Shown here: in pieces, positions 1 through 64,000 of the stretch
How positions within the stretch are numbered: position 1 is the stretch's first letter
Layout: every line of letters begins with the position of its first letter
DNA from: an uncultured Pseudomonadota bacterium
Lineage (GTDB): Bacteria; Pseudomonadota; Alphaproteobacteria; RF32; CAG-239
Direction of reading: 5' to 3'
Length of the DNA: 64,000 bases
NCBI GenBank assembly: GCA_902761535.1
Contig: CACWKS010000002.1
Coordinates: 142,418-206,417 of the forward strand
The notes under the pieces: generated by a model
What the model saw: only the letters and a program-made list of their open reading frames with translations
Databases searched by the model: none
What the model was told of the DNA's origin: nothing
Made by a program: the position numbers and the translations under genes

Positions 1-636
1 GGCAAACTCATCCGGTAATTGATTTATACTTGGTTTAAGCCAGTAATCCCTGTACAATATTGCTTGAGCTCTTTGTGGCGTTATGTTTATAATATCTTCC
101 TTGGGATAATATTTTGAGCTAATACCATAGTTGGTAATTCCGCCTCTATCGTTAGGATGATTAGCAAACCCTCCTTCGTTAAATTTGGTGCGTTGCATAG
201 CATGCTGAAAACGAGTATCACCAAGCATATTATCAATAAACTCTTTAGAGAAATCATTGCCATAAAGAGAATAATCAATCATTTTGCTTGTTTGATTCAC
301 ATCATTTACTATATTTGGCAAAGTATTTTGTGCATACTGCATAGGTTGATTTAAGGTATTTTGCATATTCTCAATATTAGCTTCAATATTGAAGTTGCCA
401 AAACCGTAGTTGTTGGCAGAATTACCCCAAAAGTTTGTGCTATATTGCGGATAGTTTGAAGTTATGCCTTGAGCATTATAATTTTGCATCAGTTGTTTTT
501 CGCGTTGTTGCCGAGTGGCTTGATAGGCTAACTCATCACGCAACGAAAATCCGTTATGATTCACCCCATAACTGTCAATACCGTTATCACCGTTTTGATA
601 GCCTAACGGTGAGATATAATTTCCATACATTTGCAT
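1..636 (-). CDS. Partial gene running off the window edge. Q/N-rich N-terminus followed by a glycoside hydrolase family 108-like (predicted lysozyme / peptidoglycan hydrolase) domain.
   Basis: I translated the minus strand by hand from the ATG at 636 (preceded by aaaggaaaaataaa). The frame stays open to position 1. It reads ...FNEGGFANHPNDRGGITNYGISSKYYPKEDIINITPQRAQAILYRDYWLKP..., which matches the GH108 EGGY.NDP.D.GG.T.YGI signature. The ORF track omits it because it is truncated at the window edge. Confidence 0.6.
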   Translation of the reverse strand, partial: MQMYGNYISPLGYQNGDNGIDSYGVNHNGFSLRDELAYQATRQQREKQLMQNYNAQGITSNYPQYSTNFWGNSANNYGFGNFNIEANIENMQNTLNQPMQYAQNTLPNIVNDVNQTSKMIDYSLYGNDFSKEFIDNMLGDTRFQHAMQRTKFNEGGFANHPNDRGGITNYGISSKYYPKEDIINITPQRAQAILYRDYWLKPSINQLPDEFA

Positions 637-933
637 TTTATTTTTCCTTTCAGTTTACTTATAAAAAAAGAGCCTTGTTTTCAACAAAGCTCTTGGTTGA
701 TAAAAAAATATGGCGATAAAGCAGGCACAAAAAAATCCCGCCATTTTCATGACAGGACTTTTACCCACTCATCCACCATACCTATTTTTCTAACACCTAC
801 CGTCGCTAATGTCAATATACCATCTTGAAATATCCCCAAAAAGTTGAATATATATAACAATTAATTATTTTTTTGTTGTGTAATTAAATTTCATATTGTT
901 AAAGCATTATCTCGTTTTAGTTGTGCTATTTTT

Positions 934-3054
934 TTAAGCCTGATAATTTTGCACACTCTCATCTTTATCAAATAAATAGAGCAGGGTACGCAGAGCCTGT
1001 CCGCGTTTGCTTTGCAATAATTTATCTTTATTGATAATCAGTTGAGTATCTTTATGTGCCACCAATAACAAATGACGATGATAATCCATATTCGCCAAAT
1101 GAAAATCTTCCAACCCGCTTTGGCGTGTTCCCAATATCTCACCGCCGCCGCGTAACTCCAAATCTTTTTCGGCAATCACAAATCCGTCTTCGGTTTGTTT
1201 CATTATATTCAATCTTTCGTAAGCCGTCTCACTCAAATGTCCGCCATACATCAACAAACAAATCGCTTGTTGATTACCTCTTTTCACTCTTCCGCGCAAT
1301 TGGTGCAATTGTGCCAAACCGAAACGTTCGGCATGCTCGATTAGCATAAGAGTTGCCTGCGGTACATTAACACCCACTTCAATCACCGTCGTTGCCACCA
1401 ACAAACGAAGCTCGCCATTTTTGAAACGATTCATAACTTCATTTTTTTCCGCTTCTTTCATTTTGCCGTGAACTAAACCTATCTTATCGCCGAATATCTG
1501 CTGTAAATCGGCAAATCGTGCCTCTGCCGCGGCCAGATCGGATTTTTCGCTTTCTTCAACCAGCGGACAAACCCAGTATGCCATAATTCCGTCATTAATT
1601 TGTTTTTCCAGTCCGCGTATAACTTCAGATAGTTTAGTCAAAGGTATAACTCTGGTATCAACCGGTTTGCGTCCTTCCGGCAGTTTATCGATAACCGAAC
1701 AATCCATATCTCCGTAAGCACTCAAAACCAAAGTTCTGGGAATTGGCGTTGCCGTCATTACCAACACATCAACGTTAATTCCTTTTTGTGATAACTTCAG
1801 CCGTTGTTGCACCCCGAAACGATGTTGTTCGTCAACAATCGCCAAATTCAAATTGTGATAAATCACCTCATTTTGAAATAAAGCATGAGTGCCGATAATA
1901 ATATCAATCTTACCATCAGCCAAATCATTCAAAATTTGCTTGCGTTCTTTGGCTTTGGTTTTTCCGGTCAGTAAAGCAGTCTTTACTCCGATAGTCTCAG
2001 TCATCGGTGCAATAGTTTCATAATGTTGCTGTGCCAAAATTTCGGTCGGTGCCATCAATGCCGCTTGTCCTTTAACCTCTACGGTATTTAACATTGCCAA
2101 CAGAGCTACAATGGTTTTACCTGAACCCACATCGCCTTGTAACAAGCGCATCATTTTATATTCCGAAGCTTGATCTGTATAAATTTCCTGCAAAACTTTT
2201 TCTTGTGCTTCGGTCAATTTAAATGGCAGTTGTTCAACAATCTTTTGGCGCAGGCGACCATCTCCGGAGATCGATTTTCCTTTTATCTTTTTTCGCTCTT
2301 CACGCACAATTCCCAAAGTCAACTGATTAGCCAACAGTTCATCATAGGCCAGTCTGGCACGTTCTTTGGCAAAAGGTTGCAAATCATTTATGGTATTCGG
2401 ATGATGTGCTTTTAATAATGCGTTCTTAAAATTCGGCCATCCTTTTTCTTTTATAAATTGCTCATCAAGCCACTCCGGTAATTCAGGCACTTTTTTCAAA
2501 GCCTGTACCATAAATTTTTCCAGCATTTTATTGGTGATACCGGCAGTCAAAGGATACACCGGTTCGATTTCCGGTATTTCTGCGGCATCACTTTCGTTCA
2601 GTATAAAATCAGGATGCGCCATTTGCAGCTGGTTGTTAAATCTTTCCAATTTGCCGCTAATGATTTTGCTTGCACCGACCGGCAGGTTCTTGAGAATAGA
2701 ATCAGCATACACCTTAAAAAATATCAAAGTCAGTTGTTCGGTATCGTCTTCCACAATCACTCGATAAGGTTGTTGCCGTTTCTTTGGCGGGATATGTTCC
2801 ACAACTTTAACTTTGACAGTACAAATTTTTCCGGCAACGGCATTTTGCAACTTGGGCCGATAACTGCGGTCGATAATATTAGTCGGCAAATGAAATAACA
2901 AATCGATAATTCGTCTTCCGCCCAACAGATTTTCCATATATTTAAGTGTCTTCGGTCCCATACCTTTCAGCGAAGACAAATCAGCAAACAACGGATATAA
3001 AACTTCCGGACGCATCAAACAACCTTTCATTTTTTTTACAAAATAAACTTGCAA
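934..3054 (-). CDS. recG: ATP-dependent DNA helicase RecG
   Basis: 706-aa ORF with helicase motifs GDVGSGKT and DEQHRFGV and a C-terminal RecG-type region. The true start may be the internal Met at about 3015. Confidence 0.9.
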   Translation of the reverse strand: MQVYFVKKMKGCLMRPEVLYPLFADLSSLKGMGPKTLKYMENLLGGRRIIDLLFHLPTNIIDRSYRPKLQNAVAGKICTVKVKVVEHIPPKKRQQPYRVIVEDDTEQLTLIFFKVYADSILKNLPVGASKIISGKLERFNNQLQMAHPDFILNESDAAEIPEIEPVYPLTAGITNKMLEKFMVQALKKVPELPEWLDEQFIKEKGWPNFKNALLKAHHPNTINDLQPFAKERARLAYDELLANQLTLGIVREERKKIKGKSISGDGRLRQKIVEQLPFKLTEAQEKVLQEIYTDQASEYKMMRLLQGDVGSGKTIVALLAMLNTVEVKGQAALMAPTEILAQQHYETIAPMTETIGVKTALLTGKTKAKERKQILNDLADGKIDIIIGTHALFQNEVIYHNLNLAIVDEQHRFGVQQRLKLSQKGINVDVLVMTATPIPRTLVLSAYGDMDCSVIDKLPEGRKPVDTRVIPLTKLSEVIRGLEKQINDGIMAYWVCPLVEESEKSDLAAAEARFADLQQIFGDKIGLVHGKMKEAEKNEVMNRFKNGELRLLVATTVIEVGVNVPQATLMLIEHAERFGLAQLHQLRGRVKRGNQQAICLLMYGGHLSETAYERLNIMKQTEDGFVIAEKDLELRGGGEILGTRQSGLEDFHLANMDYHRHLLLVAHKDTQLIINKDKLLQSKRGQALRTLLYLFDKDESVQNYQA

Positions 3055-3110
3055 ACTTTTTTCTCATTGTATATAGTTTTTTCGCTCAAGTAAATAATAA
3101 GAAAACAATA

Positions 3111-6100
3111 ATGCAGTATAATATTGATAAATATCTCGGGCGTATTGCCGCTTCACTTCCCCAAGGTGCCGATGTTTGCCTTTTGGGGGAGTTTGCACGT
3201 ACCTGTGATTCTGATATCCTTTATATCGTACCAAGCGGAGTGGAATTAGCAAATGCCGCCGATTTGTTGCAATATATGTATCCTGATATCAGGGTATTGC
3301 GTTTTCCGGCTTGGGATACTACACCTTATGATCGTTCTTCTCCCAATAACGAGTTAATTGCCCAACGTGTGGCAACCTTGTCTGAACTTGCTATTAACCC
3401 GTCTGGCTCATCGTGTCGTGTAATTATCGCTTCGGTGGGAGCGATTATGCAAAAACTGCCGCCCAAAAAAGTTTTTATCAATGCCTTGCGTGAAATTAAA
3501 GTCGGCGATAAATTGGTATTTAATGATTTTATTCACTATGCCGCTATGAATGGTTATACACGGGTGGAACAGGTTTTCGAGGCCGGCGAATATGCCCTGC
3601 GTGGCGATATTATAGATATCTTTCCGGTTGGAACTTCCGAGCCTTTACGTATAGACCTGTTTGATGATGAGGTTGAACGTATTCGCACTTTTGATGTTAT
3701 GACTCAACGCACCACCGGTGAATTGACCTCTTATTTGTTTAAGGTAATGAGTGAAGTTGTGCTTGATGATAATACGATTGCCTCTTTTCGTTCGCAATAT
3801 CGTGAGGCTTTCGGTTCGGGCAGTATTGATGATGAAATTTACAATGCCGTTTCATCCAAAAACAAACATATCGGTATGGAAAACTGGTTACCGTTTTTTT
3901 ATGACAATCAGCTTATTACTTTGTTTGATTATTTACCCGCTGCCCAAATCATTTTATCTGATGAAGTTAATGAAGCGATAATTTCCAAAGAAAACAGTAT
4001 TGCTGATTATTATAAAGCACGTCTTGAGGCTTTGAGTATAAAAGCACCTGATGTTGCGGAAACTTATCGTCCGATTGCTCCGGAATTATTATATCTCCGG
4101 GCCAAACAGCTCAATCAAATATTTTCTCACCGTCGTGCCATAAAATTTACTTCGCATAATCTGCCGTCTTCAGGCGATGTTATTGATTGCGAAGCAACAC
4201 CGATGCGTTCTTTTATCGGGGTGCAAAAACAGGAAACCGCCGAACAAACTTATGATGAATTACGTAATTTTTTAAAAGATAATCGTCAATTATCTCGCAT
4301 TATTGCTTGTTATTCTTCCGGCAGTCGTGAAAGAATTTATAATTTATTGAATGAACATAACATAGCTGATTTAATATTGTGCGACACTTGGGCGGAATCT
4401 CTTGCCAATGCCGATAATCATATTGTTTTAACCGTAATGCCTTTACCTCATGGTTTTAAGGGATTTGGACTTTGCTTGCTTGCCGAGGCTGATATTTTGG
4501 GTGAGAAACTCACTCGCCGCAAACCTAAAAAAGCTTCATCTCAAGATTTTATTGCCGATATCTCATCTTTATCTCCCGGCGAATTGGTAGTTCATATCGA
4601 TCACGGTATCGGACGTTTCTTAGGTCTTGAAACTCTTTATGTTGATGGTGCTCCGCATGATTGCCTGAAGATTGAATATGCCGGCAATTCCAAACTGTTT
4701 GTGCCGGTAGAAAATTTAGATGTGTTGTCACGCTATGGCAGTGATGATGCTCTCGCTGAATTGGATACTTTAGGCGGTACTGCTTGGGCGATTAAAAAAG
4801 CTCGGGTTAAAAACAAAATTCGCGATATTGCCGAAAAACTTATCAAAATTGCCGCCGAACGTAAACTTAAAAAAGCCGAAGTTTTTATCCCTCCGGTCGG
4901 AATATATGATGATTTTTGCGCCCGTTTTCCTTATAACGAAACCGATGATCAACAAAATGCCATTGATGATGTAATCGGCGATTTATCAGCCGGAATACCT
5001 ATGGACAGATTAGTCTGCGGTGATGTCGGTTTCGGTAAAACCGAAGTTGCTATGCGTGCCGCTTTTACGGTTGCCGCATCAGGAGCTCAGGTTGCCATAA
5101 TTGTTCCCACTACTTTATTGGCTCGCCAGCATTATTTAAATTTTCAGCAAAGATTTGCCGGTTTTCCGATTAAAATAAAAATGCTGTCCCGTTTAGTATC
5201 CGCCAAAGAATCAGCCGAAGTTATCCAAGGTCTTAAAGATGGTGCGGTTGAAATTGTTATCGGTACTCACGCCTTGCTTTCGCAAAAAATTGAGTTTTGC
5301 AATCTCGGACTTTTGATAATTGATGAGGAGCAACATTTCGGTGTTGCCCATAAAGAAAAAATCAAACAGCTTAAAACCGGCGTTCATGTACTCACCTTAA
5401 CTGCCACCCCCATACCGCGTACTTTGCAGTTATCTTTAACCGGAGTTAAAAATTTGAGCATTATTGCTACTCCTCCGGTTGATCGCCTGGCGGCACGTTC
5501 TTTTGTGATGCCTTTTGATAAGGTAATGATAAAGGAAGCAATTTTGCGTGAAAAAAATCGTGGCGGACAAACCTTTTTCGTCTGTCCGAAAATTGCCGAT
5601 ATTCCTCAAGCCGAAGAAATTTTGCACGAAATTGTACCTCAAGCCAAAGTATTGATTGCTCACGGGCAAATACCGGTCAAACAGCTTGAAGATGTTATGA
5701 ATGATTTTGCCGCAGGGCAGGGTGATATATTGCTTTCCACCACCATTATCGAATCCGGTATTGATATGCCGCAGGTCAATACAATGATAATATATCGTTC
5801 CGATATGTTCGGGCTTGCTCAGCTTTATCAACTTAAAGGTCGTATCGGACGCAGCAAGGTCAGAGGTTATGCTTATTTCACCACTCAACCGAAACATAAG
5901 CTTTCTGAAATTGCCACCAAGCGATTAACCGTATTACAGTCATTAGATACTTTAGGTGCGGGATTTTCTTTGGCCAGTTATGATATGGATATTCGCGGTT
6001 CCGGCAATGTTTTGGGTGAGGAGCAGTCCGGTCATATCAAAGATGTCGGTATTTCCTTGTATCAACATTTGTTGGAAGAAGAGATTACTCGTTTACGTGC

Positions 6101-6584
6101 ATCTTCATCCGGCGAGCAGTCTAAACAAATTCGCGAATGGGCACCGCAAATTGCTATCGGTATCCCGATTATGATTCCTGATGACTATGTACCTGATTTA
6201 GGCTTGCGTTTGGGGTTATATAAGCGTATCGGTGATCTTGAAACCGCGGAAGATGTTGCCGACATGCGCGAGGAATTGATCGATCGTTTTGGTAATCTGC
6301 CTAAAGAAGTTGCCAATCTGTTAGCTGTGGTCGAGATAAAAATTTTGTGTTTAGCTTGCGGCATTGATCGAGTAAATGCCGGTGCCAAAGGTGCTTTAAT
6401 CGGCTTTCGTAACAATGTTTTTGCCGAGCCGGAAAAATTGATGAATATGGCTCTATCCTCTTTTGGCGTGCTCAAAGTTCGCCCTGATCAGCGTCTGTTT
6501 ATTGAAAAAGATTTATCATCTTACGAGATGCGAGTTCAAACCATCAAGCAAACTATCGCCCAAATAGCTGCATTACTCAAATAA
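3111..6584 (+). CDS. mfd: Transcription-repair coupling factor Mfd
   Basis: The ORF track opens this frame at 2946, inside recG, but the N-terminus is likely MQYNIDKYLGRI at 3111. It has UvrB-interaction, RNAP-interaction and superfamily-2 helicase motifs (GDVGFGKTEVA, DEEQHFGV) and a TRCF C-terminal domain. Confidence 0.9.
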   Translation: MQYNIDKYLGRIAASLPQGADVCLLGEFARTCDSDILYIVPSGVELANAADLLQYMYPDIRVLRFPAWDTTPYDRSSPNNELIAQRVATLSELAINPSGSSCRVIIASVGAIMQKLPPKKVFINALREIKVGDKLVFNDFIHYAAMNGYTRVEQVFEAGEYALRGDIIDIFPVGTSEPLRIDLFDDEVERIRTFDVMTQRTTGELTSYLFKVMSEVVLDDNTIASFRSQYREAFGSGSIDDEIYNAVSSKNKHIGMENWLPFFYDNQLITLFDYLPAAQIILSDEVNEAIISKENSIADYYKARLEALSIKAPDVAETYRPIAPELLYLRAKQLNQIFSHRRAIKFTSHNLPSSGDVIDCEATPMRSFIGVQKQETAEQTYDELRNFLKDNRQLSRIIACYSSGSRERIYNLLNEHNIADLILCDTWAESLANADNHIVLTVMPLPHGFKGFGLCLLAEADILGEKLTRRKPKKASSQDFIADISSLSPGELVVHIDHGIGRFLGLETLYVDGAPHDCLKIEYAGNSKLFVPVENLDVLSRYGSDDALAELDTLGGTAWAIKKARVKNKIRDIAEKLIKIAAERKLKKAEVFIPPVGIYDDFCARFPYNETDDQQNAIDDVIGDLSAGIPMDRLVCGDVGFGKTEVAMRAAFTVAASGAQVAIIVPTTLLARQHYLNFQQRFAGFPIKIKMLSRLVSAKESAEVIQGLKDGAVEIVIGTHALLSQKIEFCNLGLLIIDEEQHFGVAHKEKIKQLKTGVHVLTLTATPIPRTLQLSLTGVKNLSIIATPPVDRLAARSFVMPFDKVMIKEAILREKNRGGQTFFVCPKIADIPQAEEILHEIVPQAKVLIAHGQIPVKQLEDVMNDFAAGQGDILLSTTIIESGIDMPQVNTMIIYRSDMFGLAQLYQLKGRIGRSKVRGYAYFTTQPKHKLSEIATKRLTVLQSLDTLGAGFSLASYDMDIRGSGNVLGEEQSGHIKDVGISLYQHLLEEEITRLRASSSGEQSKQIREWAPQIAIGIPIMIPDDYVPDLGLRLGLYKRIGDLETAEDVADMREELIDRFGNLPKEVANLLAVVEIKILCLACGIDRVNAGAKGALIGFRNNVFAEPEKLMNMALSSFGVLKVRPDQRLFIEKDLSSYEMRVQTIKQTIAQIAALLK

Positions 6585-6591
6585 GTATAAA

Positions 6592-6626
6592 AAAACACCG
6601 AGGCTTGATGCTCGGCGTTTTTTTAC
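6592..6626. terminator. Bidirectional rho-independent terminator between mfd (+) and the convergent small gene (-)
   Basis: Hairpin caccgaggc-ttgat-gctcggcg flanked by an A-run upstream and a T-run downstream, so it works on both strands. Confidence 0.6.
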
Positions 6627-6978
6627 TTTTTGTTTTCAGCTCGGTATTTTTTTACCTTGCAGAAGAATAATTCCAAGGCAACACCATAGTTCTCAAGTAT
6701 TGCTACCTTTTGTTGCCACTTTTTAATTTCTGCTTTGCCGGTAGGCTTTTGCGCATAAAGCTGACGCAACTCGTCAATTTTGTGATCAACAAATCTTGAG
6801 TTGGCATCATTAATATCAACAGCCTCCTGCAATTTATACCGCAACAAAGAACAATTTTCCTGGCGGTTGACATTTTGATCCCCGGCAGCAACTTTCATTG
6901 CCAACTCGGTAACTTTTGCAGAATCAATCTTATCACTGCCGAAAACGTCATAAATCTCTTTTAGTGTTACTGTTTTCA
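6623..6978 (-). CDS. Small hypothetical protein, possibly DUF2853-like
   Basis: The ORF track gives 6623..7048. The probable start is MKTVTLKEIYDVFGSD at 6978. I recognise no motif with confidence. Confidence 0.45.
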
Positions 6979-7065
6979 TTTTTGTAATATTATTTATTAA
7001 TAATTTTTTTAGACAACATTTGATATAATACAAAAAGTTAAAAATCAATCAATTTTGTGTAAAAT

Positions 7066-7731
7066 ATGAGCTGGGAAAATAATAAATTTTATGATTTGAA
7101 AATCGGACTTTGGCAAAACGGTCGTGTTGTCTATGAACGTGCCGCCGTCCGTAGCATAAAGGAAAAAAAGGGTATTTATTATTTTGATATTTTTCTCTAT
7201 CGCTGGCAAAAATTATCAACTTATGATCAAGGTTTTATCCAAGATATTTATGATGAGTTGACCGGTAAAAAATATACCGAAATGCAGGATTTTCTCGATG
7301 ATTATATTGGTAAGACCGATTCGGGTAAAACATCTCAAGAAGATTTAACAAAACGTATTAATGATAGCCGCGACATTCTTAAACCTCTGTGGAACGAACT
7401 TTGCCTGATGTTGTTTATGGCTCGTCTGGATATTGATAACGAGCAGTTGAAAGAAAGCGTTATTTATGATTATCTCCAATCCCATCTTATCGAGCCGGAA
7501 AAGGTCACAATCGCTTATGTGCGTAAATATTTGAATAAGGTAAAATTAAGTGTTGATGACTTTTACCAGTCTTTAGCTTATCTTAAAGACCAGAATCCGG
7601 ATAAAATTGCCGAGATTTATCGCACCGTAATGCGTATCTGTTTGTCTGACGGACGTTTGCACTATATTGAAAGGCTTTATTTGGCGGAAATAGTTCAGTT
7701 TTTCCGCCTGCAAAATATCAATCTGCTCTAA
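7066..7731 (+). CDS. Hypothetical protein with a C-terminal TerB-like (tellurite-resistance / DjlA N-domain fold) region
   Basis: The C-terminus ...EIYRTVMRICLSDGRLHYIERLYLAEIVQFFRL resembles the TerB ADG..E..L consensus. Confidence 0.4.
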   Translation: MSWENNKFYDLKIGLWQNGRVVYERAAVRSIKEKKGIYYFDIFLYRWQKLSTYDQGFIQDIYDELTGKKYTEMQDFLDDYIGKTDSGKTSQEDLTKRINDSRDILKPLWNELCLMLFMARLDIDNEQLKESVIYDYLQSHLIEPEKVTIAYVRKYLNKVKLSVDDFYQSLAYLKDQNPDKIAEIYRTVMRICLSDGRLHYIERLYLAEIVQFFRLQNINLL

Positions 7732-7736
7732 AGGAA

Positions 7737-7768
7737 AAGGGCCGTCTCACGACAGCCCTTGTTTTTTC
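7737..7768 (+). terminator. Rho-independent terminator after the TerB-like gene
   Basis: aagggccgtctcacgacagccctt hairpin followed by a T-run. Confidence 0.6.
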
Positions 7769-7778
7769 TTCTCTTTCT

Positions 7779-8084
7779 TTAAAGGAGCTTAAGCAACATC
7801 AAGCGATATTTTTCAAGCTCCCTTGGGGAAACCGGTTCCATCAATAGAGCGAAAGCTTCGCTTAAAGATAAAAACGTCTTAGCCGCCAGCGTCGTGGCCA
7901 AGTCCGGCATCATTCTGAGGGTTGACACCTCATTAAATGCCGAAATTATTTCATTGTTTGTGGCCCTCTTTTTTCTAGCCAACTTAATCATTCTTTTTAG
8001 AAAAGTCGGCCGTTGCGGGCGGTTTTGTTGAAGAGCTCTGTCCCGCTCGCTTAGCGGGAGCTCTTCTGGAGATATGTTTCTCAT
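7779..8084 (-). CDS. Hypothetical protein, 101 aa, downstream member of a GC-rich two-gene pair
   Basis: The ORF overlaps its upstream partner by 4 nt (ATGA-type coupling). It has a basic stretch KRMIKLARKKRATNN. GC is visibly higher than the flanks. I recognise no family. Confidence 0.4.
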   Translation of the reverse strand: MRNISPEELPLSERDRALQQNRPQRPTFLKRMIKLARKKRATNNEIISAFNEVSTLRMMPDLATTLAAKTFLSLSEAFALLMEPVSPRELEKYRLMLLKLL

Positions 8085-8494
8085 CTCACACCTCCTTCCA
8101 CCGCAAGATATTGCGGGAAATTATACACCACCGCTGTCAAAAACAGTGGGTACAATTCGTGCCACTCTGTGGCATCTATATCTTTTGCGGCTTGGAAGAG
8201 CCGCACCGCGGGGGTTTCTTCGGCAATCCTTCTTGGATTTGAACGTTGTTGCCACTTGGTGGATGCAACTAAAAGCCTTGAGCGTTCATGTATTCTCTTT
8301 CTCTTCAAGGCACATTTAGCTGCATAAACTTTACTCCAAGCATCCGTTATGGTGTTGAGACCAAAACCACGGCGCTTTTCATCTCTCACCCAAGTGTCCA
8401 AGTGAAAAATAAGAGCTTGTTTTCTTACATCTTCCTCAGTCGGGAAGCAAAAATTTTTTTCTGCCATTTTTTTATTTGCACTGTTATTAAGCAT
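8081..8494 (-). CDS. Hypothetical protein, about 138 aa, upstream member of a GC-rich two-gene pair
   Basis: The ORF track gives 8081..8605. The probable start is MLNNSANKK at 8494, with an aggag RBS upstream. GC is about 45-57% in sampled 60-nt stretches, against roughly 30-35% in neighbouring genes. Confidence 0.45.
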   Translation of the reverse strand: MLNNSANKKMAEKNFCFPTEEDVRKQALIFHLDTWVRDEKRRGFGLNTITDAWSKVYAAKCALKRKRIHERSRLLVASTKWQQRSNPRRIAEETPAVRLFQAAKDIDATEWHELYPLFLTAVVYNFPQYLAVEGGVR

Positions 8495-8641
8495 CGGCTC
8501 CTCGCTTTTAATAATAAAACTAATAATAAAAATTGTCCTAATTTTAACATTTTTTGTCCAAACCGTCAACCCTAAAAAAACAAAAAAAAGCACTTTCAAC
8601 TCCATGAAAGTGCTTAATGGTTGATTTTTATAGCAATTTAT

Positions 8642-9280
8642 TTATTGCATATTCACCAATACAATTTCGACTCGGCGATTCTGTTCACGTCCTGCCGCAG
8701 TTGCATTGCTGGCAATCGGATTAGATGAGCCCAAACCGGTTGCTTTCAGGCGATTCGCAGCCACACCTTTCAAGCTCAGGAAATCAGCCACGGCATTAGC
8801 GCGTTTTTGCGACAACGGGTTGTTGATGGCATCACTTCCGGTGCTGTCGGTATAGCCGTTAACATAAACAAGCGTCTTATCATATTCGGTCAACACTTTG
8901 GCAATCGAGGTAACCACCGGTTGAAACGATTGTTTAATATAGGCTTCGTTAGTGTCAAAAGTGATGTTCCCCGGCATAACCAAATAAATCTGTCCGTTTT
9001 CTTCTCTGACTTGAACTCCGGTTCCAACCAATTCTTTACGCAATTTAGCCGCTTGATAATCCATATATCCTCCGGTTCCGGCTCCCGCCAAAGCGCCGAC
9101 ACCCGCACCGATTAAAGCACCTTTTTTACCGCCGGCCAAAGCACCGATTCCGGCACCAACTGCAGTTCCGATACCTGTTCCCCAAGTAGTTTTTGCCACT
9201 TTTGATTCGCCGGTATAAGGATCGGTGGCGCAAGCACTCAACATTGCCAAGGCAACCGCTGCACATATCAATTTTTTCAT
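8642..9280 (-). CDS. OmpA-family peptidoglycan-associated lipoprotein with a glycine-zipper region
   Basis: Lipoprotein signal peptide MKKLICAAVALAMLSAC. Gly-rich GxxxG repeats. C-terminal OmpA_C-like domain ending ...NRRVEIVLV. Confidence 0.8.
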   Translation of the reverse strand: MKKLICAAVALAMLSACATDPYTGESKVAKTTWGTGIGTAVGAGIGALAGGKKGALIGAGVGALAGAGTGGYMDYQAAKLRKELVGTGVQVREENGQIYLVMPGNITFDTNEAYIKQSFQPVVTSIAKVLTEYDKTLVYVNGYTDSTGSDAINNPLSQKRANAVADFLSLKGVAANRLKATGLGSSNPIASNATAAGREQNRRVEIVLVNMQ

Positions 9281-9284
9281 TATT

Positions 9285-10208
9285 TTACTCCTCTGGTTGT
9301 TTAATCATTTCATCTGCAGTCGTCACTTTTGCCTCCGGTGCAATCTTCTTTACCAAGCCTGACAACACATTCCCAAAACCGACTTCCGCAAATTCATTTA
9401 CATTGTTGTTAATAATATATTTTATACTCTCCTGCCACTTAACTGTATTGGTAATTTGTTCTTTAAGCAACTGTTTTATTTCATTTATTCCATCATAGGG
9501 GCGGGCGGTCATGTTGCTGATAACTTTGATTTGCGGCACACTGATTTTGGCTTGATTGATAATATCTTCCATCTTATCTGCCGCACTTTGCATCAAAGGC
9601 GAGTGAAAAGCTCCAGATACATTTAAGGCAATAGCTTTGCGAGCTCCTACTTTCAATGCTTCTTCTCCGGCATGAGCAATTTCTTCTTTCCCACCCGATA
9701 TCACAATTTGAGCCGGAGCATTGGAATTGCCTACATAACAGCCGTTCAAAGCCGCAATTTGATTAATCGCAGCATAATCCAAACCGATTATTGCCATCAT
9801 TCCGCCTTGCTGTTGCTCACAAGCCTCCATCATATATTTTCCGCGCAGTTGCAACAATTTTGCCACATCTTCCAAGTCAATTGCTTCAGCTGCACATAAT
9901 GCCGAGTATTCGCCCAAAGAATGTCCGGCCGCAAATTTTATGTTTTGCATGTCAAGCAGCCCCGTATCCTTAAACACTTCAAAATAAGCCATCGATACTG
10001 CCATAATTGCCGGTTGAGCGTTTTCGGTCAGATTGAGTTTTTCGGCATCACCTTCAAACATCAGCTTTGATAAGTTATAATGCAAAGCTTCGTCAACTCG
10101 CTCAAAAACATCTTGGGCAATCGCAAAATTTTCATATAAACTTTTGCCCATTCCGATCTTTTGGGAGCCTTGCCCCGGAAAAATCAATGCTTGTGATTTT
10201 ATTTCCAT
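9285..10208 (-). CDS. fabD: Malonyl-CoA:ACP transacylase
   Basis: GHSLGEYSAL active-site motif and FabD-typical length. Confidence 0.9.
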   Translation of the reverse strand: MEIKSQALIFPGQGSQKIGMGKSLYENFAIAQDVFERVDEALHYNLSKLMFEGDAEKLNLTENAQPAIMAVSMAYFEVFKDTGLLDMQNIKFAAGHSLGEYSALCAAEAIDLEDVAKLLQLRGKYMMEACEQQQGGMMAIIGLDYAAINQIAALNGCYVGNSNAPAQIVISGGKEEIAHAGEEALKVGARKAIALNVSGAFHSPLMQSAADKMEDIINQAKISVPQIKVISNMTARPYDGINEIKQLLKEQITNTVKWQESIKYIINNNVNEFAEVGFGNVLSGLVKKIAPEAKVTTADEMIKQPEE

Positions 10209-10217
10209 GATTTTCTC

Positions 10218-11474
10218 TTATATTTTTTTGAAAATAATTGAAGCGTTAGTTCCGCCAAAACCGAAAGAATTAGACATCGCAACTTTAACCGCACATTTTT
10301 TTGCCTGATTTGCCACTAAATCTATGCCTTGAGCCTCCTCAATCGGATCATCTAAATTCAAGGTCGGCGGAATAATTCCCTGTTCAATCACTTTGGCACA
10401 GAATATTGCTTCAACCGCACCGGCCGCACCTAACATATGTCCGATTGCCGACTTGGTTGACGACATTTTTAAGTTATCACAACCGCTAAACAATTCATTT
10501 ACCGCTTTGGCTTCCATGGCATCGCCGATTACGGTAGAAGTGCCGTGAGCATTGATATAGTCAACCTCATGCGGCTGCAAATCAGCTTTTCTCAAAGCCT
10601 CTTGCATGGCACGTTTTGCTCCGTTGCCGTCAGGTGCCGGTGAAGTAATGTGATAAGCATCACCCGAACAACCATATCCGCAAACCTCCGCATAAATTTT
10701 AGCTCCTCTGGCTACAGCATGTTCATATTCTTCCAATACCATCACTCCGGCTCCTTCGCTGATAACAAAACCGTCATGTCCTTTATCCCATGGGCGAGAA
10801 GCTTTTTCCGGAGTGTCATTGTAACTGTGCGACAAAGCGCGTGATTGCATAAAACCACCCACGGATAAAGGATAAACCGCGGATTCTGAACCTCCCGCAA
10901 CCACCACATCGGCATCATTCAATACAATGTTTTGATAAGCACTGATAATGGCATGAGCACCGGTAGCGCAAGCCGTAACCGTTGCCATATTAGGTCCCTT
11001 AAAACCGTAACGCATTGACACATGTCCCGATGCCATATTGATAATGCTTGAAGGAATAAAAAACGGATTAATTCGGCGTACTCCCGATTCGTTTAAAGTA
11101 AGAGATGTTGCATAAATAGTTTTAAGTCCGCCGATTCCCGAACCGATAATCACACCGGTACGATTTTTTTCACGCTCCTCTTCAGGGTGCCAATTCGCAT
11201 CTTTAACCGCCTCATCTGCAGCCGCCAACGCAAATAATATAAAATCATCAACTCGGCGTTGTTCTTTAGGCTCCATTATTTTATCGGGATTAAATTGTCC
11301 TTTTTCCGTTCCAAAAATTATTTGACCGGCAATTTGTGAAGTGCAATCCGAGGCATCAAATTTTTCAATTTTTTTAATGGCTGATTTATTTTCAATCAAA
11401 GAATTCCATGCCAAATCAACTCCCTCTCCGAAAGGTGTTAATGCCCCTAAACCTGTAATAACAACTCTTCTCAT
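10218..11474 (-). CDS. fabF: Beta-ketoacyl-ACP synthase II
   Basis: The ORF track gives 10218..11483; the likely start is MRRVVITGLG. KAS motifs include the active-site Cys in ATVTACATG, the His-His pair and the C-terminal NSFGFGGTN. Confidence 0.9.
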   Translation of the reverse strand: MRRVVITGLGALTPFGEGVDLAWNSLIENKSAIKKIEKFDASDCTSQIAGQIIFGTEKGQFNPDKIMEPKEQRRVDDFILFALAAADEAVKDANWHPEEEREKNRTGVIIGSGIGGLKTIYATSLTLNESGVRRINPFFIPSSIINMASGHVSMRYGFKGPNMATVTACATGAHAIISAYQNIVLNDADVVVAGGSESAVYPLSVGGFMQSRALSHSYNDTPEKASRPWDKGHDGFVISEGAGVMVLEEYEHAVARGAKIYAEVCGYGCSGDAYHITSPAPDGNGAKRAMQEALRKADLQPHEVDYINAHGTSTVIGDAMEAKAVNELFSGCDNLKMSSTKSAIGHMLGAAGAVEAIFCAKVIEQGIIPPTLNLDDPIEEAQGIDLVANQAKKCAVKVAMSNSFGFGGTNASIIFKKI

Positions 11475-11583
11475 AATTACCATCCGTAAATTTTAATTGC
11501 TGAAAAACAAGCGTAAGTTAACGGTAACAATTGCCAAAGTCAACCGTTCAAACTTAATATTACGGCTTTTTAACATTATGTGA

Positions 11584-13104
11584 TTAGCGCAGATATTCTT
11601 GCAAAATTTGCGGAGTTAAAATCGGTGGTAAAGTCAAATAATCATCGGATTTGCCATCATAATATATATATAACGGAACAGCAGCGCGATGATATTTTTT
11701 CATTCCCTCTGCCGCTTCGGGATTAAATTTGGTAATATCGGCTTTTAATAATAAAATATTATTTGCTTTAACCAAATCAATCATGGTATCCGAATATAAT
11801 GAAGTCTTTTTATTTACCAGACAGGTAATGCACCAATCAGCAGTAAAGTCAATAAATACCGGACGATTGTTTTGCAAAGCCTGTTCAACTTTTGCATTAG
11901 AATATTCCTGCCATTCGCTATGGCGTAAATTCAATTTTGTTCCCAACTGTGTACACAACAGCCATCCTAACCATAAACAAGTCAATAGCAAAGGTATTCC
12001 CAGAATAATTTTCACCGTCTTCATCCATTTTCCCGGATGCGGCATAATCTTCTGCATTGCCTTAGGATATACTGTCAACAGTGCAAAAGGCAGAGCATAA
12101 CCCAATCCCAAACTCAAAAACATCGGAAAATAAATATGTGCCGGTGCTACAATCGCATAGCCTATTACCGCTCCCATAAACGGTGCCGTACACGGACTGG
12201 CAATCAATACTGCCAAAATTCCCGAAATCAAAGCATCAACTTGGCAATTTTGAAAATGTAAATTTGTCAGTTTGCTCAACCAACCGCCATGCAAAGTAAT
12301 CAGATCAAACGCCATTAAGGTCAATAATATAAATATTATCAGCATTATCCCGACAAACCACGGACTTTGCATTTGAAATCCCCACCCCAAATGAGGATTT
12401 GTTTGTCTTAACAGCAGTAACAATCCCGCTAAAATCAACATAGATATAACTATTCCGCAGGTATAAAAAAAAGCCTCGCGCAAGCGATTTGCAGCAGTTG
12501 CTTTCAAACAAGCCATAATTTTTAATCCTAATACCGGCAACACGCAAGGCATCAAATTTAGCAATAAACCGGCAATGAATGCTAAACCTGCTATCTTTAG
12601 CCAATTTACTTCTTCAATATCTCCTCCAACAAAAGAACTTTCCGCTTCATTGATTTTTTGATTAAACATAGCTGAATCCGCAGCTTGAACAATCAGTTCC
12701 TTGCGTTGCGGTAAACACTCATCACCGGCACAAGCCTGCCAATCAATGATTGCTTTTGTCGTTCTGTCAGGATTATCGGTCATTATTGTAGTTTTATAAA
12801 AGAATTTATTTTCATATCCGTCATAGATAAATCCGTTATCATCAAATACTTTAGGTTTGCTGAAACTCTGTTCGACCAATGTTTCATTGTCGGCTAATTG
12901 CCAATTGATTTGCAAAGGACTGCCGAATTCTTGTTCATAAGGGGCAAAAATATGCCAGCCTTCTTTGATGTTAAATTCCAATAAAACTTCCCGATTTCCG
13001 TTTTCGTTAAGTCTGCTCCAGGCATCAACCTCAACTTGTGCTTTGGCGGAAAAAGCACTCAGGCAAAAAATACCGATAATTGCGGCTAACAACTTTATGT
13101 GCAT
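11584..13104 (-). CDS. dsbD: Thiol:disulfide interchange protein DsbD family (membrane electron transporter plus thioredoxin domain)
   Basis: Signal peptide, multiple transmembrane segments with the CVLPVL motif, and a C-terminal thioredoxin WCITC active site. Confidence 0.8.
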   Translation of the reverse strand: MHIKLLAAIIGIFCLSAFSAKAQVEVDAWSRLNENGNREVLLEFNIKEGWHIFAPYEQEFGSPLQINWQLADNETLVEQSFSKPKVFDDNGFIYDGYENKFFYKTTIMTDNPDRTTKAIIDWQACAGDECLPQRKELIVQAADSAMFNQKINEAESSFVGGDIEEVNWLKIAGLAFIAGLLLNLMPCVLPVLGLKIMACLKATAANRLREAFFYTCGIVISMLILAGLLLLLRQTNPHLGWGFQMQSPWFVGIMLIIFILLTLMAFDLITLHGGWLSKLTNLHFQNCQVDALISGILAVLIASPCTAPFMGAVIGYAIVAPAHIYFPMFLSLGLGYALPFALLTVYPKAMQKIMPHPGKWMKTVKIILGIPLLLTCLWLGWLLCTQLGTKLNLRHSEWQEYSNAKVEQALQNNRPVFIDFTADWCITCLVNKKTSLYSDTMIDLVKANNILLLKADITKFNPEAAEGMKKYHRAAVPLYIYYDGKSDDYLTLPPILTPQILQEYLR

Positions 13105-13106
13105 TA

Positions 13107-13778
13107 TTATTTACTTTTTTTGGCGATATTTAATTTGTAATAAGCTCGAGAAATTATGATTAATGCTTTTATTAAACACCAACATCCTAATAAAATAGCT
13201 ATCGGCATAAAGGCAAACGGCATAATGCACAAAATTACAAATGCGGTCAAAGTCTCGAACCCTTGTGCCAAACCGCCTAAGTAAAACGGTGATGCCTTAG
13301 TATCTGCCGATTTTTGATCAATTATACCGTAAGTCAGCATAGCGGTTGCCGATGCCATAAATGCAAAAAGTAAAAAACAAGCCGCTTGCGTATTGCTTTC
13401 ATCAGCCAAACCAAATCCGAAAATTACTCCTCCGTAAAATATGAAATCTAAAGTCGCATCAATAAATTTACCGAACTCGGTGACTCCTTTGGTGCGTGCA
13501 ACTGCTCCGTCAAGCATATCGCAAACTCTGTTAACCAATATACAAACTAAAGCTTCAAAATACATATTCATTGCCAAAAAATTAACCGCCATCATTCCGA
13601 TTATAAATCCGAATACGCTCAAATCGGTCGCGCTTATTTTAGTCTTGGCGATTTCTTTGCCCCAAGCATTGATTTTTTGTTGCCAGCGGTCTTGTAAACA
13701 TTTTGAAGTTTTGCAAAGTTCCGAATTTTTGAATTTAGACATCAGTTCATCGGCTTTTTTTGACATTTGTTTGTTCAT
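13107..13778 (-). CDS. CDP-alcohol phosphatidyltransferase family protein
   Basis: DMLDGAVARTKGVTEFGKFIDATLD matches the D-G-x2-A-R-x8-G-x3-D-x3-D signature. The protein has multiple transmembrane segments. Confidence 0.75.
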   Translation of the reverse strand: MNKQMSKKADELMSKFKNSELCKTSKCLQDRWQQKINAWGKEIAKTKISATDLSVFGFIIGMMAVNFLAMNMYFEALVCILVNRVCDMLDGAVARTKGVTEFGKFIDATLDFIFYGGVIFGFGLADESNTQAACFLLFAFMASATAMLTYGIIDQKSADTKASPFYLGGLAQGFETLTAFVILCIMPFAFMPIAILLGCWCLIKALIIISRAYYKLNIAKKSK

Positions 13779-13799
13779 GACAATCTTCTTTCTTAAATA

Positions 13800-13829
13800 T
13801 TGACATTAAAATTGATTATAATATAAAAC
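13800..13829 (+). promoter_or_regulatory. Candidate sigma70-type promoter for the apbE-rseC-rnf operon
   Basis: TTGACA at about 13800-13805 and a TATAAAA-like -10 roughly 17 nt downstream. The region is AT-rich, so the call is weak. Confidence 0.3.
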
Positions 13830-13877
13830 AAATTTTATAAAATGTAAAAATCAACTTAATATTTATGCAAGGTTAAT

Positions 13878-14873
13878 ATGCGAATTTTTCATTATATTTC
13901 AATATTAGTGTTTACAATACTGATTGGAGCACTTATTTATCTGTATTCGCCCCATTATCAAATTATTAAAGGAAAAATATTCGGCACTTATTATAATATA
14001 AAAATCAAAACTGATAACAAAGATTCTCAACTTAAAGATGAAATAAGCCACAGGCTTGCCGAGATTAATTCTTTGATGTCGGTATTTGAAAAAAACAGTG
14101 AGATATCTCTTATCAATGCCGCTTCTGCCAAACAAAAAATAGAATTATCCTCGGATATGAGCAAAGTAATTAAGGCATCAGACCTTGTTTATCGGCAAAC
14201 CGAAGGCTATTTTGATCCCTCATTGGGAAAATTGATTGATTTATGGGGATTCGGTTCATCAAAACCATCGGAACCTTCAGATGATGAAGTTAAACAAGCC
14301 CTTAAAAACAGCGGTTTCAATAAATTGAGGTTTAGTAAGAATTTTCGCTATCTTACCAAAAACAATTCGCAAATTATGCTCAATCTCTCAGCCATAGCCA
14401 AAGGTTGGGCCGTTGATGAAATAGCGTTACTATTAGATAAAAAAGGTTATAGTGATTATGTGATTGAAATCGGCGGAGAAGTCAAAACCAAAGGCTTTCG
14501 CGGAGAAAAAGGCGATCCGTGGACTATCGGTATAAATCGTCCCACTGCACATTCTTCCGATAATATCATGGTCATATCATTGAGTAATATGGCGGTTGCC
14601 ACTTCGGGAAATTATCGCAATTTTTATTCGCGTGACGGACAAATTTTAGGGCATACTATTTCTCACAAAACCGGCAAACCGGTTGAAAGTGACGTTGCTT
14701 CGGTCAGTGTATTTCACGATTCCTGTATGATGGCGGATGCTTATGCTACGGCAATAGTTGCCATGGGAATTGAACGAGGTTTACAATTTGCCAACCGGTA
14801 TAACATTAAAGTTATGATTTTTGACCAAGATTTAAAACGTTATCTGTCAAATGAAGCAGCACAAATTTTATAG
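13878..14873 (+). CDS. apbE: FAD:protein FMN transferase ApbE
   Basis: N-terminal transmembrane/signal segment and an ApbE-family fold (FGTYYNIKI..., SAIAKGWAVDE). It lies directly upstream of rnf, whose RnfG and RnfD subunits need flavinylation. Confidence 0.8.
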   Translation: MRIFHYISILVFTILIGALIYLYSPHYQIIKGKIFGTYYNIKIKTDNKDSQLKDEISHRLAEINSLMSVFEKNSEISLINAASAKQKIELSSDMSKVIKASDLVYRQTEGYFDPSLGKLIDLWGFGSSKPSEPSDDEVKQALKNSGFNKLRFSKNFRYLTKNNSQIMLNLSAIAKGWAVDEIALLLDKKGYSDYVIEIGGEVKTKGFRGEKGDPWTIGINRPTAHSSDNIMVISLSNMAVATSGNYRNFYSRDGQILGHTISHKTGKPVESDVASVSVFHDSCMMADAYATAIVAMGIERGLQFANRYNIKVMIFDQDLKRYLSNEAAQIL

Positions 14874-14882
14874 GAAAATTAA

Positions 14883-15299
14883 ATGAGTGAAATTACCAAG
14901 ACAGGGCAGGTAGTAGCCGTTGAAAAAGACTTTTTGCAGGTTGAATTGGTTACTTGTTCGGCTTGCGGTGATTGTGCTGTTAAATCATCTTGCGGCTTGC
15001 GGGAATATCGCAAAAATATTGTTAAAGTCAAAATTGATAATGCTTCATCTTATCATATCGGAGATAAAGTGGAAGTTTCTTTAAGTTCGCAAAAAGGAAT
15101 TGCCGCAGTTTTGTTGGCATTTGTGGTTCCATTGTTTGTTTTGCTCGCAACGTTGATAATTGGAGTTTTTTTAGGGTTTAGCGATATTCAAAATTGTATA
15201 TGTGCAATAATTATCTTGATTCCGTATTATTTTGCATTATTCTTAAGCAGACGTGTTTTGGAGAATAAATTTCGTTGTAAATTAAAAATCACCGATTAA
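14883..15299 (+). CDS. rseC: RseC/MucC-family positive regulator of sigma-E / Rnf-associated membrane protein
   Basis: N-terminal Cys cluster CSACGDCAVKSSCG followed by two transmembrane helices, as is typical of RseC. Confidence 0.7.
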   Translation: MSEITKTGQVVAVEKDFLQVELVTCSACGDCAVKSSCGLREYRKNIVKVKIDNASSYHIGDKVEVSLSSQKGIAAVLLAFVVPLFVLLATLIIGVFLGFSDIQNCICAIIILIPYYFALFLSRRVLENKFRCKLKITD

Positions 15300-15313
15300 A
15301 GGACTAAAAAGTC

Positions 15314-16144
15314 ATGGACAAATTGATATTGATAAACATTCTTATAATGGGAGGGGTAGCAGCTACAGCCGCTTTAGTGCTGTATTTTGTTTCTCGACGG
15401 TTTAGGGTGGAACCTGATGAAATTGCCGAAAAAATTGCTGCGGTTTTACCTCAAGCCAATTGCGGAGGCTGCGGTTGTGCCGGTTGTGCTGATTTTGCTT
15501 CAACCTGTTCTAAGGCCGATGAAGAAAGTTTTGCCAAACTTTATTGTCCGGTAGGCGGAGCTAAAGTAATGAGTAAAGTTGCCGCCATTAAAGGTTATGC
15601 TGCAGCTGATAAAAAACCTTCTGTTGCCGTATTGCGTTGTCAGGGAACGTGCACCAATGCTCCCGCCAAAATAGTTTACGATGCGGTTTCTTCATGTCGT
15701 ATTGCCAATCAAATTTCTGTCGGTTCCAGTGGTTGTCCGAATGGTTGCTTGCATTTGGGGGATTGTGTAAAAGTATGTCGTTTTGGCGCTCTGTCATTTG
15801 ATGAAAAAACACAAATGCCGGTTATCGATATTTCTAAATGCACTTCTTGCGGTGCCTGTGTAAAAGCCTGTCCGCGCGGGTTGTTTGAAATAAGGGAATT
15901 GAGTGCAAAAGGTTCTTTGCTGTATGTAGCTTGTCGTAATACTCAGAAAGGTGCGCTTGCCCGCAAAAATTGCTCAAAGGCATGTATCGGTTGCCAAAAA
16001 TGCGCTAAACTCAATCCGGAGATAACGGTAGAAAATAATCTTTCAGTCATTCCTCAAACCATAGATGCCAAAGAATGGGGAGCTCAATTATCAGAGAATT
16101 GTCCGTCCGGTGCAATTATTTATCGGGAGAAAATAAATGCCTAA
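15314..16144 (+). CDS. rnfB: Rnf electron transport complex subunit B (polyferredoxin)
   Basis: N-terminal transmembrane helix, CGGCGCAGC motif and several 4Fe-4S CxxCxxCxxxCP motifs. Confidence 0.9.
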   Translation: MDKLILINILIMGGVAATAALVLYFVSRRFRVEPDEIAEKIAAVLPQANCGGCGCAGCADFASTCSKADEESFAKLYCPVGGAKVMSKVAAIKGYAAADKKPSVAVLRCQGTCTNAPAKIVYDAVSSCRIANQISVGSSGCPNGCLHLGDCVKVCRFGALSFDEKTQMPVIDISKCTSCGACVKACPRGLFEIRELSAKGSLLYVACRNTQKGALARKNCSKACIGCQKCAKLNPEITVENNLSVIPQTIDAKEWGAQLSENCPSGAIIYREKINA

Positions 16145-17459
16145 AACTTATACCTTTCCGATGGGTGGAATTCATGTTGATAAACATAAAATCACTTCCG
16201 ATTCATCAATTGAATTTGCCGGATTACCCGAATTTGTTACCATACCTGTAAAACAGCATATCGGAGCTCCTTCGAAAATTATTGTCAATAAAGGTGATAA
16301 AGTTAAAGTAGGTACATTACTGGCTGATTTTGATGGAGTAGTTTCCTCCGATGTCCATTCTTCCGTTTCCGGTGAAATTGTCAAAATGGAAGCAACTCCT
16401 AATGCCAACGGTTACTATGAGACCATGATAACCATCAAGGTTGAAGGCGATGAGTGGGAAAAATCAATTGACCGCTCTCCCGAAGTTGTTCGTGATATTA
16501 ATTATACAGCGGAAGAGATTGTTCAAAAAATTCGTGAAAGCGGTATTGTCGGTATGGGCGGAGCAGGGTTTCCTACTCCGATAAAAACCACTATTCCCGA
16601 AGGCAAAAAGGCCGAAATATTGATTATTAACGGTATTGAATGTGAGCCGTTTTTGACTGCTGATGATCGTCTTATGCAAGAATGTGCCGAGCAGATTATA
16701 ATGGGGGCTCGAGTGCTCAACCGAGCTTTGGGAATTCAAAATGCTGTTATTGCCATCGATGAAAACAAACCTAAAGCCATTGCCGAATTGCAACGTTTAA
16801 GCAAGCTCTATGTCGGAGTTAATGTGCGGGTATGTCGCACCAAATATCCGCAAGGTGGTGAAAAGCAGCTTATTCGCGCTATTACCGGCAAAGAAATTCC
16901 TTCCGGAAAATTACCGATTGATGTAGGTTGTGTGGTACAAAATGCCGGTACGACTTTTGCCGTTTATGAAGCTGTCTTAAAGAACAAACCTTTGTTTGAG
17001 CGTATTATAACCGTGTCAGGCAATGCTTGCACTAATCCGGCTAACTATCGCGTCAGAGTAGGTACTCCGGTTTCTTATCTTATCGAAAAGACTAAGACGG
17101 ATATATCTGATGTGGAAAAAGTTGTTTTAGGCGGTCCGATGATGGGAACTTCCATTACCAATATTGACGCTCCGACGACTAAACTGACCTCAGGTGTACT
17201 GCTGTTAAAGGGCAAAGAGTTCGGTAAAAAATATCAGACCAATTGTATCCGTTGCGGTAAATGTGCTACCGTATGTCCGGCCGGGCTGCGTCCTTTTGCC
17301 ATCAAAGATGCTGTTTTATATAATGGAGGTGTTGCCGAATTGAAAGAATTGCATGCTATGGATTGCATCGAATGCGGATGTTGTGCATATAGTTGTCCGG
17401 CGCATTTACCATTGTTGGATTATTGTAAATTAGCTAAACAAGAACTACGAAAGAAATAA
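16137..17459 (+). CDS. rnfC: Rnf complex subunit C
   Basis: NADH/FMN-binding GMGGAGFPT motif and two C-terminal 4Fe-4S motifs (CIRCGKCATVCP and CIECGCCAYSCP). Confidence 0.9.
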   Translation: MPKTYTFPMGGIHVDKHKITSDSSIEFAGLPEFVTIPVKQHIGAPSKIIVNKGDKVKVGTLLADFDGVVSSDVHSSVSGEIVKMEATPNANGYYETMITIKVEGDEWEKSIDRSPEVVRDINYTAEEIVQKIRESGIVGMGGAGFPTPIKTTIPEGKKAEILIINGIECEPFLTADDRLMQECAEQIIMGARVLNRALGIQNAVIAIDENKPKAIAELQRLSKLYVGVNVRVCRTKYPQGGEKQLIRAITGKEIPSGKLPIDVGCVVQNAGTTFAVYEAVLKNKPLFERIITVSGNACTNPANYRVRVGTPVSYLIEKTKTDISDVEKVVLGGPMMGTSITNIDAPTTKLTSGVLLLKGKEFGKKYQTNCIRCGKCATVCPAGLRPFAIKDAVLYNGGVAELKELHAMDCIECGCCAYSCPAHLPLLDYCKLAKQELRKK

Positions 17460-17463
17460 GATC

Positions 17464-18453
17464 ATGTTAAAAGTTTCGACCAATCCTCATATTCAAACCA
17501 ATCGTGATACTAAATCACTAATGCTTGACGTCGTTATCGCTTTAATGCCTGCAGCTATAGCGGCAGTATTGTTTTTCGGCGTTGATGCTTTAAGGGTAAT
17601 ATTAACATCGGTTGCTGCCTGTGTTATGTTCGAATATTTGGCTTGTCGTTATTGGCTTAAATGCGGCAACACTACTTGTGATTATTCGGCCATTATTACT
17701 GGATTATTATTAGCTTATAATTTACCTTCTACAATGCCGTGTTGGATGATTTTAATTGGAGCTTTTGTGGCGATTATAATTACCAAAATTTGTTTCGGCG
17801 GATTGGGGTGTAATATATTTAATCCGGCCTTGGCGGGACGAGTATTTTTATTTATTTCATTTCCGGTACAAATGACTGTTTGGCCTAAGCCGTATTTTCT
17901 GCAGATGTTTTCTCCCGATGGTGAAACCGGAGCTACCACATTGCGTATGATAAAAAGCATTGGCAAAGCCGGCGAAACATCTCAGTCTATGTATCTTCTT
18001 AACGATTTGCCTGAGTATTGGGAAATGTTCTTAGGCAATACCGGAGGATGTATCGGTGAAGTTTCAGCTTTAGCAATATTGCTTGGGCTTGCGTTTATGC
18101 TTTATCGCAAGGTTATCAGTTGGCATATTCCCGTATATTACATCGGAACTGTTGTCTTGCTGACTTCACTTTTATATTGGCTGACCGGTAATGTTCGGTA
18201 TTTACCTTTGGCTCACTTACTTTCCGGAGGTTTGATGCTAGGTGCTGTGTTTATGGCAACTGATTATACCACATCTCCGATGACAATCAAAGGACGAATT
18301 ATATTTGCAATAATGTGCGGAATTTTGACGGTAATAATTCGTGCTTTCAGTGCTTACCCCGAAGGTGTTTCTTTTGCCATACTGGTTATGAACGCATTTG
18401 TTCCGTTGATTGATAAATATGCTGTTCAACGGTATTTTGGGGAGAAAAAATAA
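17464..18453 (+). CDS. rnfD: Rnf complex subunit D
   Basis: Polytopic membrane protein with the FMN-attachment motif SGGLMLGAVFMATDYTTSP. Confidence 0.9.
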   Translation: MLKVSTNPHIQTNRDTKSLMLDVVIALMPAAIAAVLFFGVDALRVILTSVAACVMFEYLACRYWLKCGNTTCDYSAIITGLLLAYNLPSTMPCWMILIGAFVAIIITKICFGGLGCNIFNPALAGRVFLFISFPVQMTVWPKPYFLQMFSPDGETGATTLRMIKSIGKAGETSQSMYLLNDLPEYWEMFLGNTGGCIGEVSALAILLGLAFMLYRKVISWHIPVYYIGTVVLLTSLLYWLTGNVRYLPLAHLLSGGLMLGAVFMATDYTTSPMTIKGRIIFAIMCGILTVIIRAFSAYPEGVSFAILVMNAFVPLIDKYAVQRYFGEKK

Positions 18454-19034
18454 TGAATAAAAATATATTAAAACCAGTAATTGCACTTACCGGCATAGCT
18501 GTTGTAATGGCTTTAATTTTAGGTAAAGTCCGTCAAATTACCCAAGAACCTATCAGTAATGCTAAAAACAATCAGGAGTTAGAAGCTATTGCAATGGTTA
18601 CCGGCGAATTTGACAATGATCCTTTTGCTGAAAAAACCGATATTTTCACTCCCGATAAAAAAGAAAAATTTACCATGTATCCGGCACGCAAAGAGGGAAA
18701 ACTTAATGCCGTAGCGATTAAGAGTTATACCAACACGGGATTTGGCGGTAAAATAGAAATTATGACCGGCTTTAATGCAGACGGCTCAATTAAAACTTTT
18801 AAGATAATTACTTCTAATGAAACTCCGGGTTTAGGTTCCAAAACCGATGAGCCTAAATTCAAAGAGCAGTTGAACGGATTTAATCCTGCAAAACAGGTAT
18901 TAAAAGTAAAACAAGATGGTGGGGATGTCGATGCAGTAACAGCCGCAACTATCAGTTCACGTGCGGTATTAAGAGCAATTGAGCGTGCTTTTGCTGCTTT
19001 CCAAAACTTTAACAAGAGGGATGAAAATGAGTAA
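18453..19034 (+). CDS. rnfG: Rnf complex subunit G
   Basis: N-terminal transmembrane helix and the FMN-binding motif [13 protein letters not shown]. Confidence 0.9.
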
Positions 19035-19620
19035 TAGTTTTAATAATCTTACCCGAGGCATAATCAGAGAAAATCCCGTTTTGGTGATGCTTTTGGGTAT
19101 GTGTCCTACTTTAGGTGTAACCACTTCGGCAATTAACGGACTGGGTATGGGTTTAGCGACAATGTTTGTATTGCTGATGTCAAATATGGCGATTTCCTGT
19201 GTTAAAAAAGTTATTCCTGATATAGTTCGTATACCTTCATTTATTATAATTATTGCTTCGTTTGTTACTGTTTTGGAAATGTTGATGCAGGCTTATACTC
19301 CTGAATTATATGCCGCTTTGGGAATTTATATTCCTTTAATAGTCGTAAATTGTATAATTTTAGGGCGTGCTGAGGCTTTTGCTTCAAAAAATACAGTCTT
19401 TCAATCCCTGTTAGATGCAATCGGTATGGGATTAGGCTTTACTTTGGCTTTGCTTTTGTTGGGCAGTCTGCGTGAAGTTTTAGGCAATGGCTCAATTTTT
19501 GGATATTCTTTCATTTCGGAAAATGCCAGTCCGATGTTATTATTTATTATGCCTCCCGGAGCATTTTTGGCTTTAGGCGGAATTATTGCGGTTGTTAACA
19601 AATTAAGAGGGGTAAACTAA
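19021..19620 (+). CDS. rnfE: Rnf complex subunit E
   Basis: The ORF track gives 18979; the likely start is the MKMSNSF ATG at about 19021, overlapping the rnfG stop. RnfE/NqrD-type membrane protein. Confidence 0.85.
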
Positions 19621-19621
19621 C

Positions 19622-20197
19622 ATGACATATTTAATGATTTTTATTACCGGAATTTTTGTTAATAACATTATTCTTTCGCAGTTTTTGGGAATTTGCCCTT
19701 TTTTAGGGGTGTCCAAAAAAATTTCTACAGCCTTAGGTATGGGAATGGCGGTTACTTTTGTCATGACTTTAGCCACGGTAGTTACTTATTTGTTATATTA
19801 CACATTTCTTCAACCTTATGGTTTAGAATTTATGAATACGGTAGCTTTTATATTGGTTATCGCCTCATTAGTTCAAATGGTCGAAATAATATTGAAAAAA
19901 ACTTCTCCCGCATTATATGGGGCTTTGGGGATATTTTTGCCTTTAATTACCACTAATTGTGCCGTTTTAGGGGTAGCTCTGTTAGTTATTCAAAAGAATT
20001 TTACCTTAATGGCCGGTATTTGCTACTGTTTAGCTGCAGCTTTAGGTTTTACCTTAGCCATAGTAATATTTGCCGGCATCAGAGAAAGACTTGAACGCAC
20101 CAATGTTCCGCCATTTATGCGCGGAACTCCGATTGTACTGATAACTGCAGCTCTTTTATCCATGGCATTTATGGGTTTTGCCGGAATGTCTTATTGA
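19622..20197 (+). CDS. rnfA: Rnf complex subunit A
   Basis: RnfA/NqrE-type six-transmembrane protein, placed last in the operon. Confidence 0.85.
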   Translation: MTYLMIFITGIFVNNIILSQFLGICPFLGVSKKISTALGMGMAVTFVMTLATVVTYLLYYTFLQPYGLEFMNTVAFILVIASLVQMVEIILKKTSPALYGALGIFLPLITTNCAVLGVALLVIQKNFTLMAGICYCLAAALGFTLAIVIFAGIRERLERTNVPPFMRGTPIVLITAALLSMAFMGFAGMSY

Positions 20198-20200
20198 TGC

Positions 20201-22000
20201 CTATTTTTGCTTTATAACTAAATCTTTAACTACAATCCCTATATATGTAGCATTTACTTTATCTATTTTATCAAGATACAAGTCGTTGGCGCTTTCTTTT
20301 GTCTCTTTCCGAATTTTTAATTTTATAGTATTATCTTTAGTAACTAAATTTTTATCAATTTCAAAAGTTATGTTGCGGAAATTTTTTTCAGAAATATCAC
20401 AAACAAATACATCACTACCATTGACATTAAATATGATTTTTATTTCTTCATCCGTCATTGTTTCAAATTTTAATTCCGCCCTTAAATTCGTTTGAGGTTT
20501 GGAAGCTAATTTGAAATTAAGCTCATCTACATAAATTTTATTAAGAACCTCCTCATAATAATCAGTCCAATTTAGAACATCTTTACCGGAAATTTTCTTT
20601 CCTAACGTATAGAGGTTATATTTCGTTTTATGCTCCGGTGGTGTTGTTAAAGATTCATAAAAGTCAGAATATGATATCAAATGATAATAAAAAGCGTTTC
20701 CCATTTTTTCAATCAATGTCTTACTTTCAGCAAAAATCGATCGTCCTAATCCGAAAGAGCGAGGAGATAATTTAATTTGTAATGCTTCTAAAATTGTCGG
20801 AGCTAAATCAAAAGTTGTAAACTGTTTATCTTGATTTATTGATAATCCTTGCGGCAGATTCAAAAAAACATTATAAATTCCGTGATTGGAATGATCTTTT
20901 TGGGATAATACTATAGGTATCTTATGATCCCCTAAAACAATAATAGTCGTATTTTCTGCAAAAGGTTGTTTTTTTAGCCAAGTTATAAAATCATAAACTG
21001 CTTTATCACTACACATAAAAGCATCACGTAAATCATTAAATTCAGCCTTACATGATTTATCTAAATGATAAAATCTTCCATGTGTATCAAGCGAAAATAA
21101 TGTCAACACAAAAGGTTTATTTTTAGCCATTTTTTGTAACTCTTTTTTTGCAGCTGTAAATAAAGCTCTATCATTCAAACCGTCAAAAGTTCCTTGATGT
21201 TGAGGCTGATTAAATTCCGGATATAATTTTTTTAACTCATCTTTTCCCAATACTTTTGTATAACCATGTGTTTTAGCAAAAATATCAGCATGGGTGTATT
21301 TAATATCAGCTGCCTTAATAATCTCGGTATGATAACCGTTGTGCTTTAATATTTCCGGAAAACATATCGCATTCGGCAAAAAATATTTTGAATATCTTAT
21401 ATCATTATTTTTACTCAAGCGATAGGGAATACCGCAATGCATAGCTGTCAAAGCGGTAATTGAAGCTGCGGTTAATCTTAGCTGATGATTATTTTTGCTG
21501 TGATTATTTTCATTTTGTAAAGATATTAAATTAGGTATAAGATTTTGCGAGTAATAGTTTTCATTGCTGAAATTTTGTTCAAAGCTTTCCATAATAATCA
21601 GAACCAAATTACGCTTTTTTTTCGGAAAGTTGAATTCAATCTCGGAGGGATTAACATACTCATCCTCATATAGCGTAGTTTTTTTAGTCATATAATATTG
21701 ATATTCGGCAAATCCTGAAAAATAAGCAATAAAAATCAAGTCAATTATAATAATCAAAACTTGTTGGTTAGAAGTTGTTTTCCATAAAATTAAAGGAAAT
21801 GCAATGGCAAAAAAAGATAACCCGATTATATAATCTTTTAATGAAATATTCTCTTCTATAACATCAGGAGTTAAACTGGTTATAACTTGTAAAATCTGTT
21901 CAAAAGAAACATAAGGATACAACCATTTAACATAAATCAGTATTGAGGTTAATAACAAACATATTCCAAGTAAAACAGCTAAAATCTTATCTGTTTTCAT
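20201..22000 (-). CDS. Sulfatase-family membrane phosphotransferase (LtaS/MdoB/OpgB-like)
   Basis: N-terminal transmembrane helices plus an extracytoplasmic alkaline-phosphatase-superfamily domain (MESFE, SLDTHGRF and VLGDH motifs). Confidence 0.7.
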   Translation of the reverse strand: MKTDKILAVLLGICLLLTSILIYVKWLYPYVSFEQILQVITSLTPDVIEENISLKDYIIGLSFFAIAFPLILWKTTSNQQVLIIIIDLIFIAYFSGFAEYQYYMTKKTTLYEDEYVNPSEIEFNFPKKKRNLVLIIMESFEQNFSNENYYSQNLIPNLISLQNENNHSKNNHQLRLTAASITALTAMHCGIPYRLSKNNDIRYSKYFLPNAICFPEILKHNGYHTEIIKAADIKYTHADIFAKTHGYTKVLGKDELKKLYPEFNQPQHQGTFDGLNDRALFTAAKKELQKMAKNKPFVLTLFSLDTHGRFYHLDKSCKAEFNDLRDAFMCSDKAVYDFITWLKKQPFAENTTIIVLGDHKIPIVLSQKDHSNHGIYNVFLNLPQGLSINQDKQFTTFDLAPTILEALQIKLSPRSFGLGRSIFAESKTLIEKMGNAFYYHLISYSDFYESLTTPPEHKTKYNLYTLGKKISGKDVLNWTDYYEEVLNKIYVDELNFKLASKPQTNLRAELKFETMTDEEIKIIFNVNGSDVFVCDISEKNFRNITFEIDKNLVTKDNTIKLKIRKETKESANDLYLDKIDKVNATYIGIVVKDLVIKQK

Positions 22001-22632
22001 AACAAAACCTCTTTAATTTTTTTAATTACCTCTGCAAACATTTCTTCGGTTAAAACTCCGGTATTAATATTATAGCGCGAAGTATGATAAGAATTAATCA
22101 TAATCAAATTATGTTTATCCAAATGATGTATGGCACCATGAGCAAATTTAAATGCTGATTTTTTATATCCCAAAACTCCCAACACCGCATTATGTGCAAC
22201 CGCACCCAAGGTCAAAATAACTTTGAGATTCGGCATTGCGGCAATTTCTTGAATTAAAAATTGTCCGCAGGTTTTAACTTCATCACCGGTAACTTTATTT
22301 TGCGGCGGCACGCAACGCACCGAGTTGGTGATTCTTACATTTATCAGCTTAAATCCGTCATCGGCTCTTTTGGCATAATTACCTTCGGCGAGTTTGAATT
22401 TTTTTAAAGCCGGATAAAGAATATCTCCTGCATAATCATTGGTGAAAGGCCTTCCGGTTTGATTAGCTCCGTGAAGTCCCGGTGCTAAACCTACTATCAA
22501 AACTTGTGCCGATAAATCCCCGAAAGAGGGTACTGGTGCATTGTAATAACTTGGAAATTTTTTCTTATTATCCGCACGAAATTCCAGCAAACGAGGACAA
22601 AGTGAACAATTTTTTTGTGGAGCACAATACAT
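21997..22632 (-). CDS. Uracil-DNA glycosylase family 4 (Fe-S type)
   Basis: N-terminal Cys motif CSLCPRL and the GLAPGLHGANQTGRPFTND motif. Confidence 0.8.
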   Translation of the reverse strand: MYCAPQKNCSLCPRLLEFRADNKKKFPSYYNAPVPSFGDLSAQVLIVGLAPGLHGANQTGRPFTNDYAGDILYPALKKFKLAEGNYAKRADDGFKLINVRITNSVRCVPPQNKVTGDEVKTCGQFLIQEIAAMPNLKVILTLGAVAHNAVLGVLGYKKSAFKFAHGAIHHLDKHNLIMINSYHTSRYNINTGVLTEEMFAEVIKKIKEVLL

Positions 22633-22818
22633 TGAGTTTCCAATCTTTCTGTAACAAATATCACTACATTAGCAAATTTATGTAAAAAAATATTTAATAA
22701 CCACTTTAAAATTCTTTTATGCGGATTATCTAAATTTTGCCAACCGAATTTACGGTTCGGTTCAGAATAGGACTTTTGTTAAAAATAAACCTATTTATAA
22801 ATGGAGTTTTAAATACAA

Positions 22819-23387
22819 TGAAAAAGACATTATTACTTGCAGGTGTAGCCTGTGCTTTATTATCAACTCAGGCTCATGCAGCCAACTGGTACAATACTAT
22901 GACTAAAAATACCAAAATCTATGTCGGAGCTGATTATGCTTTTGACAGTGTTGATTTCAAAGGTGCATTGCGCGAAGCCAAGGAAGATTATAATTCCGGT
23001 ATTTTTAACATCGGTGCCCGCATGGATTATATGGGCGTTGAGTTTTTCGGTCAATGGGGCTGGGGTGACAGCAAAGATACCCCCGATGGCAAGTTGAAAA
23101 CCAACTTAAATGCCTATGGTATGGATATGTATGGTTATATGCCGCTCGGTTGCGAGGGAAAATATGACATCATCGGAACCGTCGGTATTGCCGATTATTA
23201 TTATAAAGGCTTCATGGGCAACCAAAACGATACCAATAATCATGTCGGTTGGCGTATCGGCGGCGGTGCCATGTATAATATGACCGATCATATTTCCGCT
23301 CGTGTTGTCGGACGTTATGCATATATCGGGGCTTCGGATTTGAATCATGTTGCCGAAGTTACCGCCGGTATGCGTTATAATTTCTAA
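22819..23387 (+). CDS. Outer-membrane beta-barrel protein (Omp25/OmpA-like small porin family)
   Basis: The ORF track starts at 22737; the likely start is MKKTLLLAGVACALLSTQAHA (signal peptide). Alternating hydrophobic strands and a C-terminal ...MRYNF with aromatic final residue. Confidence 0.7.
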
Positions 23388-23410
23388 AACTTGAAGTTTA
23401 ATAACAGCAA

Positions 23411-23447
23411 AAAACCTTGTGCTTTTTTTCAAGCACAAGGTTTTTCG
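23411..23447 (+). terminator. Rho-independent terminator after the OMP gene
   Basis: ccttgtgc-tttttttcaa-gcacaagg hairpin followed by a T-run. Confidence 0.65.
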
Positions 23448-23461
23448 GCATGCTACAACAT

Positions 23462-24025
23462 TTATGCCGCAACATATTGCAATAATACCTCAATCGTTGC
23501 GGGTAATTCTTCTGCTGGTGTCGGGGTTATGTTTACCTTGGGGTTTCTTAAGATCCCCATGCGAAAACCTTTCATCGACATATAATGTCTGATTAGGCCT
23601 CGTTCTTCTTTGTTTAAGCCACACCCTTTCAGGTCAGCTTTGTTCATCATAAACAAATCCAACATCGTGGTTATATTATGATTCTTAAGATGGGAAGAGA
23701 AGGTTTCACCTATAACCCCGTTAATCGGGTACCGGCATTTTTCAGCCGTTTTCGGGGGAACAACTACCACCGACTGACCGAAATATACCGGATCATTGTC
23801 GAGGCTATAAGCTAAAACTTCTTTGGCAACATTGCGAGCCAATGTGGCTGTGTCAACATCCACATCGCCGCTAAAGAATTGCGTAGGACCCAACATATAC
23901 AAAGTATCACTGGTCCTCACAATGCCAGCCAAGGCAATTATTCGCTGTCCAGCCGGAACCGTTGCAGGCAAACCGAGCAGAAAATTTCTTATTTCCCGCT
24001 CGAAAATTTCTTGATTTTTCATCAT
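23462..24025 (-). CDS. Hypothetical protein with a C-terminal RNA polymerase alpha-CTD-like helix-hairpin-helix
   Basis: The C-terminus ADLKGCGLNKEERGLIRHYMSMKGFRMGI parallels the RpoA alpha-CTD sequence [24 protein letters not shown]. GC is moderately above the local average. Confidence 0.45.
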   Translation of the reverse strand: MMKNQEIFEREIRNFLLGLPATVPAGQRIIALAGIVRTSDTLYMLGPTQFFSGDVDVDTATLARNVAKEVLAYSLDNDPVYFGQSVVVVPPKTAEKCRYPINGVIGETFSSHLKNHNITTMLDLFMMNKADLKGCGLNKEERGLIRHYMSMKGFRMGILRNPKVNITPTPAEELPATIEVLLQYVAA

Positions 24026-24151
24026 ATTGAATTTTTTTTATTTATTAATAATTATTTATCAACCATAGAGATTATAGTATTTTGTCAATTTGTCAATAAA
24101 AAATAGCAAAAAATCCTCGCGGTCTTTATTCAAGACGGCGAGGAACAGTTC

Positions 24152-24751
24152 TCAACTTTTAATCACAACTACCAATTCAATAACACAGTCGTTGATGGGG
24201 ACATTAACTTCTGATGCAAACATTCCGAGCTTTGCCTCGTGATTTTTCAAGGCTTGCCTGATTTGTCCCAACAACTTATTGCCGATGTTGGTCAGTCGGT
24301 TCAAATTACCTTCTGAAAAACAAAGCAGTTCACCTATCTTATTGATGTTGCAGGAGTTTAACATTTTTTCTGCAATGACGGAAATATTCCTTTGGTTAAA
24401 ATCTTCTTTTTTGAGAAAATCGGCGATGTTAAGATTCAACAAATCGGAAACATTGTGGGAACATTTGACCGCATTGCAAACGAACATACAATCTCCGTTT
24501 GCTTTCTTTAGTTCGCTGATATCCAAAGCCAATTGTCCCGAAGCAGCCAAAACTGCCCCTAATGTGTTTTCACTTCGTTTGTAAACCATGTTATTGGCAA
24601 AACGACTTTTGTGAACAAGATCGGGAAAAGAAGGATTATGATGCAAAAGAATAACCCAACCTAACATTTGGTCAGATCCTACTTTAGCCTCCAAAAAACT
24701 GAAAATTCTCCGTTCCATTTGTGAAATGTCCTGAGAAACTTGAATTGTCAT
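24152..24751 (-). CDS. Hypothetical protein, paralogous to the upstream gene, with an alpha-CTD-like HhH tail
   Basis: The ORF track gives 24152..24769. The C-terminus ...GNLNRLTNIGNKLLGQIRQALKNHEAKLGM is alpha-CTD-like. Confidence 0.45.
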   Translation of the reverse strand: MTIQVSQDISQMERRIFSFLEAKVGSDQMLGWVILLHHNPSFPDLVHKSRFANNMVYKRSENTLGAVLAASGQLALDISELKKANGDCMFVCNAVKCSHNVSDLLNLNIADFLKKEDFNQRNISVIAEKMLNSCNINKIGELLCFSEGNLNRLTNIGNKLLGQIRQALKNHEAKLGMFASEVNVPINDCVIELVVVIKS

Positions 24752-24891
24752 AATAATAAAATTTATCAAATTAATAATATTAAAACGATGCTATACAAAC
24801 ACAATCTGATTTTTCTGTCAATTATAAACGCCTGATAATCACCAATTATCGGTTTAAATATTAAAACAGCAGATAATTAAATCGGCTTTTT

Positions 24892-26700
24892 TTACTCATC
24901 ACCAATTCGCAAAGCCTCAATAAATGCCGATTGCGGGACTTCCACCTTGCCGAATTGACGCATCCGCTGTTTGCCTTTCTTTTGTTTGTCCAGCAGTTTA
25001 CGTTTGCGGGTAACATCGCCGCCATAGCATTTTGCGGTAACATCTTTACGCAAAGCCGATATGGTCTCGCGTGCCACTACTCGTCCGCCGATACAGGCTT
25101 GCAACGGAATTTTGAACAAATGCCTCGGGATAAGGTCTTTCAATCTTTCGCAGATTTGTCGTCCGCGTGCTTCTGCTTCACTCTTATGGCAAAGAAAAGC
25201 CAAAGCATCAACCGGCTCTTCATTAATCAAAATCTGCACTTTTACCAAATCCGAGGTCTGATAGCTGGTCAATTCATAATCAAAACTTGCATAGCCGGAA
25301 GTTATTGACTTTAAGCGGTCATAAAAATCAAATACGATTTCATTTAACGGAATTTTATAAACCACCATTGCCCGTGAGCCGACATAAGTCAGTTCGACCT
25401 GTTCACCGCGACGCTCGGTGCAAAGTTTTATTACCGAGCCCAAATATTCATCCGGCGTCATAATCGTTGCTTTAACCATCGGCTCTTCAATCGAGGCTAT
25501 TTTCGTCGGATCTGGCATATCCGCCGGATTATGCAAAGTGATAACTTCGCCGTTGGTCATGTGAATTTTATAAGCCACTGACGGAGCTGTGGTAATTAAA
25601 TCAAGGTCAAATTCTCTTCCCAAACGTTCTTGGATAATCTCCATATGTAACAAACCCAAGAATCCGCAACGGAATCCTAATCCCAAAGCCGCCGAATTTT
25701 CATTTTGATAATCAACACTGGCATCATTGAGTTTAAGTTTGGCTAAAGCATCTTTTAGGGCACCGTATTGACTGGAATCCACCGGGAAAATCGAGCAGAA
25801 AACCACCGGCACCGAAGGCTTAAAGCCTTTTAACGGTTCGTCGCAAGGTGATTTGTCGTTAGTAATGGTATCGCCGACACTGCAGTCGCCCACACTTTTA
25901 ATGCTGGCGGTTATAAAACCGACCTCGCCGGGGTAAAGTGCCTCCACATCAGTCATCTTAGGCGAGAATACTCCCACTTTGTCCACCAAATAAGTCGCAT
26001 TGTTGGACATCATGCGAATAGGTGTTTTTTTGCGTAACACCCCATCATAAATACGTACCAAAATAACTACCCCGAGATAGCTGTCATACCAACTGTCAAT
26101 CAATAATGCTTTCAGCGGTTTGTTTTCATCTCCTTGCGGAGCCGGGAGTTTGGTTACGATTTCTTCCAACAAATTGTCAATACCCAATCCGGTTTTACCC
26201 GAAGTTTCAACCGCTTCGGAAGTATCAAGCCCGATAACATCTTCAATCTGTTGTTTAACTTTTTCAACATCAGCAGACGGCAGGTCCACTTTGTTTAAGG
26301 CCGGTATAATCTCGTGATTGTTGTCAATTGCCAAATAAACATTGGCTAAAGTCTGTGCCTCAACGCCTTGTGTTGCATCAACCACCAAAATCGAGCCTTC
26401 ACACGATGACAACGAACGCGATACTTCATAAGAAAAATCCACATGTCCCGGAGTATCAATCAAATTGAGTTGATAAGTTTTTCCGTTTTTTGCTGTATAA
26501 TTAAGCCGCACGGTTTGCGCTTTGATGGTAATACCGCGTTCGCGTTCAATATCCATATTGTCTAAGACTTGCTCCGTCATCTCACGCTTATCCAATCCGC
26601 CGCAACGTTCAATCAAACGATCGGCTATGGTTGATTTGCCGTGATCAATATGGGCAATAATTGCAAAATTGCGAATTAAATTTATATCATGATTACTCAA
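24892..26700 (-). CDS. lepA: Elongation factor 4
   Basis: [17 protein letters not shown] and NKVD GTPase motifs plus the LepA C-terminal domain; 602 aa. Confidence 0.95.
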
Positions 26701-26840
26701 TTTTTCCTAACTCCAAATCAAACAGTTACTTCAACATAAACCAAAATAAAATTTTCGCAAGCATTTTTAGTTTGACTAACCGTTTAAAAAGGCGCATAAT
26801 AAAAAATCATACCGTAATTATTAAGCAGAGGAGGTAACAG

Positions 26841-27278
26841 ATGAAAAAAATGATTGATATAGAGTTCGGCTCGCACCGTTATGATGAATTGGTCGAACTG
26901 CGTTATAAAGTTTTATTGGAACCTCTCGGCTTAAAATTTCTCGATTCTCACCGCTCGCAAGAAGCCGGGTATTTACATGTCGGTTGTATTGAAAATCTTG
27001 ATGATAAATTGGTCGGCGGTTTAATGATGGTGCCGCTTGATGATAAGACCATCCGCCTGATGCAGGTTGCGGTTGACGGCAAATATCAAGGCGAGGGTGT
27101 GGGAAGAAAAATGGTTGAATATGCACTTCTTCGAGCCAAAGAAGCCGGTTATGAGGTTGTAATTATGCATGCAATGCTTAATGTAGTCGGCTTTTATGAA
27201 AAACTCGGCTTTAAACAACAAGGCGATATTTTTGAAGAAGGCGGCGTAACTTTTGCCAAAATGCTGAAGAAAATTTAA
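26841..27278 (+). CDS. GNAT-family N-acetyltransferase
   Basis: Acetyl-CoA-binding motif QVAVDGKYQGEGVGRKMV. Confidence 0.7.
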   Translation: MKKMIDIEFGSHRYDELVELRYKVLLEPLGLKFLDSHRSQEAGYLHVGCIENLDDKLVGGLMMVPLDDKTIRLMQVAVDGKYQGEGVGRKMVEYALLRAKEAGYEVVIMHAMLNVVGFYEKLGFKQQGDIFEEGGVTFAKMLKKI

Positions 27279-27450
27279 ACTGGACAAATGAAATAAACCT
27301 TTTAATCTGTTCAGACCTGGTCGGAATTTTTTTTAAAACATAACATAATACTCATCAAATGATTAACAAAACATAAATATTTATTGCAAAATTTTATAAT
27401 GATTATATTATAAGGCAAATTATTGATAAAGCCACAGGAATTCTTTTGCA

Positions 27451-30400
27451 ATGAATAAAAATTTTTGGTTACTGTTGTTTTTTATTTTATGTTGCCCGGT
27501 ATTGACTTATGCCGGCATAAAAACGATTAATGATACGCCTTATGCCAGTGGCAATTCTGCGACGGTTTCATCCGGATCTTCCGATGATAATTCGTTATCT
27601 GCAAATTCCCCCAAGAGCCAAAATCTTCTTAATTCTTCCAATAACAGCAATGATTCGCAGTCTGATTCCCAAGCTGATGGGGACAGTGACGGAGATGGCG
27701 ATGGAAACGAAACTTATCCTGCCTGTTATTTTTCCGGTTGTGAAAATTATTCTTCTTGCCAATATTATGATATAAATAGTTTGTCTGTGGCAAGCAATTA
27801 TTGCAGTTGTGCCGCCAACAATACGAATATTGCCTTATGTGATTCGCAATTACATTATCACAGCACGGTAAATTACAGCGGCTATGCACGTGGTTTAGGG
27901 GTGAGTGCCGACAGTTCACTGACTTTAGTTTCTGGACAAAACAATTATTATTACCTTTCGAATGTAGATTATTTTTGTCCGGTTAAGTTAAATCTTGCAA
28001 CTTTGGGATATACTCTCAATCCTCTTTCCCAAACTTATTATACTGCAGCCCGTAGTCTGGATTGTGATTATGATTCATCAACCGGAGTAAATTTATTTAG
28101 TTACACAGGTATTAACTGCATTCGCCCCGGTTATGGCATCCGAGATGAACAAATAGTCAATCTTTGTATTTATGGGTGTGAAAACAATCCAAACCCTTAT
28201 GATGATATGTTAAATTATGAGAATCGCCCCAAAGGATTGCAGTTTTGTGACGCATTACGCAATCAACGAGATACATCATCTGCACGTAGTTTTTATTCAA
28301 TGGATAGTTATGATGATTTGCCCGCTGCCGCCTCAACCAAATATTATATGTATCGTCCCAATGTAGCCGCGGCTCCTGATGATTTTGATTATCAACTTGC
28401 TGAATGTGCTATCCGGTGCGGGGTGTCCGGAAATGCTGATATAACTCCTATTTGCCAAGGGTGGTATTATTTGCAAAATTGCAGTTCTTTCACTGCAGCG
28501 GAAGAAGCGGCCGGTTATTATATTTCTCCGCTATACAATTCCTATGCTGAAGCTGTTGCCGCGGCTTCACAAATTTCCTCATTTGACATTTGTTACAATT
28601 TTGATTACATATATCGCAAATCAACCTTTATTCGTTGCGGAATCAAACATAGTGCCGACGCAACCAACGGTGTTTATTCTGAAACCGAATGTCGTACCAA
28701 CAACGGCGTTTGTTCTGATACAGAAGGCGACAATTATACTTGCGGTGGCGAAACCTATTGCAAACGCTGTGTTTGTCAAAGCGGATTGTATACATTAGCC
28801 GAATGGTGTGCCGCCAATAATATCACCGAAGATTGCGATACCGAACATTATAAGGGGCAGGGGAACGGATGTAACTATGACGACACCAGCAGCGACTTGA
28901 GCGGTGTTAAATATGCCTCTTGGATATTAGATCCTGATAATCCCGATAATGTTTGTCAGCCGGAAGGGCAATATGTGGCATTAGAGGACATTTCCGCAGC
29001 GACTGTTGACGAGTTACACAACACTTATGGTCCTTCTGCCCAAATAAGCAAATGTATATCCGACAACACTATGAAATGGCAGATTACCTGCAGCAGCGAC
29101 TATGCATATATTTGCGGCATTGTTGATACTCCGAGCAATTGGTGCACCCATGGACATGATTCTTCCACCACCATGCGCAGTGAGGCGGCTTCTTCATCTC
29201 CTCACAAATATTGCACCAGCGGAACGCTCAGCGGCATTTGCGGAGAATCGATTATAATCTCAAACGGCTCGGGAAGCAGTTTAATCCCTGCCTCTTATGA
29301 TTTGAGAATTTACGAAACGGAATCGCCAGAGCAGTGTTATAACAGGTATGGACGTGCGGCCTCGGTTCAGCCCTGTATTTCTATTGATAATTACGGCTCC
29401 AAATACAATTGCTACTATGATTTGCGAGAATACATTTATTCCACAACCAATGATAACGGAGCGGTAGTCTGTCCGGTTCGCCATGATCTTACCGGAAATT
29501 ATATAGTTCTCAATGGGCAGAAGCGATGGGCGGAATGCAATTGTATGGGGCTTTACGATTACACCATTTACACATGTTCCGGCAACGCAACCGTTATGGG
29601 CAAGGCTTGCACTCAGAATTTATCAAATGTAAATTCATCAAATACGTTAATCAACAAATGGAAAGATAAAGTTCCATATGATCAGGTCAACAATCGCATT
29701 TTGGTAAATTCGGTTGACTTATATCCGTATTGCCAATGCGATGAACGCTTCAAATACACTTGTGATGATAATGAAAGAACGTCACCGCTACCTGACAGTG
29801 CTTATTGTCAAGTTGATGGACGCTATTATTATGAATCTTGTCAGTGTACCAAAGATAGCTTGCCGGATCATTGGTCGGATAATTATTTCAATTGCACTTC
29901 CGGCGCACAACCGACCGGTATCTGGAAAGAAGACGGATGCGGCGGCAAGATGTACCAGTGTTCCGATACCATAGTATGCACGTCCGAATATACTCAAACT
30001 TGCAACGGCACCGGACAAATTGGTGTCAGCGGTTATGGTTGCCAAGATGACGAGGGTGCGTATGTTAAATGGAAAAAGTGTCAGTGCGATACTGCCGGCG
30101 GATGGCATACTTGTTTAGAGGATAATCAAAGCGGTGTAGGTGATCCCTGCATTTCCGGAAATGTTAATTATTATCAGTCTTGCTCATGTCCGTCAGGTTG
30201 GGCAACTTGCGATGACGAGCATATACCGGATTCTTCGGTGCAATCATGTCAAACTGACGATGGGATAATTGTCTATGCCTCTTGCGGCTGTAATAGTAAT
30301 TACAGCGAGTGTAGCGGCAACGGACAGGTTGGAGACACCTCATCGGGCATGTGTACATTAAGCGGCGGCACTACTGTTTATGAAAATTGCATCTGCAAGA

Positions 30401-33102
30401 GTGAGTATGACAAAACCTGTCAAGCTGATTCCTCCAATCACATCCGCGGTGATGACAGCGACGTATGCACCATATCCGGTTCTTCCGGTGAAACCGAAAA
30501 TTATTACAAGAGTTGCCGGTGTGAAGATGGCTATATTTTGACCTGCAGCGCTTCAGATCATTTGGTACCGAAAGACTCGGCCGATTATTGCCAAACTGCC
30601 TCCGGTGAAACCATGTATTATAACGAGTGCGAATGTGCATCCGGATATGATAAAACTTGTGAAGGTCAAACTCCGGCGGATATTAATGATTATTGTTCGC
30701 TTAACGGTGTAAGTTATTATACGGCTTGCACCGGATGTGATGCAGCCAGCGGTTGGATTATCTGCAGCGGAGCCAATCAAATTGGTGACGGACAGACTTG
30801 CACCTTCGACGAAACCACATATTACCAGTCTTGTATATGTCCTTCCGGTTGGACGGTTTGTGACGAAGACCATCAGCCTGATTTATCGGCACAGTCTTGC
30901 CAAACCAGCAGCGGAACCACCTATTACGAAAGTTGCATTTGCAACAGCAGTTATACCGAGTGCGGCGGCAATGGTCAGGTTGGCGACACCTCATCGGGCA
31001 TGTGTGTTATTGATGATGACACCACGGTTTATGAAAGATGTATCTGCAACAGCGAGTATAATCTGACCTGTCAAGCTGATTCCGGCAATCATATCCACGG
31101 CGATGCCGATGACGTATGCTCCATATCCGGTTCTTCCGGTGAACCCGAAAATTATTACAAAACTTGCCAATGCGACGATGGCTATACTTTGAGTTGCAGT
31201 GCTTCAGAACACTTAATTCCGAAAGATGCGGCAGATTATTGTCAAATTGTTATGGATGGAGCAATCCTCTACAACGAATGTCAGTGTGCTTCCGGCTACA
31301 CTTTGACTTGCAGTGACACGGACCATTTAGCTCCGAAAGACGATAGTGATTATTGCCAAACCGCTTCAGGCGAGACCAAGTATTACAACGAGTGTGAATG
31401 TGCTTCCGGATATGACAAAACCTGTTCGGCTGCTGACGGCTTATCTCCGGTTGATAGCAGTGACTATTGCTCGCTTAACGACGTAAGTTATTACACGGCT
31501 TGTACTTGTGATACTTCCGAGGGGTGGGTTATTTGCGACAATAATCAAATCGGCAATGGACCTGTTTGCACCTCCGGCGGCACCGATTATTATCAGTCTT
31601 GCTCTTGTCCGGAAGGATGGGTTACTTGTAACGGCGACCACCAAAGCGGCAACGAACCGGCTTGTATTTCCGGCGGCACCAGCTATTATCAGTCTTGCTC
31701 TTGTCCGGCGGGGTGGGTTGCCTGCGGAACTAACCAAATCGGAAACGGAACGCCTTGCGTATTGGGCGAAACCGAGTATTACCAGTCTTGCTCTTGTCCT
31801 TCCGACTGGACAATCTGTACCGATAACAAGGTCGGCGATCCGTCGTTAGGTTCTTGCACCATTGGCGGCACCACTGTTTATGAAAATTGTATTTGCCCAT
31901 CTCACTGGATTACTTGCGAAACTAACCAAAACGGGGTAGGAGAGGTTTGCACCTCCGGAGGAATTGATTATTATTCGTCTTGTATATGCCCCATTGATTG
32001 GACGGCATGTTCCGGCAATCACATCATTGGTGATCCGTCATCCGGTGCTTGTGCCATCAACGGCTCCACTGTTTATGAAAGTTGTGCTTGCGATTCCGGC
32101 TATACCGAAAACTGCTTAAATCAAGCTCCGGTTGATGAAAATGATTATTGCTCGCTCAACGGTGTAAGTTATTATACCGCTTGCACCGATTGTGGTGATG
32201 TAGTTAAGAGGTACGATTGCGGAGAGCGCGACGCAGGTCCGATTAACTGTATTCAAAGTTATTGGGATGGAACTATACAGACAACTTACGCTTCTTGCGA
32301 TTGCTCAATACCGGAGATATATGATGGTCGTAGAAACACTGAGGCAATTATCAGAGAGACTCCCCGTGGTGAATTTGCAGCTGATGTCGCTTATCAATAT
32401 CATCCTTCAAATCTTTCTCTATTGGATAATAATTTCGGTATTGGCCGTTGGTATCTTCCTGCTTATGGAGAAATGTATCAAATGGTTAATGTTATAGATA
32501 CCGTTAATTCAGGAATTTCAGCCGTATCCGGCGAAGTGATGTATCCAGATATATCGTATTGGAGCTCATCTGAAGTCGATATGTGGTATAGTATCAAGGT
32601 TTCTAAACAAAATGTAACATATCATTATGTTGATGAACAAGAAAAAAGAATACCATGCATATTTCGCATAGTTACTCTCTTAGAAAACAAACTGCCGGCA
32701 ACTTCTTTATCTAATATTGCCGGTGCCGCCGTCGGCGATGTGGTCTATAGTGACCTGACTTATGACAGCTATACCAATCCTCATTCTGACAAAACTCCGG
32801 TCGGAGTGGTCTATTGGGTTTCCTCTGACAAATCTCGTGTGCGTATAGTTTCTCCTAATCAGCCCAAAATGCTGCCCTGGGGTTGGGGTGGATTTTATAC
32901 TTACGTGAAGCTGGAGGATGTACCCACTGAAGTAGGTGAATGGGAAATGGAAAGTCAAATGTGTTGGGACGATAATCAAAATGAATATGAGTGTTATGAG
33001 GTTGATGGTGGTATAGATATCACAGGTATTAAGAATTTAGGATCGAACATGTTTAACGACGGTATAGGTTGTACTTCTACGGAAATTCTTGACAATCTTT
33101 AG
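27451..33102 (+). CDS. Giant secreted cysteine-rich tandem-repeat protein (1883 aa) with more than 30 EGF-like 4-Cys modules and a distinct C-terminal domain
   Basis: Signal peptide MNKNFWLLLFFILCCPVLTYA. A S/N/D-rich linker including DGDSDGDGDG. About 1100 aa of repeats of the form C-x6-11-YY-x2-C-x-C-x2-G-[WY]-x2-3-C. A Cys-poor C-terminal domain of about 300 aa. Confidence 0.85.
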   Translation: MNKNFWLLLFFILCCPVLTYAGIKTINDTPYASGNSATVSSGSSDDNSLSANSPKSQNLLNSSNNSNDSQSDSQADGDSDGDGDGNETYPACYFSGCENYSSCQYYDINSLSVASNYCSCAANNTNIALCDSQLHYHSTVNYSGYARGLGVSADSSLTLVSGQNNYYYLSNVDYFCPVKLNLATLGYTLNPLSQTYYTAARSLDCDYDSSTGVNLFSYTGINCIRPGYGIRDEQIVNLCIYGCENNPNPYDDMLNYENRPKGLQFCDALRNQRDTSSARSFYSMDSYDDLPAAASTKYYMYRPNVAAAPDDFDYQLAECAIRCGVSGNADITPICQGWYYLQNCSSFTAAEEAAGYYISPLYNSYAEAVAAASQISSFDICYNFDYIYRKSTFIRCGIKHSADATNGVYSETECRTNNGVCSDTEGDNYTCGGETYCKRCVCQSGLYTLAEWCAANNITEDCDTEHYKGQGNGCNYDDTSSDLSGVKYASWILDPDNPDNVCQPEGQYVALEDISAATVDELHNTYGPSAQISKCISDNTMKWQITCSSDYAYICGIVDTPSNWCTHGHDSSTTMRSEAASSSPHKYCTSGTLSGICGESIIISNGSGSSLIPASYDLRIYETESPEQCYNRYGRAASVQPCISIDNYGSKYNCYYDLREYIYSTTNDNGAVVCPVRHDLTGNYIVLNGQKRWAECNCMGLYDYTIYTCSGNATVMGKACTQNLSNVNSSNTLINKWKDKVPYDQVNNRILVNSVDLYPYCQCDERFKYTCDDNERTSPLPDSAYCQVDGRYYYESCQCTKDSLPDHWSDNYFNCTSGAQPTGIWKEDGCGGKMYQCSDTIVCTSEYTQTCNGTGQIGVSGYGCQDDEGAYVKWKKCQCDTAGGWHTCLEDNQSGVGDPCISGNVNYYQSCSCPSGWATCDDEHIPDSSVQSCQTDDGIIVYASCGCNSNYSECSGNGQVGDTSSGMCTLSGGTTVYENCICKSEYDKTCQADSSNHIRGDDSDVCTISGSSGETENYYKSCRCEDGYILTCSASDHLVPKDSADYCQTASGETMYYNECECASGYDKTCEGQTPADINDYCSLNGVSYYTACTGCDAASGWIICSGANQIGDGQTCTFDETTYYQSCICPSGWTVCDEDHQPDLSAQSCQTSSGTTYYESCICNSSYTECGGNGQVGDTSSGMCVIDDDTTVYERCICNSEYNLTCQADSGNHIHGDADDVCSISGSSGEPENYYKTCQCDDGYTLSCSASEHLIPKDAADYCQIVMDGAILYNECQCASGYTLTCSDTDHLAPKDDSDYCQTASGETKYYNECECASGYDKTCSAADGLSPVDSSDYCSLNDVSYYTACTCDTSEGWVICDNNQIGNGPVCTSGGTDYYQSCSCPEGWVTCNGDHQSGNEPACISGGTSYYQSCSCPAGWVACGTNQIGNGTPCVLGETEYYQSCSCPSDWTICTDNKVGDPSLGSCTIGGTTVYENCICPSHWITCETNQNGVGEVCTSGGIDYYSSCICPIDWTACSGNHIIGDPSSGACAINGSTVYESCACDSGYTENCLNQAPVDENDYCSLNGVSYYTACTDCGDVVKRYDCGERDAGPINCIQSYWDGTIQTTYASCDCSIPEIYDGRRNTEAIIRETPRGEFAADVAYQYHPSNLSLLDNNFGIGRWYLPAYGEMYQMVNVIDTVNSGISAVSGEVMYPDISYWSSSEVDMWYSIKVSKQNVTYHYVDEQEKRIPCIFRIVTLLENKLPATSLSNIAGAAVGDVVYSDLTYDSYTNPHSDKTPVGVVYWVSSDKSRVRIVSPNQPKMLPWGWGGFYTYVKLEDVPTEVGEWEMESQMCWDDNQNEYECYEVDGGIDITGIKNLGSNMFNDGIGCTSTEILDNL

Positions 33103-33129
33103 TTAATGCCCTCTGCCCAAATTATTAAC

Positions 33130-34410
33130 CTGTCATGCCTGAGCAACTGAAAGTTGCGAATAAGGCATCTTCGAAAAAAAAACTGTCATGCCTCAATCGG
33201 CGAAAACAAAACGACCAAACCTGTCATGCCTCAATCGGCGCCAGTCCGATTGATAAGGCATCTTCGAATTTTTTAAAAATTCGTAGCCCCCTTATTCGCC
33301 TCATTTTATTCGGCTCAGGGGTGACATTTAAAAAAACTGTCATGCCTGAGCGGTTGCAAACCGCGAATAAGGCATCTTCGAAAAAAAAACTGTCATGCCT
33401 CAATCGGCGAAAACAAAACAAGTAAGGGGATAAGAGGGGATAAAATACTTCCTTTTTTGCTTTATTAAAAAAAATAATTCGAAGATGCCTTACTCCACTC
33501 ACTTCGTTCGTTTCGGGCATGACATTTTATATTTAAACTGTCATGCCTGAGCGGTTGCAAACCGCGAATAAGGCATCTTCGAATTTTCTCTTGTAAAAAC
33601 CTATTTTATGAAATATAATCAACTTTATGAAAGAAATGTATGTTTATATAATGACCAATAAAAATAATACCACATTATATATCGGTGTTACGTCTGATTT
33701 AGTCCGTCGGGTTTATGAACATAAAAACGGCATTTTTAAGGGCTTTACTTCTGAATATAATTTAAATAAGTTGGTGTACTATGAAATAATTGATGGTGAA
33801 ACTCAAGCCATTGAACGAGAAAAACAACTTAAAAAATTTTATAAAGATTATAAGAAACGTCTTATTACAGAAAAGAATCCTTCATGGCAAGACTTATATT
33901 CTGAAATTTGCAGTGAGTAGTAAAAATAATTCGAAGATGCCTAACTCCGAAATATAACTTGTCACCCCTGAGCAACTGAAAGTTGCGAATAAGGGGTCTA
34001 CGAATTTGCCCTTCCCCTTGCAAGCAAGGGGATAAGAGGGGATAAAATACTTCCTTATTTTTACTTTATTAAAAAATAATTCGAAGATGCCTAACTCCGT
34101 TCGCTAACGCTCACTACGGGCATGACATTAATATTTTTTCTCAGGGTTTGGGATTTATGAGTAAAGCGGAAAAAGCAAATATTAAATCGGCTGGCAGTAT
34201 TTCTTTATGCGGCTTACGTCGCGCGCTTTAGTGTGTAAGTTAAGCCGCAGCCTTATGCCGTTTTAATATTTGCCCGCTTTGCGAATATCCCAATGACTTT
34301 TGGTTACTTTTTGTTGCCAAAAAGTAACGCAAATATAAATATAAAAATAAAAATAATTCGAAGATGCCTTACTCCGTTCGCTCCGCTCTCTTAAGGGCAT
34401 GACATTAATA
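33130..34410. repeat. Dense cluster of at least 12 copies, in both orientations, of a 45-60-bp hairpin element family. The core is tgtcATGCC-[internal hairpin]-aataaGGCATcttcgaa, with variants.
   Basis: Copies sit at about 33130-33175, 33184-33214 (partial), 33221-33268, 33278-33328 (reverse variant), 33337-33382, 33389-33420 (partial), 33479-33526 (reverse), 33538-33584, 33925-33950 (reverse, partial), 33957-34003 (CCCC/GGGG variant), 34062-34133 (reverse) and 34340-34405 (reverse). Auxiliary motif aaggggataagaggggataaaatacttcc occurs twice. Confidence 0.85.
33627..33920 (+). CDS. GIY-YIG (URI-domain) nuclease family protein, COG2827-type small endonuclease
   Basis: YVYIMTNKNNTTLYIGVTSDLVRRVYEHKNG matches the GIY-x10-YIG signature, including the conserved R and the E of EHK. 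The likely start is the MYVYIM Met at about 33636. Confidence 0.75.
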   Translation: MKEMYVYIMTNKNNTTLYIGVTSDLVRRVYEHKNGIFKGFTSEYNLNKLVYYEIIDGETQAIEREKQLKKFYKDYKKRLITEKNPSWQDLYSEICSE

Positions 34411-34444
34411 TTTAACCTGTCCTTCCCAAAAACAAAAATAAAAC

Positions 34445-35365
34445 TTATCTGATAAATTCTTTAGGTCTGGTAAAACTCGGCATCTGTTCTTTATCATCAT
34501 TTTTTGCCGGAGCCGATATTGAAATATTACCGTTAAATACCGTTTCTGCCTGTTGTTTGCCGATTGCAATATAAATATCACTCATACCTGATGCCGGATA
34601 ATAATATTTATCCAAAGCCGGAATTTTTTCATTTTTTCCCAGTATCAAATAACCGCCTTGTGGTTGTCTTTCACTCAAACGTTTTAAAATTTCATCTTGA
34701 TGTTCTGTATCAAAATATTTTAATAAATTGCGGCAAAATACCACTTCAAACTTATTGGTTCCGGCAATGTCATCTAAAACATTATAATGACGGAAATCCA
34801 CTTTATGTCTTATTATATCTTTCGCCAGCCATTGCTCTCGGTTGATTTCAAAATATTCCAATATGTCATCAATACTTAAACCGGTCTGAATTTCAAAATT
34901 ATTATACAAGCCGCGTTGTGATTTATTGATCGCCACCACTGATATATCCGAACCTGAAATATTTATCTTCCAGTTTTGAAAATTCTTTTTGCATTTATCA
35001 AATATAATTGCAATACTGTAAGTCTCCTGTCCGCTTGAACATCCGACACTCCACACGTTTATTTCTTTGCGTGAACGACATTTGTCTTTTAGTTTTGGCA
35101 AAACTTTATTTTTAAAATCAGCAAAAACTTCAGCGTCACGAAAAAACATTGTATCCGAAAAAGCTATTGTTTCCACCACTTGATTTATCAGAGTGCGATT
35201 ACCTGTCCTCAGCTCGTTTATCAAATCTTCTTCCGAACCGTAATTTTTACCGCGGATAAAATTAGCAATTTTTTTCTCTATAACAAAATAATTTTTTTCA
35301 TCAAACTGCCATCCGGCATTTTCTTTCATCAGCTTCAATAAAAAATTAAAATCTTTTTTTAACAT
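34445..35365 (-). CDS. CheR-type protein-glutamate O-methyltransferase-like protein
   Basis: CheR N-terminal helical domain plus a SAM-binding methyltransferase fold (VWSVGCSSGQETYSIAI). Confidence 0.7.
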   Translation of the reverse strand: MLKKDFNFLLKLMKENAGWQFDEKNYFVIEKKIANFIRGKNYGSEEDLINELRTGNRTLINQVVETIAFSDTMFFRDAEVFADFKNKVLPKLKDKCRSRKEINVWSVGCSSGQETYSIAIIFDKCKKNFQNWKINISGSDISVVAINKSQRGLYNNFEIQTGLSIDDILEYFEINREQWLAKDIIRHKVDFRHYNVLDDIAGTNKFEVVFCRNLLKYFDTEHQDEILKRLSERQPQGGYLILGKNEKIPALDKYYYPASGMSDIYIAIGKQQAETVFNGNISISAPAKNDDKEQMPSFTRPKEFIR

Positions 35366-35742
35366 CAGATAATTCCTTCATTTTTTAATAATGCCAATTT
35401 TAATTTTGAAGCAATAATATCTTCATCAAACGGCCTGATAATAAAATCATCTGCTCCTCCATCCAAAGCCTTTTGTAAAATATCGGTATCTTTAACATAA
35501 GCACAAAACATAAATATCGGTTGTTTGACTTTTTTATCGTTGCGAATTGTATAAAGCACATCAAGACCGTCAACTATCGGCAACTCCCAATCGCAAATAA
35601 TCAAATCCGGTTGAATTTTCATATAGCTCTTTAACAGTTCTTCACCGTTTTCTGCTTCAATAGCGTTGTAGCCTAAATTCTTTACTATTTTTCCTATCAG
35701 CATACGCATAATTTTTGAATCGTCAGCTATAATGCAATTCAT
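35365..35742 (-). CDS. Single-domain response regulator (CheY-like receiver)
   Basis: Receiver domain with a DD acidic pocket, the phospho-acceptor Asp in LIICDWELP and the conserved Lys. Confidence 0.75.
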   Translation of the reverse strand: MNCIIADDSKIMRMLIGKIVKNLGYNAIEAENGEELLKSYMKIQPDLIICDWELPIVDGLDVLYTIRNDKKVKQPIFMFCAYVKDTDILQKALDGGADDFIIRPFDEDIIASKLKLALLKNEGII

Positions 35743-35743
35743 C

Positions 35744-36346
35744 TCAATTCTCCGTAATCTTCAAATAATAATTTTCTTCATCTTTCGCCAGAATAACCCT
35801 TTGGATGCCGTATTTTTCCAACAAAAGTGCCAGCGGTGCTGTGTTAGCCGTAACTGCCGTAACATCACCATCCATCATTTTTTGCAAATTTTGCCATTTA
35901 TCAGCTGATATTTTATTCTCACAATTTATTTGTACACGCAAAACATCACTTAAATTTTGCACTTTAACGGTTCCGCCTCTCACTAACAAATCAGCCATAA
36001 CCATAATCGCAACCATGGCTGTCTTAATTTGCTTAATACTTTCCCAATCCGCCTGTAACTTAATCGGATAATCGGAATTTCCCAAACTCGCTAAATAATT
36101 ATCACATGTGGTTTTAACCAAATTCAAATCACTGAGAGCGTTATTATCAAGCCCGAAAGCCATTCTGAAAAATTTCATTCTTGCAGTCAAATTAAAAGAA
36201 CTGGTTCGTAATATGCTTTTTATATCTTCCAAAAAATCCAAATCTCCTTCTTCCAACAGTTCGGAGGCGTTAGCTACAGCACCGATGTTTCCTATAATAT
36301 CATGACTTATACGAGTGCATATCAATTCAGAAACCAAATTTTTCAT
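35744..36346 (-). CDS. chpT: Histidine phosphotransferase ChpT-like protein
   Basis: The ORF track gives 35744..36415; the likely start is MKNLVSELI at 36346. The N-terminus LVSELICTRISHDIIGNIGAVANASELLEE matches the ChpT/DUF2328 signature around the phospho-His. Confidence 0.65.
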   Translation of the reverse strand: MKNLVSELICTRISHDIIGNIGAVANASELLEEGDLDFLEDIKSILRTSSFNLTARMKFFRMAFGLDNNALSDLNLVKTTCDNYLASLGNSDYPIKLQADWESIKQIKTAMVAIMVMADLLVRGGTVKVQNLSDVLRVQINCENKISADKWQNLQKMMDGDVTAVTANTAPLALLLEKYGIQRVILAKDEENYYLKITEN

Positions 36347-36356
36347 ACTTTCATCC

Positions 36357-37475
36357 TTAAAAATTATAAAAATCACTACTGACAAAACGCCGGTCTTCTT
36401 GAACCATCTTGTCATAATCTAATTCAATAAACATCGGATCTACCAATTCTAATTTTCCGGTAGTAGCTGTCAGATAAGGTTTATTACCGCCTAATCCCCA
36501 GGTAACCGTATTCTTATCATCGGGAACTCCGTACTTTCTGTTTATTTTTTTCCAAAAATCATATATTTTCAGATTGCGCAGATACGTAGCTTTGGGTGAA
36601 TTTCCGTTTATCGCTACAATATTCGAAGTATAATAAATTTTATGAACCCTGTTACCGGTAAAATTACTGGTAAAATAAACTTCAATTTCTTCTTTGGTTT
36701 CAAACTTGGCGAATTTTATATATTCTACATATTCAAAACCTTCCTTTTTAGCTTTCTTTAATACGCAAGCCTGCAACCTTTCATATCCGACAATTCCCGA
36801 GTTGCGACAAATTTCTTCGTTTCTCCATTTAATAAAATTCGGAACTTGATACCGAGCATTAATTTTTTTGAAACCATGCGTTAACAAAACATCTTCCGCT
36901 TGAGATACATTCATTCTCAACATAACTCCTGCAATATCAAAAATTGCCGCATTAGAGCGATTGTTTTTGGCATTTTTGCGAGAAATATTCATCATATTAT
37001 CAATATCGGCATCTTCTTCGGAAACTTCTGCTTCTTTATTATCAGATGATACTTTAGGGCTGTCATTGTCACCGCTCAACAATTTGCTGGGTGACAACTC
37101 GCTTATTTTTTCAATCCAGGTTCCGTCCAGAATGCTTTCGTTTTTATTTTTAGGATCACTTTGTAATCTCTCGGTAAGACTGTCTCCCTGAGGCGTGGTT
37201 GGTGATTTTTGCAGATCATCGCTAGCAATTTGATCTAAGCTTTTAATTGCAGGCCGCTCGGGAATAAACAGAGTTTCATTATCCTGAGTTGTTTCTTCGG
37301 CAGAAGGATTATCTATGCCGGAGGAAGATGGCACCTCATCTTTTGTTTCATTTTTGGGGTTATCCCAATCGGATATTTCATAATCGATTGCATCATCGTA
37401 AGCCTCACCGTCCTCACTGGCAAAAGCCGGTGAGACTAATAATAATGCTGTAATTAATATTTGTACCGTTTTCAT
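36357..37475 (-). CDS. Secreted hypothetical protein with an acidic low-complexity N-terminal region
   Basis: Signal peptide MKTVQILITALLLVSPAFA. The first 180 aa are D/E/S-rich, followed by a globular C-terminal domain with no recognised motif. Confidence 0.5.
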   Translation of the reverse strand: MKTVQILITALLLVSPAFASEDGEAYDDAIDYEISDWDNPKNETKDEVPSSSGIDNPSAEETTQDNETLFIPERPAIKSLDQIASDDLQKSPTTPQGDSLTERLQSDPKNKNESILDGTWIEKISELSPSKLLSGDNDSPKVSSDNKEAEVSEEDADIDNMMNISRKNAKNNRSNAAIFDIAGVMLRMNVSQAEDVLLTHGFKKINARYQVPNFIKWRNEEICRNSGIVGYERLQACVLKKAKKEGFEYVEYIKFAKFETKEEIEVYFTSNFTGNRVHKIYYTSNIVAINGNSPKATYLRNLKIYDFWKKINRKYGVPDDKNTVTWGLGGNKPYLTATTGKLELVDPMFIELDYDKMVQEDRRFVSSDFYNF

Positions 37476-37635
37476 TTTTTTATTTTAATTGCAATTACTC
37501 GGCGATTCTATAATTATTTATTGCGTTTGGCAAACATAATAGCATACTTATGAACGAAGTTTTTATTTACATTTCAAATTTAAGCGATTATAACCTCTTT
37601 CAAGCATATTTGATATTTTGAAAGGGTTAACATAA

Positions 37636-39000
37636 TTGTCGGTTAAAGAGGTTCATATAATAGGGGCGGGACTAAGCGGAGCCGAAGCAGCTTGGTTTTT
37701 GGCTCAAAGAGATATAAAAGTGATTATACACGAAATGCGTCCGCAACACTCCTCTCCGGCTCACAAGACAGCTAAAGCTGCAGAATTGGTCTGTTCAAAT
37801 TCCTTGCGCAGCGATGACGCTTCGTCAAGTGCCATCGGTTTACTTCATCAAGAGATGCGACAGCTAGATTCCTTGGTAATGCAGGCCGCAGATGTTGCTA
37901 AAGTTCCGGCAGGCGGAGCCTTAGCCGTTGACCGCGAAGGTTTTTCATCATTTATTGACGATAAATTGCATCAACACCCTCTAATTGAATTTTCAATTCA
38001 AGAAGTAGCCGAATTTCCCGCTGAAGAATATCCGACAATTATTGCCACCGGCCCGCTTACTTCACCGGCATTGATAAAAGCCGTCTTAGATGAAACCGGC
38101 GGAGAATGTCTCAATTTTTTTGATGCTATTGCTCCGGTTGTCTATAAAGAAAGTATTGATTTTGATAAATGTTGGTATCAGTCGCGCTATGACAAAGGTG
38201 ACAAGTTTGATTATATTAACTGTCCGCTCACCCAAGATGAATATTACGCTTTTGTTGATGCTTTACTGACAGCCGAAAAAACGGAATTTCATGATTTTGA
38301 AAAAGATATCGGCTATTTTGACGGCTGCCTTCCGATTGAGGTTATGGCAGAACGGGGCAGGGATACTTTGTTGTTCGGACCTATGAAACCGGTTGGCCTT
38401 ACCGATCCGCACAATCCCGATATCAAACCTTATGCCGTTGTTCAATTAAGGCAAGATAATCATGAGGATACTTTGCGTAATATGGTCGGTTTTCAGACAA
38501 AAATGAAATATGCCGAACAATTAAGAGTATTCAGAATGATACCGGCTTTGCAAAATGCTGAATTTGCCAGACTTGGGGGTATCCATAAAAATACATTTAT
38601 CAAAAGTCCGGTTGTTTTGGATGATTTACTGCGGCTTAAAACAAAACCGCATATCAGTTTTGCCGGTCAAATCACCGGCTGTGAAGGCTATTGCGAAAGT
38701 GCTGCCATGGGAATTTTAGCCGGTTTGTTTAAATTTTGCGAGTTAACCGGCAATTCTGTGCCTTTTCCACCGCAATCCACTGCAATCGGTGCAATGTATC
38801 AGCATTTGCGTGATGCTACCAATGTTCAAGATTACCAACCGATGAATGTTAATTTCGGGCTTTTTGCTCGGCTGCCGTCGATTATATCAACCCGAGGAAA
38901 AAAAATACACTTAAAAGGTGTACTGCGTAAAGAGGCTTATTGTCAAAGAGCCAAATCCGATATTATTCCGTGGCTTAATAAAATATCATCAATGTTATAG
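37636..39000 (+). CDS. trmFO: Methylenetetrahydrofolate--tRNA-(uracil54-C5)-methyltransferase
   Basis: FAD-binding IIGAGLSGAEAAW and TrmFO/Gid family features. TTG start. Confidence 0.9.
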   Translation: MSVKEVHIIGAGLSGAEAAWFLAQRDIKVIIHEMRPQHSSPAHKTAKAAELVCSNSLRSDDASSSAIGLLHQEMRQLDSLVMQAADVAKVPAGGALAVDREGFSSFIDDKLHQHPLIEFSIQEVAEFPAEEYPTIIATGPLTSPALIKAVLDETGGECLNFFDAIAPVVYKESIDFDKCWYQSRYDKGDKFDYINCPLTQDEYYAFVDALLTAEKTEFHDFEKDIGYFDGCLPIEVMAERGRDTLLFGPMKPVGLTDPHNPDIKPYAVVQLRQDNHEDTLRNMVGFQTKMKYAEQLRVFRMIPALQNAEFARLGGIHKNTFIKSPVVLDDLLRLKTKPHISFAGQITGCEGYCESAAMGILAGLFKFCELTGNSVPFPPQSTAIGAMYQHLRDATNVQDYQPMNVNFGLFARLPSIISTRGKKIHLKGVLRKEAYCQRAKSDIIPWLNKISSML

Positions 39001-39034
39001 GTTCGTTAATAATTTGCTGGTATAATATATAAAA

Positions 39035-39901
39035 TTGCTTTCATGTGTAGGACTTTTTATGAGCAAACTAATTGATAAAATGATTAAAAAATCTGATTGT
39101 ACAGCCTATTACTGCTTGCATGTTATGTCATCACGCCGGCGCAATGCCTTATATGCGATTTGTGCTTTTGCTAAATGCGTGATGGACATAGCTTCAAGTA
39201 CTGAGAAAACTTCTCGTAAAATCGATTTGCTTAATGCATGGCAGCAGGAATTGGATAATATTTATCAAAATAAAGCCCCGATATCTCAAATTGGACAAGA
39301 TATTTTTGCTGTTTTACAAAATTTCAATCTTCCCCAAAATGAGTTTATGATGTTGCTGAATAGTATTCGTAATGATTTAATTAATCCGCCGTGCGGGTTG
39401 AGTGAACAGGTTTACGGACAATATTGCGATGAGCGTGCCGGTGTGTTTATCAGACAGGCTTTGCGAGTTATGGGATGCGGTGATGAAGTTTACATCAACA
39501 ACCTTTCAAATTGTTTAGGCAAAGCCTTGCAAACAACTTTATTTTTGCGTGATATTAAAGAAGATGCACTGAGCGGAAGGGTTTATATGCCGATAAATTA
39601 CTTACATGAAGCCGGAATTAAATCAAATGATCCGACCGAAATTCTTATAAATAATAATTTAAGTAAAGCCCGCAGCAGTTTAAGTAAAATTGCCGAAACT
39701 AATTTTGTTAAAGCTTTCGAAATATTAAAACATAGCGATAAAAAAACGGCATTCAATTTGAAAACACTCATTTATCCTTATAAATATTGTTTTGATATAA
39801 TGAACAGTCGCGGATGGGAAGTAATTACTCCCAAACCTGATATCAGCGCTTTTACCAAAGTAATGCTGTTTATCAAGGCATATATGGAGAAAGTATTTTG
39901 A
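39035..39901 (+). CDS. Squalene/phytoene synthase family protein with a degenerate first Asp-rich motif
   Basis: Second motif RDIKEDALSGRVYMPINYL is present (DxxED). The first motif region YAICAFAKCVMDIASS lacks the canonical DDxxD. The real start may be the ATG at about 39059. Confidence 0.55.
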   Translation: MLSCVGLFMSKLIDKMIKKSDCTAYYCLHVMSSRRRNALYAICAFAKCVMDIASSTEKTSRKIDLLNAWQQELDNIYQNKAPISQIGQDIFAVLQNFNLPQNEFMMLLNSIRNDLINPPCGLSEQVYGQYCDERAGVFIRQALRVMGCGDEVYINNLSNCLGKALQTTLFLRDIKEDALSGRVYMPINYLHEAGIKSNDPTEILINNNLSKARSSLSKIAETNFVKAFEILKHSDKKTAFNLKTLIYPYKYCFDIMNSRGWEVITPKPDISAFTKVMLFIKAYMEKVF

Positions 39902-40971
39902 AAGAAGTTGCAATTTGTCATATCATCGGCGGAGGAATGAGCGGATTAGCAACAGCCTTTTTCCTGAAAAAATATTGTTCTGCAATGTATACGGTAATCT
40001 ATGAGGCAAATCAACATTTAGGGGGGAGAGCTTTTAGTCAATATGATGAGGCTTGGGATGCCAATCTTAATAATTCGCTTCATACAATTTTTAACACCGA
40101 CCGGTTTATGAGTAGTTTCGTTGATGAAAACGAATGGCGTCATAATATGTTTTTTATTAATATGCAAGATATGAGCGGAAGTTCATCAATCAAAGATAAT
40201 TTTGATATAATCTGCAAAAAAATTTGTCAGACTCCTAATGAAAAAATTGCTGTTTCTATAAAAAATAGTTTATCTCAATCATTTGAAAAAAAATCTTTTA
40301 ATACCTTAAAATTTTGCGCTTCTTGCAGTAATTTTACTCAAAAAGTCATTAATGTGTTGGCTCCTTATGCTGATGAAATTCACTGTAGTTGTAAATTAAA
40401 TAAAATAATTTCACGCAAACAGCATATTACTTCACTTTATTTCGGAAACCGAAAAGTTAAATTAGGAACAAATGATAAAGTTGTATTTGCTCTCAATAAT
40501 TTTTCAGCCGGTGAGTTTTTAGATATTAATAAATTGAAATATAATTGTTCCGTTAATATTTCTTATTATACCTCACAAACAATATTTTTGCCGCAAGGTG
40601 TATCATTTGTCGGTTTAAGAGAAGGCGTAGCTGATTGGCTTGTTGCCTCTCCTAATATATTGTCGGCTCAGGTTTATGATTATAATAAACAATTTACCAC
40701 TTCGGATAAGCTGGCTCTGCATGTATGGGATGAAATATCCCGTATTCGTGGTGTAAATTCGGCTTTTATGCCTTCATATAGGCTTGAAATTAACGAGCAA
40801 GCCTCGCTCAAAATGACCGAAAACAATAATTCGCTTCGTCCCGATAATGCGATAACGGAATATGACAATGCCTTTATATGCGGCGATTGGACAATGAAAA
40901 ATAGTCCTTGCACTCTCGAAGTTGCGGTTGCTTCAGGTAAACGAGCCGTAAAAACAATGCTGAAATCTTAA
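39898..40971 (+). CDS. Short FAD-dependent oxidoreductase (amine-oxidase / HpnE / CrtI-like)
   Basis: N-terminal GGGMSGLATAF dinucleotide-binding motif and C-terminal FICGDW...EVAVASGKRA flavin-amine-oxidase motif. It is only 357 aa long and overlaps the upstream gene by 4 nt. Confidence 0.55.
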   Translation: MKEVAICHIIGGGMSGLATAFFLKKYCSAMYTVIYEANQHLGGRAFSQYDEAWDANLNNSLHTIFNTDRFMSSFVDENEWRHNMFFINMQDMSGSSSIKDNFDIICKKICQTPNEKIAVSIKNSLSQSFEKKSFNTLKFCASCSNFTQKVINVLAPYADEIHCSCKLNKIISRKQHITSLYFGNRKVKLGTNDKVVFALNNFSAGEFLDINKLKYNCSVNISYYTSQTIFLPQGVSFVGLREGVADWLVASPNILSAQVYDYNKQFTTSDKLALHVWDEISRIRGVNSAFMPSYRLEINEQASLKMTENNNSLRPDNAITEYDNAFICGDWTMKNSPCTLEVAVASGKRAVKTMLKS

Positions 40972-40989
40972 TATAAAAGGATAAGAACT

Positions 40990-42249
40990 ATGGATACATC
41001 TATTTCAACTTTAACTAACGGATTAAGAATTATTACTCAAGAACGACCGAATTTGGAAACGGTATCTTTAGGAGTTTGGGTTAAAACCGGCTCTGCTTGT
41101 GAAAATTCCGGCAATAATGGCATATCTCATTTTCTTGAACATATGTCGTTTAAAGGAACCAATACCCGAACCGCTTTACAAATAACCGAGGAAATTGAAA
41201 ATGTCGGCGGCCAGTCTAATGCCTACACTTCGCGTGAATGTACGGCTTATTATGCCAAAATGATGAAAGAGGATGCCGAGTTAGCCGCAGATGTTTTAAT
41301 CGATTCGGTAAAAAATTCTACTTTTCCGCAAGAAGAATTGGTTAAAGAGCGCGATGTTGTCATTCAGGAGATAAAACAAACCATTGATACTCCCGATGAT
41401 ATAGTTTTTGATTATTTTCAGGAAACCGCTTTCCCCGATCAGGCTTTAGGTCGCTCTATTTTAGGTCCTCAAAAATTAGTCAGAAACTTTAGTCGTGAGG
41501 ATTTGTTCAGTTATATTAATTCCAATTATGCTGCCGAAAACATGGCTGTTTGTGCCGTAGGCAATATCAAACATGATGATTTTGTTAATATGGTGGCAGC
41601 TCGTATGTCTGATTACAAATCCAAAGTGTCTTTTACTCAAGATGAGCAAATTTATCACGGAGGCTTTTGCTCTCATAAGAAGGACATTGAGCAAACTCAT
41701 ATTTTATTAGGTTTTCCCAGCTGTTCTTATAAAGATAAAAGACATTGTGCCATGGTGTTGTTATCAGCTGTCTTGGGTGGAGGAATGTCATCGCGTCTTT
41801 TTCAGGAAATTCGTGAAAAACGCGGTTTGGTTTATTCGGTTTACAGTTTCAATTCCATGTTCAGCGGCAATGGTCTGTTTGGTATCTATGCCGGAACAGA
41901 GGCCAAAGACGTTCCTCAGTTGATGCCGGTAGTGATTGATGAAATCAAAAAAATATGTAATGAACGCATCACCGAAAAAGAATTTATCCGTGCCAAGACT
42001 CAAATTAAGGCCGGTCTGAAAATGGGTTTGGAAAGTTCATCTTCCACTGCCGAAGTATTGGCTCGTCAGCTTTTAATGTATGGGCGCACTTATTCGGTGT
42101 CGGAGTTGGTTGAGAAATATGAAGCCGTAACTTTTGAAGATATCAGAAATGCGGCGCAATCGATATTTTCTGCAACTCCTACTTATACATTATTGGGGGC
42201 GTTTGATAAATATATGGAATATGACGAATTACAAAAGGCATTAGCATAA
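40990..42249 (+). CDS. M16-family zinc peptidase (mitochondrial-processing-peptidase-like)
   Basis: Inverted zinc motif HFLEHMSFKGT and distal E residues; 419 aa. Confidence 0.85.
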   Translation: MDTSISTLTNGLRIITQERPNLETVSLGVWVKTGSACENSGNNGISHFLEHMSFKGTNTRTALQITEEIENVGGQSNAYTSRECTAYYAKMMKEDAELAADVLIDSVKNSTFPQEELVKERDVVIQEIKQTIDTPDDIVFDYFQETAFPDQALGRSILGPQKLVRNFSREDLFSYINSNYAAENMAVCAVGNIKHDDFVNMVAARMSDYKSKVSFTQDEQIYHGGFCSHKKDIEQTHILLGFPSCSYKDKRHCAMVLLSAVLGGGMSSRLFQEIREKRGLVYSVYSFNSMFSGNGLFGIYAGTEAKDVPQLMPVVIDEIKKICNERITEKEFIRAKTQIKAGLKMGLESSSSTAEVLARQLLMYGRTYSVSELVEKYEAVTFEDIRNAAQSIFSATPTYTLLGAFDKYMEYDELQKALA

Positions 42250-42295
42250 ATTTAAATATTACTCGCTATAATAAATTTGAATTATGGAGGAATAG

Positions 42296-43363
42296 ATGTC
42301 GCGTGCGGAAGATATTTTTCAAAAGTTGGTATATTTCGGTGAAGATGCCCTTGATGAGTTTATCATTAATCATCAAAGCGAAGAGCTTTTTCTCGATTTT
42401 AAGCAGGCAGCCTCTGACGGCAAAAATTATAACACACTTCATAAAGATGATCGTCGCAATTTAGCCAAAGCCATATCCGGATTCGGTAATTCCGAAGGCG
42501 GAGTTGTCATTTGGGGAATCGAATGTTCGCGTGATGTTGAAATCGGCGATGTTGCCAAAGCTAAGGTCAAAGTTAAAAATGTTCACCGGTTTTTGAGCTG
42601 GTTGGAAAATGCCATTTCCGGTTGCACAATTCCCAGTCACAACAAGGTTCGCAACCATGTTATCAGCGTTGACGAGGCCGGTGACGGTTATGTTGCTACC
42701 TATATTCCCAAAAGCGATGTTGCCCCCTTAATGACTTCGAGTAATCCTGCGATATATATTCGCTCCGGCTCAAATAATGTTCCGGCACCTTACGCGGTAA
42801 TTGCCGGAATGTTCGGGCGTTATCCTCAACCGAATATTGAAATAAAAGTTGTTGATAAAAAAATTGAAGCCTTATCAAATCAGGATGAAGATATTTTGTA
42901 TCCCAACAGTATTGATAATCCCCCCGAACAATATGTCAAAATTTCATTTTCAATCAACGGCGAAAATCACTCTAATGTTATTGCCCGAGAGATGTTTTTA
43001 TCTGCCAATGTTATTAATGATGGCGGCGAATATAATAAAGTGCGCTTTTCTAATTATAATCAAATGGAAGCAATCCCCGGTATTGAAGGGCAGTTAAACA
43101 TTATCACTCGCCCCGAGTTGAGGTTGCCTCCTCGTGGAACGATTCGTTTCTGCACCTGTGAGATTATTTTATCTCCTTATGCCGAAGATGATTTTCAGCT
43201 TGAGGGAGTTATCGGAGCTAATATGGCCATGCCGCGCGATTTTCGTATTTATATTCCTAAAAATCGTCTAAGGTCTTTTGTTGCTAAAGTTATTCGCGGG
43301 GAAGAAGATTATAATATGATTATGAACGAATTTTTCCAAGACTTTTTCCGTGGAGAGTTTTAA
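42296..43363 (+). CDS. Schlafen-like AlbA_2-domain protein with an unknown C-terminal half
   Basis: EELFLDFKQAAS...AISGFGNSEGGVVIWGIE matches the AlbA_2 (PF04326-type) core. The stop TAA directly abuts the rnhA ATG. Confidence 0.55.
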   Translation: MSRAEDIFQKLVYFGEDALDEFIINHQSEELFLDFKQAASDGKNYNTLHKDDRRNLAKAISGFGNSEGGVVIWGIECSRDVEIGDVAKAKVKVKNVHRFLSWLENAISGCTIPSHNKVRNHVISVDEAGDGYVATYIPKSDVAPLMTSSNPAIYIRSGSNNVPAPYAVIAGMFGRYPQPNIEIKVVDKKIEALSNQDEDILYPNSIDNPPEQYVKISFSINGENHSNVIAREMFLSANVINDGGEYNKVRFSNYNQMEAIPGIEGQLNIITRPELRLPPRGTIRFCTCEIILSPYAEDDFQLEGVIGANMAMPRDFRIYIPKNRLRSFVAKVIRGEEDYNMIMNEFFQDFFRGEF

Positions 43364-43807
43364 ATGCCTGAAGTTGAAATTTTTACCGATGGAGCTTGTT
43401 CGGACAATCCCGGAGCCGGAGGGTGGGGCGCTATTCTGCGTTGTAAAGGTGTCGAAAAAGAATTAAGCGGCGGAGCTGTTAATACCACCAATAATCGCAT
43501 GGAGTTGACCGCGGTTATTGAAGCACTTAAAGCCCTAAAAACATCTTGTAATGTTACCGTTTGTACCGATAGCCGTTATGTTATGGACGGCGTTACCAAA
43601 TGGTTGCCTAATTGGCTGAACAACGGTTGGCGTACAGCCAATAAAAAAACTCCGGTAAAAAATGTCGATTTATGGCAAGAACTCGAGTCGCAGCTTAAAA
43701 AACATAAGATTAGTTGGATTTGGGTTAAAGGACATAACGGTCATGCCGAAAATGAGCGGGTTGACGAGCTGGCGCGAATCCAAGCAAAATCTATGCTTGA
43801 GGACTGA
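43364..43807 (+). CDS. rnhA: Ribonuclease HI
   Basis: [18 protein letters not shown], the catalytic D/E/D residues, HxGxxxNExxD at the C-terminus; 147 aa. Confidence 0.9.
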
Positions 43808-43882
43808 TTGTAAAATTTAGCTTGATTTAGACAAAAAAACATGTTATGTTCAACATGGTTTTAACAGTTATTGTGATGTTAC

Positions 43883-44563
43883 ATGGTTAAACAACGAATA
43901 CAACTCGCATTTTCTGGATATAATAAAAAAAATGATAAACGAATATCCCTCAAAGGGGTGTGTGTCTTTGACACTAAAGAAGAATTTATTGCCCATTTAA
44001 TACGCACCGAACAAATCCAAAAAGATACCCATCCCTCTCCAGACGATGGGTTAATTCATTTAAAAGGTGTATTAAAAATTGATAGTCGTGTCAAATCAGG
44101 ACTTAATTGGAACGATGTTGTGGTTACTTCTGCCGTGGTGGAAGAGGGGAAAGTAAGTCGTTACCAATATCTGCCCTTGACTTATAAAGGTGTTACTACC
44201 GATCTTAAGGCCCCTGATTTACAACAATATATGCAACATAATAATTATGGAGCTGTTTTTAAGGATGACATGTGGCATGTTGAGGTTTTACGTATTCCCG
44301 AATCGGCAACTCACCTCAATTTTTCCAGCGTTAAATCACAGTTAACCTTGTTTTACGGTCAACAAATCAATTTATCTGATTTGCCTTATTCACGGAATTT
44401 ATTCGGGCTAAGTCCTCATCGTCTGGGAGTTGATTGTGTAAATGCCCGCAGAATAGCTCAACAGAAGGGGTGTGGCAAAGAAATATTAAAACTTCTTCCG
44501 CCGTCCAATTCTTGGTTAGGTTTTATCGATTTTGGCAGTATTTTCGGCTCCGGTAGGAGATGA
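43883..44563 (+). CDS. Hypothetical protein
   Basis: 226-aa ORF with no recognised motif. Confidence 0.4.
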   Translation: MVKQRIQLAFSGYNKKNDKRISLKGVCVFDTKEEFIAHLIRTEQIQKDTHPSPDDGLIHLKGVLKIDSRVKSGLNWNDVVVTSAVVEEGKVSRYQYLPLTYKGVTTDLKAPDLQQYMQHNNYGAVFKDDMWHVEVLRIPESATHLNFSSVKSQLTLFYGQQINLSDLPYSRNLFGLSPHRLGVDCVNARRIAQQKGCGKEILKLLPPSNSWLGFIDFGSIFGSGRR

Positions 44564-44662
44564 TAAAATATTTATTGTCAGTTTTTGTAAAAAAATAATT
44601 GCACCAAATTGTAAAAATTGCTAAAAAAGAATTGAAACTAATAATTATTAAATTATAAAACT

Positions 44663-45358
44663 ATGCCTACAAAAAGAAAACAAGAAATTCCCATGTTACG
44701 TAATGGTAAATGGGTCGGTCCGGGCGCAGAAGAGATGAACGGATACAATGAAATACCGGATCCGGTCAAAAGAATTCTGCAATCTGCCGCTACAGCCGCT
44801 ACAAGAAAAGCGGCAAAAGCCCGACAAAAGGCATCACAAAAAGCATCGTCGGAAGACGAAAGAAAGTTCCGGCGTCGTCTGAATGGTTGCGGATGCATTG
44901 GCTGCCAGTTTCCGTCTCAATACGTTTTTCATGAGCGTAGCGCTTTTGAAACTGTTTTGTGGGATGGAAAAATTAATGGCATGGCCACAGTTGTCTGCGA
45001 TTATTTCGGACACCCCAAGACGGCTTACGTGTTTCCCAAAAAATACAAGGGGAGATACGCTCTTGTTCCGTTAAAAAAGAGTGACTATATCTTTACTGCA
45101 AGGTATGTCAATCAACGGAGAAACAAGGCCATTCGGTATTGTGTATATCGAATGGTAGGTGAAAAAGACGGCATGATCATGTTACAATTGATCAATGTAT
45201 GCCTCAACACCGTTTGGGCATACACCGAAGGCCAGCTGGACGGGCGTATCGGAAAAGAGTGGAACGGAAAACTTCCGCCACGTTTCCAAGATGCTTTTGC
45301 AGCGGTTGCCGCTCATCTCAAAGGGTCTAAACTGCCTTTTGCAAAAAAAGAATTGTAA
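44663..45358 (+). CDS. Hypothetical basic protein
   Basis: 231-aa ORF, Lys/Arg-rich in its N-terminal third. GC is elevated relative to the flanks and two strong terminators follow it. Confidence 0.4.
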   Translation: MPTKRKQEIPMLRNGKWVGPGAEEMNGYNEIPDPVKRILQSAATAATRKAAKARQKASQKASSEDERKFRRRLNGCGCIGCQFPSQYVFHERSAFETVLWDGKINGMATVVCDYFGHPKTAYVFPKKYKGRYALVPLKKSDYIFTARYVNQRRNKAIRYCVYRMVGEKDGMIMLQLINVCLNTVWAYTEGQLDGRIGKEWNGKLPPRFQDAFAAVAAHLKGSKLPFAKKEL

Positions 45359-45371
45359 TTAACTCTATAAA

Positions 45372-45450
45372 GCGTCCCACTTAGGTGTGGGACGTTGTTT
45401 TTTTATACAAATAAAGAGCCTTTGAAACTTCAAAGGCTCCTCTTTATCTG
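45372..45450. terminator. Two tandem hairpin terminators between convergent genes
   Basis: The first hairpin is gtcccac-ttaggt-gtgggac followed by a T-run. The second is agagcctttgaa-act-tcaaaggctcct with flanking T/A runs. Confidence 0.6.
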
Positions 45451-45640
45451 TTGCAATATTTTTATAACCAAGACCTCGGAGGTTTATTTGGAGATGTGAC
45501 TATGGTCTTAAATTATAAAATATCTTGGTGACAGATAAAACTCTTGTTTAATCACATTCCGAATCTGTTTGACAAAATTCTGACACATTTAAAAAAAATG
45601 TCAATAGTAAATCATAATTATTTTATTTTTTGCATAAAAA

Positions 45641-46159
45641 TCAATGAGTTGAATGTTTTGCTGCTTCATGTTCATACTCACTGATAATATCATCTTGAAA
45701 ATCGGTAATTTCCTGTTCATGCTCCAGTTCGTCATGCAGAATTTTCACGGCCAATCGATGAGTTTCATAGTCTTTACCGAAAGTCATCTCACAAATTTTT
45801 TCATAACGTGCAATTGCGCAACGTTCCGAAATCAAATTTTGTTTTAAAAGCTCCGTAATATAAGGATTACTCGGTTCTTCATAGCGGCAAATAGCGGTTT
45901 CTCCCCATTTTTCCGGACTGAGAATCGGGGTTCCGCCTAACTCGATAATCCGATTCGCTAACCACCCCGCATGCTTTAACTCTTCATTGGCATGTTCAAC
46001 AAATTCTTTGGTAATTGAGGTGCGATGCGGTCCTACCGCCACCAAAGCCCCCAGCCAATATTGATAATAAGCCAGCCATTCTTCGGCAAAAGCGATGTTC
46101 AGCGTTTTAATCAGTTCATCATAATCGATTTTTGCGATTTTTTTAGCCATTTCACCCAT
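45641..46159 (-). CDS. Ferritin-like diiron-carboxylate protein (bacterioferritin/Dps-like family)
   Basis: Paired E..H motifs (ANEELKHAG and LHDELEHEQE) in a four-helix-bundle-like spacing. RBS aggag upstream of the start. Confidence 0.6.
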   Translation of the reverse strand: MGEMAKKIAKIDYDELIKTLNIAFAEEWLAYYQYWLGALVAVGPHRTSITKEFVEHANEELKHAGWLANRIIELGGTPILSPEKWGETAICRYEEPSNPYITELLKQNLISERCAIARYEKICEMTFGKDYETHRLAVKILHDELEHEQEITDFQDDIISEYEHEAAKHSTH

Positions 46160-46342
46160 TTTTTTATTCTCCTAAACTGTTAATCACTTTGTAAATAAGC
46201 ATTATTACTGACTGTTCAAGTTGCAGCGAATCGAATTTTATGTTTAACCTTTCTGCCAATTAACATTTATTAATATTATGAGTTGATTTAGTATTTATTT
46301 CGGTTTAATATAACCTTGGGTTGTAATTATTGGAGTTTAGCG

Positions 46343-46978
46343 ATGATTAAAATAGCCCCGTCTTTGTTGGCGGCCGATTTTTCAAAGTTAGGAGAACAGA
46401 TTATTCATCTTGAACAAGCTGAAGCTGATATGCTCCACTTGGATGTTATGGATGGTCATTTTGTGCCTAATCTGAGCTTTGGTGCCCCTTTAATTAAAGC
46501 ATTACGTCCGCATACCCATCTTCCTTTTGATGTTCATCTGATGGTTAATCAACCGGAAAAAATGATTGAGTGGTTTGCCGCTTCCGGTGCCGATTATATA
46601 ACCGTTCATGCCGAAGCGGTTGAGGATGTATCGACAGTTATTGATTTAATTCATTCCTTTAATATCAAAGCCGGTATTGCCTTAAAACCGCATACCGAAG
46701 CCGACGTTCTCAGTCGGGTTATCGATAAATTGGATTTGATATTGGTAATGACGGTCGAGCCCGGTTTCGGCGGGCAGAAATTTATGGAAAATCAACTTGC
46801 TAAAATAAGCAAAATTCGTAATATGATAAATGATTGCAATATTATTTTGAGTGTTGACGGCGGTATCAATGCTCAGACGGCACTTTTAGCCAAATCCGCC
46901 GGAGCCGATATGCTGGTTGCCGGAACTTATGTTTTTCAAAGTTCTGATTGGTCACAAGCTGTTGCCTCACTACGTTAA
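46343..46978 (+). CDS. rpe: Ribulose-phosphate 3-epimerase
   Basis: The ORF track starts at 46316; the likely start is MIKIAPSLLAADF, with a ggag RBS. Motifs HLDVMDGHFVPN and DGG. Confidence 0.9.
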   Translation: MIKIAPSLLAADFSKLGEQIIHLEQAEADMLHLDVMDGHFVPNLSFGAPLIKALRPHTHLPFDVHLMVNQPEKMIEWFAASGADYITVHAEAVEDVSTVIDLIHSFNIKAGIALKPHTEADVLSRVIDKLDLILVMTVEPGFGGQKFMENQLAKISKIRNMINDCNIILSVDGGINAQTALLAKSAGADMLVAGTYVFQSSDWSQAVASLR

Positions 46979-46988
46979 GGAGAGTTAA

Positions 46989-47705
46989 ATGAAACATTTG
47001 ATTATGATTGTTGAAGATGAAGAAGCCTTGTGCTTGGTATTAAAATATAATTTGGAAAAATCCGGTTATGATGTAGTGATAGTGAATAACGGTAACAAAG
47101 CGATTGCTGAGATTGAAGCTCATAATCCTTCGGTTGTTTTAATGGATTGGATGTTACCGGAGATTTCCGGTCTTGATTTGGTCAAACTTATCCGCTCCAA
47201 ACCTGATATTAAAGATACTCCGATTATCATGCTCACTGCCAAAGGAGAAGAAGAAGATAAAATTCGCGGACTTTTAGCCGGCTCCGATGACTATGTTACC
47301 AAACCTTTTTCTATTCCCGAATTATTAGCCAGAGTTAAGGCACAAATCAGGCGCGCTCCCGAAAAATCGGATGTTGCAGAGTTGAATTTTGAAGATATTC
47401 GTATGGATTTGGTTGAGAAAAAAGTTTTTCGCGGAGAAAATTACATCCATTTAGGACCGACGGAGTTTCGCTTGTTGAGATTATTGATGGAAACTCCCGG
47501 CAAAGTATTTTCACGCGAATATTTGCTCAAAAATGCTTGGGGTGATAATATTTATGTCGAATCTCGTACGGTAGATGTTCATATCCGTCGTTTGCGTAGG
47601 GCACTCAATGAATATGGAGCGGACTACATCCGCACGGTGCGTGCTAACGGCTATTCTTTGGACAGTTCAATAGGAAATAATGAAGATACGTTAACGGAAG
47701 AATAA
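46989..47705 (+). CDS. OmpR/PhoB-family two-component response regulator
   Basis: Receiver domain (phospho-acceptor Asp in VLMDWMLP) plus a C-terminal winged-helix domain (YVESRTVDVHIRRLR). Confidence 0.85.
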   Translation: MKHLIMIVEDEEALCLVLKYNLEKSGYDVVIVNNGNKAIAEIEAHNPSVVLMDWMLPEISGLDLVKLIRSKPDIKDTPIIMLTAKGEEEDKIRGLLAGSDDYVTKPFSIPELLARVKAQIRRAPEKSDVAELNFEDIRMDLVEKKVFRGENYIHLGPTEFRLLRLLMETPGKVFSREYLLKNAWGDNIYVESRTVDVHIRRLRRALNEYGADYIRTVRANGYSLDSSIGNNEDTLTEE

Positions 47706-47710
47706 AATAG

Positions 47711-48838
<1,128 letters not shown>

Positions 48839-48842
48839 AAAA

Positions 48843-49751
48843 ATGACAGATTGTGAAGTAAAAAAAGATAATTTACGCGTTTGTGTATCCTGCGGTCATT
48901 CTGCCGGTAATGATCCGATTTATGAAGAAGAATCCTATCAAATGGGCAGATTGATTGCTCAAATGGGATTTTGCCTTGATTATGGTTTTTCCAACAGTGG
49001 TATAATGGGAGCGGTTGCTCGCGGTGTTTTGGATGAATGGCAAAATCATAAAGAGCAATTTTATCAAAACATCAGTCCGATTGTCGGTATCACCACTCAG
49101 GAATATTACAGTCTTTATCAAAAAGACGAAGTTTTGGAAAAAGTCACCAATGTTGTTGTAACCGATACAATGGAAAATCGCAAGAAGAAGCTGTTTGACG
49201 CTGATATTATAGTTTTTGCTCCCGGCGGGGTGGGAACTTTGGACGAGCTCGCTTATGATTGCGTCGCCATGCAGGATGGGTTTATCAAAAACAAGCCCTT
49301 TATCTTTTACAATCTTAACGGCTTTTTCTACCATATTTTGGAATTTTTAAAAGAGATGGTAAATTCCGGATTTGCCGAGCCTATTCCTTATATTGTGGTT
49401 GACGATAAAGAGGAATTGGAGATTGTTTTCAGGTTATTGAAATTACGCTATAACGGTTGTGAGAGCTTTAAGGAAGCCTATTATCACGCTCGCAGATTAG
49501 CTTTTGAAATGCCTTATTTCATTAAAAACAAAACTCCTGATAAAAGCTTGGAGGATATGATTACCGAAATTGATAATATTGAATTATCCGGTGATGCCGA
49601 ACTCAAAAATAAACTAAATCATCAAGTAGAGCAGGCTTATCTGGAAAAAGAGATTGAACGTATGTATGAACGTTTAGCCAAGGCCGGTCGAGATACTGCA
49701 GTGGTCAGTGATAAATTGAGCGAGTTAAAAAAATCGCAACATAATAACTGA
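48843..49751 (+). CDS. LOG-family (TIGR00730 Rossmann-fold nucleotide-binding) protein with a roughly 120-aa C-terminal extension
   Basis: PGGVGTLDEL motif and LOG-like topology. The coiled-coil-like tail is not part of canonical LOG proteins. Confidence 0.55.
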   Translation: MTDCEVKKDNLRVCVSCGHSAGNDPIYEEESYQMGRLIAQMGFCLDYGFSNSGIMGAVARGVLDEWQNHKEQFYQNISPIVGITTQEYYSLYQKDEVLEKVTNVVVTDTMENRKKKLFDADIIVFAPGGVGTLDELAYDCVAMQDGFIKNKPFIFYNLNGFFYHILEFLKEMVNSGFAEPIPYIVVDDKEELEIVFRLLKLRYNGCESFKEAYYHARRLAFEMPYFIKNKTPDKSLEDMITEIDNIELSGDAELKNKLNHQVEQAYLEKEIERMYERLAKAGRDTAVVSDKLSELKKSQHNN

Positions 49752-49771
49752 TATTTTAAAGGACTTAATTT

Positions 49772-51001
49772 ATGTTAAATTGCATCTGGGCAGCTTTTTT
49801 TATTTTTGCTTTTATTGCCGCAATAATCCAAAGCCTAAATGGTAATAATGAAATATGGAAACAAATCGTGGACAGCTTGTTTTCAAGTGCCGACAGCGGT
49901 TTTCGCGTAGCTTTAGGCTTGACCGGAGTATTGTGTTTTTGGTTAGGCATATTAAAAATTGCCGAGAAATCCGGTTTAACCGAAGCTCTTGCCAAATTAT
50001 TAAAACCTTTTTTTCGTGCCGTTATGCCCGATCTCAAACCTAATTCTCCGGCATTCGGCTCAATCGTAATGAATGTTGCCGCCAATGTATTGGGTTTGGA
50101 TAATGCCGCTACTCCTATGGGAATTAAGGCTATGGAGCAAATGCAAAAAGAAAATCTTTATCAGGATAAGGCATCTAATTCTCAAATTCTATTTATGGTA
50201 TTAAATTCTTCATCGCTCACCTTATTGCCTGTTACCATATTGATGTATCGCTATCAGTTCGGTTCTGCTAATCCGGCTATGGTATTTATTCCGATATTAT
50301 TGGCTACTTCCGTTTCCACTTTAGCCGGCTTTTTAGCAACAGCTTTATGGTTGCGTATCAATATTTTCCGACCGGTAATTTTGGCTTATTTAGGGTTTGG
50401 CGGTTTGCTGATAGGTTTGATTGGTTATCTGTTTACCCGGCTTAATTTTGCCGATAAAACCACTGCAGCAATGATTATGAGCAATGCATTGTTGTTTGGT
50501 CTGGTAGCCTTTTTCATATTGTGGGGGTTGCTCAAAAAGCAAAATGTCTACGAAAACTTTATTGAAGGCGCCAAAGAAGGTTTCACCATCGCCGTGCAAA
50601 TTATTCCTTATCTGGTCGCAATGTTGGCTGCAATCGGTATCTTTCGCGCCGCCGGAGGAATAGACTTACTTTGTTCGGCTTTGGAAAAGTTATTAAGCCA
50701 TTGGGATGTTGATTACGAGTTTGTCAAAGCTGTTCCTACGGCCTTAATGAAACCTTTATCCGGTAGCGGTGCCAGAGCTATGATGCTTGATACATTCAAG
50801 ACTTACGGTGTTGACAGTTTTGCCTCCTTTGCCGCTTCGGTAGTGCAAGGTTCAACCGAAACCACTTTTTACGTTCTGGCTGTTTATTTCGGTGCCGTCA
50901 AAATCAGCAAAACCGGAGCAGCCTTACCTTTAGCTTTGTTTGCCGATATATGCGGAATTATTGCCGCAATTTCTTTGGCTTATGTTTTTTATCAGGAGTA
51001 A
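49772..51001 (+). CDS. Nucleoside-recognition (Gate) domain membrane protein, SpmA/SpmB-like fusion
   Basis: Two Gate-domain halves across about 10 transmembrane segments; 409 aa. Confidence 0.6.
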   Translation: MLNCIWAAFFIFAFIAAIIQSLNGNNEIWKQIVDSLFSSADSGFRVALGLTGVLCFWLGILKIAEKSGLTEALAKLLKPFFRAVMPDLKPNSPAFGSIVMNVAANVLGLDNAATPMGIKAMEQMQKENLYQDKASNSQILFMVLNSSSLTLLPVTILMYRYQFGSANPAMVFIPILLATSVSTLAGFLATALWLRINIFRPVILAYLGFGGLLIGLIGYLFTRLNFADKTTAAMIMSNALLFGLVAFFILWGLLKKQNVYENFIEGAKEGFTIAVQIIPYLVAMLAAIGIFRAAGGIDLLCSALEKLLSHWDVDYEFVKAVPTALMKPLSGSGARAMMLDTFKTYGVDSFASFAASVVQGSTETTFYVLAVYFGAVKISKTGAALPLALFADICGIIAAISLAYVFYQE

Positions 51002-51004
51002 TAA

Positions 51005-51658
51005 ATGAGCGAATTAGATAATAATCAAAGTGATAATATACCTTCTGCCGACGACCAAGTCGATGCTATAGCGGCTGCTTTGGATATCGGTGATCGAGCC
51101 AAAGCAGTTGAATTAAATAATATATTGTGGAGCAGCGGCGGAGCTTTATCACAGGATTATAAAAATTTTTATATTGAATGTCTGCTTGATATGGGCGAAA
51201 TAGAACAGGCATCTTCATTATTAAAACCGATAATGAACAATTTAATCATATATGTCGGTGATTATTGGCCGGTTTTGCTCAAATATGCATTTTTATCGGC
51301 TAATTTGTCTTTAGCGGTATCTATTGGCGAATATCCCGATATTCATCAACAAATGGAACCGATATTCAACTGGTTGAAAACTCATCAACAAGATTATACT
51401 CTGCGCCATTTTAATTATATCTTGCATATGGCAACGGAAGCTGTGCGCGGTAAAATGTGTGCCTTTGATTTGTTGGCACTTGATGACGGCAAGATTGAAT
51501 GTGTATTTTATTCAACGGATGACGATGAACAAAACCGTCAAACTGCCGCCGATATAATCGAACAAGCCACCGAATATCTGGATAATTTGGGAATCGCTTT
51601 GCCTGAGGATTGGATCTTAGCTTTCGATAATGTTGCCAATCGCAATTTATCGCTCTAA
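51005..51658 (+). CDS. Hypothetical protein
   Basis: 217-aa ORF tightly spaced after the Gate-domain gene. No recognised motif. Confidence 0.4.
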   Translation: MSELDNNQSDNIPSADDQVDAIAAALDIGDRAKAVELNNILWSSGGALSQDYKNFYIECLLDMGEIEQASSLLKPIMNNLIIYVGDYWPVLLKYAFLSANLSLAVSIGEYPDIHQQMEPIFNWLKTHQQDYTLRHFNYILHMATEAVRGKMCAFDLLALDDGKIECVFYSTDDDEQNRQTAADIIEQATEYLDNLGIALPEDWILAFDNVANRNLSL

Positions 51659-53041
51659 ACTTTGAGCCGGTAATTTTTGACTTTGTTGTGCCACCAATCG
51701 CCGCAAATTACGCTGAAGCAATGCATAATTTTCCGGATTCTGTTTCAATTCATTTAACGATAATTCCAGCTCCGAATTTATTTTTTGCGAATGACGTTTC
51801 AGTGTTTTGTACAAATTAGGTTTGTACACTTCAAGCCCTTTTTCCTCTTTTTGCATCCTTTCTGAGCTTATGGTATTATATTTTTCATGAAACATTCTGT
51901 CACTTTCAACATGTCTTTTGTACATCTCATCATATACATTATATACATCAGATATAGGTTTGTTATCTATAATATTCAATATAACTCCATTATATGCTTC
52001 ATCTTTATTTTCACTAAAAAATTCAATAATTTTATCAACATCTTTAGTTTTTAATATATCAACCAATCTGATAATATAATAACTCTCATGTTCTAAGTGA
52101 CCTTCTAAAGAACCATAATGGTCTGCATTATAACTTGTTGCATTGAATCCGGCTTTTTTGGCAGATTGTTCAACCAATTCAATTCCTCTATCAGGATATG
52201 TTAAATAAAATCCCATTTTGCCTGCAGCCTCCTTAACAACATAGTCGCGCAATAATTTATTTAGTATAATAAACCTGTTTTCTTCAAAAATTCCGCGCAT
52301 AAAAGCCTTTTTATCTTTTGACTTATTATAAACATCTATTAGCTTTTTATCATAACCTAATGCTGATTGTGCCTCAACTTCGCTGACATCACCGCTCAAT
52401 AACCTGTAAAATTTCTCTTTATCAGAAGAATCACATGATAAGATATATTCTTCCTCTTCTTTGGTGTAGTTATCGGTTTTATAAGTTGCACTATGTTCTC
52501 CGATTTCAAACAATTTACCGTTATTATCTCCTGGGCGGATGATATAAGTGCTTTCGGGTAACACCAATCCTTTGTCGGGATCCGGCTCAAAATAAGTATC
52601 TATCATGCAAACCATTTCAGGTTTGGAGTTTTTTTCAACAACATCATTAAAAGGTGCTAATACAACAATACCTGCATCATCCCAATTTCCATACGCGTGA
52701 CTGGCAACCACATGATTTAAGGTAAAATGAACTGTTGATCTGACTGACCTGTAATCAGTTGCCATAGCTGTCGTTTCAACATACATCTCGCCGTCAGAGT
52801 TCTTTTTCGGCTCATAACTGGTTGCATGAACACATAACCAATCATTGGGAGAACTCATATAGGGAGCATAACTTCTGGTCGGCTCATTGGACAACATCGG
52901 TTCCTTATCTGACGAAGATGTTTCACCAGTTTCTGAAACATTTGTTTCCTTAGGGTTTAATCTGTCTTTAATCCTTCTAATCCGCTCGATTAATTCTTTT
53001 AATCTCTTATTCATTAACAGCCTCGTTGGTCTTTGTTGCAT
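51647..53041 (-). CDS. Large hypothetical protein (464 aa), no signal peptide
   Basis: Long ORF with consistent coding character. No recognised family. Confidence 0.45.
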   Translation of the reverse strand: MQQRPTRLLMNKRLKELIERIRRIKDRLNPKETNVSETGETSSSDKEPMLSNEPTRSYAPYMSSPNDWLCVHATSYEPKKNSDGEMYVETTAMATDYRSVRSTVHFTLNHVVASHAYGNWDDAGIVVLAPFNDVVEKNSKPEMVCMIDTYFEPDPDKGLVLPESTYIIRPGDNNGKLFEIGEHSATYKTDNYTKEEEEYILSCDSSDKEKFYRLLSGDVSEVEAQSALGYDKKLIDVYNKSKDKKAFMRGIFEENRFIILNKLLRDYVVKEAAGKMGFYLTYPDRGIELVEQSAKKAGFNATSYNADHYGSLEGHLEHESYYIIRLVDILKTKDVDKIIEFFSENKDEAYNGVILNIIDNKPISDVYNVYDEMYKRHVESDRMFHEKYNTISSERMQKEEKGLEVYKPNLYKTLKRHSQKINSELELSLNELKQNPENYALLQRNLRRLVAQQSQKLPAQSLER

Positions 53042-53095
53042 ATATTATTGAACATAACATTATAATATCATAAATTACAAATTATGTCAAAATAT

Positions 53096-54049
53096 TTAAA
53101 ATGGTGCGGCAATCAGTCCGTTACCATTATCTAGCATCGGAACTTCAATATGTGATGAAATTTTTCCCATTCCGCTGGAAAATAGTTTTACTACCAGTGC
53201 TGATGCGATTTTTTGGGCATCATCTTCTGCCGCAAACAATATAAAGCGGTTTTGATGTTCGGTAATGCTTTCTCCGGTTTTGGTATCGGTCAAAGTCAAA
53301 GCTACCACAACTTGTAAACGATGGGTTGCTGCATTAAGTTTATCCACTTTTGCTTTTAACACTTTTGTCTTTAAGATATAATCAGGATTATCCTGCTTAT
53401 CGGTAACTTCTATTCCTTGAATTTTGGATAAATCTTTTTTCAAATAATCAAAAAATTTACCTGTAGATGTTCCGTCAAAAAACTCGGTTCGGTCAACAAA
53501 AATCTGTTTACTTCGTCCGCTTATTTTTATCTTTTTTTCTTTAGCCGGCTTTTCTGCATAAGCAATATCTTCATTAATGGTAATATTCGGCTTGGGCGGC
53601 AATTCCATTTCAAAATCATCTGGTTTGTTATCTTCGGTTGTTGAAGCAAGTACAACATTCGCAAAAGTTTGATTTATTGCCGATTCAGATAATAACGCAT
53701 TTACTTCCACGCATAATTCTTCAGCTGTTTGTTTTAAGGTTGTGATGCTCAAATCGTCAAGCTCATCAATTAACCGAAGTATTTTATTTTCGAATTGACT
53801 TTTATCCATATTATCTTGATATTTTTTCAATTCATCTAAATTGCGTAAAGCAACAAAAGCGGCCTTATCAGCCGCCTTCATTCTTGCTGCAGATTTACTC
53901 GAATCTTCGGCAATTTTCTCACAATATTTGCCGACAATCGTAAAACTGCCGTTTGATACATCATAATTTTCTTGAGCATAAACACTAGGAATCGTTAAAA
54001 ACAAAGTTCCTAAAATGCCCGTCAATAAACGCATATTTCCTACCACCAA
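53096..54049 (-). CDS. Secreted/periplasmic hypothetical protein, downstream member of a lipoprotein pair
   Basis: Signal peptide MRLLTGILGTLFLTIPSVYA. It overlaps the upstream lipoprotein gene. Confidence 0.5.
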   Translation of the reverse strand: MVVGNMRLLTGILGTLFLTIPSVYAQENYDVSNGSFTIVGKYCEKIAEDSSKSAARMKAADKAAFVALRNLDELKKYQDNMDKSQFENKILRLIDELDDLSITTLKQTAEELCVEVNALLSESAINQTFANVVLASTTEDNKPDDFEMELPPKPNITINEDIAYAEKPAKEKKIKISGRSKQIFVDRTEFFDGTSTGKFFDYLKKDLSKIQGIEVTDKQDNPDYILKTKVLKAKVDKLNAATHRLQVVVALTLTDTKTGESITEHQNRFILFAAEDDAQKIASALVVKLFSSGMGKISSHIEVPMLDNGNGLIAAPF

Positions 54050-54675
54050 CTTCCGTCATCGTTTTGAACTTGACGAACCGTATCCGACCAGCTGTTCAGC
54101 ATATTGCCGTTACGATCCATCAAACGCATCTCATAAGAAATGACCGGAACTTCAGGTGTATTTGAATTGGTAAGCGAGCTTTCAAATATATATTCAGCTG
54201 CATTAGGATCTTCTACAATATTAAACATTTTTGAGTTAACTAAAATATCGCGGGCTGTTTGACCTGCCGAGTTTGGTCCGTCCGGCAAATAGCGGTCAAT
54301 TTGTACCATGTCGGCAATATAAATCGGCGCATTGGGATAATTAACAAAAATAGCCGGAGAATCTTCCAAAACTTTACCTGCAACTCTTGATGCCAAAATA
54401 CTGTAAACTTCCGGAGTGATTACATAATCAGCCGAAGCATAACGTTCACCGCGTTTAGGCAATTGATAGCCCTCAACTTGTTGTTGAACACAAGTTGGTT
54501 GTCCGCAATTTGTTTCGGTATAATTGACCTTTTCCTCTGTCCTGACATCAATATATTTAACATCGGGTTTGGGATTACGGCACAACCCTGTCATGCTGCA
54601 CAAATCAGGACTTCTGACTTCGCTGCAGGCACACAAGGCTAATAAACTCATTCCGGCTAATAAAGACTTTTTCAT
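54040..54675 (-). CDS. Lipoprotein of unknown function
   Basis: Lipobox LLALCAC and a Cys-rich N-terminus. Confidence 0.5.
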   Translation of the reverse strand: MKKSLLAGMSLLALCACSEVRSPDLCSMTGLCRNPKPDVKYIDVRTEEKVNYTETNCGQPTCVQQQVEGYQLPKRGERYASADYVITPEVYSILASRVAGKVLEDSPAIFVNYPNAPIYIADMVQIDRYLPDGPNSAGQTARDILVNSKMFNIVEDPNAAEYIFESSLTNSNTPEVPVISYEMRLMDRNGNMLNSWSDTVRQVQNDDGSWW

Positions 54676-54825
54676 TGTTCAAACTCCATAACAAAAAAAC
54701 GATAAGGTTATTATAAAACATAATAAAAAAAATAAAACACATTTTTCAATTATTCACTATTTACTTTTTATGATAATTTATATTAAAATCACGTTAATTT
54801 TAATTTTAAAAGAAAGTTTTTCTGA

Positions 54826-55281
54826 ATGACAATAGCTTTTACTTTCATATTGATAGGTTTAGCGGCGGTAATATATCCGTTACGTTACAATCGTTTTTAC
54901 CTGTTGAACGCGGCTTTGGTCATAGGTTTGTCTTATTTTACCGAAAACTATGTTTTCAAAATAAACCCGCATCATTTCTTTTCGGTAAAAACTTTGTTGC
55001 TGTTTTTGGTATTTCACTTAGTATGTATCAATATTACTACTTTTATTGCTTACGGGGTTGATAAACATGCAGCAGTCCGCAAGCAGTGGCGCATTCCCGA
55101 AAATGATTTACATACATTGGAGTTCTTAGGCGGGTGGATAGGGGCTTTTATCGGCCAAAAATTCTTTCACCACAAAACCGCCAAAAAAAGCTTTCAGCGT
55201 ATGTATTTATTGATGATATTGCTGGAATTTTCAGCTGTATGGTTTTTAGTGTATTATTTGGGAATAAATCGTTATTTCTAG
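54826..55281 (+). CDS. DUF1294-family membrane protein
   Basis: YGVDKHAAVRKQWRIPENDLHTLEFLGGWIGAFIGQKFFHHKTAKKSF matches the DUF1294 core. Confidence 0.6.
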   Translation: MTIAFTFILIGLAAVIYPLRYNRFYLLNAALVIGLSYFTENYVFKINPHHFFSVKTLLLFLVFHLVCINITTFIAYGVDKHAAVRKQWRIPENDLHTLEFLGGWIGAFIGQKFFHHKTAKKSFQRMYLLMILLEFSAVWFLVYYLGINRYF

Positions 55282-55285
55282 CCGT

Positions 55286-55798
55286 TTAAGCTTTTTCTTT
55301 GCGTTGCTTTTCCAGTTTTTTCAGCAGCATCTGTCTTTTCAATCTGCTGATGTGGTCGATGTATAAAATGCCGTCTAAATGGTCAAGTTCATGTTGCACC
55401 GCTACAGCCAAAAAATCTTGAGCCGACAACTCTTTTTCTTCACCGTTATAATCAATATATTTTACCTTAACAGCTGCCGGACGTTCTACTTCAGCCCGCA
55501 TTCCCGGAACTGACAAACAGCCTTCTTCACAAACTTTTTTTTCATCTGAACTCCATACAATTTCCGGATTAACCATATACAAAGGATCGGGCTCTTCATC
55601 TTCTTTGGCTATATCAATTACCACAATGCGTTTGGATATTCCCACTTGCGGCGCAGCCAAACCGCAACCGTTGCACTCATACATCATCTCCAGCATATCA
55701 TCCAGCAATTGCCGTAATCCGTCATCAAAAACTTCTACTTTTTGTGCTTTTTGCTTTAATATCGGGTGAGGGTATTCATATAAAGTTAATCTGCTCAT
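55286..55798 (-). CDS. def: Peptide deformylase
   Basis: GLAAPQVG, EGCLS and HELDHL motifs. Confidence 0.9.
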   Translation of the reverse strand: MSRLTLYEYPHPILKQKAQKVEVFDDGLRQLLDDMLEMMYECNGCGLAAPQVGISKRIVVIDIAKEDEEPDPLYMVNPEIVWSSDEKKVCEEGCLSVPGMRAEVERPAAVKVKYIDYNGEEKELSAQDFLAVAVQHELDHLDGILYIDHISRLKRQMLLKKLEKQRKEKA

Positions 55799-55806
55799 GA
55801 TTGTGC

Positions 55807-56298
55807 CTATCTGATGCTTTTGGAAATGCTGTCTAACAAGGCATTGACCATTTTAGGTTCACCTTTGGAGAAAAAGGCATAAGCCAAATCAACATATTCC
55901 TTAACAATTACTGTTCCGTCAATATCGGTGGTATTAACCAATTCATAAGCCGCACAAAGCAATAATGCTCGTAAAGTTCCGTCAAAATGCTCAAAAGTCC
56001 ATCCTTCTTTCAGATATTGAGTTAAAGACTTTTCTAAAGCTTCTTTGTTTTTCTGCACACCTTTAACCAGTTTGGAAAAGTATTCATGATCCGGCTCTTC
56101 GATTTCAACCATTTCTTCCAATATTTCAAATCCGTCGCTTTGCTCTTCAATGGCATAACGTCCTATCTCTCCGTTAATAAAGTCTTTTATAACTTCATCA
56201 ACCGGCAATTGACCGAATTCAATCATATATGTAGCTTGCACGGCGGCCAAACGAGCCGCTGATTTCTTTTTAATTTTTTCTGAAATAAATTTTGCCAT
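55807..56298 (-). CDS. nusB: Transcription antitermination factor NusB
   Basis: NusB family fold and typical length (AARLAAVQATYM...). Confidence 0.8.
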   Translation of the reverse strand: MAKFISEKIKKKSAARLAAVQATYMIEFGQLPVDEVIKDFINGEIGRYAIEEQSDGFEILEEMVEIEEPDHEYFSKLVKGVQKNKEALEKSLTQYLKEGWTFEHFDGTLRALLLCAAYELVNTTDIDGTVIVKEYVDLAYAFFSKGEPKMVNALLDSISKSIR

Positions 56299-56302
56299 TT
56301 TA

Positions 56303-56773
56303 TTATTTCCCTTCAGGTTTTGCCATATGTTCCAAATCCGCTAAAAATTCTTCAAAATCTTTCGGTTCGCGAAAATCTTTATAAACCGAAGCAAATCTTA
56401 TATATGCCACATGGTCTAAAGCCGCCAGCGATTCCATAACCATTTCCCCGATTTGTGTTGATGGTATTTCTGCTTCTCCGGTGCTTTCCAACCGACGTTG
56501 AATTGAATTAACGATTTTTTCCACCTTTTCCGCACTTATTGGCCTTTTCCGCACAGCCAAATAAATTGACTTCGCCAATTTGTCGCGATCAAACATCACT
56601 CTTTCGCCGTTTTTCTTCACCACCGTCAAATCACGTAATTGCACATGTTCAAAGGTGGTAAATCGCTGTCCGCAATCCGGACATTCTCTGCGACGGCGAA
56701 TAGCCGTATCATCATCGGTATTACGCGAATCTTTAACTTGAGTGTCATTACATCCGCAAAACGGACATTTCAT
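56303..56773 (-). CDS. nrdR: Transcriptional repressor NrdR
   Basis: MKCPFCG...[12 protein letters not shown] zinc ribbon plus an ATP-cone domain. Confidence 0.9.
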
Positions 56774-56776
56774 CGG

Positions 56777-58099
56777 TTAACTCCCTTGTTTTATCAAACT
56801 TTCGGCTGTTTTATACATCAGCGAAGAATATCTTGCCCCCTTTATAAGAACAATATCGCCGTTTTGCAAGCATTTATTTAATAAAAAGTCATCTAACCCG
56901 ACATAAGAGTCAAAATAATGCTGTTCTTTCTCCGGTGGCAGTTGTGCCAACATATCGCGCATTTCTTCACAAACTCCGATTACCACGTCAATATCGGTTG
57001 CGGCTATTGCTTTTCCGATTTCTATATGCCGTGATTTTGAAGTGTCGCCCAATTCAGCCATCTTACCCAGCACCGCAACCTTACGCCCCGTTGTTTGCAT
57101 CTTGCCTAAATTGGCAATTGCTAACTTCATTGCTTCGGGTTGTCCGGAATAACTGTCATCAATCAAGGTAAAAGTTCCGCCTTTGGGCAATTTCAGCAGA
57201 TGTTTGGCACCGCGCCCCGCTAATGGAGTAAAATTATTCAAAGCGGGCAGGGCTTTTGCCTCGTCCAGTCCCAAAGCCTCAATGGTTTTCAATACGCACC
57301 AGGCATTATAAAGATTATGCTCTCCGCTATCCTGTAAATTCAGTTGAGCTTGCGAATGATGATTTTTGCCGAATTTGAAAATTTTTAATCCGTTTTCTAA
57401 AGCGCGTTTCTCTAAAATCTCGGCAAAATTGGTATCTTCATTGATAATTGCCGCACCGTTTGCTTTCACTCCCTTAAATATTTCCGCCTTCGCCTCGGCA
57501 ATACCTTCAAAACTGTCAAAAAATTCAATATGCATCGGATAAACATTGGTAACAATCGCCAAATCCGGCTGTGCCATCTTTACCAGATTTTCAATCTCGC
57601 CTTTGGCACTCATACCCATTTCCACCACCGCAAAATCCGCCGTCATGTCTAAATTGCATAAAGTATTCGGCACACCCACCTGATTGTTAAAGTTTCCTTG
57701 CGTGGCATAAACTTTGCCGTATTGCGATAAAGCCGCTTTCAGTTCCTCTTTGGTGGTGGTTTTGCCGGATGATCCGGTCAAACCGATTACGATTCCTTTG
57801 AATAATGAGCGGTTATAGGTCCCGATTCGCCCGTAAGCTTCCAAAGTGTCTTTCACTATAAACTGTCTGTTTTCCGCAATATCATCGATTCGTTTTTCAA
57901 CCACAACTGCAACCGCGCCGTCTTTAATTGCTTGGGCGGCAAAATTATGTCCGTCAAATTTTTCTCCGCGTAGAGCAATAAACAAATCGCCTTTTTGCAC
58001 TTGTCGTGAATCAGTTGTAACCCTGCAGATTTCCTCATTTTCATAATTTTTTTCTTGCGCTAAAATTTCGCTTAATTTGCTCAAACTTATCTTTTCCAT
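56777..58099 (-). CDS. murF: UDP-N-acetylmuramoyl-tripeptide--D-alanyl-D-alanine ligase
   Basis: The ORF track gives 56777..58228 from a TTG; the likely start is MEKISLSKL (about 58099, +/-1). Mur ligase GSSGKTTTKE P-loop. Confidence 0.85.
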   Translation of the reverse strand: MEKISLSKLSEILAQEKNYENEEICRVTTDSRQVQKGDLFIALRGEKFDGHNFAAQAIKDGAVAVVVEKRIDDIAENRQFIVKDTLEAYGRIGTYNRSLFKGIVIGLTGSSGKTTTKEELKAALSQYGKVYATQGNFNNQVGVPNTLCNLDMTADFAVVEMGMSAKGEIENLVKMAQPDLAIVTNVYPMHIEFFDSFEGIAEAKAEIFKGVKANGAAIINEDTNFAEILEKRALENGLKIFKFGKNHHSQAQLNLQDSGEHNLYNAWCVLKTIEALGLDEAKALPALNNFTPLAGRGAKHLLKLPKGGTFTLIDDSYSGQPEAMKLAIANLGKMQTTGRKVAVLGKMAELGDTSKSRHIEIGKAIAATDIDVVIGVCEEMRDMLAQLPPEKEQHYFDSYVGLDDFLLNKCLQNGDIVLIKGARYSSLMYKTAESLIKQGS

Positions 58100-58258
58100 A
58101 GTCAGCCTCTTGCCTTTTTTTGAAACATTTTTCTCATTATAAAAACAAAAGTTAAATAAATTATTTATCTTTTGTCGACGAATTTTCTTGCAAATTTTGT
58201 CTTTTTGATTATAGAATGACCGCAACAAACTTTATTATTAACCTTAATATTATTAATC

Positions 58259-58945
58259 ATGAAAAAATTTGTTTTTTGCGCTCTGTGCGCACTTGCCATT
58301 TTGGCAATTGTTGGCTGTAAAGGCCGTAATTACAAAAGCCAAGTTATGCTTGGCAATGAACCGACAAACTATTACCATTGGACATGGACGGCTCAAGACG
58401 CCCCCTGGGGTATCTGCGATAAGGACGGCAACACCATCATCCCGCGGGTTTACCCCAAGTCGGTAGCCTATTACGGCGATTACTTCATCGCCGACAGCTT
58501 AACTAAGCAGGTACTTTACTCAGTGGATGGAAAACGTCTCTATGAGGCCGATAAAATCGAGCGGAGCGGTTTCAAGTACTTTGTCATTGGAGTCAACAAT
58601 GGTAAACAGTCCGTGTTTGATTTACGTACCGGAAAGACGGTCGACGGTTTCGACCAGATGCAGGTTTTCGCTTGCGGAGGTGAGGTGTTTTACCTTGTAA
58701 CCGTGGCCGAGAAAAAAGGTGTTACCGATACTCAAGGTAACATTGTTATCGGCCCGCGTTACGACGAGGTCATCGCCATCACCGACATCATCAAAGGCAA
58801 GAAGAGCGGTTTCTTCCTCTGTTGCAATAGCGGCTTATGGGAGAAACGTGACCTTGCCGGCAAGCAGACCGGTAAGCCCACCGCCAAACAAGTTGCGGCG
58901 GAAAAGAAAAAGACGGCCAACAGCCGAACGGTGCAGGAGTTTTGA
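58259..58945 (+). CDS. WG-repeat lipoprotein, GC-rich, probably horizontally acquired
   Basis: Lipobox AIVGCKG and repeated aromatic/WG-like segments. A sampled 60-nt stretch is about 58% GC, against roughly 30-35% for neighbouring genes. Confidence 0.6.
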   Translation: MKKFVFCALCALAILAIVGCKGRNYKSQVMLGNEPTNYYHWTWTAQDAPWGICDKDGNTIIPRVYPKSVAYYGDYFIADSLTKQVLYSVDGKRLYEADKIERSGFKYFVIGVNNGKQSVFDLRTGKTVDGFDQMQVFACGGEVFYLVTVAEKKGVTDTQGNIVIGPRYDEVIAITDIIKGKKSGFFLCCNSGLWEKRDLAGKQTGKPTAKQVAAEKKKTANSRTVQEF

Positions 58946-58957
58946 ATCTCTAGCACC

Positions 58958-59000
58958 AAACCAAAACCGCAGTTCATGTCAGAACTGCGGTTTTGTTGTT
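58958..59000. terminator. Bidirectional terminator between the WG-lipoprotein gene (+) and glyA (-)
   Basis: aaccgcagtt-catgtcag-aactgcggtt hairpin followed by a T-run. Confidence 0.65.
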
Positions 59001-59001
59001 T

Positions 59002-60255
59002 TTAATAAATCGGGAAACGTTGACACAAAGCAACGACTTTTTGCGTCACTTCTTCAATCATTTTTTGCTCCTTATCGGTTCCGACTGCTTCAATCACATC
59101 GGCAATCCACTCGCCGACCAAAGCAAATTCGGTCTCCTTAAATCCGCGTGTCGTTCCGGCGGGAGTTCCGACTCTGATACCCGAGGTAATCTTGGGCGGC
59201 TGCGGATCAAACGGAATAGCGTTTTTATTTGCCGTTATATGTGCCTTATCCAATGCATCGGCCGCCTTATCGCCGGTAACTCCTTTAGCCCGCAAATCCA
59301 CCAACAGCAAATGCGTGTCGGTTCCGCCTGATACCAAATCCAGTCCGCGTTTTTTCAATGTTTCGCCCAAAACGACAGCATTTTTAACCACTTGCGCGGC
59401 ATATTGCTTGAACTCATCACTCAAATCCTCTTTGAAACATACTGCTTTGGCGGCAATAACGTGTTCCAAAGGTCCGCCTTGAATACCGGGGAATACTGCC
59501 GAATTTATCTTCTTGGCAATTTCTTCATTGTTGGTCAGAATCATTCCGCCGCGCGGTCCGCGCAAAGTTTTGTGGGTGGTAGTGGTAACCACATCGGCAA
59601 ATGTGAGCGGATTGGGATGCACTCCGCCGGCAACCAATCCGGCAAAATGCGCCATATCTACCATAAGGTAAGCTCCGACTTTATCGGCAATTGCTCTGAA
59701 TTTAGCAAAATCGATTATCCGCGGATAAGCCGAACCTCCGGCAATTATCAGTTTCGGTTTATATTCCGTTGCCAGTTGTTCCACTTGAGCATAATCAATC
59801 AAACCGCTGTCTTTTTCAACCCCGTAGCCAACCGAATTCAGCCATTTTCCCGAAAATGATACTTTTGCCCCATGGGTTAAGTGTCCTCCGGCATCAAGGC
59901 TCATTCCCATAATCGTATCATTAGGTTGGAGCAGGGCGACATAAACCGCCATATTAGCCTGTGATCCCGAATGCGGTTGCACATTGACAAATTGTGCATT
60001 GAATAATTTTTTGGCGCGTTCGATAGCCAAAGTCTCGATTCCGTCAACAAATTCACAACCGTGATAATAGCGTCGATTCGGATAACCCTCGGCATATTTA
60101 TTGGTCAAAATCGATCCTTGAGCTTCTAAAACTGCTTTAGATACAATATTTTCCGAAGCAATCAGCTCAATTTGATTTTGCTGGCGCCGTAATTCTTTAT
60201 TGATAAGTTCGGCAATTTCAACATCTTCCGTAACTAAATTTTGTTCAAAATCCAT
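59002..60255 (-). CDS. glyA: Serine hydroxymethyltransferase
   Basis: SHMT motifs including the PLP-Lys region [14 protein letters not shown]. Confidence 0.95.
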
Positions 60256-60256
60256 T

Positions 60257-60697
60257 TTATTCTCCTTGATTATCCAATTGTTTGATTCGCCTGATATGAC
60301 GTTCTCCGTTTGAAAAAGGTGTTGCTAAAAAGATATCCAGATACTTTAAAACTTCTTCCTTTGATTGAGTGCGACCGCCGAACACGGCAATATTGGCATT
60401 ATTATGTTCTTTTGCCAAAGCGGCAACTTGTTCATTATAAAGCAAAGCTGCCCGGATTCCTTTGTGACGATTAGCCGCAATTGATATTCCGATTCCGCTT
60501 CCGCAAACCAAAATACCTAAATCGGCTTTTTTATTCACAATATAATCAGCCATTTTATCGGCAATCAGCGGATAATCACAAGAATCGGTATTGTGGGTTC
60601 CCAAATCTTCCAAAACCAAACCTTTTTTGGCACAATGTTCAATAATCTCAGCCTTTCTCTCAAAACCGCCATGATCGGAAGCAATTGCAATTTTCAT
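60257..60697 (-). CDS. rpiB: Ribose-5-phosphate isomerase B
   Basis: RpiB/LacA/LacB family features, including [12 protein letters not shown]; 146 aa. Confidence 0.85.
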
Positions 60698-60782
60698 AAT
60701 ATCAACAACTCCTTTTTAATTTCTTTTGGCGCTATCATATAATAAATTTTGCAATAAAAAACAATTTTTTTAAAAAAATCTA

Positions 60783-60811
60783 TTGACTGCGGAAAAATTT
60801 AATGTATATAT
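60783..60811 (+). promoter_or_regulatory. Candidate sigma70 promoter for the tRNA-Cys/tRNA-Asn pair
   Basis: TTGACT, then a 16-17 nt spacer, then TATATAT. It lies about 35 nt upstream of tRNA-Cys. Confidence 0.45.
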
Positions 60812-60844
60812 GTCATTACCGATTGAGAGAACGGTAACCCGAAT

Positions 60845-60919
60845 GGCCGGTTGGCAGAGTGGCTCATGCAGAGGACTGCAAATCCTTGTACATCGGTTCA
60901 ATTCCGGTACCGGCCTCCA
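60845..60919 (+). tRNA. tRNA-Cys (anticodon GCA), CCA encoded
   Basis: Cloverleaf read by eye. Acceptor ggccggt/accggcc. Anticodon loop ct-GCA-aa. T-arm ggttcaattcc. Coordinates are +/-1. Confidence 0.8.
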
Positions 60920-60933
60920 GATTTTTACCGTAT

Positions 60934-61008
60934 TCCGGCTTAGCTCAGCGGTAGAGCAATCGGCTGTTAACCGATTGGTCGCCTGTTCGAATCAGGCAGC
61001 CGGAGCCA
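60934..61008 (+). tRNA. tRNA-Asn (anticodon GTT), CCA encoded
   Basis: Acceptor tccggct/agccgga. D-arm agctcagcggtagagc. Anticodon loop ct-GTT-aa. T-arm cctgttcgaatcagg. Confidence 0.8.
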
Positions 61009-61041
61009 ATAAAAAAATACTCACCCTTGTGGTGAGTATTT
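61009..61041 (+). terminator. Rho-independent terminator after tRNA-Asn
   Basis: tactcacc-cttg-tggtgagta hairpin followed by a T7 run. Confidence 0.7.
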
Positions 61042-61074
61042 TTTTATGTCCCGTCTATCTGATGCGGATAGGCG

Positions 61075-61195
61075 AGCAAAGGGAGCCTGTTTGACCGGAG
61101 GTCGGCTTTTGTATAAGTAAAAGCCGGACGAACGGCGGCTTTAGCCCATCAGGCAGCCGTCCTTATTTTACTCACCCTTGTGGTATTTTTTATGC
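61075..61195 (+). repeat. Degenerate second copy of the tRNA-Asn T-arm / 3' end / terminator, with a ~60-bp hairpin element inserted at the T-loop
   Basis: gcctgtt + [tgaccggaggtcggcttttgtataagtaaaagccggacgaacggcggctttagccc] + atcaggcagccg-tcc + ttattttactcacccttgtggtattttt. The element core is a hairpin (gtcggcttttg...aaaagccggac). Confidence 0.6.
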
Positions 61196-61558
61196 TATTT
61201 ACTTGCTTGTTTTATTGTAAAAACACAATTAACACACAGAATAAAGCTAGTCAATTTGATATTTTAATATTATTGTAATAATACAATATATGCATTCAAT
61301 TATTACCGCCAATATTGAGAATATCTTAAATCCCTTGAATAATACCTTAAATCAAGGTATGCAGTATGCTCAAAATACTTTAATCAATGTAAAAAACGAT
61401 GCCGTACAATTACCTTAGCGAAGGAGCCGGTGCTGTAAATAATTATCTTAATAATCTTGTAAAAAATCAAAATGGACGATACTATATCAATTACGATGGA
61501 ATATCCGATAATAGATTATCGGATATGTTTAAACGGATTGAAACAAGGTTGCGTAATT

Positions 61559-62191
61559 TTGAAAAATAAACTTTTTTTAATATTGTTTACAGTCTTTTCT
61601 TGCGGTAAAGTTTACGCTTTGCCGCAAGATTGGCCATGTAAGGATTTTGTGCTTAATGAGTACCAAAGAATAGAAAATGGTGAGTTTACCATAAATAGCA
61701 TATACCGCGGGCAAGATAATGACTATGCTTTGGAAGTAAATATGTATTGGCAAGCGGAAAAGGGAATTGCCGATTGTGGAACATCCGGTTGTTTAGGAAC
61801 GATTAAAAATACCAAAACCGGAAAAGTGGAAAGTTTAAGGTTCTTTTGCGAAATTTTAGAAGATAAAAAATATGACAAAGCTAAGTGTTATATCGGCGGT
61901 ATTTATGAATATATTTTTAATTCGGATGAAAAAGGAAATTATATTGTTCATTATTGTCCGGATGATATGCAAAAAACTTTGCGCTTTAATAAAAGCAATT
62001 GCGATAAATGCCATTGTACAATGTATAAGTATGATAGAAAGATAAAGGATAAAAACAGTCATTATGAAATGGCTTGTAAAAAAGAGGAAAACAAAGCACA
62101 TTGTTTTAATTATTACGAATATGAAGTTTGGCGTAATTTTGAAAATGCTGATAATGACTATCAAAATTGTGTAGGACTAGATTTTTATTAG
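61559..62191 (+). CDS. Secreted cysteine-rich hypothetical protein
   Basis: The ORF track starts at 61472; the likely start is a TTG at about 61559, giving signal peptide LKNKLFLILFTVFSCGKVYA. The mature part has 14 Cys, including CDKCHC. Confidence 0.5.
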   Translation: MKNKLFLILFTVFSCGKVYALPQDWPCKDFVLNEYQRIENGEFTINSIYRGQDNDYALEVNMYWQAEKGIADCGTSGCLGTIKNTKTGKVESLRFFCEILEDKKYDKAKCYIGGIYEYIFNSDEKGNYIVHYCPDDMQKTLRFNKSNCDKCHCTMYKYDRKIKDKNSHYEMACKKEENKAHCFNYYEYEVWRNFENADNDYQNCVGLDFY

Positions 62192-62262
62192 CTGAATATT
62201 CTAAGAGTGCTCAACATAAAGCAGCCCCGCAAATTGTAAACAAAAACGGTATAGACAGTTAA

Positions 62263-62395
62263 ACAATTGGTCGCCTGTTTGACTGGAGGTCGGCTTTTGC
62301 GGCTGTAAAAGCCGGACGAACGGCGGCTTTATCCCGTCCGGTAGCCGGAGCCAATAAAAAAATACTCACCCTTGTGGTGAGTATTTTTTTAGTCG
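62263..62395 (+). repeat. Third copy of the tRNA-Asn 3' half (intact acceptor end and terminator), interrupted at the same T-loop position by the same hairpin element
   Basis: ttggtcgcctgtt + [tgactggaggtcggcttttgcggctgtaaaagccggacgaacggcggctttatcccgtccggt] + agccggagccaataaaaaaatactcacccttgtggtgagtattttttt. The segment after the insertion is identical to the 3' end of the real tRNA-Asn plus its terminator. Confidence 0.65.
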
Positions 62396-62877
62396 TCGTA
62401 AGACGGAATGTGTTTTACCAGAAATTCCGGAGACCATACGCCGGTATACCAACCTTTTTTGTAATAAAAGGTAATCACCTTTAGATGACCTTCGTCGTCG
62501 TGGATTTTCTTATCCAACGATTTAAGGCTGAAATACACAGCCATATACCCAACAGCCGCGACAACACACATCGCAAGCAAGATCATGCAAGGAATCATGT
62601 TATCTTGCACCATCTGCAAAAAGGCGTAGATCAAACCCAAAACAACAAGAAACATCAAAATTATGGCACTTTCCCATGCCTTATGCATGCGGTCTTGGTG
62701 CTTGACATAGGCTTTTGCCGTCTCCTCATCTTCGGCAAAGATAACAAAAACCATTCGGCTGAAAAAACCGAATCTCGCCGTTATTACACCATTAAGTCCT
62801 GCCTCATCGGGGCTCACATTAAACTGACGAGAAAAGATACGTATTGCCTTCTCTCTTAATTCTTCATTATTTTTCAT
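62389..62877 (-). CDS. Hypothetical membrane protein (two central transmembrane helices)
   Basis: 162-aa ORF with two hydrophobic helices at residues 85-130. Its stop lies next to the bidirectional terminator in the repeat above. Confidence 0.45.
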   Translation of the reverse strand: MKNNEELREKAIRIFSRQFNVSPDEAGLNGVITARFGFFSRMVFVIFAEDEETAKAYVKHQDRMHKAWESAIILMFLVVLGLIYAFLQMVQDNMIPCMILLAMCVVAAVGYMAVYFSLKSLDKKIHDDEGHLKVITFYYKKGWYTGVWSPEFLVKHIPSYDD

Positions 62878-63029
62878 AGATAATAAATTTAATTGTTTAA
62901 CATAATAATTTTAATTGTGCGGCAAACTAACATAGAAATTAAATTTTTGCAAGTTTTTTATTGCTTTTAAATTTTACGCTTTTATACTTATTACTGTTGG
63001 AATAGCCCAAATTCTGACAGGGATGTGAC

Positions 63030-63197
63030 AGTCCTAATCGACGTGGGCAATAAAACTTTCGGTTTATTGAAAGTCTTTTGTTAATGGGCATCTGCCTATA
63101 CGGTGGATGTCAGCGATATAAGGCTTGCTCGAATAAGCTGGACTATTCATCATGTCGATTATAGTGTCAACATCCACCGCCCTCGTGCGGTGTTTTT
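63030..63197 (+). promoter_or_regulatory. Structured 5' leader / candidate riboregulator (attenuator-like, with mutually exclusive stems) upstream of the YoqJ-like gene
   Basis: 8-bp long-range pairing taatcgac (63034-41) with gtcgatta (63155-62). 10-bp pairing cggtggatgt (63101-10) with acatccaccg (63169-78). That second stem shares ccaccg with a terminator hairpin accgc-cctcgt-gcggt followed by tgttttt (63174-63196). An RBS gaaaggaagg follows. GC is locally elevated. Confidence 0.4.
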
Positions 63198-63662
63198 GTG
63201 TGGGCAGAAAGGAAGGTTGATTTGAGCAAAATTTGTGCCTTTTTCGGACACCGCGATACTCCTTATTCTGTTGAGCTTGAAAACCGACTTGAACAAACCG
63301 TTCGTCAACTTATTGCCGAAGGATATGATGAGTTTTGGTGTTGTGAACAGGGAACTTTTGACTGGATGGCGCGTAGTATTATGCTCAAATTAAAAAAAGA
63401 ATTTAATTATATAACAATATGTTATATTTGTGCTTACCGTTGTTCTGCAAGCAAGTTTAAATGGTTGGAAGAGCATTTTGATATAATATATCCTGACGAA
63501 GTCGCCCAATGCCCGCCTAAATCAGCCATTCTACGCCGTAATTGATATATTGCCGAAAATGTTGATGCTGTTATATGCTATATCACTCACAATTCCGGCG
63601 GTGCCTATCAAGCTATGCAATTTGCCACCCGAAAAGGCAAAATTATAATCAACCTGTACTAA
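63198..63662 (+). pseudogene. YoqJ/DUF1273 (SLOG-superfamily) gene interrupted by an in-frame TGA at 63543
   Basis: N-terminal part ...KICAFFGHRDTP...EGYDEFWCCEQGTFDWMARS... ends at TGA. The same frame then continues as YIAENVDAVICYITHNSGGAYQAMQFATRKGKIIINLY* to about 63662, which matches the conserved YoqJ C-terminus. The likely start is a TTG at about 63222 or a GTG at 63198. Confidence 0.55.
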
Positions 63663-63910
63663 ATTTTATTTTATTCGAAACTATTGTAAAATAGGTTTAC
63701 ATCCTTCCGATTCGTTTAAAAAAATACCAATTTTAAGTGTATTTAATGGTCATATGAGCTAAAATTCCCTTAAATTAGGGAAAAATATACACAAAAATGC
63801 ATTTTTATTCACATTTTATTTGACTCTTATATATTATATACTTCAAAATCAACTGCGAAGGCCACGCTTAATGCGCCTCCTTGTTAAAATAACCATGAAA
63901 GGAAAATTAA

Positions 63911-64000
63911 AATGAACAAAACAGAATATTTAGATGCAGTTGCTAAAGCTGCCGGTGTTTCTAAAGCTCAAGCTTCCAAAATTTTGGCTGCTGAAATTGC
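63911..64000 (+). CDS. hup: DNA-binding protein HU (N-terminal 30 aa; the gene continues past the window end)
   Basis: MNKTEYLDAVAKAAGVSKAQASKILAAEI is a canonical HU/IHF N-terminus. Confidence 0.8.

Follow-up and report, generated by a model that had tools for sequence, protein, structure and literature searches.

The 64,000-nucleotide stretch of DNA analysed here (the window), from an uncultured gut or rumen alphaproteobacterium, carries two adjacent minus-strand genes, A and B, flanked by lepA and by a gene for an outer-membrane protein (OMP). As judged by profile comparison, made both directly and transitively, the two are paralogues over their full length. With a third subfamily, A', they make up a real, tiny, fast-evolving and lineage-restricted family of three branches, whose C-terminal modules are predicted to be of the RpoA alpha-CTD / (HhH)2 type. 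The explanation that best joins these observations, to which we assign a probability of about 45%, is that these proteins are accessory transcription- or nucleoid-associated factors in which an A-type protein and B would form a hetero-oligomer. The genes, their terminators and their neighbours are:

24152–24751, minus strand: gene A, an open reading frame of 199 aa with its ATG at 24751 and with syntenic homologues
23462–24025, minus strand: gene B, an open reading frame of 187 aa if translation begins at the first ATG (24025) and of 186 aa from the homologue start at 24022, a remote paralogue of A
24098–24144, minus strand: intrinsic terminator of gene A, formed by a hairpin of 12 pairs with a T-run behind it, the RNA folding at -19.2 kcal/mol (z -4.7)
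23408–23447, minus strand: intrinsic terminator after gene B, found by a terminator scan (RNA fold -29.5 kcal/mol, z -8.5)
22815–23387, plus strand: neighbouring OMP_b-brl gene
24892–26700, minus strand: neighbouring lepA

The start of gene A was set by its homologues P0001–P0003, all of which begin MT[IV]QVSQ, pointing to the ATG at 24751; with a TTG extension the frame would cover 24152–24769 (205 aa). For gene B, the second Met is the start in all homologues. Both frames given in a preliminary description of this DNA (187 aa and about 199 aa) were recovered, the length of 199 aa fitting the homologue start, and the neighbouring genes confirm the placement of the pair between the OMP gene and lepA. 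The slightly elevated GC content that had been reported for them is no anomaly: it is about 0.35–0.39 in A and about 0.42–0.45 in B, compared with 0.39 in the whole window and 0.43–0.46 in lepA. A and B are real genes: both have dN/dS values of 0.2–0.3 (0.23–0.30 for A, 0.21 for B), syntenic homologues and intrinsic terminators of their own. Every related locus has a hairpin and T-run in the position that they occupy after A, and the terminator of B lies between B and the OMP gene, which are convergent.

Direct BLASTP of A against B detected no similarity (E 0.5), and a first hhalign comparison with shallow alignments was insignificant. It is the A' subfamily, found on related metagenome contigs, that bridges the two: hhalign gave E 1.5e-19 for A–A', 1.6e-9 for A'–B and 8e-5 for A–B. 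The N-terminal domains alone, with A and A' combined against B, were matched at 91% probability (E 1e-6) with a score of 39, compared with 10.4 ± 1.9 (maximum 15.4) in a column-shuffle null. Between A and A' the N-domains gave E 2.4e-9, and the C-terminal parts of A and A' together against B gave E 1e-6. The paralogy proposed in the preliminary description is supported by both the A' bridge and the direct profile comparison. Its weak N-terminal similarity, and the pairwise alignment of the two proteins that it had suggested, yielded nothing in BLASTP but proved significant at the profile level.

All members share a common layout: an N-domain of ~100 residues, then a ~60-residue (HhH)2 module of the alpha-CTD type, then a ~20–28-residue tail. 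In the window these parts are:

24452–24751, minus strand: N-terminal domain of gene A (aa 1–100), with no Pfam or PDB match and homologous to the A' and B N-domains
24221–24400, minus strand: alpha-CTD-like (HhH)2 module of gene A (aa 118–177), matched by PF03118, rpoA NCBIfam models, RpoA structures in the PDB and hhalign
24155–24220, minus strand: conserved C-terminal tail of gene A (aa 178–199), with the hydrophobic end CVIELVVV
23549–23725, minus strand: degenerate alpha-CTD-like module of gene B (aa about 100–158), identified by the B-family profile against the PDB and by paralogy to A/A'

Searched alone against Pfam and the PDB, the N-domain gave no consistent match even at E<=10. The tail is conserved across A, A' and B (21–28 residues) and has a strand-like hydrophobic end (VIELVVV in A, IEVLLQYVAA in B); in a low-confidence AF2 model the tail of A is a strand (pLDDT 35 and 39 in two runs, with shallow alignments of 4 and 3 sequences). 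The peptides quoted earlier as the alpha-CTD-like ends of the two proteins are present (B residues about 130–158, A residues 148–177), but the conserved tail follows them, and they are not the protein ends. No signal peptide or membrane segment is visible by eye, and both proteins would be cytoplasmic. A candidate Cys metal site in A (C88, C92, C97) was rejected, the cysteines being unconserved in the A protein of locus L015 and in B.

We then compared the C-terminal modules with known domains. Gene A of the window matches Pfam PF03118 with 23.3–23.5 bits (E 5e-5) against a cut-off of 23.8, a borderline match that we take to be genuine. Seven of seven A and A' members match PF03118 at E<=1 (best 1.1e-5), and for the relatives P0002 and P0003 the match is precomputed. 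The rpoA NCBIfam models likewise match gene A, with their own C-terminal 60 positions only (E 1e-6; 27 bits against cut-offs of 230–430), and a profile search of the PDB with gene A gave E 3e-5, every match being RpoA. With a profile of 14 family sequences, RpoA accounted for 49 of the 60 PDB matches listed, including the top 42 (best E 2.9e-8). In line with these searches, a profile of the family C-part aligned to the verified E. coli alpha-CTD at 93–95% probability (E 2.8e-8). The assignment of the C-terminal segments to the alpha-CTD, and the profile check against RpoA that had been suggested for it, are accordingly upheld by significant matches, strongly for A and more weakly for B. The Pfam search found no PF03118 match in B of the window, and gene B alone gave no alpha-CTD match, only a sub-threshold one to SAM_EPH (PF22993; 37 residues at 23.3 bits, where the cut-off is 27) that recurs in four B-branch proteins. 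SAM domains and the alpha-CTD share the 'SAM domain-like' fold class in SCOP. B is instead tied by homology to the alpha-CTD-like module of A/A', and its own profiles point weakly the same way: the two best PDB matches of the B-family profile are RpoA alpha-CTDs (E 0.005 and 0.088), and the B-only C-domain aligned to the E. coli alpha-CTD with E 0.002 and 13% probability.

The size and layout of the proteins also recall the TfoX/Sxy co-activators, of which they might be distant relatives. E. coli Sxy has 209 aa and combines TfoX_N with an HhH-type TfoX_C of the same superfamily as the alpha-CTD (bioRxiv 10.1101/284836), matching the family in length (~200 aa) and in the order of an alpha/beta N-domain and an HhH-type C-domain. 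None of 14 members, however, matches TfoX_N (PF04993) or TfoX_C (PF04994) in Pfam at E<=1, and hhalign of the family against Sxy or Sxy+VP1028/3bqt gave <=0.6% probability for either domain (0.6% for TfoX_C), where the same C-part profile reaches 95% with the alpha-CTD. The module is of the alpha-CTD and not the TfoX_C type, and these nulls largely refute membership of the TfoX/Sxy family, which we regard as highly improbable.

Bacterial RNA polymerase is recruited by activators and UP elements through the alpha-CTD as the main docking module. The UP-element DNA determinant of this domain consists of Arg265, Asn268, Cys269 and Ser299; Arg265 is the key UP-element contact and, together with Asn268, reads the minor groove. 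The acidic 261 patch contacts sigma, and the 287 patch contacts CAP. We mapped the family onto the E. coli domain without gaps, consistent with the HMMER alignments, residues N122–M177 of gene A (~56 residues) aligning with E. coli 261–316. The module retains the alpha-CTD hydrophobic core, and gene A keeps Gly279, Asn294, Gly296, Lys298 and the LGM motif. Equivalents of Gly279, Gly296 and Lys298 are present in all A and A' proteins, and that of Asn294 is kept throughout except for Gly in two A' members. The DNA-reading residues are lost: Arg265 corresponds to Ile126 in gene A, to Ile/Val in every A and A' and to Thr/Asn/Glu/Pro/Lys in B, while Asn268 is replaced by Lys/Gln/Ser/Thr and other residues, and Ser299 by Leu/Met/Arg in A and A'. 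All B proteins additionally have Gly279 changed to Leu/Ile/Ala and Gly296 to Asn/Ser/Cys, and lack Lys298.

These substitutions bear on the suggestion that the proteins are decoys, that is, free alpha-CTD mimics that compete with the alpha-CTD of RpoA for UP elements or activators and thereby damp activated transcription. The homology to the alpha-CTD is genuine, and the pair of alpha-CTDs in RNA polymerase would have its counterpart in the two modules of a presumed A/B pair. Yet a UP-element decoy is unlikely because the Arg265 equivalent is Ile/Val in A/A' and both Asn268 and Ser299 are gone; B lacks both hairpin glycines, and neither the 261 nor the 287 patch is conserved in the family. The claim of the preliminary description therefore found no support as regards UP elements; the proteins might compete for some other alpha-CTD partner or bind DNA in another way, but we give the decoy reading as a whole little credence. 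No rpoA gene lies in the window or in the fetched loci.

Upstream of both genes we identified recurrent boxes:

24816–24821, minus strand: TTGACA box that precedes the start of gene A by 70 nt and is unchanged in 5/5 aligned A/A' upstream regions
24078–24096, minus strand: TTGACAAATTGACAAAATA, comprising two TTGACA boxes, directly after the A terminator and upstream of gene B
24770–24778, minus strand: ATTATTAAT box, separated by 18 nt from the start codon of gene A
24044–24052, minus strand: ATTATTAAT box, separated by 18 nt from the first ATG of gene B

The first TTGACA of the gap between A and B is invariant in 6/7 intergenic regions, and only 2 of 55 other window genes have a TTGACA within 120 nt upstream. 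The family genes, each with its own terminator and with the same two boxes in front, are predicted to be transcribed as separate units.

This arrangement raises the possibility that the proteins are DNA-binding autoregulators, with a module that binds AT-rich DNA and with the ATTATTAAT box (core palindrome TTATTAATAA) and/or the TTGACAAA repeats before every family gene as candidate operators. Among the family genes, 11 of 13 carry the ATTATTAAT box 12–19 nt ahead of the start, compared with 1 of 55 other window genes, and the box holds this position even between loci whose proteins are only about 30% identical. The modules of A and B in the window are basic (pI 9.4–9.6), A and A' keep the Gly296/Lys298 hairpin, and (HhH)2 domains generally bind DNA backbones. 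Against this, the minor-groove readers Arg265 and Asn268 are absent, and the charge of the module is not conserved (net -2 to +4 among members, with -1 to -2 in P0003, the A' of L014 and P0006). Across the whole window the box occurs at chance frequency (4 sites observed, 4.1 expected), and it may just as well be a promoter element of the -10 type or an AT-rich translation-initiation region copied along with the gene. Autoregulation is, in our view, unlikely, if somewhat less so than the decoy reading.

The family is rare, with 3 and 2 matches among 5.8 billion proteins and 7 clusters among 1.84 billion representatives; two hits of the representative search, P0011 and P0013, were discarded as spurious, being repetitive, low-complexity proteins. 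Scanning metagenomes with A' returned solely a contig identical to L015 in this region. In the few uncultured Alphaproteobacteria that have them, the tandem genes share one chromosomal slot (lepA ... OMP, UDG, rnf); these bacteria represent only ~5 independent lineages of one clade with inherited synteny, and each retains B plus at least one A-type gene. The window and loci L001–L007 have A and B, L010–L014 have A' and B, and L015/L019 have A, A' and B. In a single lineage, L016–L018 carry a truncated A' plus an A'/B chimera, so the system is dispensable and may be decaying. Searches with tblastn found no phage or plasmid relatives, nor were there any in IMG/VR, and the family does not appear to be mobile. 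An apparent covariation of charge/pI between A and B, considered as a sign of partnership, was set aside, as its correlation (0.84) was no better than that of the OMP control (0.86).

Could this be a conflict-related or otherwise rapidly evolving accessory system, for example one that senses phage proteins directed at the alpha-CTD or acts as a decoy for them, or one with another defence function? The genes evolve far faster than their neighbours: B is 27–53% identical between loci where OMP and UDG are 76–92% identical, and dN/dS is 0.2–0.3 in the family compared with 0.014 for lepA. A or A' has been lost differentially, a decayed variant exists, and the HhH segment of the BREX kinase PglW is weakly matched. 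Relaxed constraint, however, explains fast evolution equally well. In PADLOC the HhH segment of PglW was the sole match (best E 1.7e-4; 0.026 for A of the window), the stable slot with its housekeeping flanks is neither a defence island nor a mobile context, and the lack of phage and plasmid relatives tells against this explanation too, which we consider very unlikely.

We therefore return to accessory factors as the preferred reading, in which the A and B proteins would be non-essential and tied to transcription or the nucleoid. The alpha-CTD fold may then be used for protein-protein or non-specific nucleic-acid contact and not for UP-element reading. The orphan N-domain and the C-terminal strand could together form an oligomerisation or effector domain, although the fold of the N-domain and the docking of the tail are a guess. 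The degenerate B would work with an A-type partner, probably as a hetero-oligomer, and we infer a role as a transcription-associated adaptor. A more specific version, to which we attach only a slim chance, is that an A-type protein and B form a hetero-dimer through their orphan N-domains. The two tethered alpha-CTD-like modules would then act as a free 'pseudo-alpha dimer' that captures factors docking on the alpha-CTD (activators, sigma region 4, NusA-type partners, phage proteins) or bridges AT-rich DNA at its own promoters. If so, it would constitute a previously undescribed layer of transcription control in a small clade of gut/rumen Alphaproteobacteria. More generally, an alpha-CTD module seems to have been exapted into a separate, duplicated, fast-evolving family that carries an orphan N-terminal domain and lacks the arginine with which the alpha-CTD normally reads DNA. 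Should the proteins act on transcription, a new class of small accessory factors would be defined; otherwise they show a polymerase domain put to another use. The finding is of limited practical weight: the family is confined to a handful of uncultured genomes and has no link to a phenotype.

The family also differs from RpoA in that its module is fused to an orphan 100-residue domain and a conserved tail instead of the alpha-NTD; no member has a Pfam match to the RpoA N-domain. To our knowledge, alpha-CTD copies outside RpoA are annotated in databases and almost never studied, and our literature search on stand-alone alpha-CTD-like proteins found nothing relevant. The preliminary description's remark that such free-standing proteins are uncommon was nevertheless overstated, as alpha-CTD-like (HhH)2 stretches outside RpoA are already in the libraries. 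Gene A weakly matches two of them over residues 124–186: the 'hypothetical protein' model NF005841/PRK07758 (95 positions) with 13.4 bits against a cut-off of 115, and the PglW model, in its HhH segment only, with 10.9 bits against a cut-off of 990. PglW itself is a Ser/Thr kinase protein of ~1400 aa encoded in a BREX cluster, whereas the family has no kinase or other PglW parts, and no BREX genes lie near the A/B locus. Because it has its own N-domain and tail, the family belongs to neither PRK07758 nor PglW. The unusual features of this case are the orphan N-terminal domain and the tandem array of paralogues.

Genes A and B, two adjacent minus-strand genes of the window, belong to a family of proteins that joins an orphan domain, a module of the type of the C-terminal domain of RNA polymerase subunit alpha (alpha-CTD; PF03118) and a tail, and that has been duplicated. 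As a preliminary description of this DNA had noted, both ORFs are present between an OMP gene and lepA; beyond the OMP gene lie genes for a UDG-family protein and a sulfatase, then the rnf operon.

Genes A and B with their signals and neighbours (window coordinates)
22815-23387, plus strand: OMP_b-brl gene, convergent with gene B
23447-23408, minus strand: hairpin and T-run after B (-29.5 kcal/mol, z -8.5)
23462-24025, minus strand: gene B, 187 aa from the first ATG (186 aa from the start used by homologues, one codon later)
24044-24052, minus strand: AT[TA]ATTAAT box of B, ending exactly 18 nt before the start codon
24078-24096, minus strand: TTGACA upstream of B
24144-24114, minus strand: hairpin and T-run after A (-19.2 kcal/mol, z -4.7)
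24152-24769, minus strand: gene A, 205 aa counted from TTG
24751, minus strand: ATG start of gene A, giving 199 aa; all homologues begin MT[IV]QVSQ there
24770-24778, minus strand: AT[TA]ATTAAT box of A, ending exactly 18 nt before the start codon
24816-24821, minus strand: TTGACA upstream of A
24892-26700, minus strand: lepA, neighbour of gene A

A and B show no similarity to each other by BLASTP, and a first profile comparison using shallow alignments was insignificant. An exhaustive profile search with B retrieved only seven clusters of ~180 aa among 1.84 billion representatives. Their contigs represent the same chromosomal slot, in which the B-type gene is in every case immediately preceded by a ~200-aa gene; these upstream genes form two branches, A, as in the window, and A'. 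When alignments of the three types were built independently and compared using hhalign, A matched A' over the full length (99.2%, E 1.5e-19), A' matched B over residues 11-189 versus 8-163 (96.3%, E 1.6e-9), and A matched B collinearly (61%, E 8e-5). The N-domains of A and A' together matched that of B with 91% probability (E 1e-6) and a score of 39, against 10.4 +/- 1.9 and a maximum of 15.4 in 100 column shuffles, and the C-parts alone gave the same probability and E value. The weak mutual similarity reported initially is therefore true homology across the whole length, and the two genes are paralogues as proposed. A family HMM found no further copies in the 64-kb window.

The likeness to alpha-CTD was also borne out by profile analyses. 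PF03118 matches gene A at residues 128-175 of the 205-aa ORF (122-169 of the 199-aa form) with 23.3 bits and E 5e-5, the cut-off being 23.8, and the last ~60 positions of the NCBIfam rpoA equivalog models match as well (E 1e-6). In PDB searches, a four-sequence profile of A found RpoA in 31 of 34 matches, led by 6wmp_A (3.4e-5) and 9n9p_A (7.8e-5), while the 14-sequence family alignment had the H. pylori alpha-CTD as its top match (2max_A, E 2.9e-8), with RpoA accounting for 49 of the 60 matches listed and all of the top 42. The family C-part aligned with the E. coli alpha-CTD, verified as residues 249-329, with 95% probability (E 2.8e-8). At the profile level, then, the module belongs with the RpoA alpha-CTD. 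The module of B, judged by its sequence, is a degenerate copy: gene B alone has no alpha-CTD match, only a sub-threshold SAM_EPH match; the two best PDB matches of an eight-sequence B profile are RpoA alpha-CTDs (0.005 and 0.088), and the B-only C-domain aligns with the E. coli domain at E 0.002 and 13% probability. Gene A residues N122-M177 align without gaps to E. coli 261-316.

Alpha-CTD positions in the family (E. coli numbering)
Gly279: kept in A and A'; Leu/Ile/Ala in B
Asn294: kept in A and A', with Gly in two A' members; not kept in B, Gly or gap
Gly296: kept in A and A'; Asn/Ser/Cys in B
Lys298: kept in A and A'; in B kept only in the homologue P0006
Leu314-Gly315-Met316: kept in the three closest A proteins, variable in A of locus L015 and in A'; variable in B
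Arg265: Ile/Val in A and A'; Thr/Asn/Glu/Pro/Lys in B
Asn268: lost in A and A'; lost in B
Ser299: lost (Leu/Met/Arg) in A and A'; lost in B

The UP-element determinant is lost in the family. The preliminary description had suggested that such proteins could act as decoys for UP elements or activators; Arg265, Asn268 and Ser299 are missing, and neither the 261 patch (sigma contact) nor the 287 patch (CAP contact) is conserved, which makes a decoy improbable. The initial interpretation has partial support, in that the alpha-CTD likeness and the paralogy both stand. Its quoted peptides are present in A and B; they are not the protein ends, since a conserved tail of 21-28 residues comes after. The GC content, described as slightly elevated, is unremarkable (B ~0.42-0.45 and A ~0.35-0.39, versus a window mean of 0.39 and 0.43-0.46 for lepA). 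The observation as a whole is confirmed.

From the N-terminus, every member has a helix (I..FL), then a strand (GW.LI.R in A and A', IALAGIVRT in B), a second helix (..LA..) and a second strand (VYF); the alpha-CTD-like module follows, whose end reads G-[IVM]-L-[KR]-x-P in A' and B and GMF/AML in A, and a hydrophobic motif closes the protein (VIELVVV, VLELQVV or IEVLLQYVAA). Searches with residues 1-100 gave no match from Pfam or PDB at a limit as loose as E<=10. Both AF2 models predate the wider family alignment and are unusable (pLDDT 35 and 39); we infer only that the terminal motif might return to the N-domain sheet.

B is always retained along with an A-type gene. Our tentative reading, to which we assign a probability of about 0.45, is that the family proteins are cytoplasmic accessory factors in which the alpha-CTD fold would serve protein-protein or non-specific nucleic-acid contacts, and that A-type proteins and B probably form hetero-oligomers joined via the N-domain and tail. 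The homology and architecture part, taken alone, is very probably correct. The proteins are not RpoA, because the alpha-NTD is absent, and they lack the DNA determinant of its alpha-CTD. Alpha-CTD-like stretches outside RpoA are already in libraries, as PRK07758 and PglW, and family matches to both fall far below the cut-offs. Kinship with TfoX/Sxy, analogous only by size and layout, was tested and not supported, and is scarcely credible; the same C-part profile gives 0.6% with TfoX_C versus 95% with the E. coli alpha-CTD. Literature searches found no description of proteins of this kind; the domain is known, and no earlier account exists of the orphan-domain architecture or of the tandem array of paralogues.

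A and B are each followed by their own hairpin and T-run. Intergenic regions aligned from five lineages share a layout before family genes: first the preceding gene's terminator, then a TTGACA box that is invariant in most regions and lies about 63-70 nt upstream of the start codon, and finally, 12-19 nt ahead of that codon, an AT[TA]ATTAAT box with the core palindrome TTATTAATAA. The duplicated unit is therefore a putative promoter, gene and terminator. The AT[TA]ATTAAT box precedes 11 of 13 family genes versus 1 of 55 other window genes, of which only two have TTGACA <=120 nt upstream, and the arrangement is kept even in loci whose proteins are only ~30% identical. Family genes are thus predicted monocistronic units with common upstream boxes, which may belong to the promoter, serve as an operator or signal translation initiation. 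That the proteins are autoregulators binding the AT-rich box is unlikely. Upstream of B, a perfect TATAAT lies only 14 nt past the first TTGACA, an unusual spacing.

Between the window and the syntenic locus L001, dN/dS is 0.30 for A (0.23 against L007) and 0.21 for B, compared with 0.014 for lepA, 0.07 for the OMP gene and 0.12 for the UDG gene. A and B are real genes, and are predicted to be separately transcribed. Where the OMP and UDG proteins of two loci share 76-92% identity, B shares only 27-53% (window versus L010: B 32%, OMP 78%, UDG 84%), or 78% in the closest pair. Compared by sequence with L001, L010, L014 and L015, the family proteins evolve much more rapidly than the neighbouring proteins. 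This fast evolution is the only pointer to a conflict or defence role, to which we give a small chance.

Among 5.8 billion proteins, only three homologues of A and two of B were found. The A+B pair occurs in one GTDB species genome (uncultured Alphaproteobacteria bacterium, MAG CAMOLN01), and all remaining members are from metagenome contigs, several of whose source samples are presumably sheep-rumen data sets; phage, plasmid and IMG/VR collections contained no relatives. The family is clean but tiny, from uncultured organisms and without a phenotype.

Locus variants
Window and L001-L007: A + B
L010-L014: A' + B
L015/L019: A, A' and B in tandem (L015:1143-3099, the same region as L019:1052-2332)

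The three-gene tandem suggests that a three-gene array is ancestral and that some lineages lost A' (window, L001) and others A (L010, L014). In a decayed variant from one lineage, found in three runs of a single study (L016-L018; L016:2-963), A' is interrupted by a stop after ~residue 80 and a chimeric ORF (P0012) fuses the A' helix-hairpin-helix region to B from ~residue 60; the system is therefore dispensable. The variant looks like the product of a deletion or recombination between the paralogues. Linkage to OMP-UDG-rnf is fixed. In L010, six extra genes (4421-7071: one of 190 aa, a cupin gene and four small opposite-strand ORFs) separate lepA from A', so the linkage to lepA is not constant.

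A second lineage-specific paralogue family, with motifs FKVYKV...EREWYHGY and no Pfam matches, lies in related loci between a GNAT gene and a giant Cys-rich gene (L001:6793-7401; L010:718-1329 and 1363-1857), and the window lacks it there, 27279-27450 being intergenic. The L001 counterpart of the window's Cys-rich protein has 1692 aa and only a weak Lcl_C match.

Other window features
27451-33102, plus strand: protein of 1883 aa, with a segment like a signal at its N-terminus, dozens of Cys-rich repeats (YYxSCxC...) and no Pfam match
33103-34444: 1.3 kb without a large ORF
33135-33425: small, internally repeated ORF with the peptide ANKASSKKKLSCLNRRKQN twice
33627-33920: 97-aa ORF, GIY-YIG-like in appearance

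Follow-up and report, generated by a model that had tools for sequence, protein, structure and literature searches.

Many Cys-rich repeats of exported proteins carry disulfide bonds. In the gut protist Giardia the variant surface proteins (VSPs) are Cys-rich and membrane-anchored, and are encoded by large switching gene families. Among bacteria, the surface adhesin Lcl of Legionella has the shape of a 'lollipop', in which a collagen stalk carries a head that contains DUF1566, is C-type-lectin-like and binds glycosaminoglycans (PMC11162425).

The gut and rumen Alphaproteobacteria that concern us here are uncultured, and their interaction with their surroundings is almost wholly undescribed. In this lineage one protein family makes up the largest, most Cys-rich and fastest-diverging exported product. 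Is such a protein a eukaryote-like EGF-repeat protein, as was proposed in an earlier note on this DNA? Or is it a bacterial protein with a plan closer to that of Lcl? Here we investigate one member of the family together with its relatives.

The gene and its product

The gene lies in the window, by which we mean the whole stretch of 64,000 nucleotides that was analysed. It is a genuine ATG open reading frame, and an identical protein is also called on further metagenome contigs. The earlier note had described it as the largest gene in the window, with a clear signal peptide, a Ser/Asn/Asp-rich spacer behind this and a repeat/nuclease cluster after the gene. All of this agrees with the sequence and its composition; no open frame in the window is longer, and a repeat and GIY-YIG cluster is present downstream. 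The features are as follows.

27363–27450, + strand: AT-rich upstream region with putative sigma-70-like hexamers (27363–27411) and an AGGA ribosome binding site (27436–27439), from consensus matches only
27451–33102, + strand: complete gene for the Cys-rich exported protein of 1883 aa, stop codon at 33100–33102, with intact syntenic orthologues
27451–27513, + strand: Sec-type signal peptide, aa 1–21, with n-region MNKN, hydrophobic core and cleavage between TYA and G; the cleavage pattern is kept in orthologues and giant relatives
27514–27543, + strand: start of the mature protein, GIKTINDTPY, which is conserved and follows the family pattern [AG]-[VI]-x-x-[IL]-x-[DE]-T-x-[FY]
27544–27720, + strand: Cys-free low-complexity spacer rich in Ser/Asn/Asp/Gly, to aa 90, from composition; the fastest-evolving segment
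27721–29127, + strand: N-terminal Cys/Tyr-rich region, aa 91–559, including variant modules at aa 103–130 and 421–453; in alignments, conserved in the close orthologue group only
29128–30036, + strand: family-defining core of about 300 aa, aa 560–862 (VRHDL..GQKRW, LYPYCxC, PTGxWK..GCGxKxYxC), from alignments A4 and A5
30037–32220, + strand: array of 21 tandem four-Cys modules, predicted beta-hairpins, aa 863–1590, from motif matches, composition and AF2
30116–31417, + strand: two tandem 651-nt blocks (217 aa and six modules each), 70–81% identical in DNA; repeat families D1, D2, D3, D5 and D8 are all spaced 651
32248–32304, + strand: terminal partial module, aa 1600–1618 (CIQSYWDGTIQTTYASCDC), which lacks C4; a motif match, read from the sequence
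32323–32685, + strand: probable divergent DUF1566/Lcl_C-like domain, aa ~1625–1745 (NTEAI, AAxxAxxY, GxGRWYLPAxGEM, YWSSSE, IFRIV), from jackhmmer and alignment A7
32722–32886, + strand: beta-rich sub-domain 'VGDVVYSD...TPVGVVYWVS...RVRIVS', aa 1758–1812, which accompanies Lcl_C-like cores in relatives
32887–33099, + strand: C-terminal tail, aa 1813–1883, with 3 Cys; no relatives found, and the orthologue P0002, at 57% identity, does not conserve it either

The architecture runs from the signal peptide through a short conserved motif and the low-complexity spacer to a lineage-specific Cys-rich stretch of about 770 aa, whose last part is the 300-aa core that is common to all giant relatives, and then to the 21 modules and the divergent DUF1566/Lcl_C domain. 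The protein contains 146 Cys, 144 of which are in the mature form. Cysteine makes up 7.8% of the whole protein and 11.5% of the array; the remaining long ORFs in the window have 1.7%.

The signal peptide is MNKNFWLLLFFILCCPVLTYA, followed by G. It was judged by reading the sequence for a basic n-region, a hydrophobic core of 10–15 residues and small residues at -3 and -1, as for signal peptidase I. This layout is present as MNKN, FWLLLFFILCCPVLT and T-Y-A before G; orthologues and 30+ giants have a matching layout, and the orthologues keep the AxA-type cleavage site. A lipoprotein was rejected, as F-I-L-C-C-P has no small residue at -1 and lacks the lipobox [LVI][ASTVI][GAS]C. The Cys of the signal peptide is unconserved, being missing in orthologues P0004, P0005 and P0007. 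The motif at the mature N-terminus follows the signal peptide directly in almost every giant relative, and several of the small module proteins have it too. Behind it, S+N+D+G+T make up 69% of aa 23–90, which contain no Cys. The Cys/Tyr-rich region at aa 91–559 has 71 invariant columns across 6 aligned sequences, and sequence and profile searches found no relative of it in Pfam or the PDB.

The four-cysteine module

Each module has the pattern C-x10-15-C-x1-2-C-x6-8-C, with an aromatic residue three positions ahead of C2; C3 is usually followed by G/S/D-[WY]. The units are 31–42 aa long and are joined by linkers of 10–15 aa with a Q-[IV]-G motif. A strict regular expression matches 21 times, compared with 0.06 in 2000 shuffles (maximum 2), and a loose one 23 times, compared with 4.0 +/- 1.7 (maximum 11). 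A module HMM finds 23 modules in the protein and scores 573 bits on it. The 21 canonical modules hold 84 Cys over about 730 aa, and the array is very acidic in composition (D+E 14.4%, K+R 2.6%). About five degenerate or variant modules lie upstream, at aa 103–130, 421–453, 674–709, 720–771 and 786–815. The earlier note was right that there is an array of modules of this type, but its count of more than 30 was too high, and the roughly 1100 aa that it gave to them shrinks to about 730 aa of tidy modules, or about 950 aa once the degenerate ones are counted in. The two tandem 651-nt blocks show that the array has grown by duplication of a block of six modules. Tandem Repeats Finder reported no DNA tandem repeat here, because the 651-nt period is above its 500-nt limit.

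An AF2 model of four modules (aa 1363–1489) has a pTM of 0.72 and a pLDDT of 93.8, a value that may be inflated since the pseudo-MSA contains overlapping windows of the same protein. It has one beta-hairpin per module, a confident prediction, and on this model the 21 modules are joined into one extended chain of such hairpins. Nothing in the PDB matched the model in Foldseek. The full protein has no match in Pfam or NCBIfam, and neither a PDB sequence search with it nor a search of the PDB with the module profile gave anything relevant. The profile search of a single module had been suggested in the earlier note, and it led to no known bacterial repeat family. Our literature search found no description of the module family or of its clade. 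The module is a repeat family undescribed so far, absent from Pfam and NCBIfam. A metallothionein-like reading was considered and rejected.

Distribution and evolution

The module family is rare: a full HMMER scan of 1.84 billion representative proteins recovered only 59 module proteins, almost all of which begin with a signal peptide. Those that are named all come from metagenome-assembled genomes (MAGs) of uncultured gut or rumen Alphaproteobacteria. The relatives are labelled as such and include Proteobacteria bacterium CAG:495; we take this group to be the RF32 lineage of GTDB. Among the relatives whose database names were checked, none carries a functional annotation. The giant relatives are intact ORFs of 1200–2700 aa with 6.6–9.5% Cys from 34 species genomes. 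We define the four-Cys hairpin repeat proteins of gut Alphaproteobacteria as a new family, with tandem C-x10-15-C-x-C-x6-8-C units and the Q-[IV]-G linker and, in the giants, the 300-aa core as well; the ORF in the window is a member.

The core has 21 invariant Cys in alignments A4 and A5, was found in the 34 species genomes, and its HMM scores 345 bits on the window ORF. An AF2 model of it, from an alignment of 16 sequences, has a pLDDT of 66.5 and is confident only at core residues ~35–205. There is no PDB match to the core by fold, where Foldseek gave noise, or by profile sequence search.

The gene order lepA–GNAT–gene–cheR–cheY–chpT is kept in three relatives (L003–L005). The earlier note would have been undermined by absence or decay of the gene in close relatives; it is intact in all three. 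LepA is 97–98% identical in these loci, the Cys-rich protein at most 57%. With a dN of 0.29 compared with 0.012–0.139 for its neighbours, it is the fastest-evolving gene of the neighbourhood. This divergence is unevenly spread: from 0.054 in the core, omega rises to 0.33 in the C-terminus and to 0.65 in the spacer, where dN reaches 0.81 (spacer figures from the comparison with L003). Strong purifying selection acts on the core. While the locus is fixed in related species, the number of modules (~10 to 21) and the C-terminus vary.

The neighbourhood encodes Rnf, CheR/CheY/ChpT and an outer membrane protein, which points to a free-living diderm. The idea of an intracellular symbiont, put forward in the earlier note, finds no support in this gene content or in the relatives, which are MAGs from the rumen or gut lumen.

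The C-terminal region

By its sequence, the C-terminus appears to be a divergent, lectin-like DUF1566/Lcl_C domain. The motifs that we used for DUF1566 are G.G.W[YF]LP..E[LM], YWSS.E and a terminal VR.V. In the window protein GIGRWYLPAYGEM, YWSSSE and IFRIV align with these in alignment A7, of whose 15 members 6 match PF07603 (Lcl_C), and jackhmmer links aa 1591–1883 to P0033 and P0022 in their Lcl_C regions. These two pass the PF07603 gathering threshold of 34.9 bits, at 72 and 42.5 bits; the orthologue P0002 stays below it at 28 bits, and neither the window protein nor its C-terminal 267 aa has any Pfam match, that to PF07603 included. Against the PDB the A7 profile matches 4eps_A at E 4.8e-6, and the C-terminal domain of Lcl itself (8q4e_A) only at E 0.59. 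A word-index homologue search returned 1 match for the C-terminal domain and 4 candidates for the module alignment. The VGDVVYSD sub-domain is repeated in P0017 and stands before the Lcl_C core in P0033, P0037 and P0020.

Many smaller secreted proteins (P0017, P0020, P0022, P0033, P0037 and P0051) also have these modules ahead of an Lcl_C-like domain, a recurrence that fits a design of spacer plus head. Three orthologues, L004, L005 and P0003, have no Lcl_C-like domain at all. The family can hence do without the head in its conserved function, and this function must lie in the N-terminal 860 aa.

Possible function

The explanation that we favour, at a probability of roughly 0.5, is that the protein is an extracellular or surface binding protein of stalk-and-head type, made by a free-living gut or rumen alphaproteobacterium, and not an EGF protein of eukaryotic derivation. 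The adhesin or effector of the earlier note survives in part here, in that the signal peptide, the repeat stalk and the DUF1566/Lcl_C-like domain indicate an exported, repetitive protein with plausible ligand binding; its eukaryote-like EGF origin does not survive. A very acidic, giant, Cys-rich protein would be exported by Sec, after which the Cys of the mature form would be oxidised to disulfides. These would fasten the hairpins together as a stiff rod that resists proteases and could act as a spacer that holds the binding domain off the cell, on a plan resembling the Lcl 'lollipop'. The protein may mediate attachment to feed particles, mucus or other microbes by way of a carbohydrate-type ligand on these, and the conserved N-terminal part might retain the protein on the cell or perform the function common to the family. 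Some points count against this explanation. In a diderm the Sec signal delivers only to the periplasm, and no secretion, anchoring, chaperone or Dsb genes are linked to the gene in the window or in the relatives' loci. The C-terminal segment is below every Pfam threshold. The disulfides are an assumption, and the strongly reducing rumen counts against them.

What, then, of the eukaryote-like EGF-repeat adhesin or effector, acquired from a host or mimicking one, as in intracellular symbionts? The earlier note had seen in CxCxxG[WY]xxC the C-terminal half of the EGF signature, and the local resemblance is real, but it extends over only 9 profile columns: in hhalign, CxCxxG[YW] of the module aligns to the C4-x-C5 region of a hand-typed EGF alignment (as CxCxxGY) at 51% probability. 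Among single modules, 8 of 61 have sub-threshold matches to EGF-type Pfam families (E 0.02–0.16), and the top matches in Foldseek, all non-significant, are Cys-rich arrays of TNF receptors (TNFR) and Notch ligands, the best TNFR chain being 7p3i_C at E 0.92 and TM 0.16. Against this, no EGF model is matched significantly: the full protein matches no EGF family of Pfam at E <= 1, the module profile no EGF chain among all PDB chains at E <= 10, and the PROSITE-type patterns C-x-C-x5-G-x2-C and C-x-C-x2-[GP]-[FYW]-x4-8-C (PS00022/PS01186) occur nowhere in the 1883 aa. All 21 modules have four Cys per unit instead of the six of EGF, the C3–C4 loop is shorter, with only 1–4 residues after the aromatic one, and the predicted module does not have the EGF fold. 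DSSP places the hairpin turn of the model two residues after C1, so that C1 would sit opposite Tyr and not, as in EGF, opposite C2, which argues against a C1–C2 cross-strand bond; arrays also stop directly behind C2. Moreover, all named homologues are bacterial and belong to one clade with vertical synteny, and the organism looks free-living and chemotactic. We consider the EGF reading largely refuted and highly improbable. Yet more improbable is a polyprotein precursor whose cleavage would release numerous small Cys-rich peptides, bacteriocin-like or for signalling. Many near-identical small Cys-rich units do stand in tandem behind a signal peptide; however, the linkers have no conserved cleavage motif, their Q-[IV]-G falls within the first hairpin strand in the model, and the pTM of that model indicates fixed packing between modules. 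Large conserved non-repeat regions flank the array, and no protease or transporter genes are linked.

A better case can be made for a protective or structural role in the envelope, although we think it unlikely on balance. Giant Cys-rich proteins would here form a protease-resistant surface coat or envelope scaffold and not an adhesin, in principle as the VSPs of Giardia do, and the fast evolution of exposed parts would reflect phage or immune pressure. Consistent with this, a giant copy with the conserved core occurs in every one of the 34 species genomes recovered, the core is strongly purified while spacer, array and C-terminus diverge fast, the binding-type domain is dispensable in orthologues, the conserved N-terminal motif could serve anchoring, and the array is both acidic and dense in Cys. 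Abundance, self-assembly and surface location are, however, all putative; the window has one copy only and no variant gene cassettes, and modules that stand before lectin-like heads in many small proteins are better suited to a spacer role. Less probable again is that the four Cys of each module hold Zn or Fe instead of forming disulfides, so that the array would be a string of small metal-stabilised knuckles suited to a strictly anaerobic, reducing habitat. Four Cys are invariant per ~33-aa unit, 3 of 61 modules weakly match Zn_ribbon_CSL (best E 0.0034), and in a bacterium from rumen or gut it is uncertain that oxidation takes place outside the cell. Yet these Pfam matches are below threshold, zinc ribbons have paired CxxC knuckles that C-x10-C-x-C-x6-C does not provide, and a Sec signal implies export in the unfolded state. 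Across the family the C2–C3 spacing is 1, 2 or 5–6 aa, which is hard to fit to a fixed tetrahedral site, and exported Cys-rich repeats are often disulfide-bonded.

There is also a more far-reaching and more tentative explanation, which we regard as possible but with the odds against it. Under it the beta-hairpin repeat, stapled by disulfides, would represent a new fold without PDB counterpart, and the module and the 300-aa core would together define a lineage-specific giant extracellular family of the uncultured Alphaproteobacteria of gut and rumen, with about one member in each genome. A new signal for surface sorting or anchoring would be provided by the invariant motif [AG]-[VI]-x-x-I-x-[DE]-T-x-[FY] directly behind the signal peptide. 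The true repeat may be phased C3–C4–linker–C1–C2, with disulfides that bridge neighbouring modules into a continuous, covalently laced rod.

The ~33-aa module, a repeat that can be predicted with confidence, is a possible addition to domain databases and a candidate scaffold for disulfide-rich protein engineering, and the family is a potential marker of the clade in metagenomes. If these proteins are on the surface, they are obvious candidates for studies of attachment, phage receptors and immune recognition in these organisms.

Comparison with known systems

The giant adhesins (RTX/Bap/SiiE and the autotransporters) are, like the window protein, very large, acidic, repeat-rich and exported, with a variable number of repeats and a binding terminal domain. 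They differ in that the window protein has no Ig-like, cadherin-like, RTX or beta-barrel domains in Pfam or NCBIfam searches, that its Sec signal is N-terminal whereas theirs is a C-terminal T1SS signal, and that its repeats are Cys modules of 31–42 aa in place of Ig-like domains of ~100 aa. An autotransporter or two-partner (type V) or RTX (type I) adhesin was rejected, as beta-barrel, TPS and RTX domains were absent in Pfam and NCBIfam and there are no partner genes nearby.

With the EGF-like arrays of Notch, fibrillin and Jagged the protein shares small, tandem, Cys-rich extracellular modules based on a beta-hairpin and the sequence aromatic-x-C-x-C-x2-G-[YW]. The Cys-rich domains of TNF receptors are likewise elongated chains of small disulfide-type modules, but the Foldseek match to them is non-significant (TM 0.16) and the sequences are unrelated. 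The VSPs of Giardia compare by analogy only: they too are repetitive extracellular proteins of ~11–12% Cys from a protease-rich gut habitat, whereas the window protein has no CXXC motif and no homology to them.

The nearest parallel is with Lcl and other PF07603 proteins. Here the differences are that the stalk of Lcl is a collagen triple helix and that of the window protein a four-Cys hairpin array, which nothing suggests to be a trimer, that the C-terminal domain is too divergent for Pfam alone and is missing from some orthologues, and that there is a large extra N-terminal region. In common with Lcl the protein is exported and probably has an elongated repeat stalk with a C-terminal domain of DUF1566 type, in which the motifs WYLP..GEM and YWSSSE are present and which is homologous to segments above the Pfam threshold.

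The giant gene and its product

The gene at 27451..33102 (+) begins with ATG and encodes a protein of 1883 aa; no longer open frame exists in the window. The earlier note had described it as the biggest gene here, encoding a secreted protein with a signal peptide, a Ser/Asn/Asp-rich spacer and tandem four-cysteine units, and all of these features are found in the sequence. The protein starts with a typical Sec signal peptide (MNKN-FWLLLFFILCCPVLT-TYA, cleaved before G). Its AxA-type cleavage site is kept in all orthologues while the two cysteines within the signal peptide are not, and a lipoprotein reading was therefore dropped. The spacer (aa 23-90) contains no cysteine and is 69% Ser, Asn, Asp, Gly and Thr. 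Cysteine makes up 7.8% of the whole protein (146 residues); the figure for the window's other long ORFs is 1.7%. For aa 91-559 no known relative was found.

Directly behind the predicted signal-peptidase site (window 27514-27543, aa 22-31) is a motif, [AG]-[VI]-x-x-[IL]-x-[DE]-T-x-[FY], that is common to nearly all giants and several small module proteins (loci L007-L035; proteins P0016, P0017, P0045-P0047, P0051, P0054 and P0055), as in GIKTINDTPY, AVVPIVDTKA and AVVSINETQF. A role as sorting signal, anchoring signal or donor strand is possible. A different subgroup of small module proteins has '..QYTHLI.TNQSQI.EP..' in its place.

The four-cysteine module

In aa 864-1590, 84 cysteines are arranged in 21 consecutive units of the form C-x10-15-C-x1-2-C-x6-8-C, each unit being 31-42 aa long with linkers of 10-15 aa. 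Matches to the strict motif [YFW]-x2-C-x-C-x2-5-[YWF]-x1-4-C number 21, whereas 2000 shuffles gave 0.06 (at most 2). N-terminal of the array there are about five further modules that are degenerate or variant, and behind it is one partial module, so that the counts first proposed, more than 30 modules over about 1100 aa, were too high. The array is acidic (14.4% D+E, 2.6% K+R). A 651-nt block of six modules (217 aa) is present in duplicate within it at 70-81% DNA identity; the array has therefore grown by block duplication.

The modules are confidently predicted to be beta-hairpins. An AlphaFold2 model of four consecutive modules (aa 1363-1489), based on 70 aligned four-module windows taken from family members, has one hairpin per module with a mean pLDDT of 93.8 and a pTM of 0.72, values that may be inflated by overlapping windows from the same proteins. 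In this model the DSSP strands place the hairpin turn 2 residues after C1. C1 would then be opposite the conserved Tyr rather than C2, which argues against a simple C1-C2 staple. The C2-C3 gap differs within the family (1, 2 or 5-6 residues) and arrays terminate right behind C2, as in '...CITSSGTTFYSEC'. Together with the turn position, this suggests a possible phasing of the structural unit as C3-C4-linker-C1-C2.

Are the modules EGF domains? The earlier note had proposed that CxCxxG[WY]xxC mirrors the EGF signature. The likeness stands as a short local motif, but there is neither detectable homology nor a common fold, since six sequence, profile and structure-model tests were all without a significant match. 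No EGF-type family was found at E <= 1 in Pfam or NCBIfam with the whole protein. Eight of 61 single modules matched EGF-type families in Pfam below threshold (E 0.02-0.16), none of them significantly. The 61-module profile found no EGF-containing chain, even at E <= 10, among all 177,635 distinct PDB chain sequences, and the module was assigned to no known bacterial family. Two PROSITE EGF patterns had no matches, the post-aromatic loop being too short. With hhalign, a hand-made EGF alignment matched the module alignment over only 9 columns (C-x-C-x2-G-Y) at 51% probability. Foldseek found no significant match for the four-module model in the PDB (best E 0.92, TM <= 0.26), the non-significant top ranks being TNFR and Notch-ligand Cys-rich arrays; both Foldseek and AlphaFold2 are weak for elongated chains of 30-aa modules.

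Relatives and the shared core

Only four homologues, at 57-32% identity, came out of a word-index search with the full-length protein; one of them is named 'MAG: Alphaproteobacteria bacterium'. Searching 1.84 billion representative proteins in full with HMMER and the module profile gave 59 matches at E <= 1e-3, almost all of which start with a signal peptide. The named members are all hypothetical proteins from Alphaproteobacteria MAGs. They form two groups: giants of 1200-2700 aa with 15-25 modules, and smaller proteins of 300-1100 aa with at least 3 modules followed by variable C-terminal domains. One metagenomic protein with four-Cys modules, P0042 (788 aa), has these bacterial modules fused to an ALK/LTK glycine-rich domain (PF12810, 95.5 bits, E 6.5e-27), a family known chiefly from receptor tyrosine kinases of animals.

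All giants have in common a core of about 300 aa (window protein aa 560-862) with 21 invariant cysteines. Scanning one genome per GTDB species for the core gave 34 loci, and the distribution is clade-restricted: every locus belongs to an uncultured (alpha)proteobacterial MAG, the sources being rumen, roe deer and human (Hadza and others), and 'Proteobacteria bacterium CAG:495' is among them. The recovered ORFs are 939-2710 aa with 6.6-9.5% Cys, the shortest being truncated by contig ends. The core model is partly confident (pLDDT 66.5; residues ~35-205 score 70-92) and matched nothing in the PDB by fold or by sequence.

The C-terminal domain

The C-terminal 290 aa alone have no Pfam match. A profile search with this part, as the earlier note had advised, gave a transitive link to Lcl_C/DUF1566. 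Local jackhmmer ties the region to segments in other module proteins, two of which are above the Pfam gathering score (P0033, 72 bits; P0022, 42.5 bits) and three of which score 28-31 bits. PF07603 was matched by 6 of 15 aligned C-terminal homologues. The alignment places the Lcl_C-family motifs NTEAI, AAxxAxxY, GIGRWYLPAYGEM, YWSSSE and IFRIV in the window protein, and the domain profile matched 4eps_A in the PDB at E 4.8e-6, whereas for 8Q4E, the C-terminal domain of Lcl, E was no better than 0.59. From these links we class the domain as divergent DUF1566-like by transitive homology, not as a Pfam-level member. A sub-domain at aa 1758-1812 (VGDVVYSD...PVGVVYWVS...RVRIVS) accompanies Lcl_C-like cores in relatives.

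Locus and evolution

Four further features of the window are listed here.

Features of the window
23462-24769, -, two small ORFs of 187 and 205 aa upstream of lepA
33627-33920, GIY-YIG ORF of 97 aa between the giant gene and cheR (Pfam 64.6 bits)
36357-37475, -, syntenic conserved ORF of 372 aa (p372); signal peptide present, N-terminal half acidic and of low complexity
61472-62191, +, Cys-rich ORF of 239 aa (6.3% Cys) whose N-terminal segment is hydrophobic

The gene order lepA - GNAT - (0-2 small ORFs) - giant gene - cheR - cheY - chpT - p372 - trmFO is found at loci L003, L004 and L005 of three related species. LepA is 97-98% identical to the window copy there, and the giant protein at most 57% overall. 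Compared with L003, dN rises from LepA (0.012) through GNAT (0.034), CheR (0.069), CheY (0.084) and ChpT (0.139) to the giant gene (0.29). Segments of the giant gene differ in omega, which is lowest in the core (0.054), followed by aa 91-559 (0.24) and the C-terminal region (0.33), and highest in the spacer (0.65); dS is saturated in the array. Module number differs as well: 21 in the window protein, 19 in its 57%-identical L003 orthologue P0002, 15 in P0003 and ~10 in P0004. This synteny and rate pattern indicate that the gene is neither absent nor decayed in close relatives but is kept intact, with a constrained core and fast-changing exposed parts. The more distant giants are in unrelated contexts, and no recurrent partner gene was found.

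G+C is 0.43-0.475 over window 28001-32000, inside the giant gene, against ~0.36-0.40 in the flanks. Given the synteny and vertical inheritance of the gene, its Gly/Cys/Ala/Ser/Thr/Asp-rich composition is a more likely cause than recent transfer.

The repeat/nuclease cluster reported behind the giant gene is indeed present: the 1.34 kb between its stop and the convergent cheR stop (33103-34444) hold 4 copies of a ~86-nt repeat, 5 copies of a ~43-nt repeat and the GIY-YIG ORF. Only 53 bp (L003) and 32 bp (L004) occupy this position in relatives, so the cluster is an insertion specific to this lineage and probably represents a small mobile element whose repeats are MITE-like. Identity of the 372-aa ORF is 73% with L003 and 51-52% with L004/L005, and its only matches are weak ones (Endopep_inhib, DUF1132). 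The ORFs upstream of lepA have helix-hairpin-helix-type matches below or near threshold (SAM_EPH and RNA_pol_A_CTD, 23.3 bits each) and only distant counterparts in L003 and L005 (28-65% identity). The 239-aa Cys-rich ORF is missed by the module and core HMMs and is thus unrelated to the family.

The neighbourhood encodes an Rnf complex, an OMP beta-barrel, CheR/CheY and a ChpT-type phosphotransferase, which speaks for a diderm anaerobe that is free-living and chemotactic, and not for the intracellular symbiont that had been suggested. Downstream of the giant gene for P0015 (L037 8565-12189) is a convergent cluster of GtrA-like, YdjC, family-2 glycosyltransferase and PMT_2 mannosyltransferase-like genes, which makes glycosylation of some family members a possibility; no such cluster is beside the window gene.

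Proposed function

The giant protein would be exported through Sec and the 144 cysteines of its mature form oxidised. Its 21 modules would form a stiff, very acidic rod that holds a lectin-like binding domain at a distance from the remaining protein, and the whole may act as a surface or extracellular binding protein. This stalk-and-head reading, to which we give a probability of about 0.5, is supported by the same modules preceding Lcl_C-like domains in many small secreted proteins. Among the orthologues aligned, only the window protein and P0002 have the DUF1566-like head. The main weak point of this reading is that some orthologues are without it, so the conserved function must lie within the first 860 aa, and there sequence, profile and structure tools gave no functional lead.

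A protective or structural envelope protein is a possible but less probable alternative to a binding protein. That the modules bind metal is improbable; 3 of the 61 single modules matched a zinc-ribbon family in Pfam, none significantly. The eukaryote-like effector of EGF arrays first proposed is very improbable given the outcome of the EGF comparisons, and a polyprotein precursor is the least credible of all.

The module, the core and the N-terminal region are absent from Pfam, NCBIfam and the PDB, and we found no paper on them. They represent a new domain family, clean and well delimited, whose module has a confident predicted structure, from a poorly known gut lineage. The mechanism holds no strong surprise and the function is putative; giant repetitive exported binding proteins are well known as a general kind. 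The surface adhesin Lcl of Legionella is lollipop-shaped: its stalk is collagen, and its head, which contains DUF1566 and is C-type-lectin-like, binds sulfated glycosaminoglycans (PMC11162425).

Follow-up and report, generated by a model that had tools for sequence, protein, structure and literature searches.

The gene at issue lies in the window, by which the whole stretch of 64,000 nucleotides analysed is meant, and carries long repeats that are recognizable in the DNA itself. The question was whether these copies are recent or kept alike by conversion, which would make the locus hypervariable, with lengths that differ among strains, as in contingency, antigenic-variation or Periscope loci, or whether they are older. 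The reading favored here, with a probability of about three in four, is that a block of six modules was duplicated in frame long ago in a gene for a giant exported Cys-rich protein, with old patches of gene conversion and a stable length.

The only long ORF spanning the repeat region was located at 27451-33102 on the plus strand. It encoded 1883 aa, including 146 Cys (7.8%), and the reading frame was open through all codons. The features were as follows.

27451..27516, + strand: predicted Sec signal peptide (MNKNFWLLLFFILCCPVLTYAG), read from the translation; the N-terminus is conserved in orthologs
27517..30114, + strand: N-terminal region (aa 23-888), unrepeated, conserved and Cys-rich, with many invariant Cys, Tyr and Gly in the ortholog alignment
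30115..30765, + strand: super-repeat 1, six four-Cys modules a1-f1, from self-comparison and module alignment
30115-30210, 30211-30312 and 30313-30420, + strand: modules a1, b1 and c1 within super-repeat 1
30421-30546, 30547-30660 and 30661-30765, + strand: modules d1, e1 and f1 within super-repeat 1
30316..30546, + strand: least-diverged tract, copy 1 (end of module c and module d), a probable old gene-conversion tract
30766..31536, + strand: super-repeat 2, modules a2 b2 c2 d2 e2x e2 f2, 73% nt and 69% aa identity to super-repeat 1
30967..31197, + strand: least-diverged tract, copy 2, a probable conversion tract on the same evidence as copy 1
31198..31311, + strand: e2x, an additional e-type module of 38 codons inside super-repeat 2, family spacing 114
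31537..32115, + strand: third, irregular array of short modules a3 a4 a5 c3 a6 c4, periods 93-96 and 195 nt
32116..32205, + strand: f3, terminal partial f-type module, with the third copy of string C (cgcttaacggtgtaagttattatacggcttgcacc)
32206..33099, + strand: C-terminal domain (aa 1586-1883), unrepeated, probably Lcl_C/DUF1566-like

About 20 mini-modules, each with four Cys and 31-42 aa long, made up the repeat region; they shared the pattern C-x(8-14)-C-x-C-x(5-7)-C and a conserved Tyr-Tyr/Val-Tyr and fell into six sequence types (a-f) in the order abcdef / abcde'ef / aaacac f. The six-module block abcdef measured 651 nt (217 codons) and was present in two copies, the second with one additional e module, followed by the irregular array of a and c modules and an incomplete f. 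Because e2x was inserted in super-repeat 2, the period shifted from 651 to 765/774 nt. Modules of the same type were 47-84% identical in amino acids and adjoining modules mostly 20-44%, and the array thus fits the rule of dissimilar neighboring domains. The N-terminal region gave no match in a Pfam search; between the window and its sister species it showed 71% aa identity and a dS of 1.29.

Self-comparison of the gene gave clear diagonals, all of them in frame. When windows of 60 nt with at least 45 matches were counted per offset, 214 were found at 651 (best 54/60), 51 at 765, 41 at 1455, 38 at 96, 22 at 774 and 13 at 681, and no out-of-frame offset exceeded 35/60. The repeats reported earlier at periods of 650-770 nt are therefore real and far beyond chance. 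The three strings quoted as examples were found near the positions given for them, each recurring with mismatches: string A at 30316 and 30967 (3/39), string B at 30586 and 31351 (8/53), and string C at 30698, 31472 (5/35) and 32153 (2/35). They proved to be the best-conserved islands, at 85-94% identity, and the description of the super-repeats as near-identical or almost verbatim did not hold: over 215 aligned codons the two copies were 72.9% identical in nucleotides and 69.3% in amino acids. The longest exact runs in the gene were 25 nt (31588/31684, in the 96-nt sub-repeat of the third array), 23 nt (30470/31121, the longest on the 651-nt diagonal), 21 nt (30334/30985) and 20 nt (30703/32158). 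Outside the gene, the spacer at 33103-34444 holds the truly near-identical DNA repeats of the window, exact up to 57 nt; an Rfam search of the window with this downstream spacer returned two tRNAs only and no match for the spacer repeats.

It had also been held that the identity of the DNA goes beyond protein conservation. For most of the array the likeness turned out to be mainly at the protein level: identity between super-repeats 1 and 2 was 85, 79 and 55% at codon positions 1, 2 and 3, with a dN of 0.20 and a dS of 1.40, comparable to the dS that separates the window from its sister species (1.29). The DNA likeness is what remains when a block was duplicated long ago and purifying selection has since preserved its Cys/Tyr/Gly scaffold (dN/dS about 0.15, dS about 1.4).

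Conserved amino acids and codon bias, with no DNA-level exchange at any time, would account for most of the array. Synonymous divergence of modules a, b and e was saturated (e nonetheless being 84% identical in protein), and the same codon was used for identical amino acids about as often as expected in a (9 vs 6.5) and b (6 vs 8.9). Across the two super-repeats, however, the same codon was found at 93 of 145 such positions against 63.6 expected from the codon usage of the gene (z = 5.2), and the excess was concentrated in modules c-d. Module d alone reached 27/31 against 13.7 expected, with 84% nt identity and 81% identity at third positions. Per-module dS, a noisy measure for modules so short, was 2.4 (a), saturated (b), 0.97 (c), 0.33 (d), saturated (e) and 1.2 (f). 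The segment 30316-30543 matched its copy at +651 in 182 of 228 nt, and the clustering of similarity was non-random in a scan permutation (high-identity scan window, p = 0.017-0.022; low-identity scan window, p = 0.004). Together with the grouping of modules c-f by species (below) and an exact match of 52 nt between f1 and f2 of the sister species, these values make a history free of exchange distinctly improbable. A few stretches are more alike in DNA than the duplication alone would leave them; old gene conversion explains them best, the clearest in this genome being about 230 nt in c-d.

Of the original prediction of recent duplication or conversion, the part that stands is past DNA-level exchange between the repeats, from the codon excess and the species comparison; the recency does not. 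The dS of the whole was 1.4, and even the youngest tract, at 0.33, was about sevenfold older than the divergence between strains (0.049). The super-repeats of the sister species were likewise 72-73% identical in nucleotides (dS 1.3-2.0), and because of its 52-nt f1/f2 match, short-tract conversion is taken to recur sporadically. With copies that are 27% diverged and perfectly identical over no more than 23-25 nt, RecA should by now seldom mediate unequal exchange between them.

Length stability was evaluated in closely related alleles. The gene was identical base for base in the window and in two other loci (L001 and L002), and the identical protein was present in independent assemblies. A divergent allele of the same species (L003, 2%) differed by 112 substitutions and no indel, and was again 5652 nt long. 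Two alleles of the sister species (P0002 and P0007) were identical at 1680 of 1692 positions without gaps, and both members of a close-species pair (L007 and L008) encoded 1191 aa. The predicted strain-to-strain variation in length was thus not found, the gene being of equal length in each close pair available, in a sample that comprised two distinct alleles for each species and came entirely from metagenomes assembled from short reads, where rare length variants would go unnoticed. Strains differed by a dS of 0.049 and species by 1.29, and the number of modules differed only between deeper lineages. A search for more alleles in a GTDB genome scan gave four loci, all from other species; a JGI metagenome scan gave three loci and no strain of the window's species beyond L003.

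The divergent allele was also examined for the direction of its changes. At sites that differ between the copies, 17 of its 31 changes matched the paralog, against about 10 expected under random substitution, which may point to conversion that continues at a low level or may simply reflect shared constraint. Relative to the window allele, 17 changes homogenized the copies, 14 drove them apart and 14 were neutral, with blocks 72.1% vs 72.5% identical, so that no clear signal of ongoing conversion was obtained between the two alleles. One patch of this allele (30111-30166) contained 20 substitutions and resembled the sister-species sequence. Its best match to the other repeats was 35/66, and a source within the gene was rejected; the sequence comparison suggests import by recombination between lineages.

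A collapsed or chimeric array produced by metagenome assembly was considered, as all the sequences are metagenome-assembled and a related contig (L011) ends within the repeat region. Such an artifact is extremely improbable. Copies differing at 27% of sites are too diverged to collapse, the identical gene was recovered in two other assemblies from different pipelines (possibly of related samples), and the array was colinear in the 2%-divergent allele from another sample, with the frame intact over 1883 codons.

The giant gene was syntenic (LepA-GNAT-giant-CheR) in related rumen Alphaproteobacteria MAGs, and this allowed the duplication to be placed relative to speciation. Copies 1 and 2 of the window were compared with copies 1 and 2 of the sister species, and nucleotide quartet sites were scored for orthology versus within-species grouping. 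The ratios were 7:2 for module a, 5:7 for b, 1:8 for c, 1:11 for d, 1:12 for e and 2:15 for f. Within-species grouping was therefore favored 46:5 in modules c-f pooled; the full nucleotide counts of modules a and b were 7:2:3 and 5:7:0, and the amino acid counts 2:0 and 3:1. Signatures specific to one species and common to all its copies were also observed (SLNGVSYY vs ELNGTRYY; NECECASGYDKTC vs ACQCASGYTETC).

Separate block duplications in each lineage after the species split would account for the grouping of c-f by species and for the block number, which was two and a fraction in the window and nearly three in the sister species. This account is unlikely. Module a1 of a third species had its nearest counterparts in the a1 modules of the other two (0.72-0.78 aa identity) and was further from the later a copies of its own array (0.50-0.61), b1 shared 'QTDDG' across species, and block order and boundaries were alike in the window and the sister species. 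A range of dS from 0.33 to saturation along one block is likewise not predicted by a single event. Since a1 and b1 keep positional orthology, at few informative sites, the sequences suggest that the block duplication predates the split of the window species from its two nearest relatives. Under the reading of an old block duplication, the block would have arisen before that split by in-frame unequal recombination or slippage, and later short-tract gene conversion would have homogenized modules c-f within each lineage. The gene is a clean, small case of mosaic concerted evolution within one gene, with positional orthology in a-b and lineage homogenization in c-f. Beyond the conserved core, the number of modules by lineage was 19, 16, 13, 8, 8, 8 and 15.

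Contingency and cassette systems include phase variation by simple-sequence repeats and conversion of the pilE/pilS, msp2 or vlsE type. The likeness of the present gene to them was limited to the general idea that repeats in surface genes can recombine. No A/T homopolymer of at least 7, no C/G homopolymer of at least 6 and no 2-7-nt repeat with at least four copies was found in the gene, where TRF reported only two trivial two-copy arrays; the gene has no simple-sequence tract of the kind that, in the ORF or promoter of a contingency locus, shifts frame or expression. A T8 run lies upstream, at 27327, and both alleles were colinear there, almost without differences. Neither silent module copies nor other donor cassettes occurred elsewhere in the 64-kb window, and no paralogs were present among five family members from a word-based search.

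What speaks for a hypervariable locus is the set of 85-94% islands, the same-codon excess (z = 5.2), the grouping of c-f by species with the 52-nt match in the sister species, the difference in module number between species and the slight surplus of homogenizing changes (17/31). Against these stand the 73% nt identity with a dS of 1.4, 55% identity at third positions and no run above 23 nt on the main diagonal, a youngest tract far older than the strains, three close pairs without an indel, a strain-specific patch with no intragenic source, the lack of simple-sequence repeats in the gene, and the lack of further module copies in the window. We therefore give a recent, conversion-kept or length-variable locus very little credence, and the proposed contingency or antigenic-variation role largely fails on the old, diverged copies and the equal allele lengths, in a small sample of strains. 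The gene is judged to hold an array of domain repeats of an ordinary kind, old and slow to evolve, and to belong to a surface-protein family that is uncharacterized. The repeats that look verbatim are in fact 27% diverged and stable, and the locus should therefore not be listed as a candidate for contingency or antigenic variation. The correction has no bearing on any long-standing open question.

Two families of surface proteins offered closer comparisons. Periscope proteins and fibrillar adhesins with tandem-domain stalks, such as SasG, Aap, Rib and Sgo_0707, carry repeats that change in number between close strains; the screen for them took units longer than 50 aa that were 80% identical or more (Whelan et al. 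2021, PMC8201768). The present protein resembles them in being large and exported, in its long array of small modules beside an unrepeated putative binding domain, in a repeat number that differs between lineages, and in traces of intragenic DNA exchange. It differs in that its 217-aa blocks are only 69.3% identical in amino acids and 72.9% in nucleotides, in the equal length of close strains (two alleles per species, short-read assemblies), and in modules that are four-Cys mini-units without a Pfam family. As the protein of a Gram-negative organism, it also lacks an LPXTG anchor. The second comparison is Lcl of Legionella, a surface or secreted adhesin with a stalk and a DUF1566 head, whose stalk is a collagen-like GXY repeat, a VNTR differing in number between strains, and the number of stalk repeats matters for binding (PMC11162425, PMC6460258). 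The order of signal peptide, repetitive stalk and C-terminal domain, here probably of the DUF1566/Lcl_C type, is common to both; the stalk here, however, consists of Cys-rich modules with no GXY in the translation, no stalk polymorphism was seen, and the C-terminal domain of the window scored under all Pfam thresholds.

The repeat region reached no Pfam or NCBIfam family at threshold, whether the whole protein or six sub-regions were searched. The best family score there was that of EGF_TEN, the teneurin EGF region (18 bits, cut-off 65, E = 0.0024). A PDB sequence search with the whole protein and a fold search with the modules gave no match, and a super-repeat profile matched 31 proteins among 1.84 billion representatives. 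In AF2, the best model of super-repeat 1 reached a pLDDT of 83, with about four short strands in each module; the other four of the five models were poor (pLDDT 64-39). EGF-like and similar eukaryotic arrays consist of disulfide-rich mini-domains. The present modules are alike in their 30-40 residues, fixed Cys spacing, long arrays and predicted all-beta short strands, as well as in the weak sub-threshold teneurin EGF similarity. From the model, each module is probably a small beta unit held together by disulfide bonds. A chain of such units would make a long stalk that carries the C-terminal Lcl_C/DUF1566-like head on the cell surface or past it, and the alternation of module types would leave adjoining modules mostly 20-44% identical. 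The beta-module model and the domain order together predict a fibrillar-adhesin-like protein. This uncharacterized family of giant Cys-rich exported proteins with a probable Lcl_C-like head, in rumen Alphaproteobacteria, could be of modest interest for the attachment of uncultured bacteria to particles, protists or host surfaces.

As a tentative proposal, which we hold to be somewhat less probable than its opposite, the modules may form an undescribed bacterial family of disulfide-rich mini-domains that build the stalks of giant surface proteins, these proteins being confined to a small clade of Alphaproteobacteria from the ruminant gut. If so, the stalk would evolve by block duplication with sporadic short-tract conversion, and the Lcl_C-like head would be the part on which diversifying selection acts between strains. 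In a bolder variant of this proposal, array length would vary within populations and be masked by short-read assemblies.

The assignment of the head was based on the orthologs. The C-terminus of an ortholog matched PF07603 with E = 1.1e-7 and 32.5 bits (cut-off 34.9), and 13 of 23 homologs of the domain carried PF07603, several having flagellin domains as well. The window's own C-terminal domain had no Pfam match at E <= 5, and its AF2 model, from a four-sequence alignment, had a pLDDT of 28. A C-terminal profile matched PDB 4eps_A (E = 0.006) over the WY.P..GEL and YWSS motifs. By sequence, the domain is thus probably Lcl_C/DUF1566-like. Between strains, this domain differed at 14 amino-acid-changing codons vs 1 synonymous codon.

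The repeats of the giant gene are real. They form a domain-repeat architecture that is ordinary and old, and in which past gene conversion has left traces. The gene encodes a protein with a hydrophobic, signal-like N-terminus and is overlapped on either strand by short ORFs only. Modules of 31-42 aa follow one another from residue 889 onward; each has a C-x-C-x(3-9)-C ending, a single Cys further upstream and a YY/VY motif. Six module sequence types (a-f) were distinguished, in the order abcdef / abcde'ef / aaacac / partial f, and the identity of adjacent modules was mostly 20-44%. The 651-nt period corresponds to the six-module block, and three further codons in module f give a period of 774 for f. 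The features are as follows.

27451-33102, + strand: giant ORF, 1883 aa with 146 Cys
31198-31311, + strand: extra e module of 114 nt, which moves the period to 765 for e
32116-32205, + strand: terminal partial f module, where the f string occurs for the third time
32206-33099, + strand: non-repeated C-terminal domain, 3' of the module array

The three strings quoted in the original prediction as recurring almost verbatim were all located in the window: the first at 30316 and again at 30967 (3/39 mismatches), the second at 30586 and 31351 (8/53), and the third at 30698, 31472 (5/35) and 32153 (2/35). The gene was compared with itself by counting, at each offset, the 60-nt windows in which 45 or more positions matched. 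Offset 651 gave 214 windows (best 54/60), followed by 765 (51), 1455 (41), 96 (38), 774 (22) and 681 (13). Strong diagonals were found only in-frame, the best out-of-frame offset reaching 35/60, and therefore the repeats and the periods of 650-770 nt noted for them are genuine. Contrary to what had been proposed, the DNA is not near-identical. The two super-repeats (30115-30765 and 30766-31536) shared 72.9% DNA and 69.3% protein identity over 215 aligned codons, with 85, 79 and 55% identity at codon positions 1, 2 and 3, dN of 0.20 and dS of 1.40 (NG86). The four longest exact repeats in the gene were 25, 23, 21 and 20 nt, and Tandem Repeats Finder reported nothing at periods of 650-770 nt.

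The between-block dS exceeded about 30-fold the value separating the two alleles of this species (0.049), and was similar in magnitude to the 1.29 measured in the N-terminal region between the window gene and its sister-species ortholog. Along the block, modules a, b and e had a dS of 2.4 or saturated values, with 84% protein identity in e despite the high dS; module c had 0.97, module d 0.33 and module f 1.2. Of 145 shared amino acids, 93 used the same codon, where the codon usage of the gene itself predicts 63.6 (z = 5.2); the excess lay mostly in c-d, with 27/31 in module d against 13.7 expected. Identity was clustered non-randomly (permutation p ~0.02 for the high-identity scan window and 0.004 for the low-identity one), and tract 30316-30543 matched its partner copy at 182/228 nt. 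Of the proposed recent duplication or gene conversion, past conversion has probably left traces in the c-d codon excess; the blocks themselves are old at a dS of 1.40.

The module order of the sister species (P0002; L004 and L005) was abcdef / abcdef / acdef, and its blocks had 72-73% identity, like those of the window. Sites grouping the window and sister-species copies by orthology or within species were counted for each module.

Quartet sites for each module type
Module a: orthology 7, within-species 2
Module b: orthology 5, within-species 7
Module c: orthology 1, within-species 8
Module d: orthology 1, within-species 11
Module e: orthology 1, within-species 12
Module f: orthology 2, within-species 15

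All f copies read SLNGVSYY in the window and ELNGTRYY in the sister species, and all e copies read NECECASGYDKTC and ACQCASGYTETC, respectively. The a1 module of a third species (L011) was nearest to its a1 counterparts in the other two (0.72-0.78 aa identity vs 0.50-0.61). In the simplest history drawn from these alignments, the block would have been duplicated in the ancestor before the species split, and short-tract conversion would then have homogenised c-f separately in each lineage. Independent block duplications in separate lineages run against the a/b orthology signal; they retain a small probability, for this signal rests on few sites. Within the sister species, f1 and f2 shared one 52-nt exact match (L004 gene 3168-3219 and 3813-3864; locus 6168-6219 and 6813-6864), which looks like a short conversion tract more recent than any in the window and points to sporadic recurrence of such conversion.

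Length variation between strains, predicted for a contingency or antigenic-variation locus, was not seen in the alleles compared. The gene was base-identical in two other assemblies (L001 and L002), a further allele of the species (L003) had 112 substitutions and no indel, and the sister-species alleles were gapless at 1680/1692 identity. Two close species (L007 and L008) with 93% core identity each had 1191 aa. The modules after the conserved core numbered 19, 16, 13, 8, 8, 8 and 15, differing only between deeper lineages. Neither simple-sequence tracts nor hypervariability were found in the gene, and neither a contingency locus nor, over the 64 kb of the window, cassette-based antigenic variation is supported. 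RecA-dependent exchange requires ~20-30 nt of perfect identity and falls steeply with divergence; therefore, the present copies should lend themselves poorly to unequal crossing-over. Among known systems, Periscope proteins or fibrillar adhesins come nearest; their repeats have at least 80% identity and vary in number between close strains, neither of which was seen in the sequences compared here.

Differences between the window and L003 were strongly clustered (also at 29721-29820), and the densest patch was 30111-30166 at the start of module a1, with 20 substitutions in 56 nt. An intragenic repeat was rejected as its source (best match 35/66); the L003 version of the patch resembled sister-species sequence ('LGANQSG...'), which points to exchange between lineages. 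The lepA flank was 5% diverged and most of the gene's N-terminal part ~1%, a mosaic typical of homologous recombination between lineages. In the C-terminal domain (window 32206-33099, L003 6226-7119), 14 codons were amino-acid-changing and 1 synonymous-only, compared with 7 and 21 in the N-terminal region (p = 1.8e-5, Fisher) and 23 and 28 in the repeats (p = 9e-4). The Lcl_C-like head domain, and not the repeats, may thus be the target of diversifying selection.

The modules had no sequence match in Pfam, NCBIfam or PDB. AF2 with a 7-row super-repeat alignment gave one confident model (pLDDT 83; others 64-39) of about four short strands per module, for which no structural neighbours were found. 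The C-terminal domain of an ortholog scored 32.5 bits against Lcl_C (PF07603), just below the threshold of 34.9. Among 23 homologs of this domain, PF07603 was present in 13, and some lay within flagellin-like proteins. The domain profile matched PDB 4eps_A (E = 0.006) over the WY.P..GEL and YWSS motifs; AF2 gave no usable model of it. Legionella Lcl is an adhesin with a stalk, variable in repeat number, plus a DUF1566 head. By this analogy, the protein is tentatively, at somewhat less than even odds, a putative Cys-module stalk presenting an Lcl_C-like head.

The gene is flanked by genes for LepA, a GNAT acetyltransferase, CheR, a ChpT-like phosphotransferase and TrmFO, and the order LepA-GNAT-giant gene-CheR was kept in related loci of rumen and omasum MAGs labelled Alphaproteobacteria. 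The family is tiny: word-based searching of 5.8 billion proteins yielded 5 members, and of 1.84 billion cluster representatives no more than 31 proteins matched the super-repeat profile at E <= 1e-3. These were mostly 2000-3000 aa, and the five scanned had no Pfam domains. The protein family is uncharacterised and thus keeps a modest residual interest. Four copies of the a-type module (C..NQ.G.G..C....Y..C.CP..W..C) occurred in an unrelated 806-aa protein (among P0017 and P0021) with a long Cys-poor C-terminal region, and homologs of the C-terminal domain (P0037-P0041, P0054) were fused to flagellin N- or C-terminal domains (PF00669, PF00700); both parts therefore behave as portable surface-protein modules.

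The window's only near-identical DNA repeats lie in an AT-rich spacer of 1.34 kb that separates the giant gene from CheR (33103-34444). Here a ~50-nt unit is repeated about 10 times, in both orientations, with exact matches of up to 57 nt. The unit reads 'TGTCA-TGCC ... variable hairpin ... GA(A/G)TAA-GGCA-TCTTCGAA'; its outer stem of 5 bp shows covariation, two copies having ACCCC/GGGGT in place of ATGCC/GGCAT, and the sequence of the inner hairpins varies. A core of 18 nt was found in 9 copies in the spacer and nowhere else in the 64 kb (0.06 expected), and Rfam gave no match to these repeats. Palindromic units flank one small ORF.

33627-33920, + strand: 97-aa ORF with a GIY-YIG nuclease domain (PF01541, E = 1e-17)

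In the sister species, which lacks the spacer, the gap between giant gene and CheR is 53 nt. Mobile or selfish DNA, inserted in one lineage only, may account for the entire spacer. Elsewhere, an exact 49-nt direct repeat (60998-61046 and 62343-62391) brackets about 1.3 kb, its first copy beginning in the 3' end of tRNA-Asn (60934-61008), which adjoins tRNA-Cys. A second exact repeat of 27 nt (61117/62305) and an ORF with no Pfam match (61472-62191) lie inside the pair, and the arrangement at 60998-62391 could have been left by a small element that integrated at the tRNA.

Follow-up and report, generated by a model that had tools for sequence, protein, structure and literature searches.

A new example of the Ssn nuclease and target-repeat system in an uncultured gut or rumen alphaproteobacterium, with probable loop-expanded targets

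Introduction

The Ssn nucleases, a family that cuts single-stranded DNA at specific sites, have SsnA of Neisseria meningitidis as their founding member, and their genes are typically flanked by hairpin targets of the enzyme itself, named NTS or SRM repeats (Chenal et al., Nat Commun 2025, PMC11893778). The family corresponds to cd10448 and was delimited by homology to SsnA at E < 1e-10; SRMs lie near 71% of Ssn homologues and on both sides of 42%. Members of the family have been shown to cut single-stranded DNA site-specifically and to modulate natural transformation, and the SsnA residues mutated in the published work are Y6, Y17 and E64 (PMC11893778). The published SRM pattern, HGTCWYN(0-2)YYVSBRHN(0-5)WNVSBRGN(0-2)RNCYNB, describes a short tagged palindrome for which cleavage depends on the 3 nt upstream of the palindrome and binding on the C after it; cleavage survives both deletion of the loop and its extension, whether the added DNA is complementary or not (PMC11893778).

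The NTS/SRM repeats correspond to the “CGTC-tagged REPs”, a class of CGTC- or TGTC-tagged elements catalogued in 2013 that includes Neisseria dRS3 and Rickettsia RPE-4 and RPE-6 (Di Nocera et al., BMC Genomics, PMC3733652). A dedicated enzyme was then reported to be lacking, no tyrosine transposase flanked by CGTC repeats having been found (PMC3733652). The analogy to REP/RAYT and IS200/IS605 systems was drawn by Chenal et al. themselves (PMC11893778).

Here we analyse a locus of an uncultured gut or rumen alphaproteobacterium at which a sequence-only reading had proposed a GIY-YIG nuclease paired with its own palindromes, a pairing that it took to be undescribed. The pairing is that of the Ssn/NTS(SRM) system (PMC11893778), with a repeat class on record since 2013 (PMC3733652), and the locus is a real new example of this known system, not a new kind of system. 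The association between gene and repeats was itself recognised in the literature only in 2025; the sequence-only reading had derived it independently from raw sequence, by sound reasoning.

Results and Discussion

The ssn gene and its surroundings

Within the 64-kb window (the whole stretch of DNA analysed, 64,000 nt), the ORF map revealed a sole long non-coding stretch, 33103-34444 (Table 1), lying between two convergent genes that encode a giant Cys-rich protein (plus strand, ending at 33102) and CheR (34445-35365, minus strand). Positions 33130-34410 had been described as non-coding sequence in which one repeat family surrounds a GIY-YIG gene, and the sequence is as described. The further statement that this gene is the only ORF there applies to credible genes alone: two other mechanical ORFs (96 and 98 aa) cross the repeats, neither with a Pfam match, and the ORF at 33627-33920 is the sole credible gene among the repeats.

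The 97-aa product of this ORF matches the Pfam GIY-YIG domain (PF01541; E 1e-17, residues 4-74) and no other domain. In a pairwise BLASTP alignment it shares 51% identity with N. gonorrhoeae SsnA over 90 residues without gaps (E 2e-33), the reference being a 94-aa N. gonorrhoeae ORF that carries Y6, Y17 and E64 and whose own locus is surrounded by NTS copies. Tblastn to Neisseria SsnA gave E 4e-17 in a 7.3-Gb database, which lies within the published family criterion of E < 1e-10. A nine-sequence alignment of homologues showed Y7, Y18, R28, H32, E65 and N84 to be invariant, with Y7, Y18 and E65 corresponding to Y6, Y17 and E64 of Neisseria SsnA. Like SsnA, a single-domain GIY-YIG protein of ~94 aa, the product thus retains the catalytic Y, Y and E, and on sequence similarity it belongs to the Ssn family, close to SsnA. 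The label “COG2827-type” given to it earlier is imprecise: a PDB sequence search with the 97-aa protein returned no Ssn structure, and its sole match, to the UPF0213 protein BH0048 (PDB 1zg2), was weak (E 0.004), against 51% identity to SsnA. UPF0213/YhbQ-type proteins are likewise stand-alone GIY-YIG proteins, of ~100 aa, and are not known to be associated with repeats. NCBIfam and PADLOC searches yielded only sub-threshold homing-endonuclease matches and were uninformative.

A promoter-like site identified by consensus scan lies in the gap that separates the start codon of ssn from the repeat upstream of it, and a TATAAT-like box occupies the equivalent position at three other loci (L078, L079 and L080).

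Table 1. Coordinates of features at the ssn locus, numbered from the first letter of the window.
Feature	Position	Strand	Evidence or remark
Mosaic intergenic region	33103..34444	.	ORF map; contains ssn, all SRM copies and other small repeats
Full SRM copy, inner hairpin GCAACT/AGTTGC	33131..33175	+	DNA-fold z -2.66; covariance E 3.7e-09
Truncated copy, 5' half of TCAATCGG type	33184..33202	+	Repeat-family comparison
Full SRM copy, inner hairpin TCAATCGG/CCGATTGA	33222..33268	+	z -3.51; E 1.8e-10
Full SRM copy (putative substrate), outer-stem variant ACCCC/GGGGG, weak interior	33280..33326	-	z -0.38; E 2.2e-06
Full SRM copy, inner hairpin GCGGTT/AACCGC	33338..33382	+	z -2.93; E 1.1e-09
Truncated copy (5' half), within duplicated 86-nt block	33391..33409	+	Repeat-family comparison
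Full SRM copy (putative substrate), GA-rich non-folding interior	33478..33524	-	z +0.23; E 1.4e-07
Full SRM copy directly upstream of ssn	33539..33583	+	Best covariance match, E 4.5e-11
Promoter-like site TTGTAA-17 nt-TATAAT	33591..33619	+	Consensus scan, 10/12 matches; pattern match only
ssn, 97-aa single-domain GIY-YIG nuclease, SsnA-like	33627..33920	+	Pfam and SsnA alignment
Truncated copy (3' half)	33930..33949	-	9 nt past ssn stop codon, tail toward gene
Full SRM copy, compensated outer stem ACCCC/GGGGT	33960..34004	+	z -3.10; E 1.5e-09
Second hairpin family, CCTTCCCCTTGCAAGCAAGGGGATAAGAGGGG	34010..34041	+	Repeat-family comparison; partial copy at 33419-33440
Full SRM copy (putative substrate), GA-rich non-folding interior	34080..34127	-	z -0.05; E 5.4e-09
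Full SRM copy (putative substrate), GA-rich non-folding interior, last before CheR	34357..34404	-	z +1.47; E 1.7e-06

Number and structure of the repeats

Twelve repeat copies (nine full and three truncated) were found at the locus, in both orientations and all around ssn, in agreement with the earlier count of at least 12. In the layout that the elements share, TGTCA precedes the first arm of a 6-bp outer stem; 24-28 variable nt separate this arm from its complement, which is followed by CTTCGAA. Run on the 64-kb window, a covariance model derived from 30 related copies recovered all nine full-length ones, with E values from 4.5e-11 to 2.2e-6 and the next window match at E 1.7; its matches all fell within 33103-34444, and the search gave no element copy away from the ssn locus. 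Similarly, AAGGCATCTTCGAA with up to two mismatches occurs eight times at the locus and once elsewhere in the window, a total reached by none of 100 shuffles of the whole window (mean 0.59). Repeats flank ssn on both sides, the nearest lying 9 nt 3' of the stop codon and 43 nt 5' of the ATG; the latter copy (33539-33583) directs its CTTCGAA tail toward the gene. An Rfam search of the whole window returned two tRNAs only, which places the repeats outside any known RNA family. Integron attC arrays and CRISPR were both ruled out, there being neither cassettes nor spacers and the copies occurring in both orientations.

The short outer stem ATGCC/GGCAT reported earlier proved real, as its positions pair in 97.8% of cells with compensatory changes at four of the six pairs, values reached by none of 500 shuffles. 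Compensated variants comprise ATGCC/GGCAT, ACCCC/GGGGT, ATCGC/GCGAT and ATTCT/AGAAT. The stem also covaries over ~80 copies from related genomes; of 79 such copies defined solely by their termini, 70 pair at the three free stem positions. The termini themselves are strongly conserved, with 5' GTCA and 3' TCT.CGA invariant in 30 diverse aligned copies. At the locus, all nine full copies carry TGTCAT or TGTCAC, which fits the HGTCWY portion of the published pattern, and on the 3' side every copy carries ATCTTC or GTCTAC, which fits RNCYNB with its C straight after the palindrome; the first stem pairs after TGTC are A-T, then T-A (or C-G). The conserved positions coincide with those published as critical, namely the 3 nt before the palindrome and the C after it.

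The interior is more variable. A perfect inner hairpin, attributed earlier to each copy, is clear in five of the full copies (33131, 33222, 33338, 33539 and 33960), with DNA-fold z-scores of -2.7 to -3.5 for four of them, the sequence of 33539 being the same as that of 33338. It does not extend to the other four: those at 33478, 34080 and 34357 (all minus strand) have a GA-rich interior without a fold and that at 33280 folds weakly, the predicted folds (z about 0 to +1.5) being no better than those of shuffled sequence. Judged by sequence, these four copies are putative SRM substrates. The occurrence of two kinds of interior, nested hairpin and GA-rich, matches the published finding that loop identity is dispensable.

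A search with the full published SRM pattern found no match in the window, nine in a 3.3-kb Neisseria control and one beside the second ssn gene in L008. The pattern misses the window repeats because of their 24-28-nt interior; given that the terminal sub-motifs do fit and that the Neisseria control performs as it should, we did not count the result against membership. Canonical short-loop forms of the repeat are present beside ssn homologues in L008, L079 and L081.

Compared with SsnA/NTS, the window repeats share the unpaired (C/T)GTC tag, a stem starting with A-T and a C just past the stem, and likewise occur in both orientations, clustered at the gene and dispersed in related genomes. They differ in having a 6-bp stem and a 24-28-nt interior, as opposed to an 8-9-bp stem and a 4-5-nt loop, and a longer conserved 3' tail (CTTCGAATT, against CYRG in NTS). 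Moreover, the nearest copies point their tails at ssn, whereas the Neisseria locus (L057) points its CGTC tags. Besides the absence of full-pattern matches, the system further differs from SsnA/NTS in its host, an uncultured organism, and in that its activity is predicted only. The same stem and loop dimensions, and a 3-nt tail close to CCA in place of CTTCGAA, separate the CGTC-tagged REPs from the window repeats; shared features are a CGTC/TGTC tag left unpaired at one end, A-T pairs at the stem start, a predominantly alphaproteobacterial distribution, and head-to-head dimers and clusters.

Association of ssn with the repeats in related genomes

The pairing of the nuclease with the palindromes recurs beyond the window. 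All nine of the distinct homologous genes examined (that of the window and eight others, at 58-77% identity) lie among tagged hairpins, and they span at least seven different genomic contexts, with neighbours that include a giant surface-like protein gene, rho, type IV pilin genes, accA and pyrG. In related genomes, 73 elements were counted in 26.9 kb near ssn and 24 in 238.7 kb elsewhere, which makes the repeat density within 800 nt of ssn ~27 times higher than elsewhere. Scattered repeats lacking such enrichment had been named by the sequence-only reading as the outcome that would make the adjacency coincidental; what the related genomes show is enrichment, together with dispersed copies on many contigs of related MAGs without ssn nearby, the pattern anticipated for an enzyme that has few gene copies and many sites. 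A metagenome scan gave 20 matches, of which about half were chance matches in high-GC contigs. Synteny comparison of the window with the locus encoding the nearest homologue (76-77% identity) revealed only a weakly similar giant protein as a common neighbour, and with almost no common neighbours the two are not one conserved orthologous locus. Nuclease and surrounding palindromes very probably belong together as an enzyme and its cognate sites, and their adjacency is not coincidental.

This recurrence also bears on two readings in which the nuclease gene is incidental. According to the first, the main function of the hairpins, like that of E. coli REPs, is to stabilise mRNA 3' ends, to terminate transcription or to provide sites for nucleoid proteins. 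Such a role would suit the position of the array between the convergent giant-protein (plus) and CheR (minus) genes, the overlap of three terminator-like matches with repeat copies, and the location of many tagged REPs downstream of genes (Di Nocera et al., PMC3733652). However, three terminator-like matches are not significantly above the 1.3 +/- 1.3 seen in shuffles, the copies are found in either orientation, some of them upstream of ssn, and a simple RNA hairpin would leave the conserved, oriented, unpaired tag and tail unexplained. Given also the repeated association at nine genes, we consider an RNA-level or structural role very unlikely.

On the second reading the repeats are classical elements of REP/RAYT or IS200/IS605 type, a HUH/Y1 transposase encoded at another place acts on them, and the GIY-YIG gene is a neighbour by chance. 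A general resemblance is all that recommends it, consisting of short tagged palindromes in alternating orientation and BIME-like clusters, and it is hardly credible in view of the tag, which is (C/T)GTC and not the GTAG of REPs, the GIY-YIG identity of the flanked gene at every locus examined, and the failure of Di Nocera et al. to find a tyrosine transposase flanked by CGTC repeats (PMC3733652).

Array growth and strain polymorphism

Part of the array arose from block duplication, not from separate insertions: an 86-nt block at 33127-33212 matches 33334-33419, and an 85-nt block at 33419-33503 matches 34021-34105. The same locus was recovered from three independent metagenome assemblies (L001-L003), in which ssn and its immediate flanks are reproduced at 94.6-99% identity. 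Arrays vary among strains with 100% identical Ssn, and one strain polymorphism consists of the loss of a 201-nt unit between two identical copies.

Repeats in a MAG might be collapsed or chimerically joined, and the array could then be an assembly artefact or a coincidence; the short metagenome contigs (L001-L003, 569-721 bp) do end inside the array, and a run of N interrupts the array of L039. Recovery of the locus in three independent assemblies that agree on ssn and its immediate flanks shows that it is not an assembly artefact, and with an equivalent architecture present in other species we attach next to no probability to this explanation.

The same polymorphism raises the question of mobility, in that SRM-ssn-SRM may be, or may recently have been, a mobile unit in which Ssn drives SRM copying in a REPIN/RAYT-like manner. 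The resemblance to REP/REPIN and RAYT is evident in the few-copy enzyme gene placed between inverted copies of an oriented, tagged hairpin that the enzyme would recognise as single-stranded DNA, in the many dispersed copies and in the BIME-like clusters. In line with such a replicator, ssn homologues at 58-77% identity occupy contexts that are unrelated to one another, inverted hairpins flank every one of these homologues, SRMs are scattered at many loci without ssn, and arrays differ between strains that encode an identical Ssn; the idea was also raised by Chenal et al. (PMC11893778). Conversely, the two flanking copies are predicted to be cleavable on opposite strands, unlike IS200/IS605 ends, recombination between identical copies (the 201-nt unit loss) and block duplications explain the polymorphisms, and an empty-site/filled-site pair for a single SRM was not found among the loci compared. 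GIY-YIG chemistry is hydrolytic and involves no covalent intermediate, which leaves no obvious step for rejoining the DNA; RAYT has an unrelated fold and proceeds through a HUH tyrosine covalent intermediate, and mobilisation by the enzyme is hypothetical for the window system. A selfish replicator of this kind, which could coexist with a nuclease acting on cognate sites, therefore appears unlikely to us. The selfish, transposon-like role suggested earlier is hypothetical both here and in the literature, in which the demonstrated functions are single-stranded-DNA cleavage and modulation of transformation.

Proposed mechanism and significance

Very probably, the ORF encodes an Ssn-family nuclease that cuts single-stranded DNA at specific sites, and the repeats are its cognate loop-expanded SRMs. 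This interpretation builds on the Ssn membership, SRM end motifs, stem covariation, gene-repeat association and array polymorphism between strains established here; binding, cleavage position, strand specificity and biological role would follow those of the literature, by homology to Neisseria SsnA/NTS. On the strand that reads TGTCA...CTTCGAA, the outer stem of 6 bp (ATGCCT/AGGCAT or one of its compensated variants) would form once the region turns single-stranded, for instance in DNA uptake, replication, repair or conjugation. Ssn is predicted to bind the stem base, reading the unpaired GTC that directly precedes the stem and the C that directly follows it, and to hydrolyse the tagged strand a few nt 5' of the tag, leaving the complementary strand and duplex DNA uncut. 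The 24-28 nt between the stem arms would act as a tolerated loop extension, whether or not they form a hairpin of their own. As a likely consequence, SRM-bearing single-stranded DNA would be fragmented and recombination across SRM-flanked regions limited or shaped, while the arrays may expand and contract through recombination between copies.

A bolder interpretation treats the window elements as a loop-expanded natural class of Ssn target, in which the enzyme reads only the tag, the 6-bp stem base and the extended CTTCGAA tail, loop modules (nested hairpins or a conserved GA-rich GCGAACGRAGT) are interchangeable, and SRM-ssn-SRM with tails inward is an active self-propagating element in gut Alphaproteobacteria. 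Taken as a whole it is a speculative proposal, and we think it rather improbable. If true, published SRM censuses would substantially undercount the system, and Ssn would drive the spread of its repeats as well as restrict single-stranded DNA.

The value added to the existing picture is modest but concrete, comprising gut or rumen alphaproteobacterial Ssn modules whose expanded-loop, longer-tail targets are missed by the published SRM pattern. Chenal et al. engineered loop-extended substrates in vitro (PMC11893778), and the window elements resemble natural versions of these. They would therefore help to test what Ssn enzymes read, as well as to widen the catalogue of enzyme-site pairs for single-stranded-DNA tools. 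Together with the neighbouring gene for a giant surface-type protein (and type IV pilin genes in relatives), the array polymorphism echoes the arrangement of Neisseria repeats around host-interaction genes.

Among the other small repeats of the intergenic region, the second hairpin family listed in Table 1 (CCTTCCCCTTGCAAGCAAGGGGATAAGAGGGG) has a counterpart in L001 that starts with TGTC.

Hairpin repeats surrounding the GIY-YIG gene

An ORF map of the 64-kb window revealed a sole long non-coding region (33103-34444) in otherwise densely coding sequence. Sequence reading, together with repeat and motif searches, confirmed that this region holds the hairpin array that the sequence-only reading had placed at the GIY-YIG gene, with nine full-length and three truncated copies of one element on both strands (see table). 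The element comprises (C/T)GTCA, Y-NNN-T, 24-28 nt, A-N'N'N'-R-T and CT(T/A)CGAA, its invariant positions being 5' TGTCAY and 3' (A/G)TCT(T/A)C. Allowing two mismatches, AAGGCATCTTCGAA occurred eight times in the array and once elsewhere in the window, compared with a mean of 0.59 in shuffles of the whole window (0 of 100 reached the observed 9). Further, a covariance model derived from 30 diverse related copies gave E values of 4.5e-11 to 2.2e-6 for all nine full copies in the 64-kb window, with no match better than E 1.7 in the remainder. The element is thus far beyond chance. The array was partly built by duplication of 85-86-nt composite blocks.

Among 79 distinct copies picked by their invariant ends alone from the window and related genomes, the three free outer-stem positions were all complementary in 70, with compensated variants including GCC/GGC, CCC/GGG, CGC/GCG, TCT/AGA and GGC/GCC. 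The 6-bp outer stem was paired in 97.8% of cells of a 30-sequence alignment, with two-sided changes at four of six pairs; neither shuffles nor slid registers approached the observed values. The "perfect inner hairpin" previously attributed to each copy fits only about half of them, because interiors are heterogeneous. A nested hairpin is good in five window copies (four folded, z -2.7 to -3.5; the fifth, 33539, is identical in sequence to 33338), copy 33280 folds weakly, and the minus-strand copies 33478, 34080 and 34357 have a GA-rich interior (GCGAACGGAGT-like) without a stable fold. The GA-rich motif of these non-folding interiors (GCGAACGRAGT, or GAGCGNAGCGAAC) recurs across genomes and across outer stems, conserved in sequence and not in structure.

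Features of the ssn locus and of related loci (L, fetched loci; P, Ssn homologue proteins)
Feature	Location	Strand	Remark
Full-length copies	33131-33175, 33222-33268, 33338-33382, 33539-33583, 33960-34004	+	
Full-length copies	33280-33326, 33478-33524, 34080-34127, 34357-34404	-	
Truncated copies	33184-33202, 33391-33409	+	
Truncated copy	33930-33949	-	
GA-rich interior motif	33478-33524, 34080-34127, 34357-34404; L012, L013, L028, L075, L078		
Cys-rich protein gene	27451-33102	+	1883 aa; left neighbour of non-coding region
CheR gene	34445-35365	-	right neighbour of non-coding region
Homologues examined	L008, L017, P0056, P0010, P0058, P0065, P0029		two adjacent genes in L008, the first of P0003 type
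Giant protein genes, closest-homologue lineage	L039 4259-9343; L040 5655-9701; L042 4169-9499		

Two further sequence types were observed within the array. A second hairpin family, CCTTCCCCTTGCAAGCAAGGGGATAAGAGGGG (34010-34041 and 33419-33440; also L001 1-45, from a strain assembly), may represent another, degenerate type of Ssn-related motif (SRM), the L001 counterpart beginning with TGTC. Also identified was a 131-nt insert (34151-34281) with terminal inverted repeats of ~17-24 nt (AGCAAATATTAAATCGGC / GCCGTTTTAATATTTGCC) and TTTG at both borders, which looks like a MITE; strain contig L002 is otherwise collinear but lacks it, and no further copies were found in the window or in any fetched locus.

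Relation to the Ssn/SRM system

The ORF at 33627-33920 encodes 97 aa with a single GIY-YIG domain (Pfam E 1e-17), preceded by a promoter-like TTGTAA-17-TATAAT between the upstream copy and its start codon; two other mechanical ORFs across the repeats had no family match. A tblastn search of a plasmid collection with this protein led to a Neisseria gonorrhoeae record filed as a plasmid (NZ_CP119140.1; 2.17 Mb, evidently the chromosome, and nearly unannotated in that collection). Since the matching ORF has 94 aa, retains Y6, Y17 and E64, and has NTS copies all around, it is the SsnA orthologue. It aligns with the window protein gap-free over 90 residues at 51% identity (E 2e-33), and all nine sequences compared retain Y7, Y18, R28, H32, E65 and N84. 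A UPF0213 protein of known structure matched at E 0.004 only.

The pairing, proposed as an undescribed REP/RAYT-like module, has in fact been published as Ssn/SRM (PMC11893778), and its repeat class in PMC3733652. Di Nocera et al. (2013) defined a "CGTC-tagged" REP superfamily, with a CGTC or TGTC tag and stems beginning with A-T pairs, mostly from Alphaproteobacteria and including Neisseria dRS3 and Rickettsia RPE-4/6, and stressed its lack of a dedicated enzyme (PMC3733652). That enzyme is the one of Chenal et al. (2025): N. meningitidis SsnA, a 94-aa single-domain GIY-YIG protein (CDD cd10448), binds the NTS hairpin (CGTCATTCCCGCGMAVGCGGGAATCYRG) solely as single-stranded DNA and cuts the same strand only, a few nucleotides upstream, with the three bases preceding the palindrome important for cleavage and the C following it for binding (PMC11893778). 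SRMs lie near 71% of Ssn homologues, and on both sides in 42% (PMC11893778).

Judged by sequence, the enzyme-repeat pair in the window is real and belongs to this system. The element ends TGTCAY and (A/G)TCT(T/A)C agree with both termini of the published SRM pattern. The full pattern matched nine times in a 3.3-kb Neisseria control, and canonical short SRMs beside other homologues, but had no match in the window, because the interior there is expanded. Loop identity is dispensable in vitro, where removal or extension, complementary or not, does not abolish cleavage (PMC11893778); both kinds of extension occur naturally in the window. Compared with Neisseria, the stem is shorter (6 bp versus 8-9 bp), the conserved tail is longer (CTTCGAATT), and tails rather than tags face the gene. 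What is new here is the host clade, and a loop-expanded repeat form that the published search pattern misses.

Association of gene and repeats among relatives

When one genome per species was scanned for the exact pattern, numerous contigs from rumen and gut MAGs of Alphaproteobacteria carried the element; at these loci, a looser scan added copies with other compensated stems, often in alternating-orientation clusters. Most element-bearing loci are without a GIY-YIG gene, and the repeats are thus dispersed; a JGI metagenome scan agreed. Conversely, (C/T/G)GTCA-tagged hairpins surround the gene in every homologue case (eight distinct genes besides the window's, 58-77% identity). The genes next to these homologues are unrelated and include one for a giant protein, rho, type IV pilin genes, accA and pyrG. 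Usually, 25-45 nt separate the end of a plus copy from the ATG, with minus copies following the stop codon. Element density within 800 nt of the gene is ~27x that elsewhere in the loci, which are not all independent (73 per 26.9 kb versus 24 per 238.7 kb). Given hairpins flanking all homologues examined and this enrichment, the adjacency is not coincidental.

L008 carries two ssn paralogues in tail-to-tail arrangement, at 21-308 (+) and 536-820 (-), with 77% and 61% identity to the window protein. Loop-expanded repeats of the ATGCC type follow the first; the second lies amid short canonical TGTCATTCTCGGGCTTGACCCGAGAATC repeats and numerous GCCCGAGAATGACA half-sites. This pattern suggests repeat types specific to each paralogue. 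Loop-expanded SRMs, one with an ~85-nt insert, also accompany the P0010 homologue.

Array dynamics and proposed mechanism

Three independent metagenome assemblies reproduced ssn together with the sequence immediately beside it (94.6-99% identity), and arrays differ between strains with 100% identical Ssn. A 201-nt unit with identical copies at its two borders is missing from one assembly, L003, the 131-nt insert is missing from L002, and P0003 arrays vary in length between samples; lengths are uncertain in scaffolded metagenome contigs such as L039, where a run of N (9476-9573) falls within the upstream SRM array. These strain differences are explained by recombination between copies. Chenal et al. 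likened NTS-ssnA-NTS to insertion sequences and REP/RAYT (PMC11893778). That Ssn and its repeats form a transposon-like unit nevertheless stays a minority hypothesis, because recombination accounts for the differences and no single new insertion of an element could be cleanly recognised among the strain arrays compared; moreover, GIY-YIG chemistry is hydrolytic, and cleavage of the flanking copies would fall on opposite strands.

By homology with SsnA, the outer stem would form on the TGTCA...CTTCGAA strand when DNA becomes single-stranded. Ssn would then bind the stem base, tag and following C, and cut the tagged strand a few nucleotides 5' of the tag. Motif-bearing single-stranded DNA would probably be fragmented as a result, which may in turn modulate recombination around SRM-flanked regions.

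Genomic surroundings

The giant protein directly upstream of ssn is Cys-rich, with repeats and a signal peptide. Weakly similar Lcl_C giant proteins (1348-1776 aa), differing in length among strains, precede the closest ssn homologue (76-77% identical), and the giant gene is flanked by SRM clusters in this lineage (L039 3420-4035 and 9419-10640). Such clusters recall Neisseria NTS clusters around surface-protein genes. Right against the array, 34445-36415 (-) encodes a CheR methyltransferase, a single-domain response regulator and a ChpT-like histidine phosphotransferase (called as HPTransfase at a marginal Pfam score). In L078 and L079 (P0010 and P0058), the neighbours of the ssn homologue are a T2SSE ATPase gene and several type IV pilin genes of the Bundlin/PilS type. 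Dense SRM arrays lie between these genes, and this context may link ssn to pili, DNA uptake or pilin variation.
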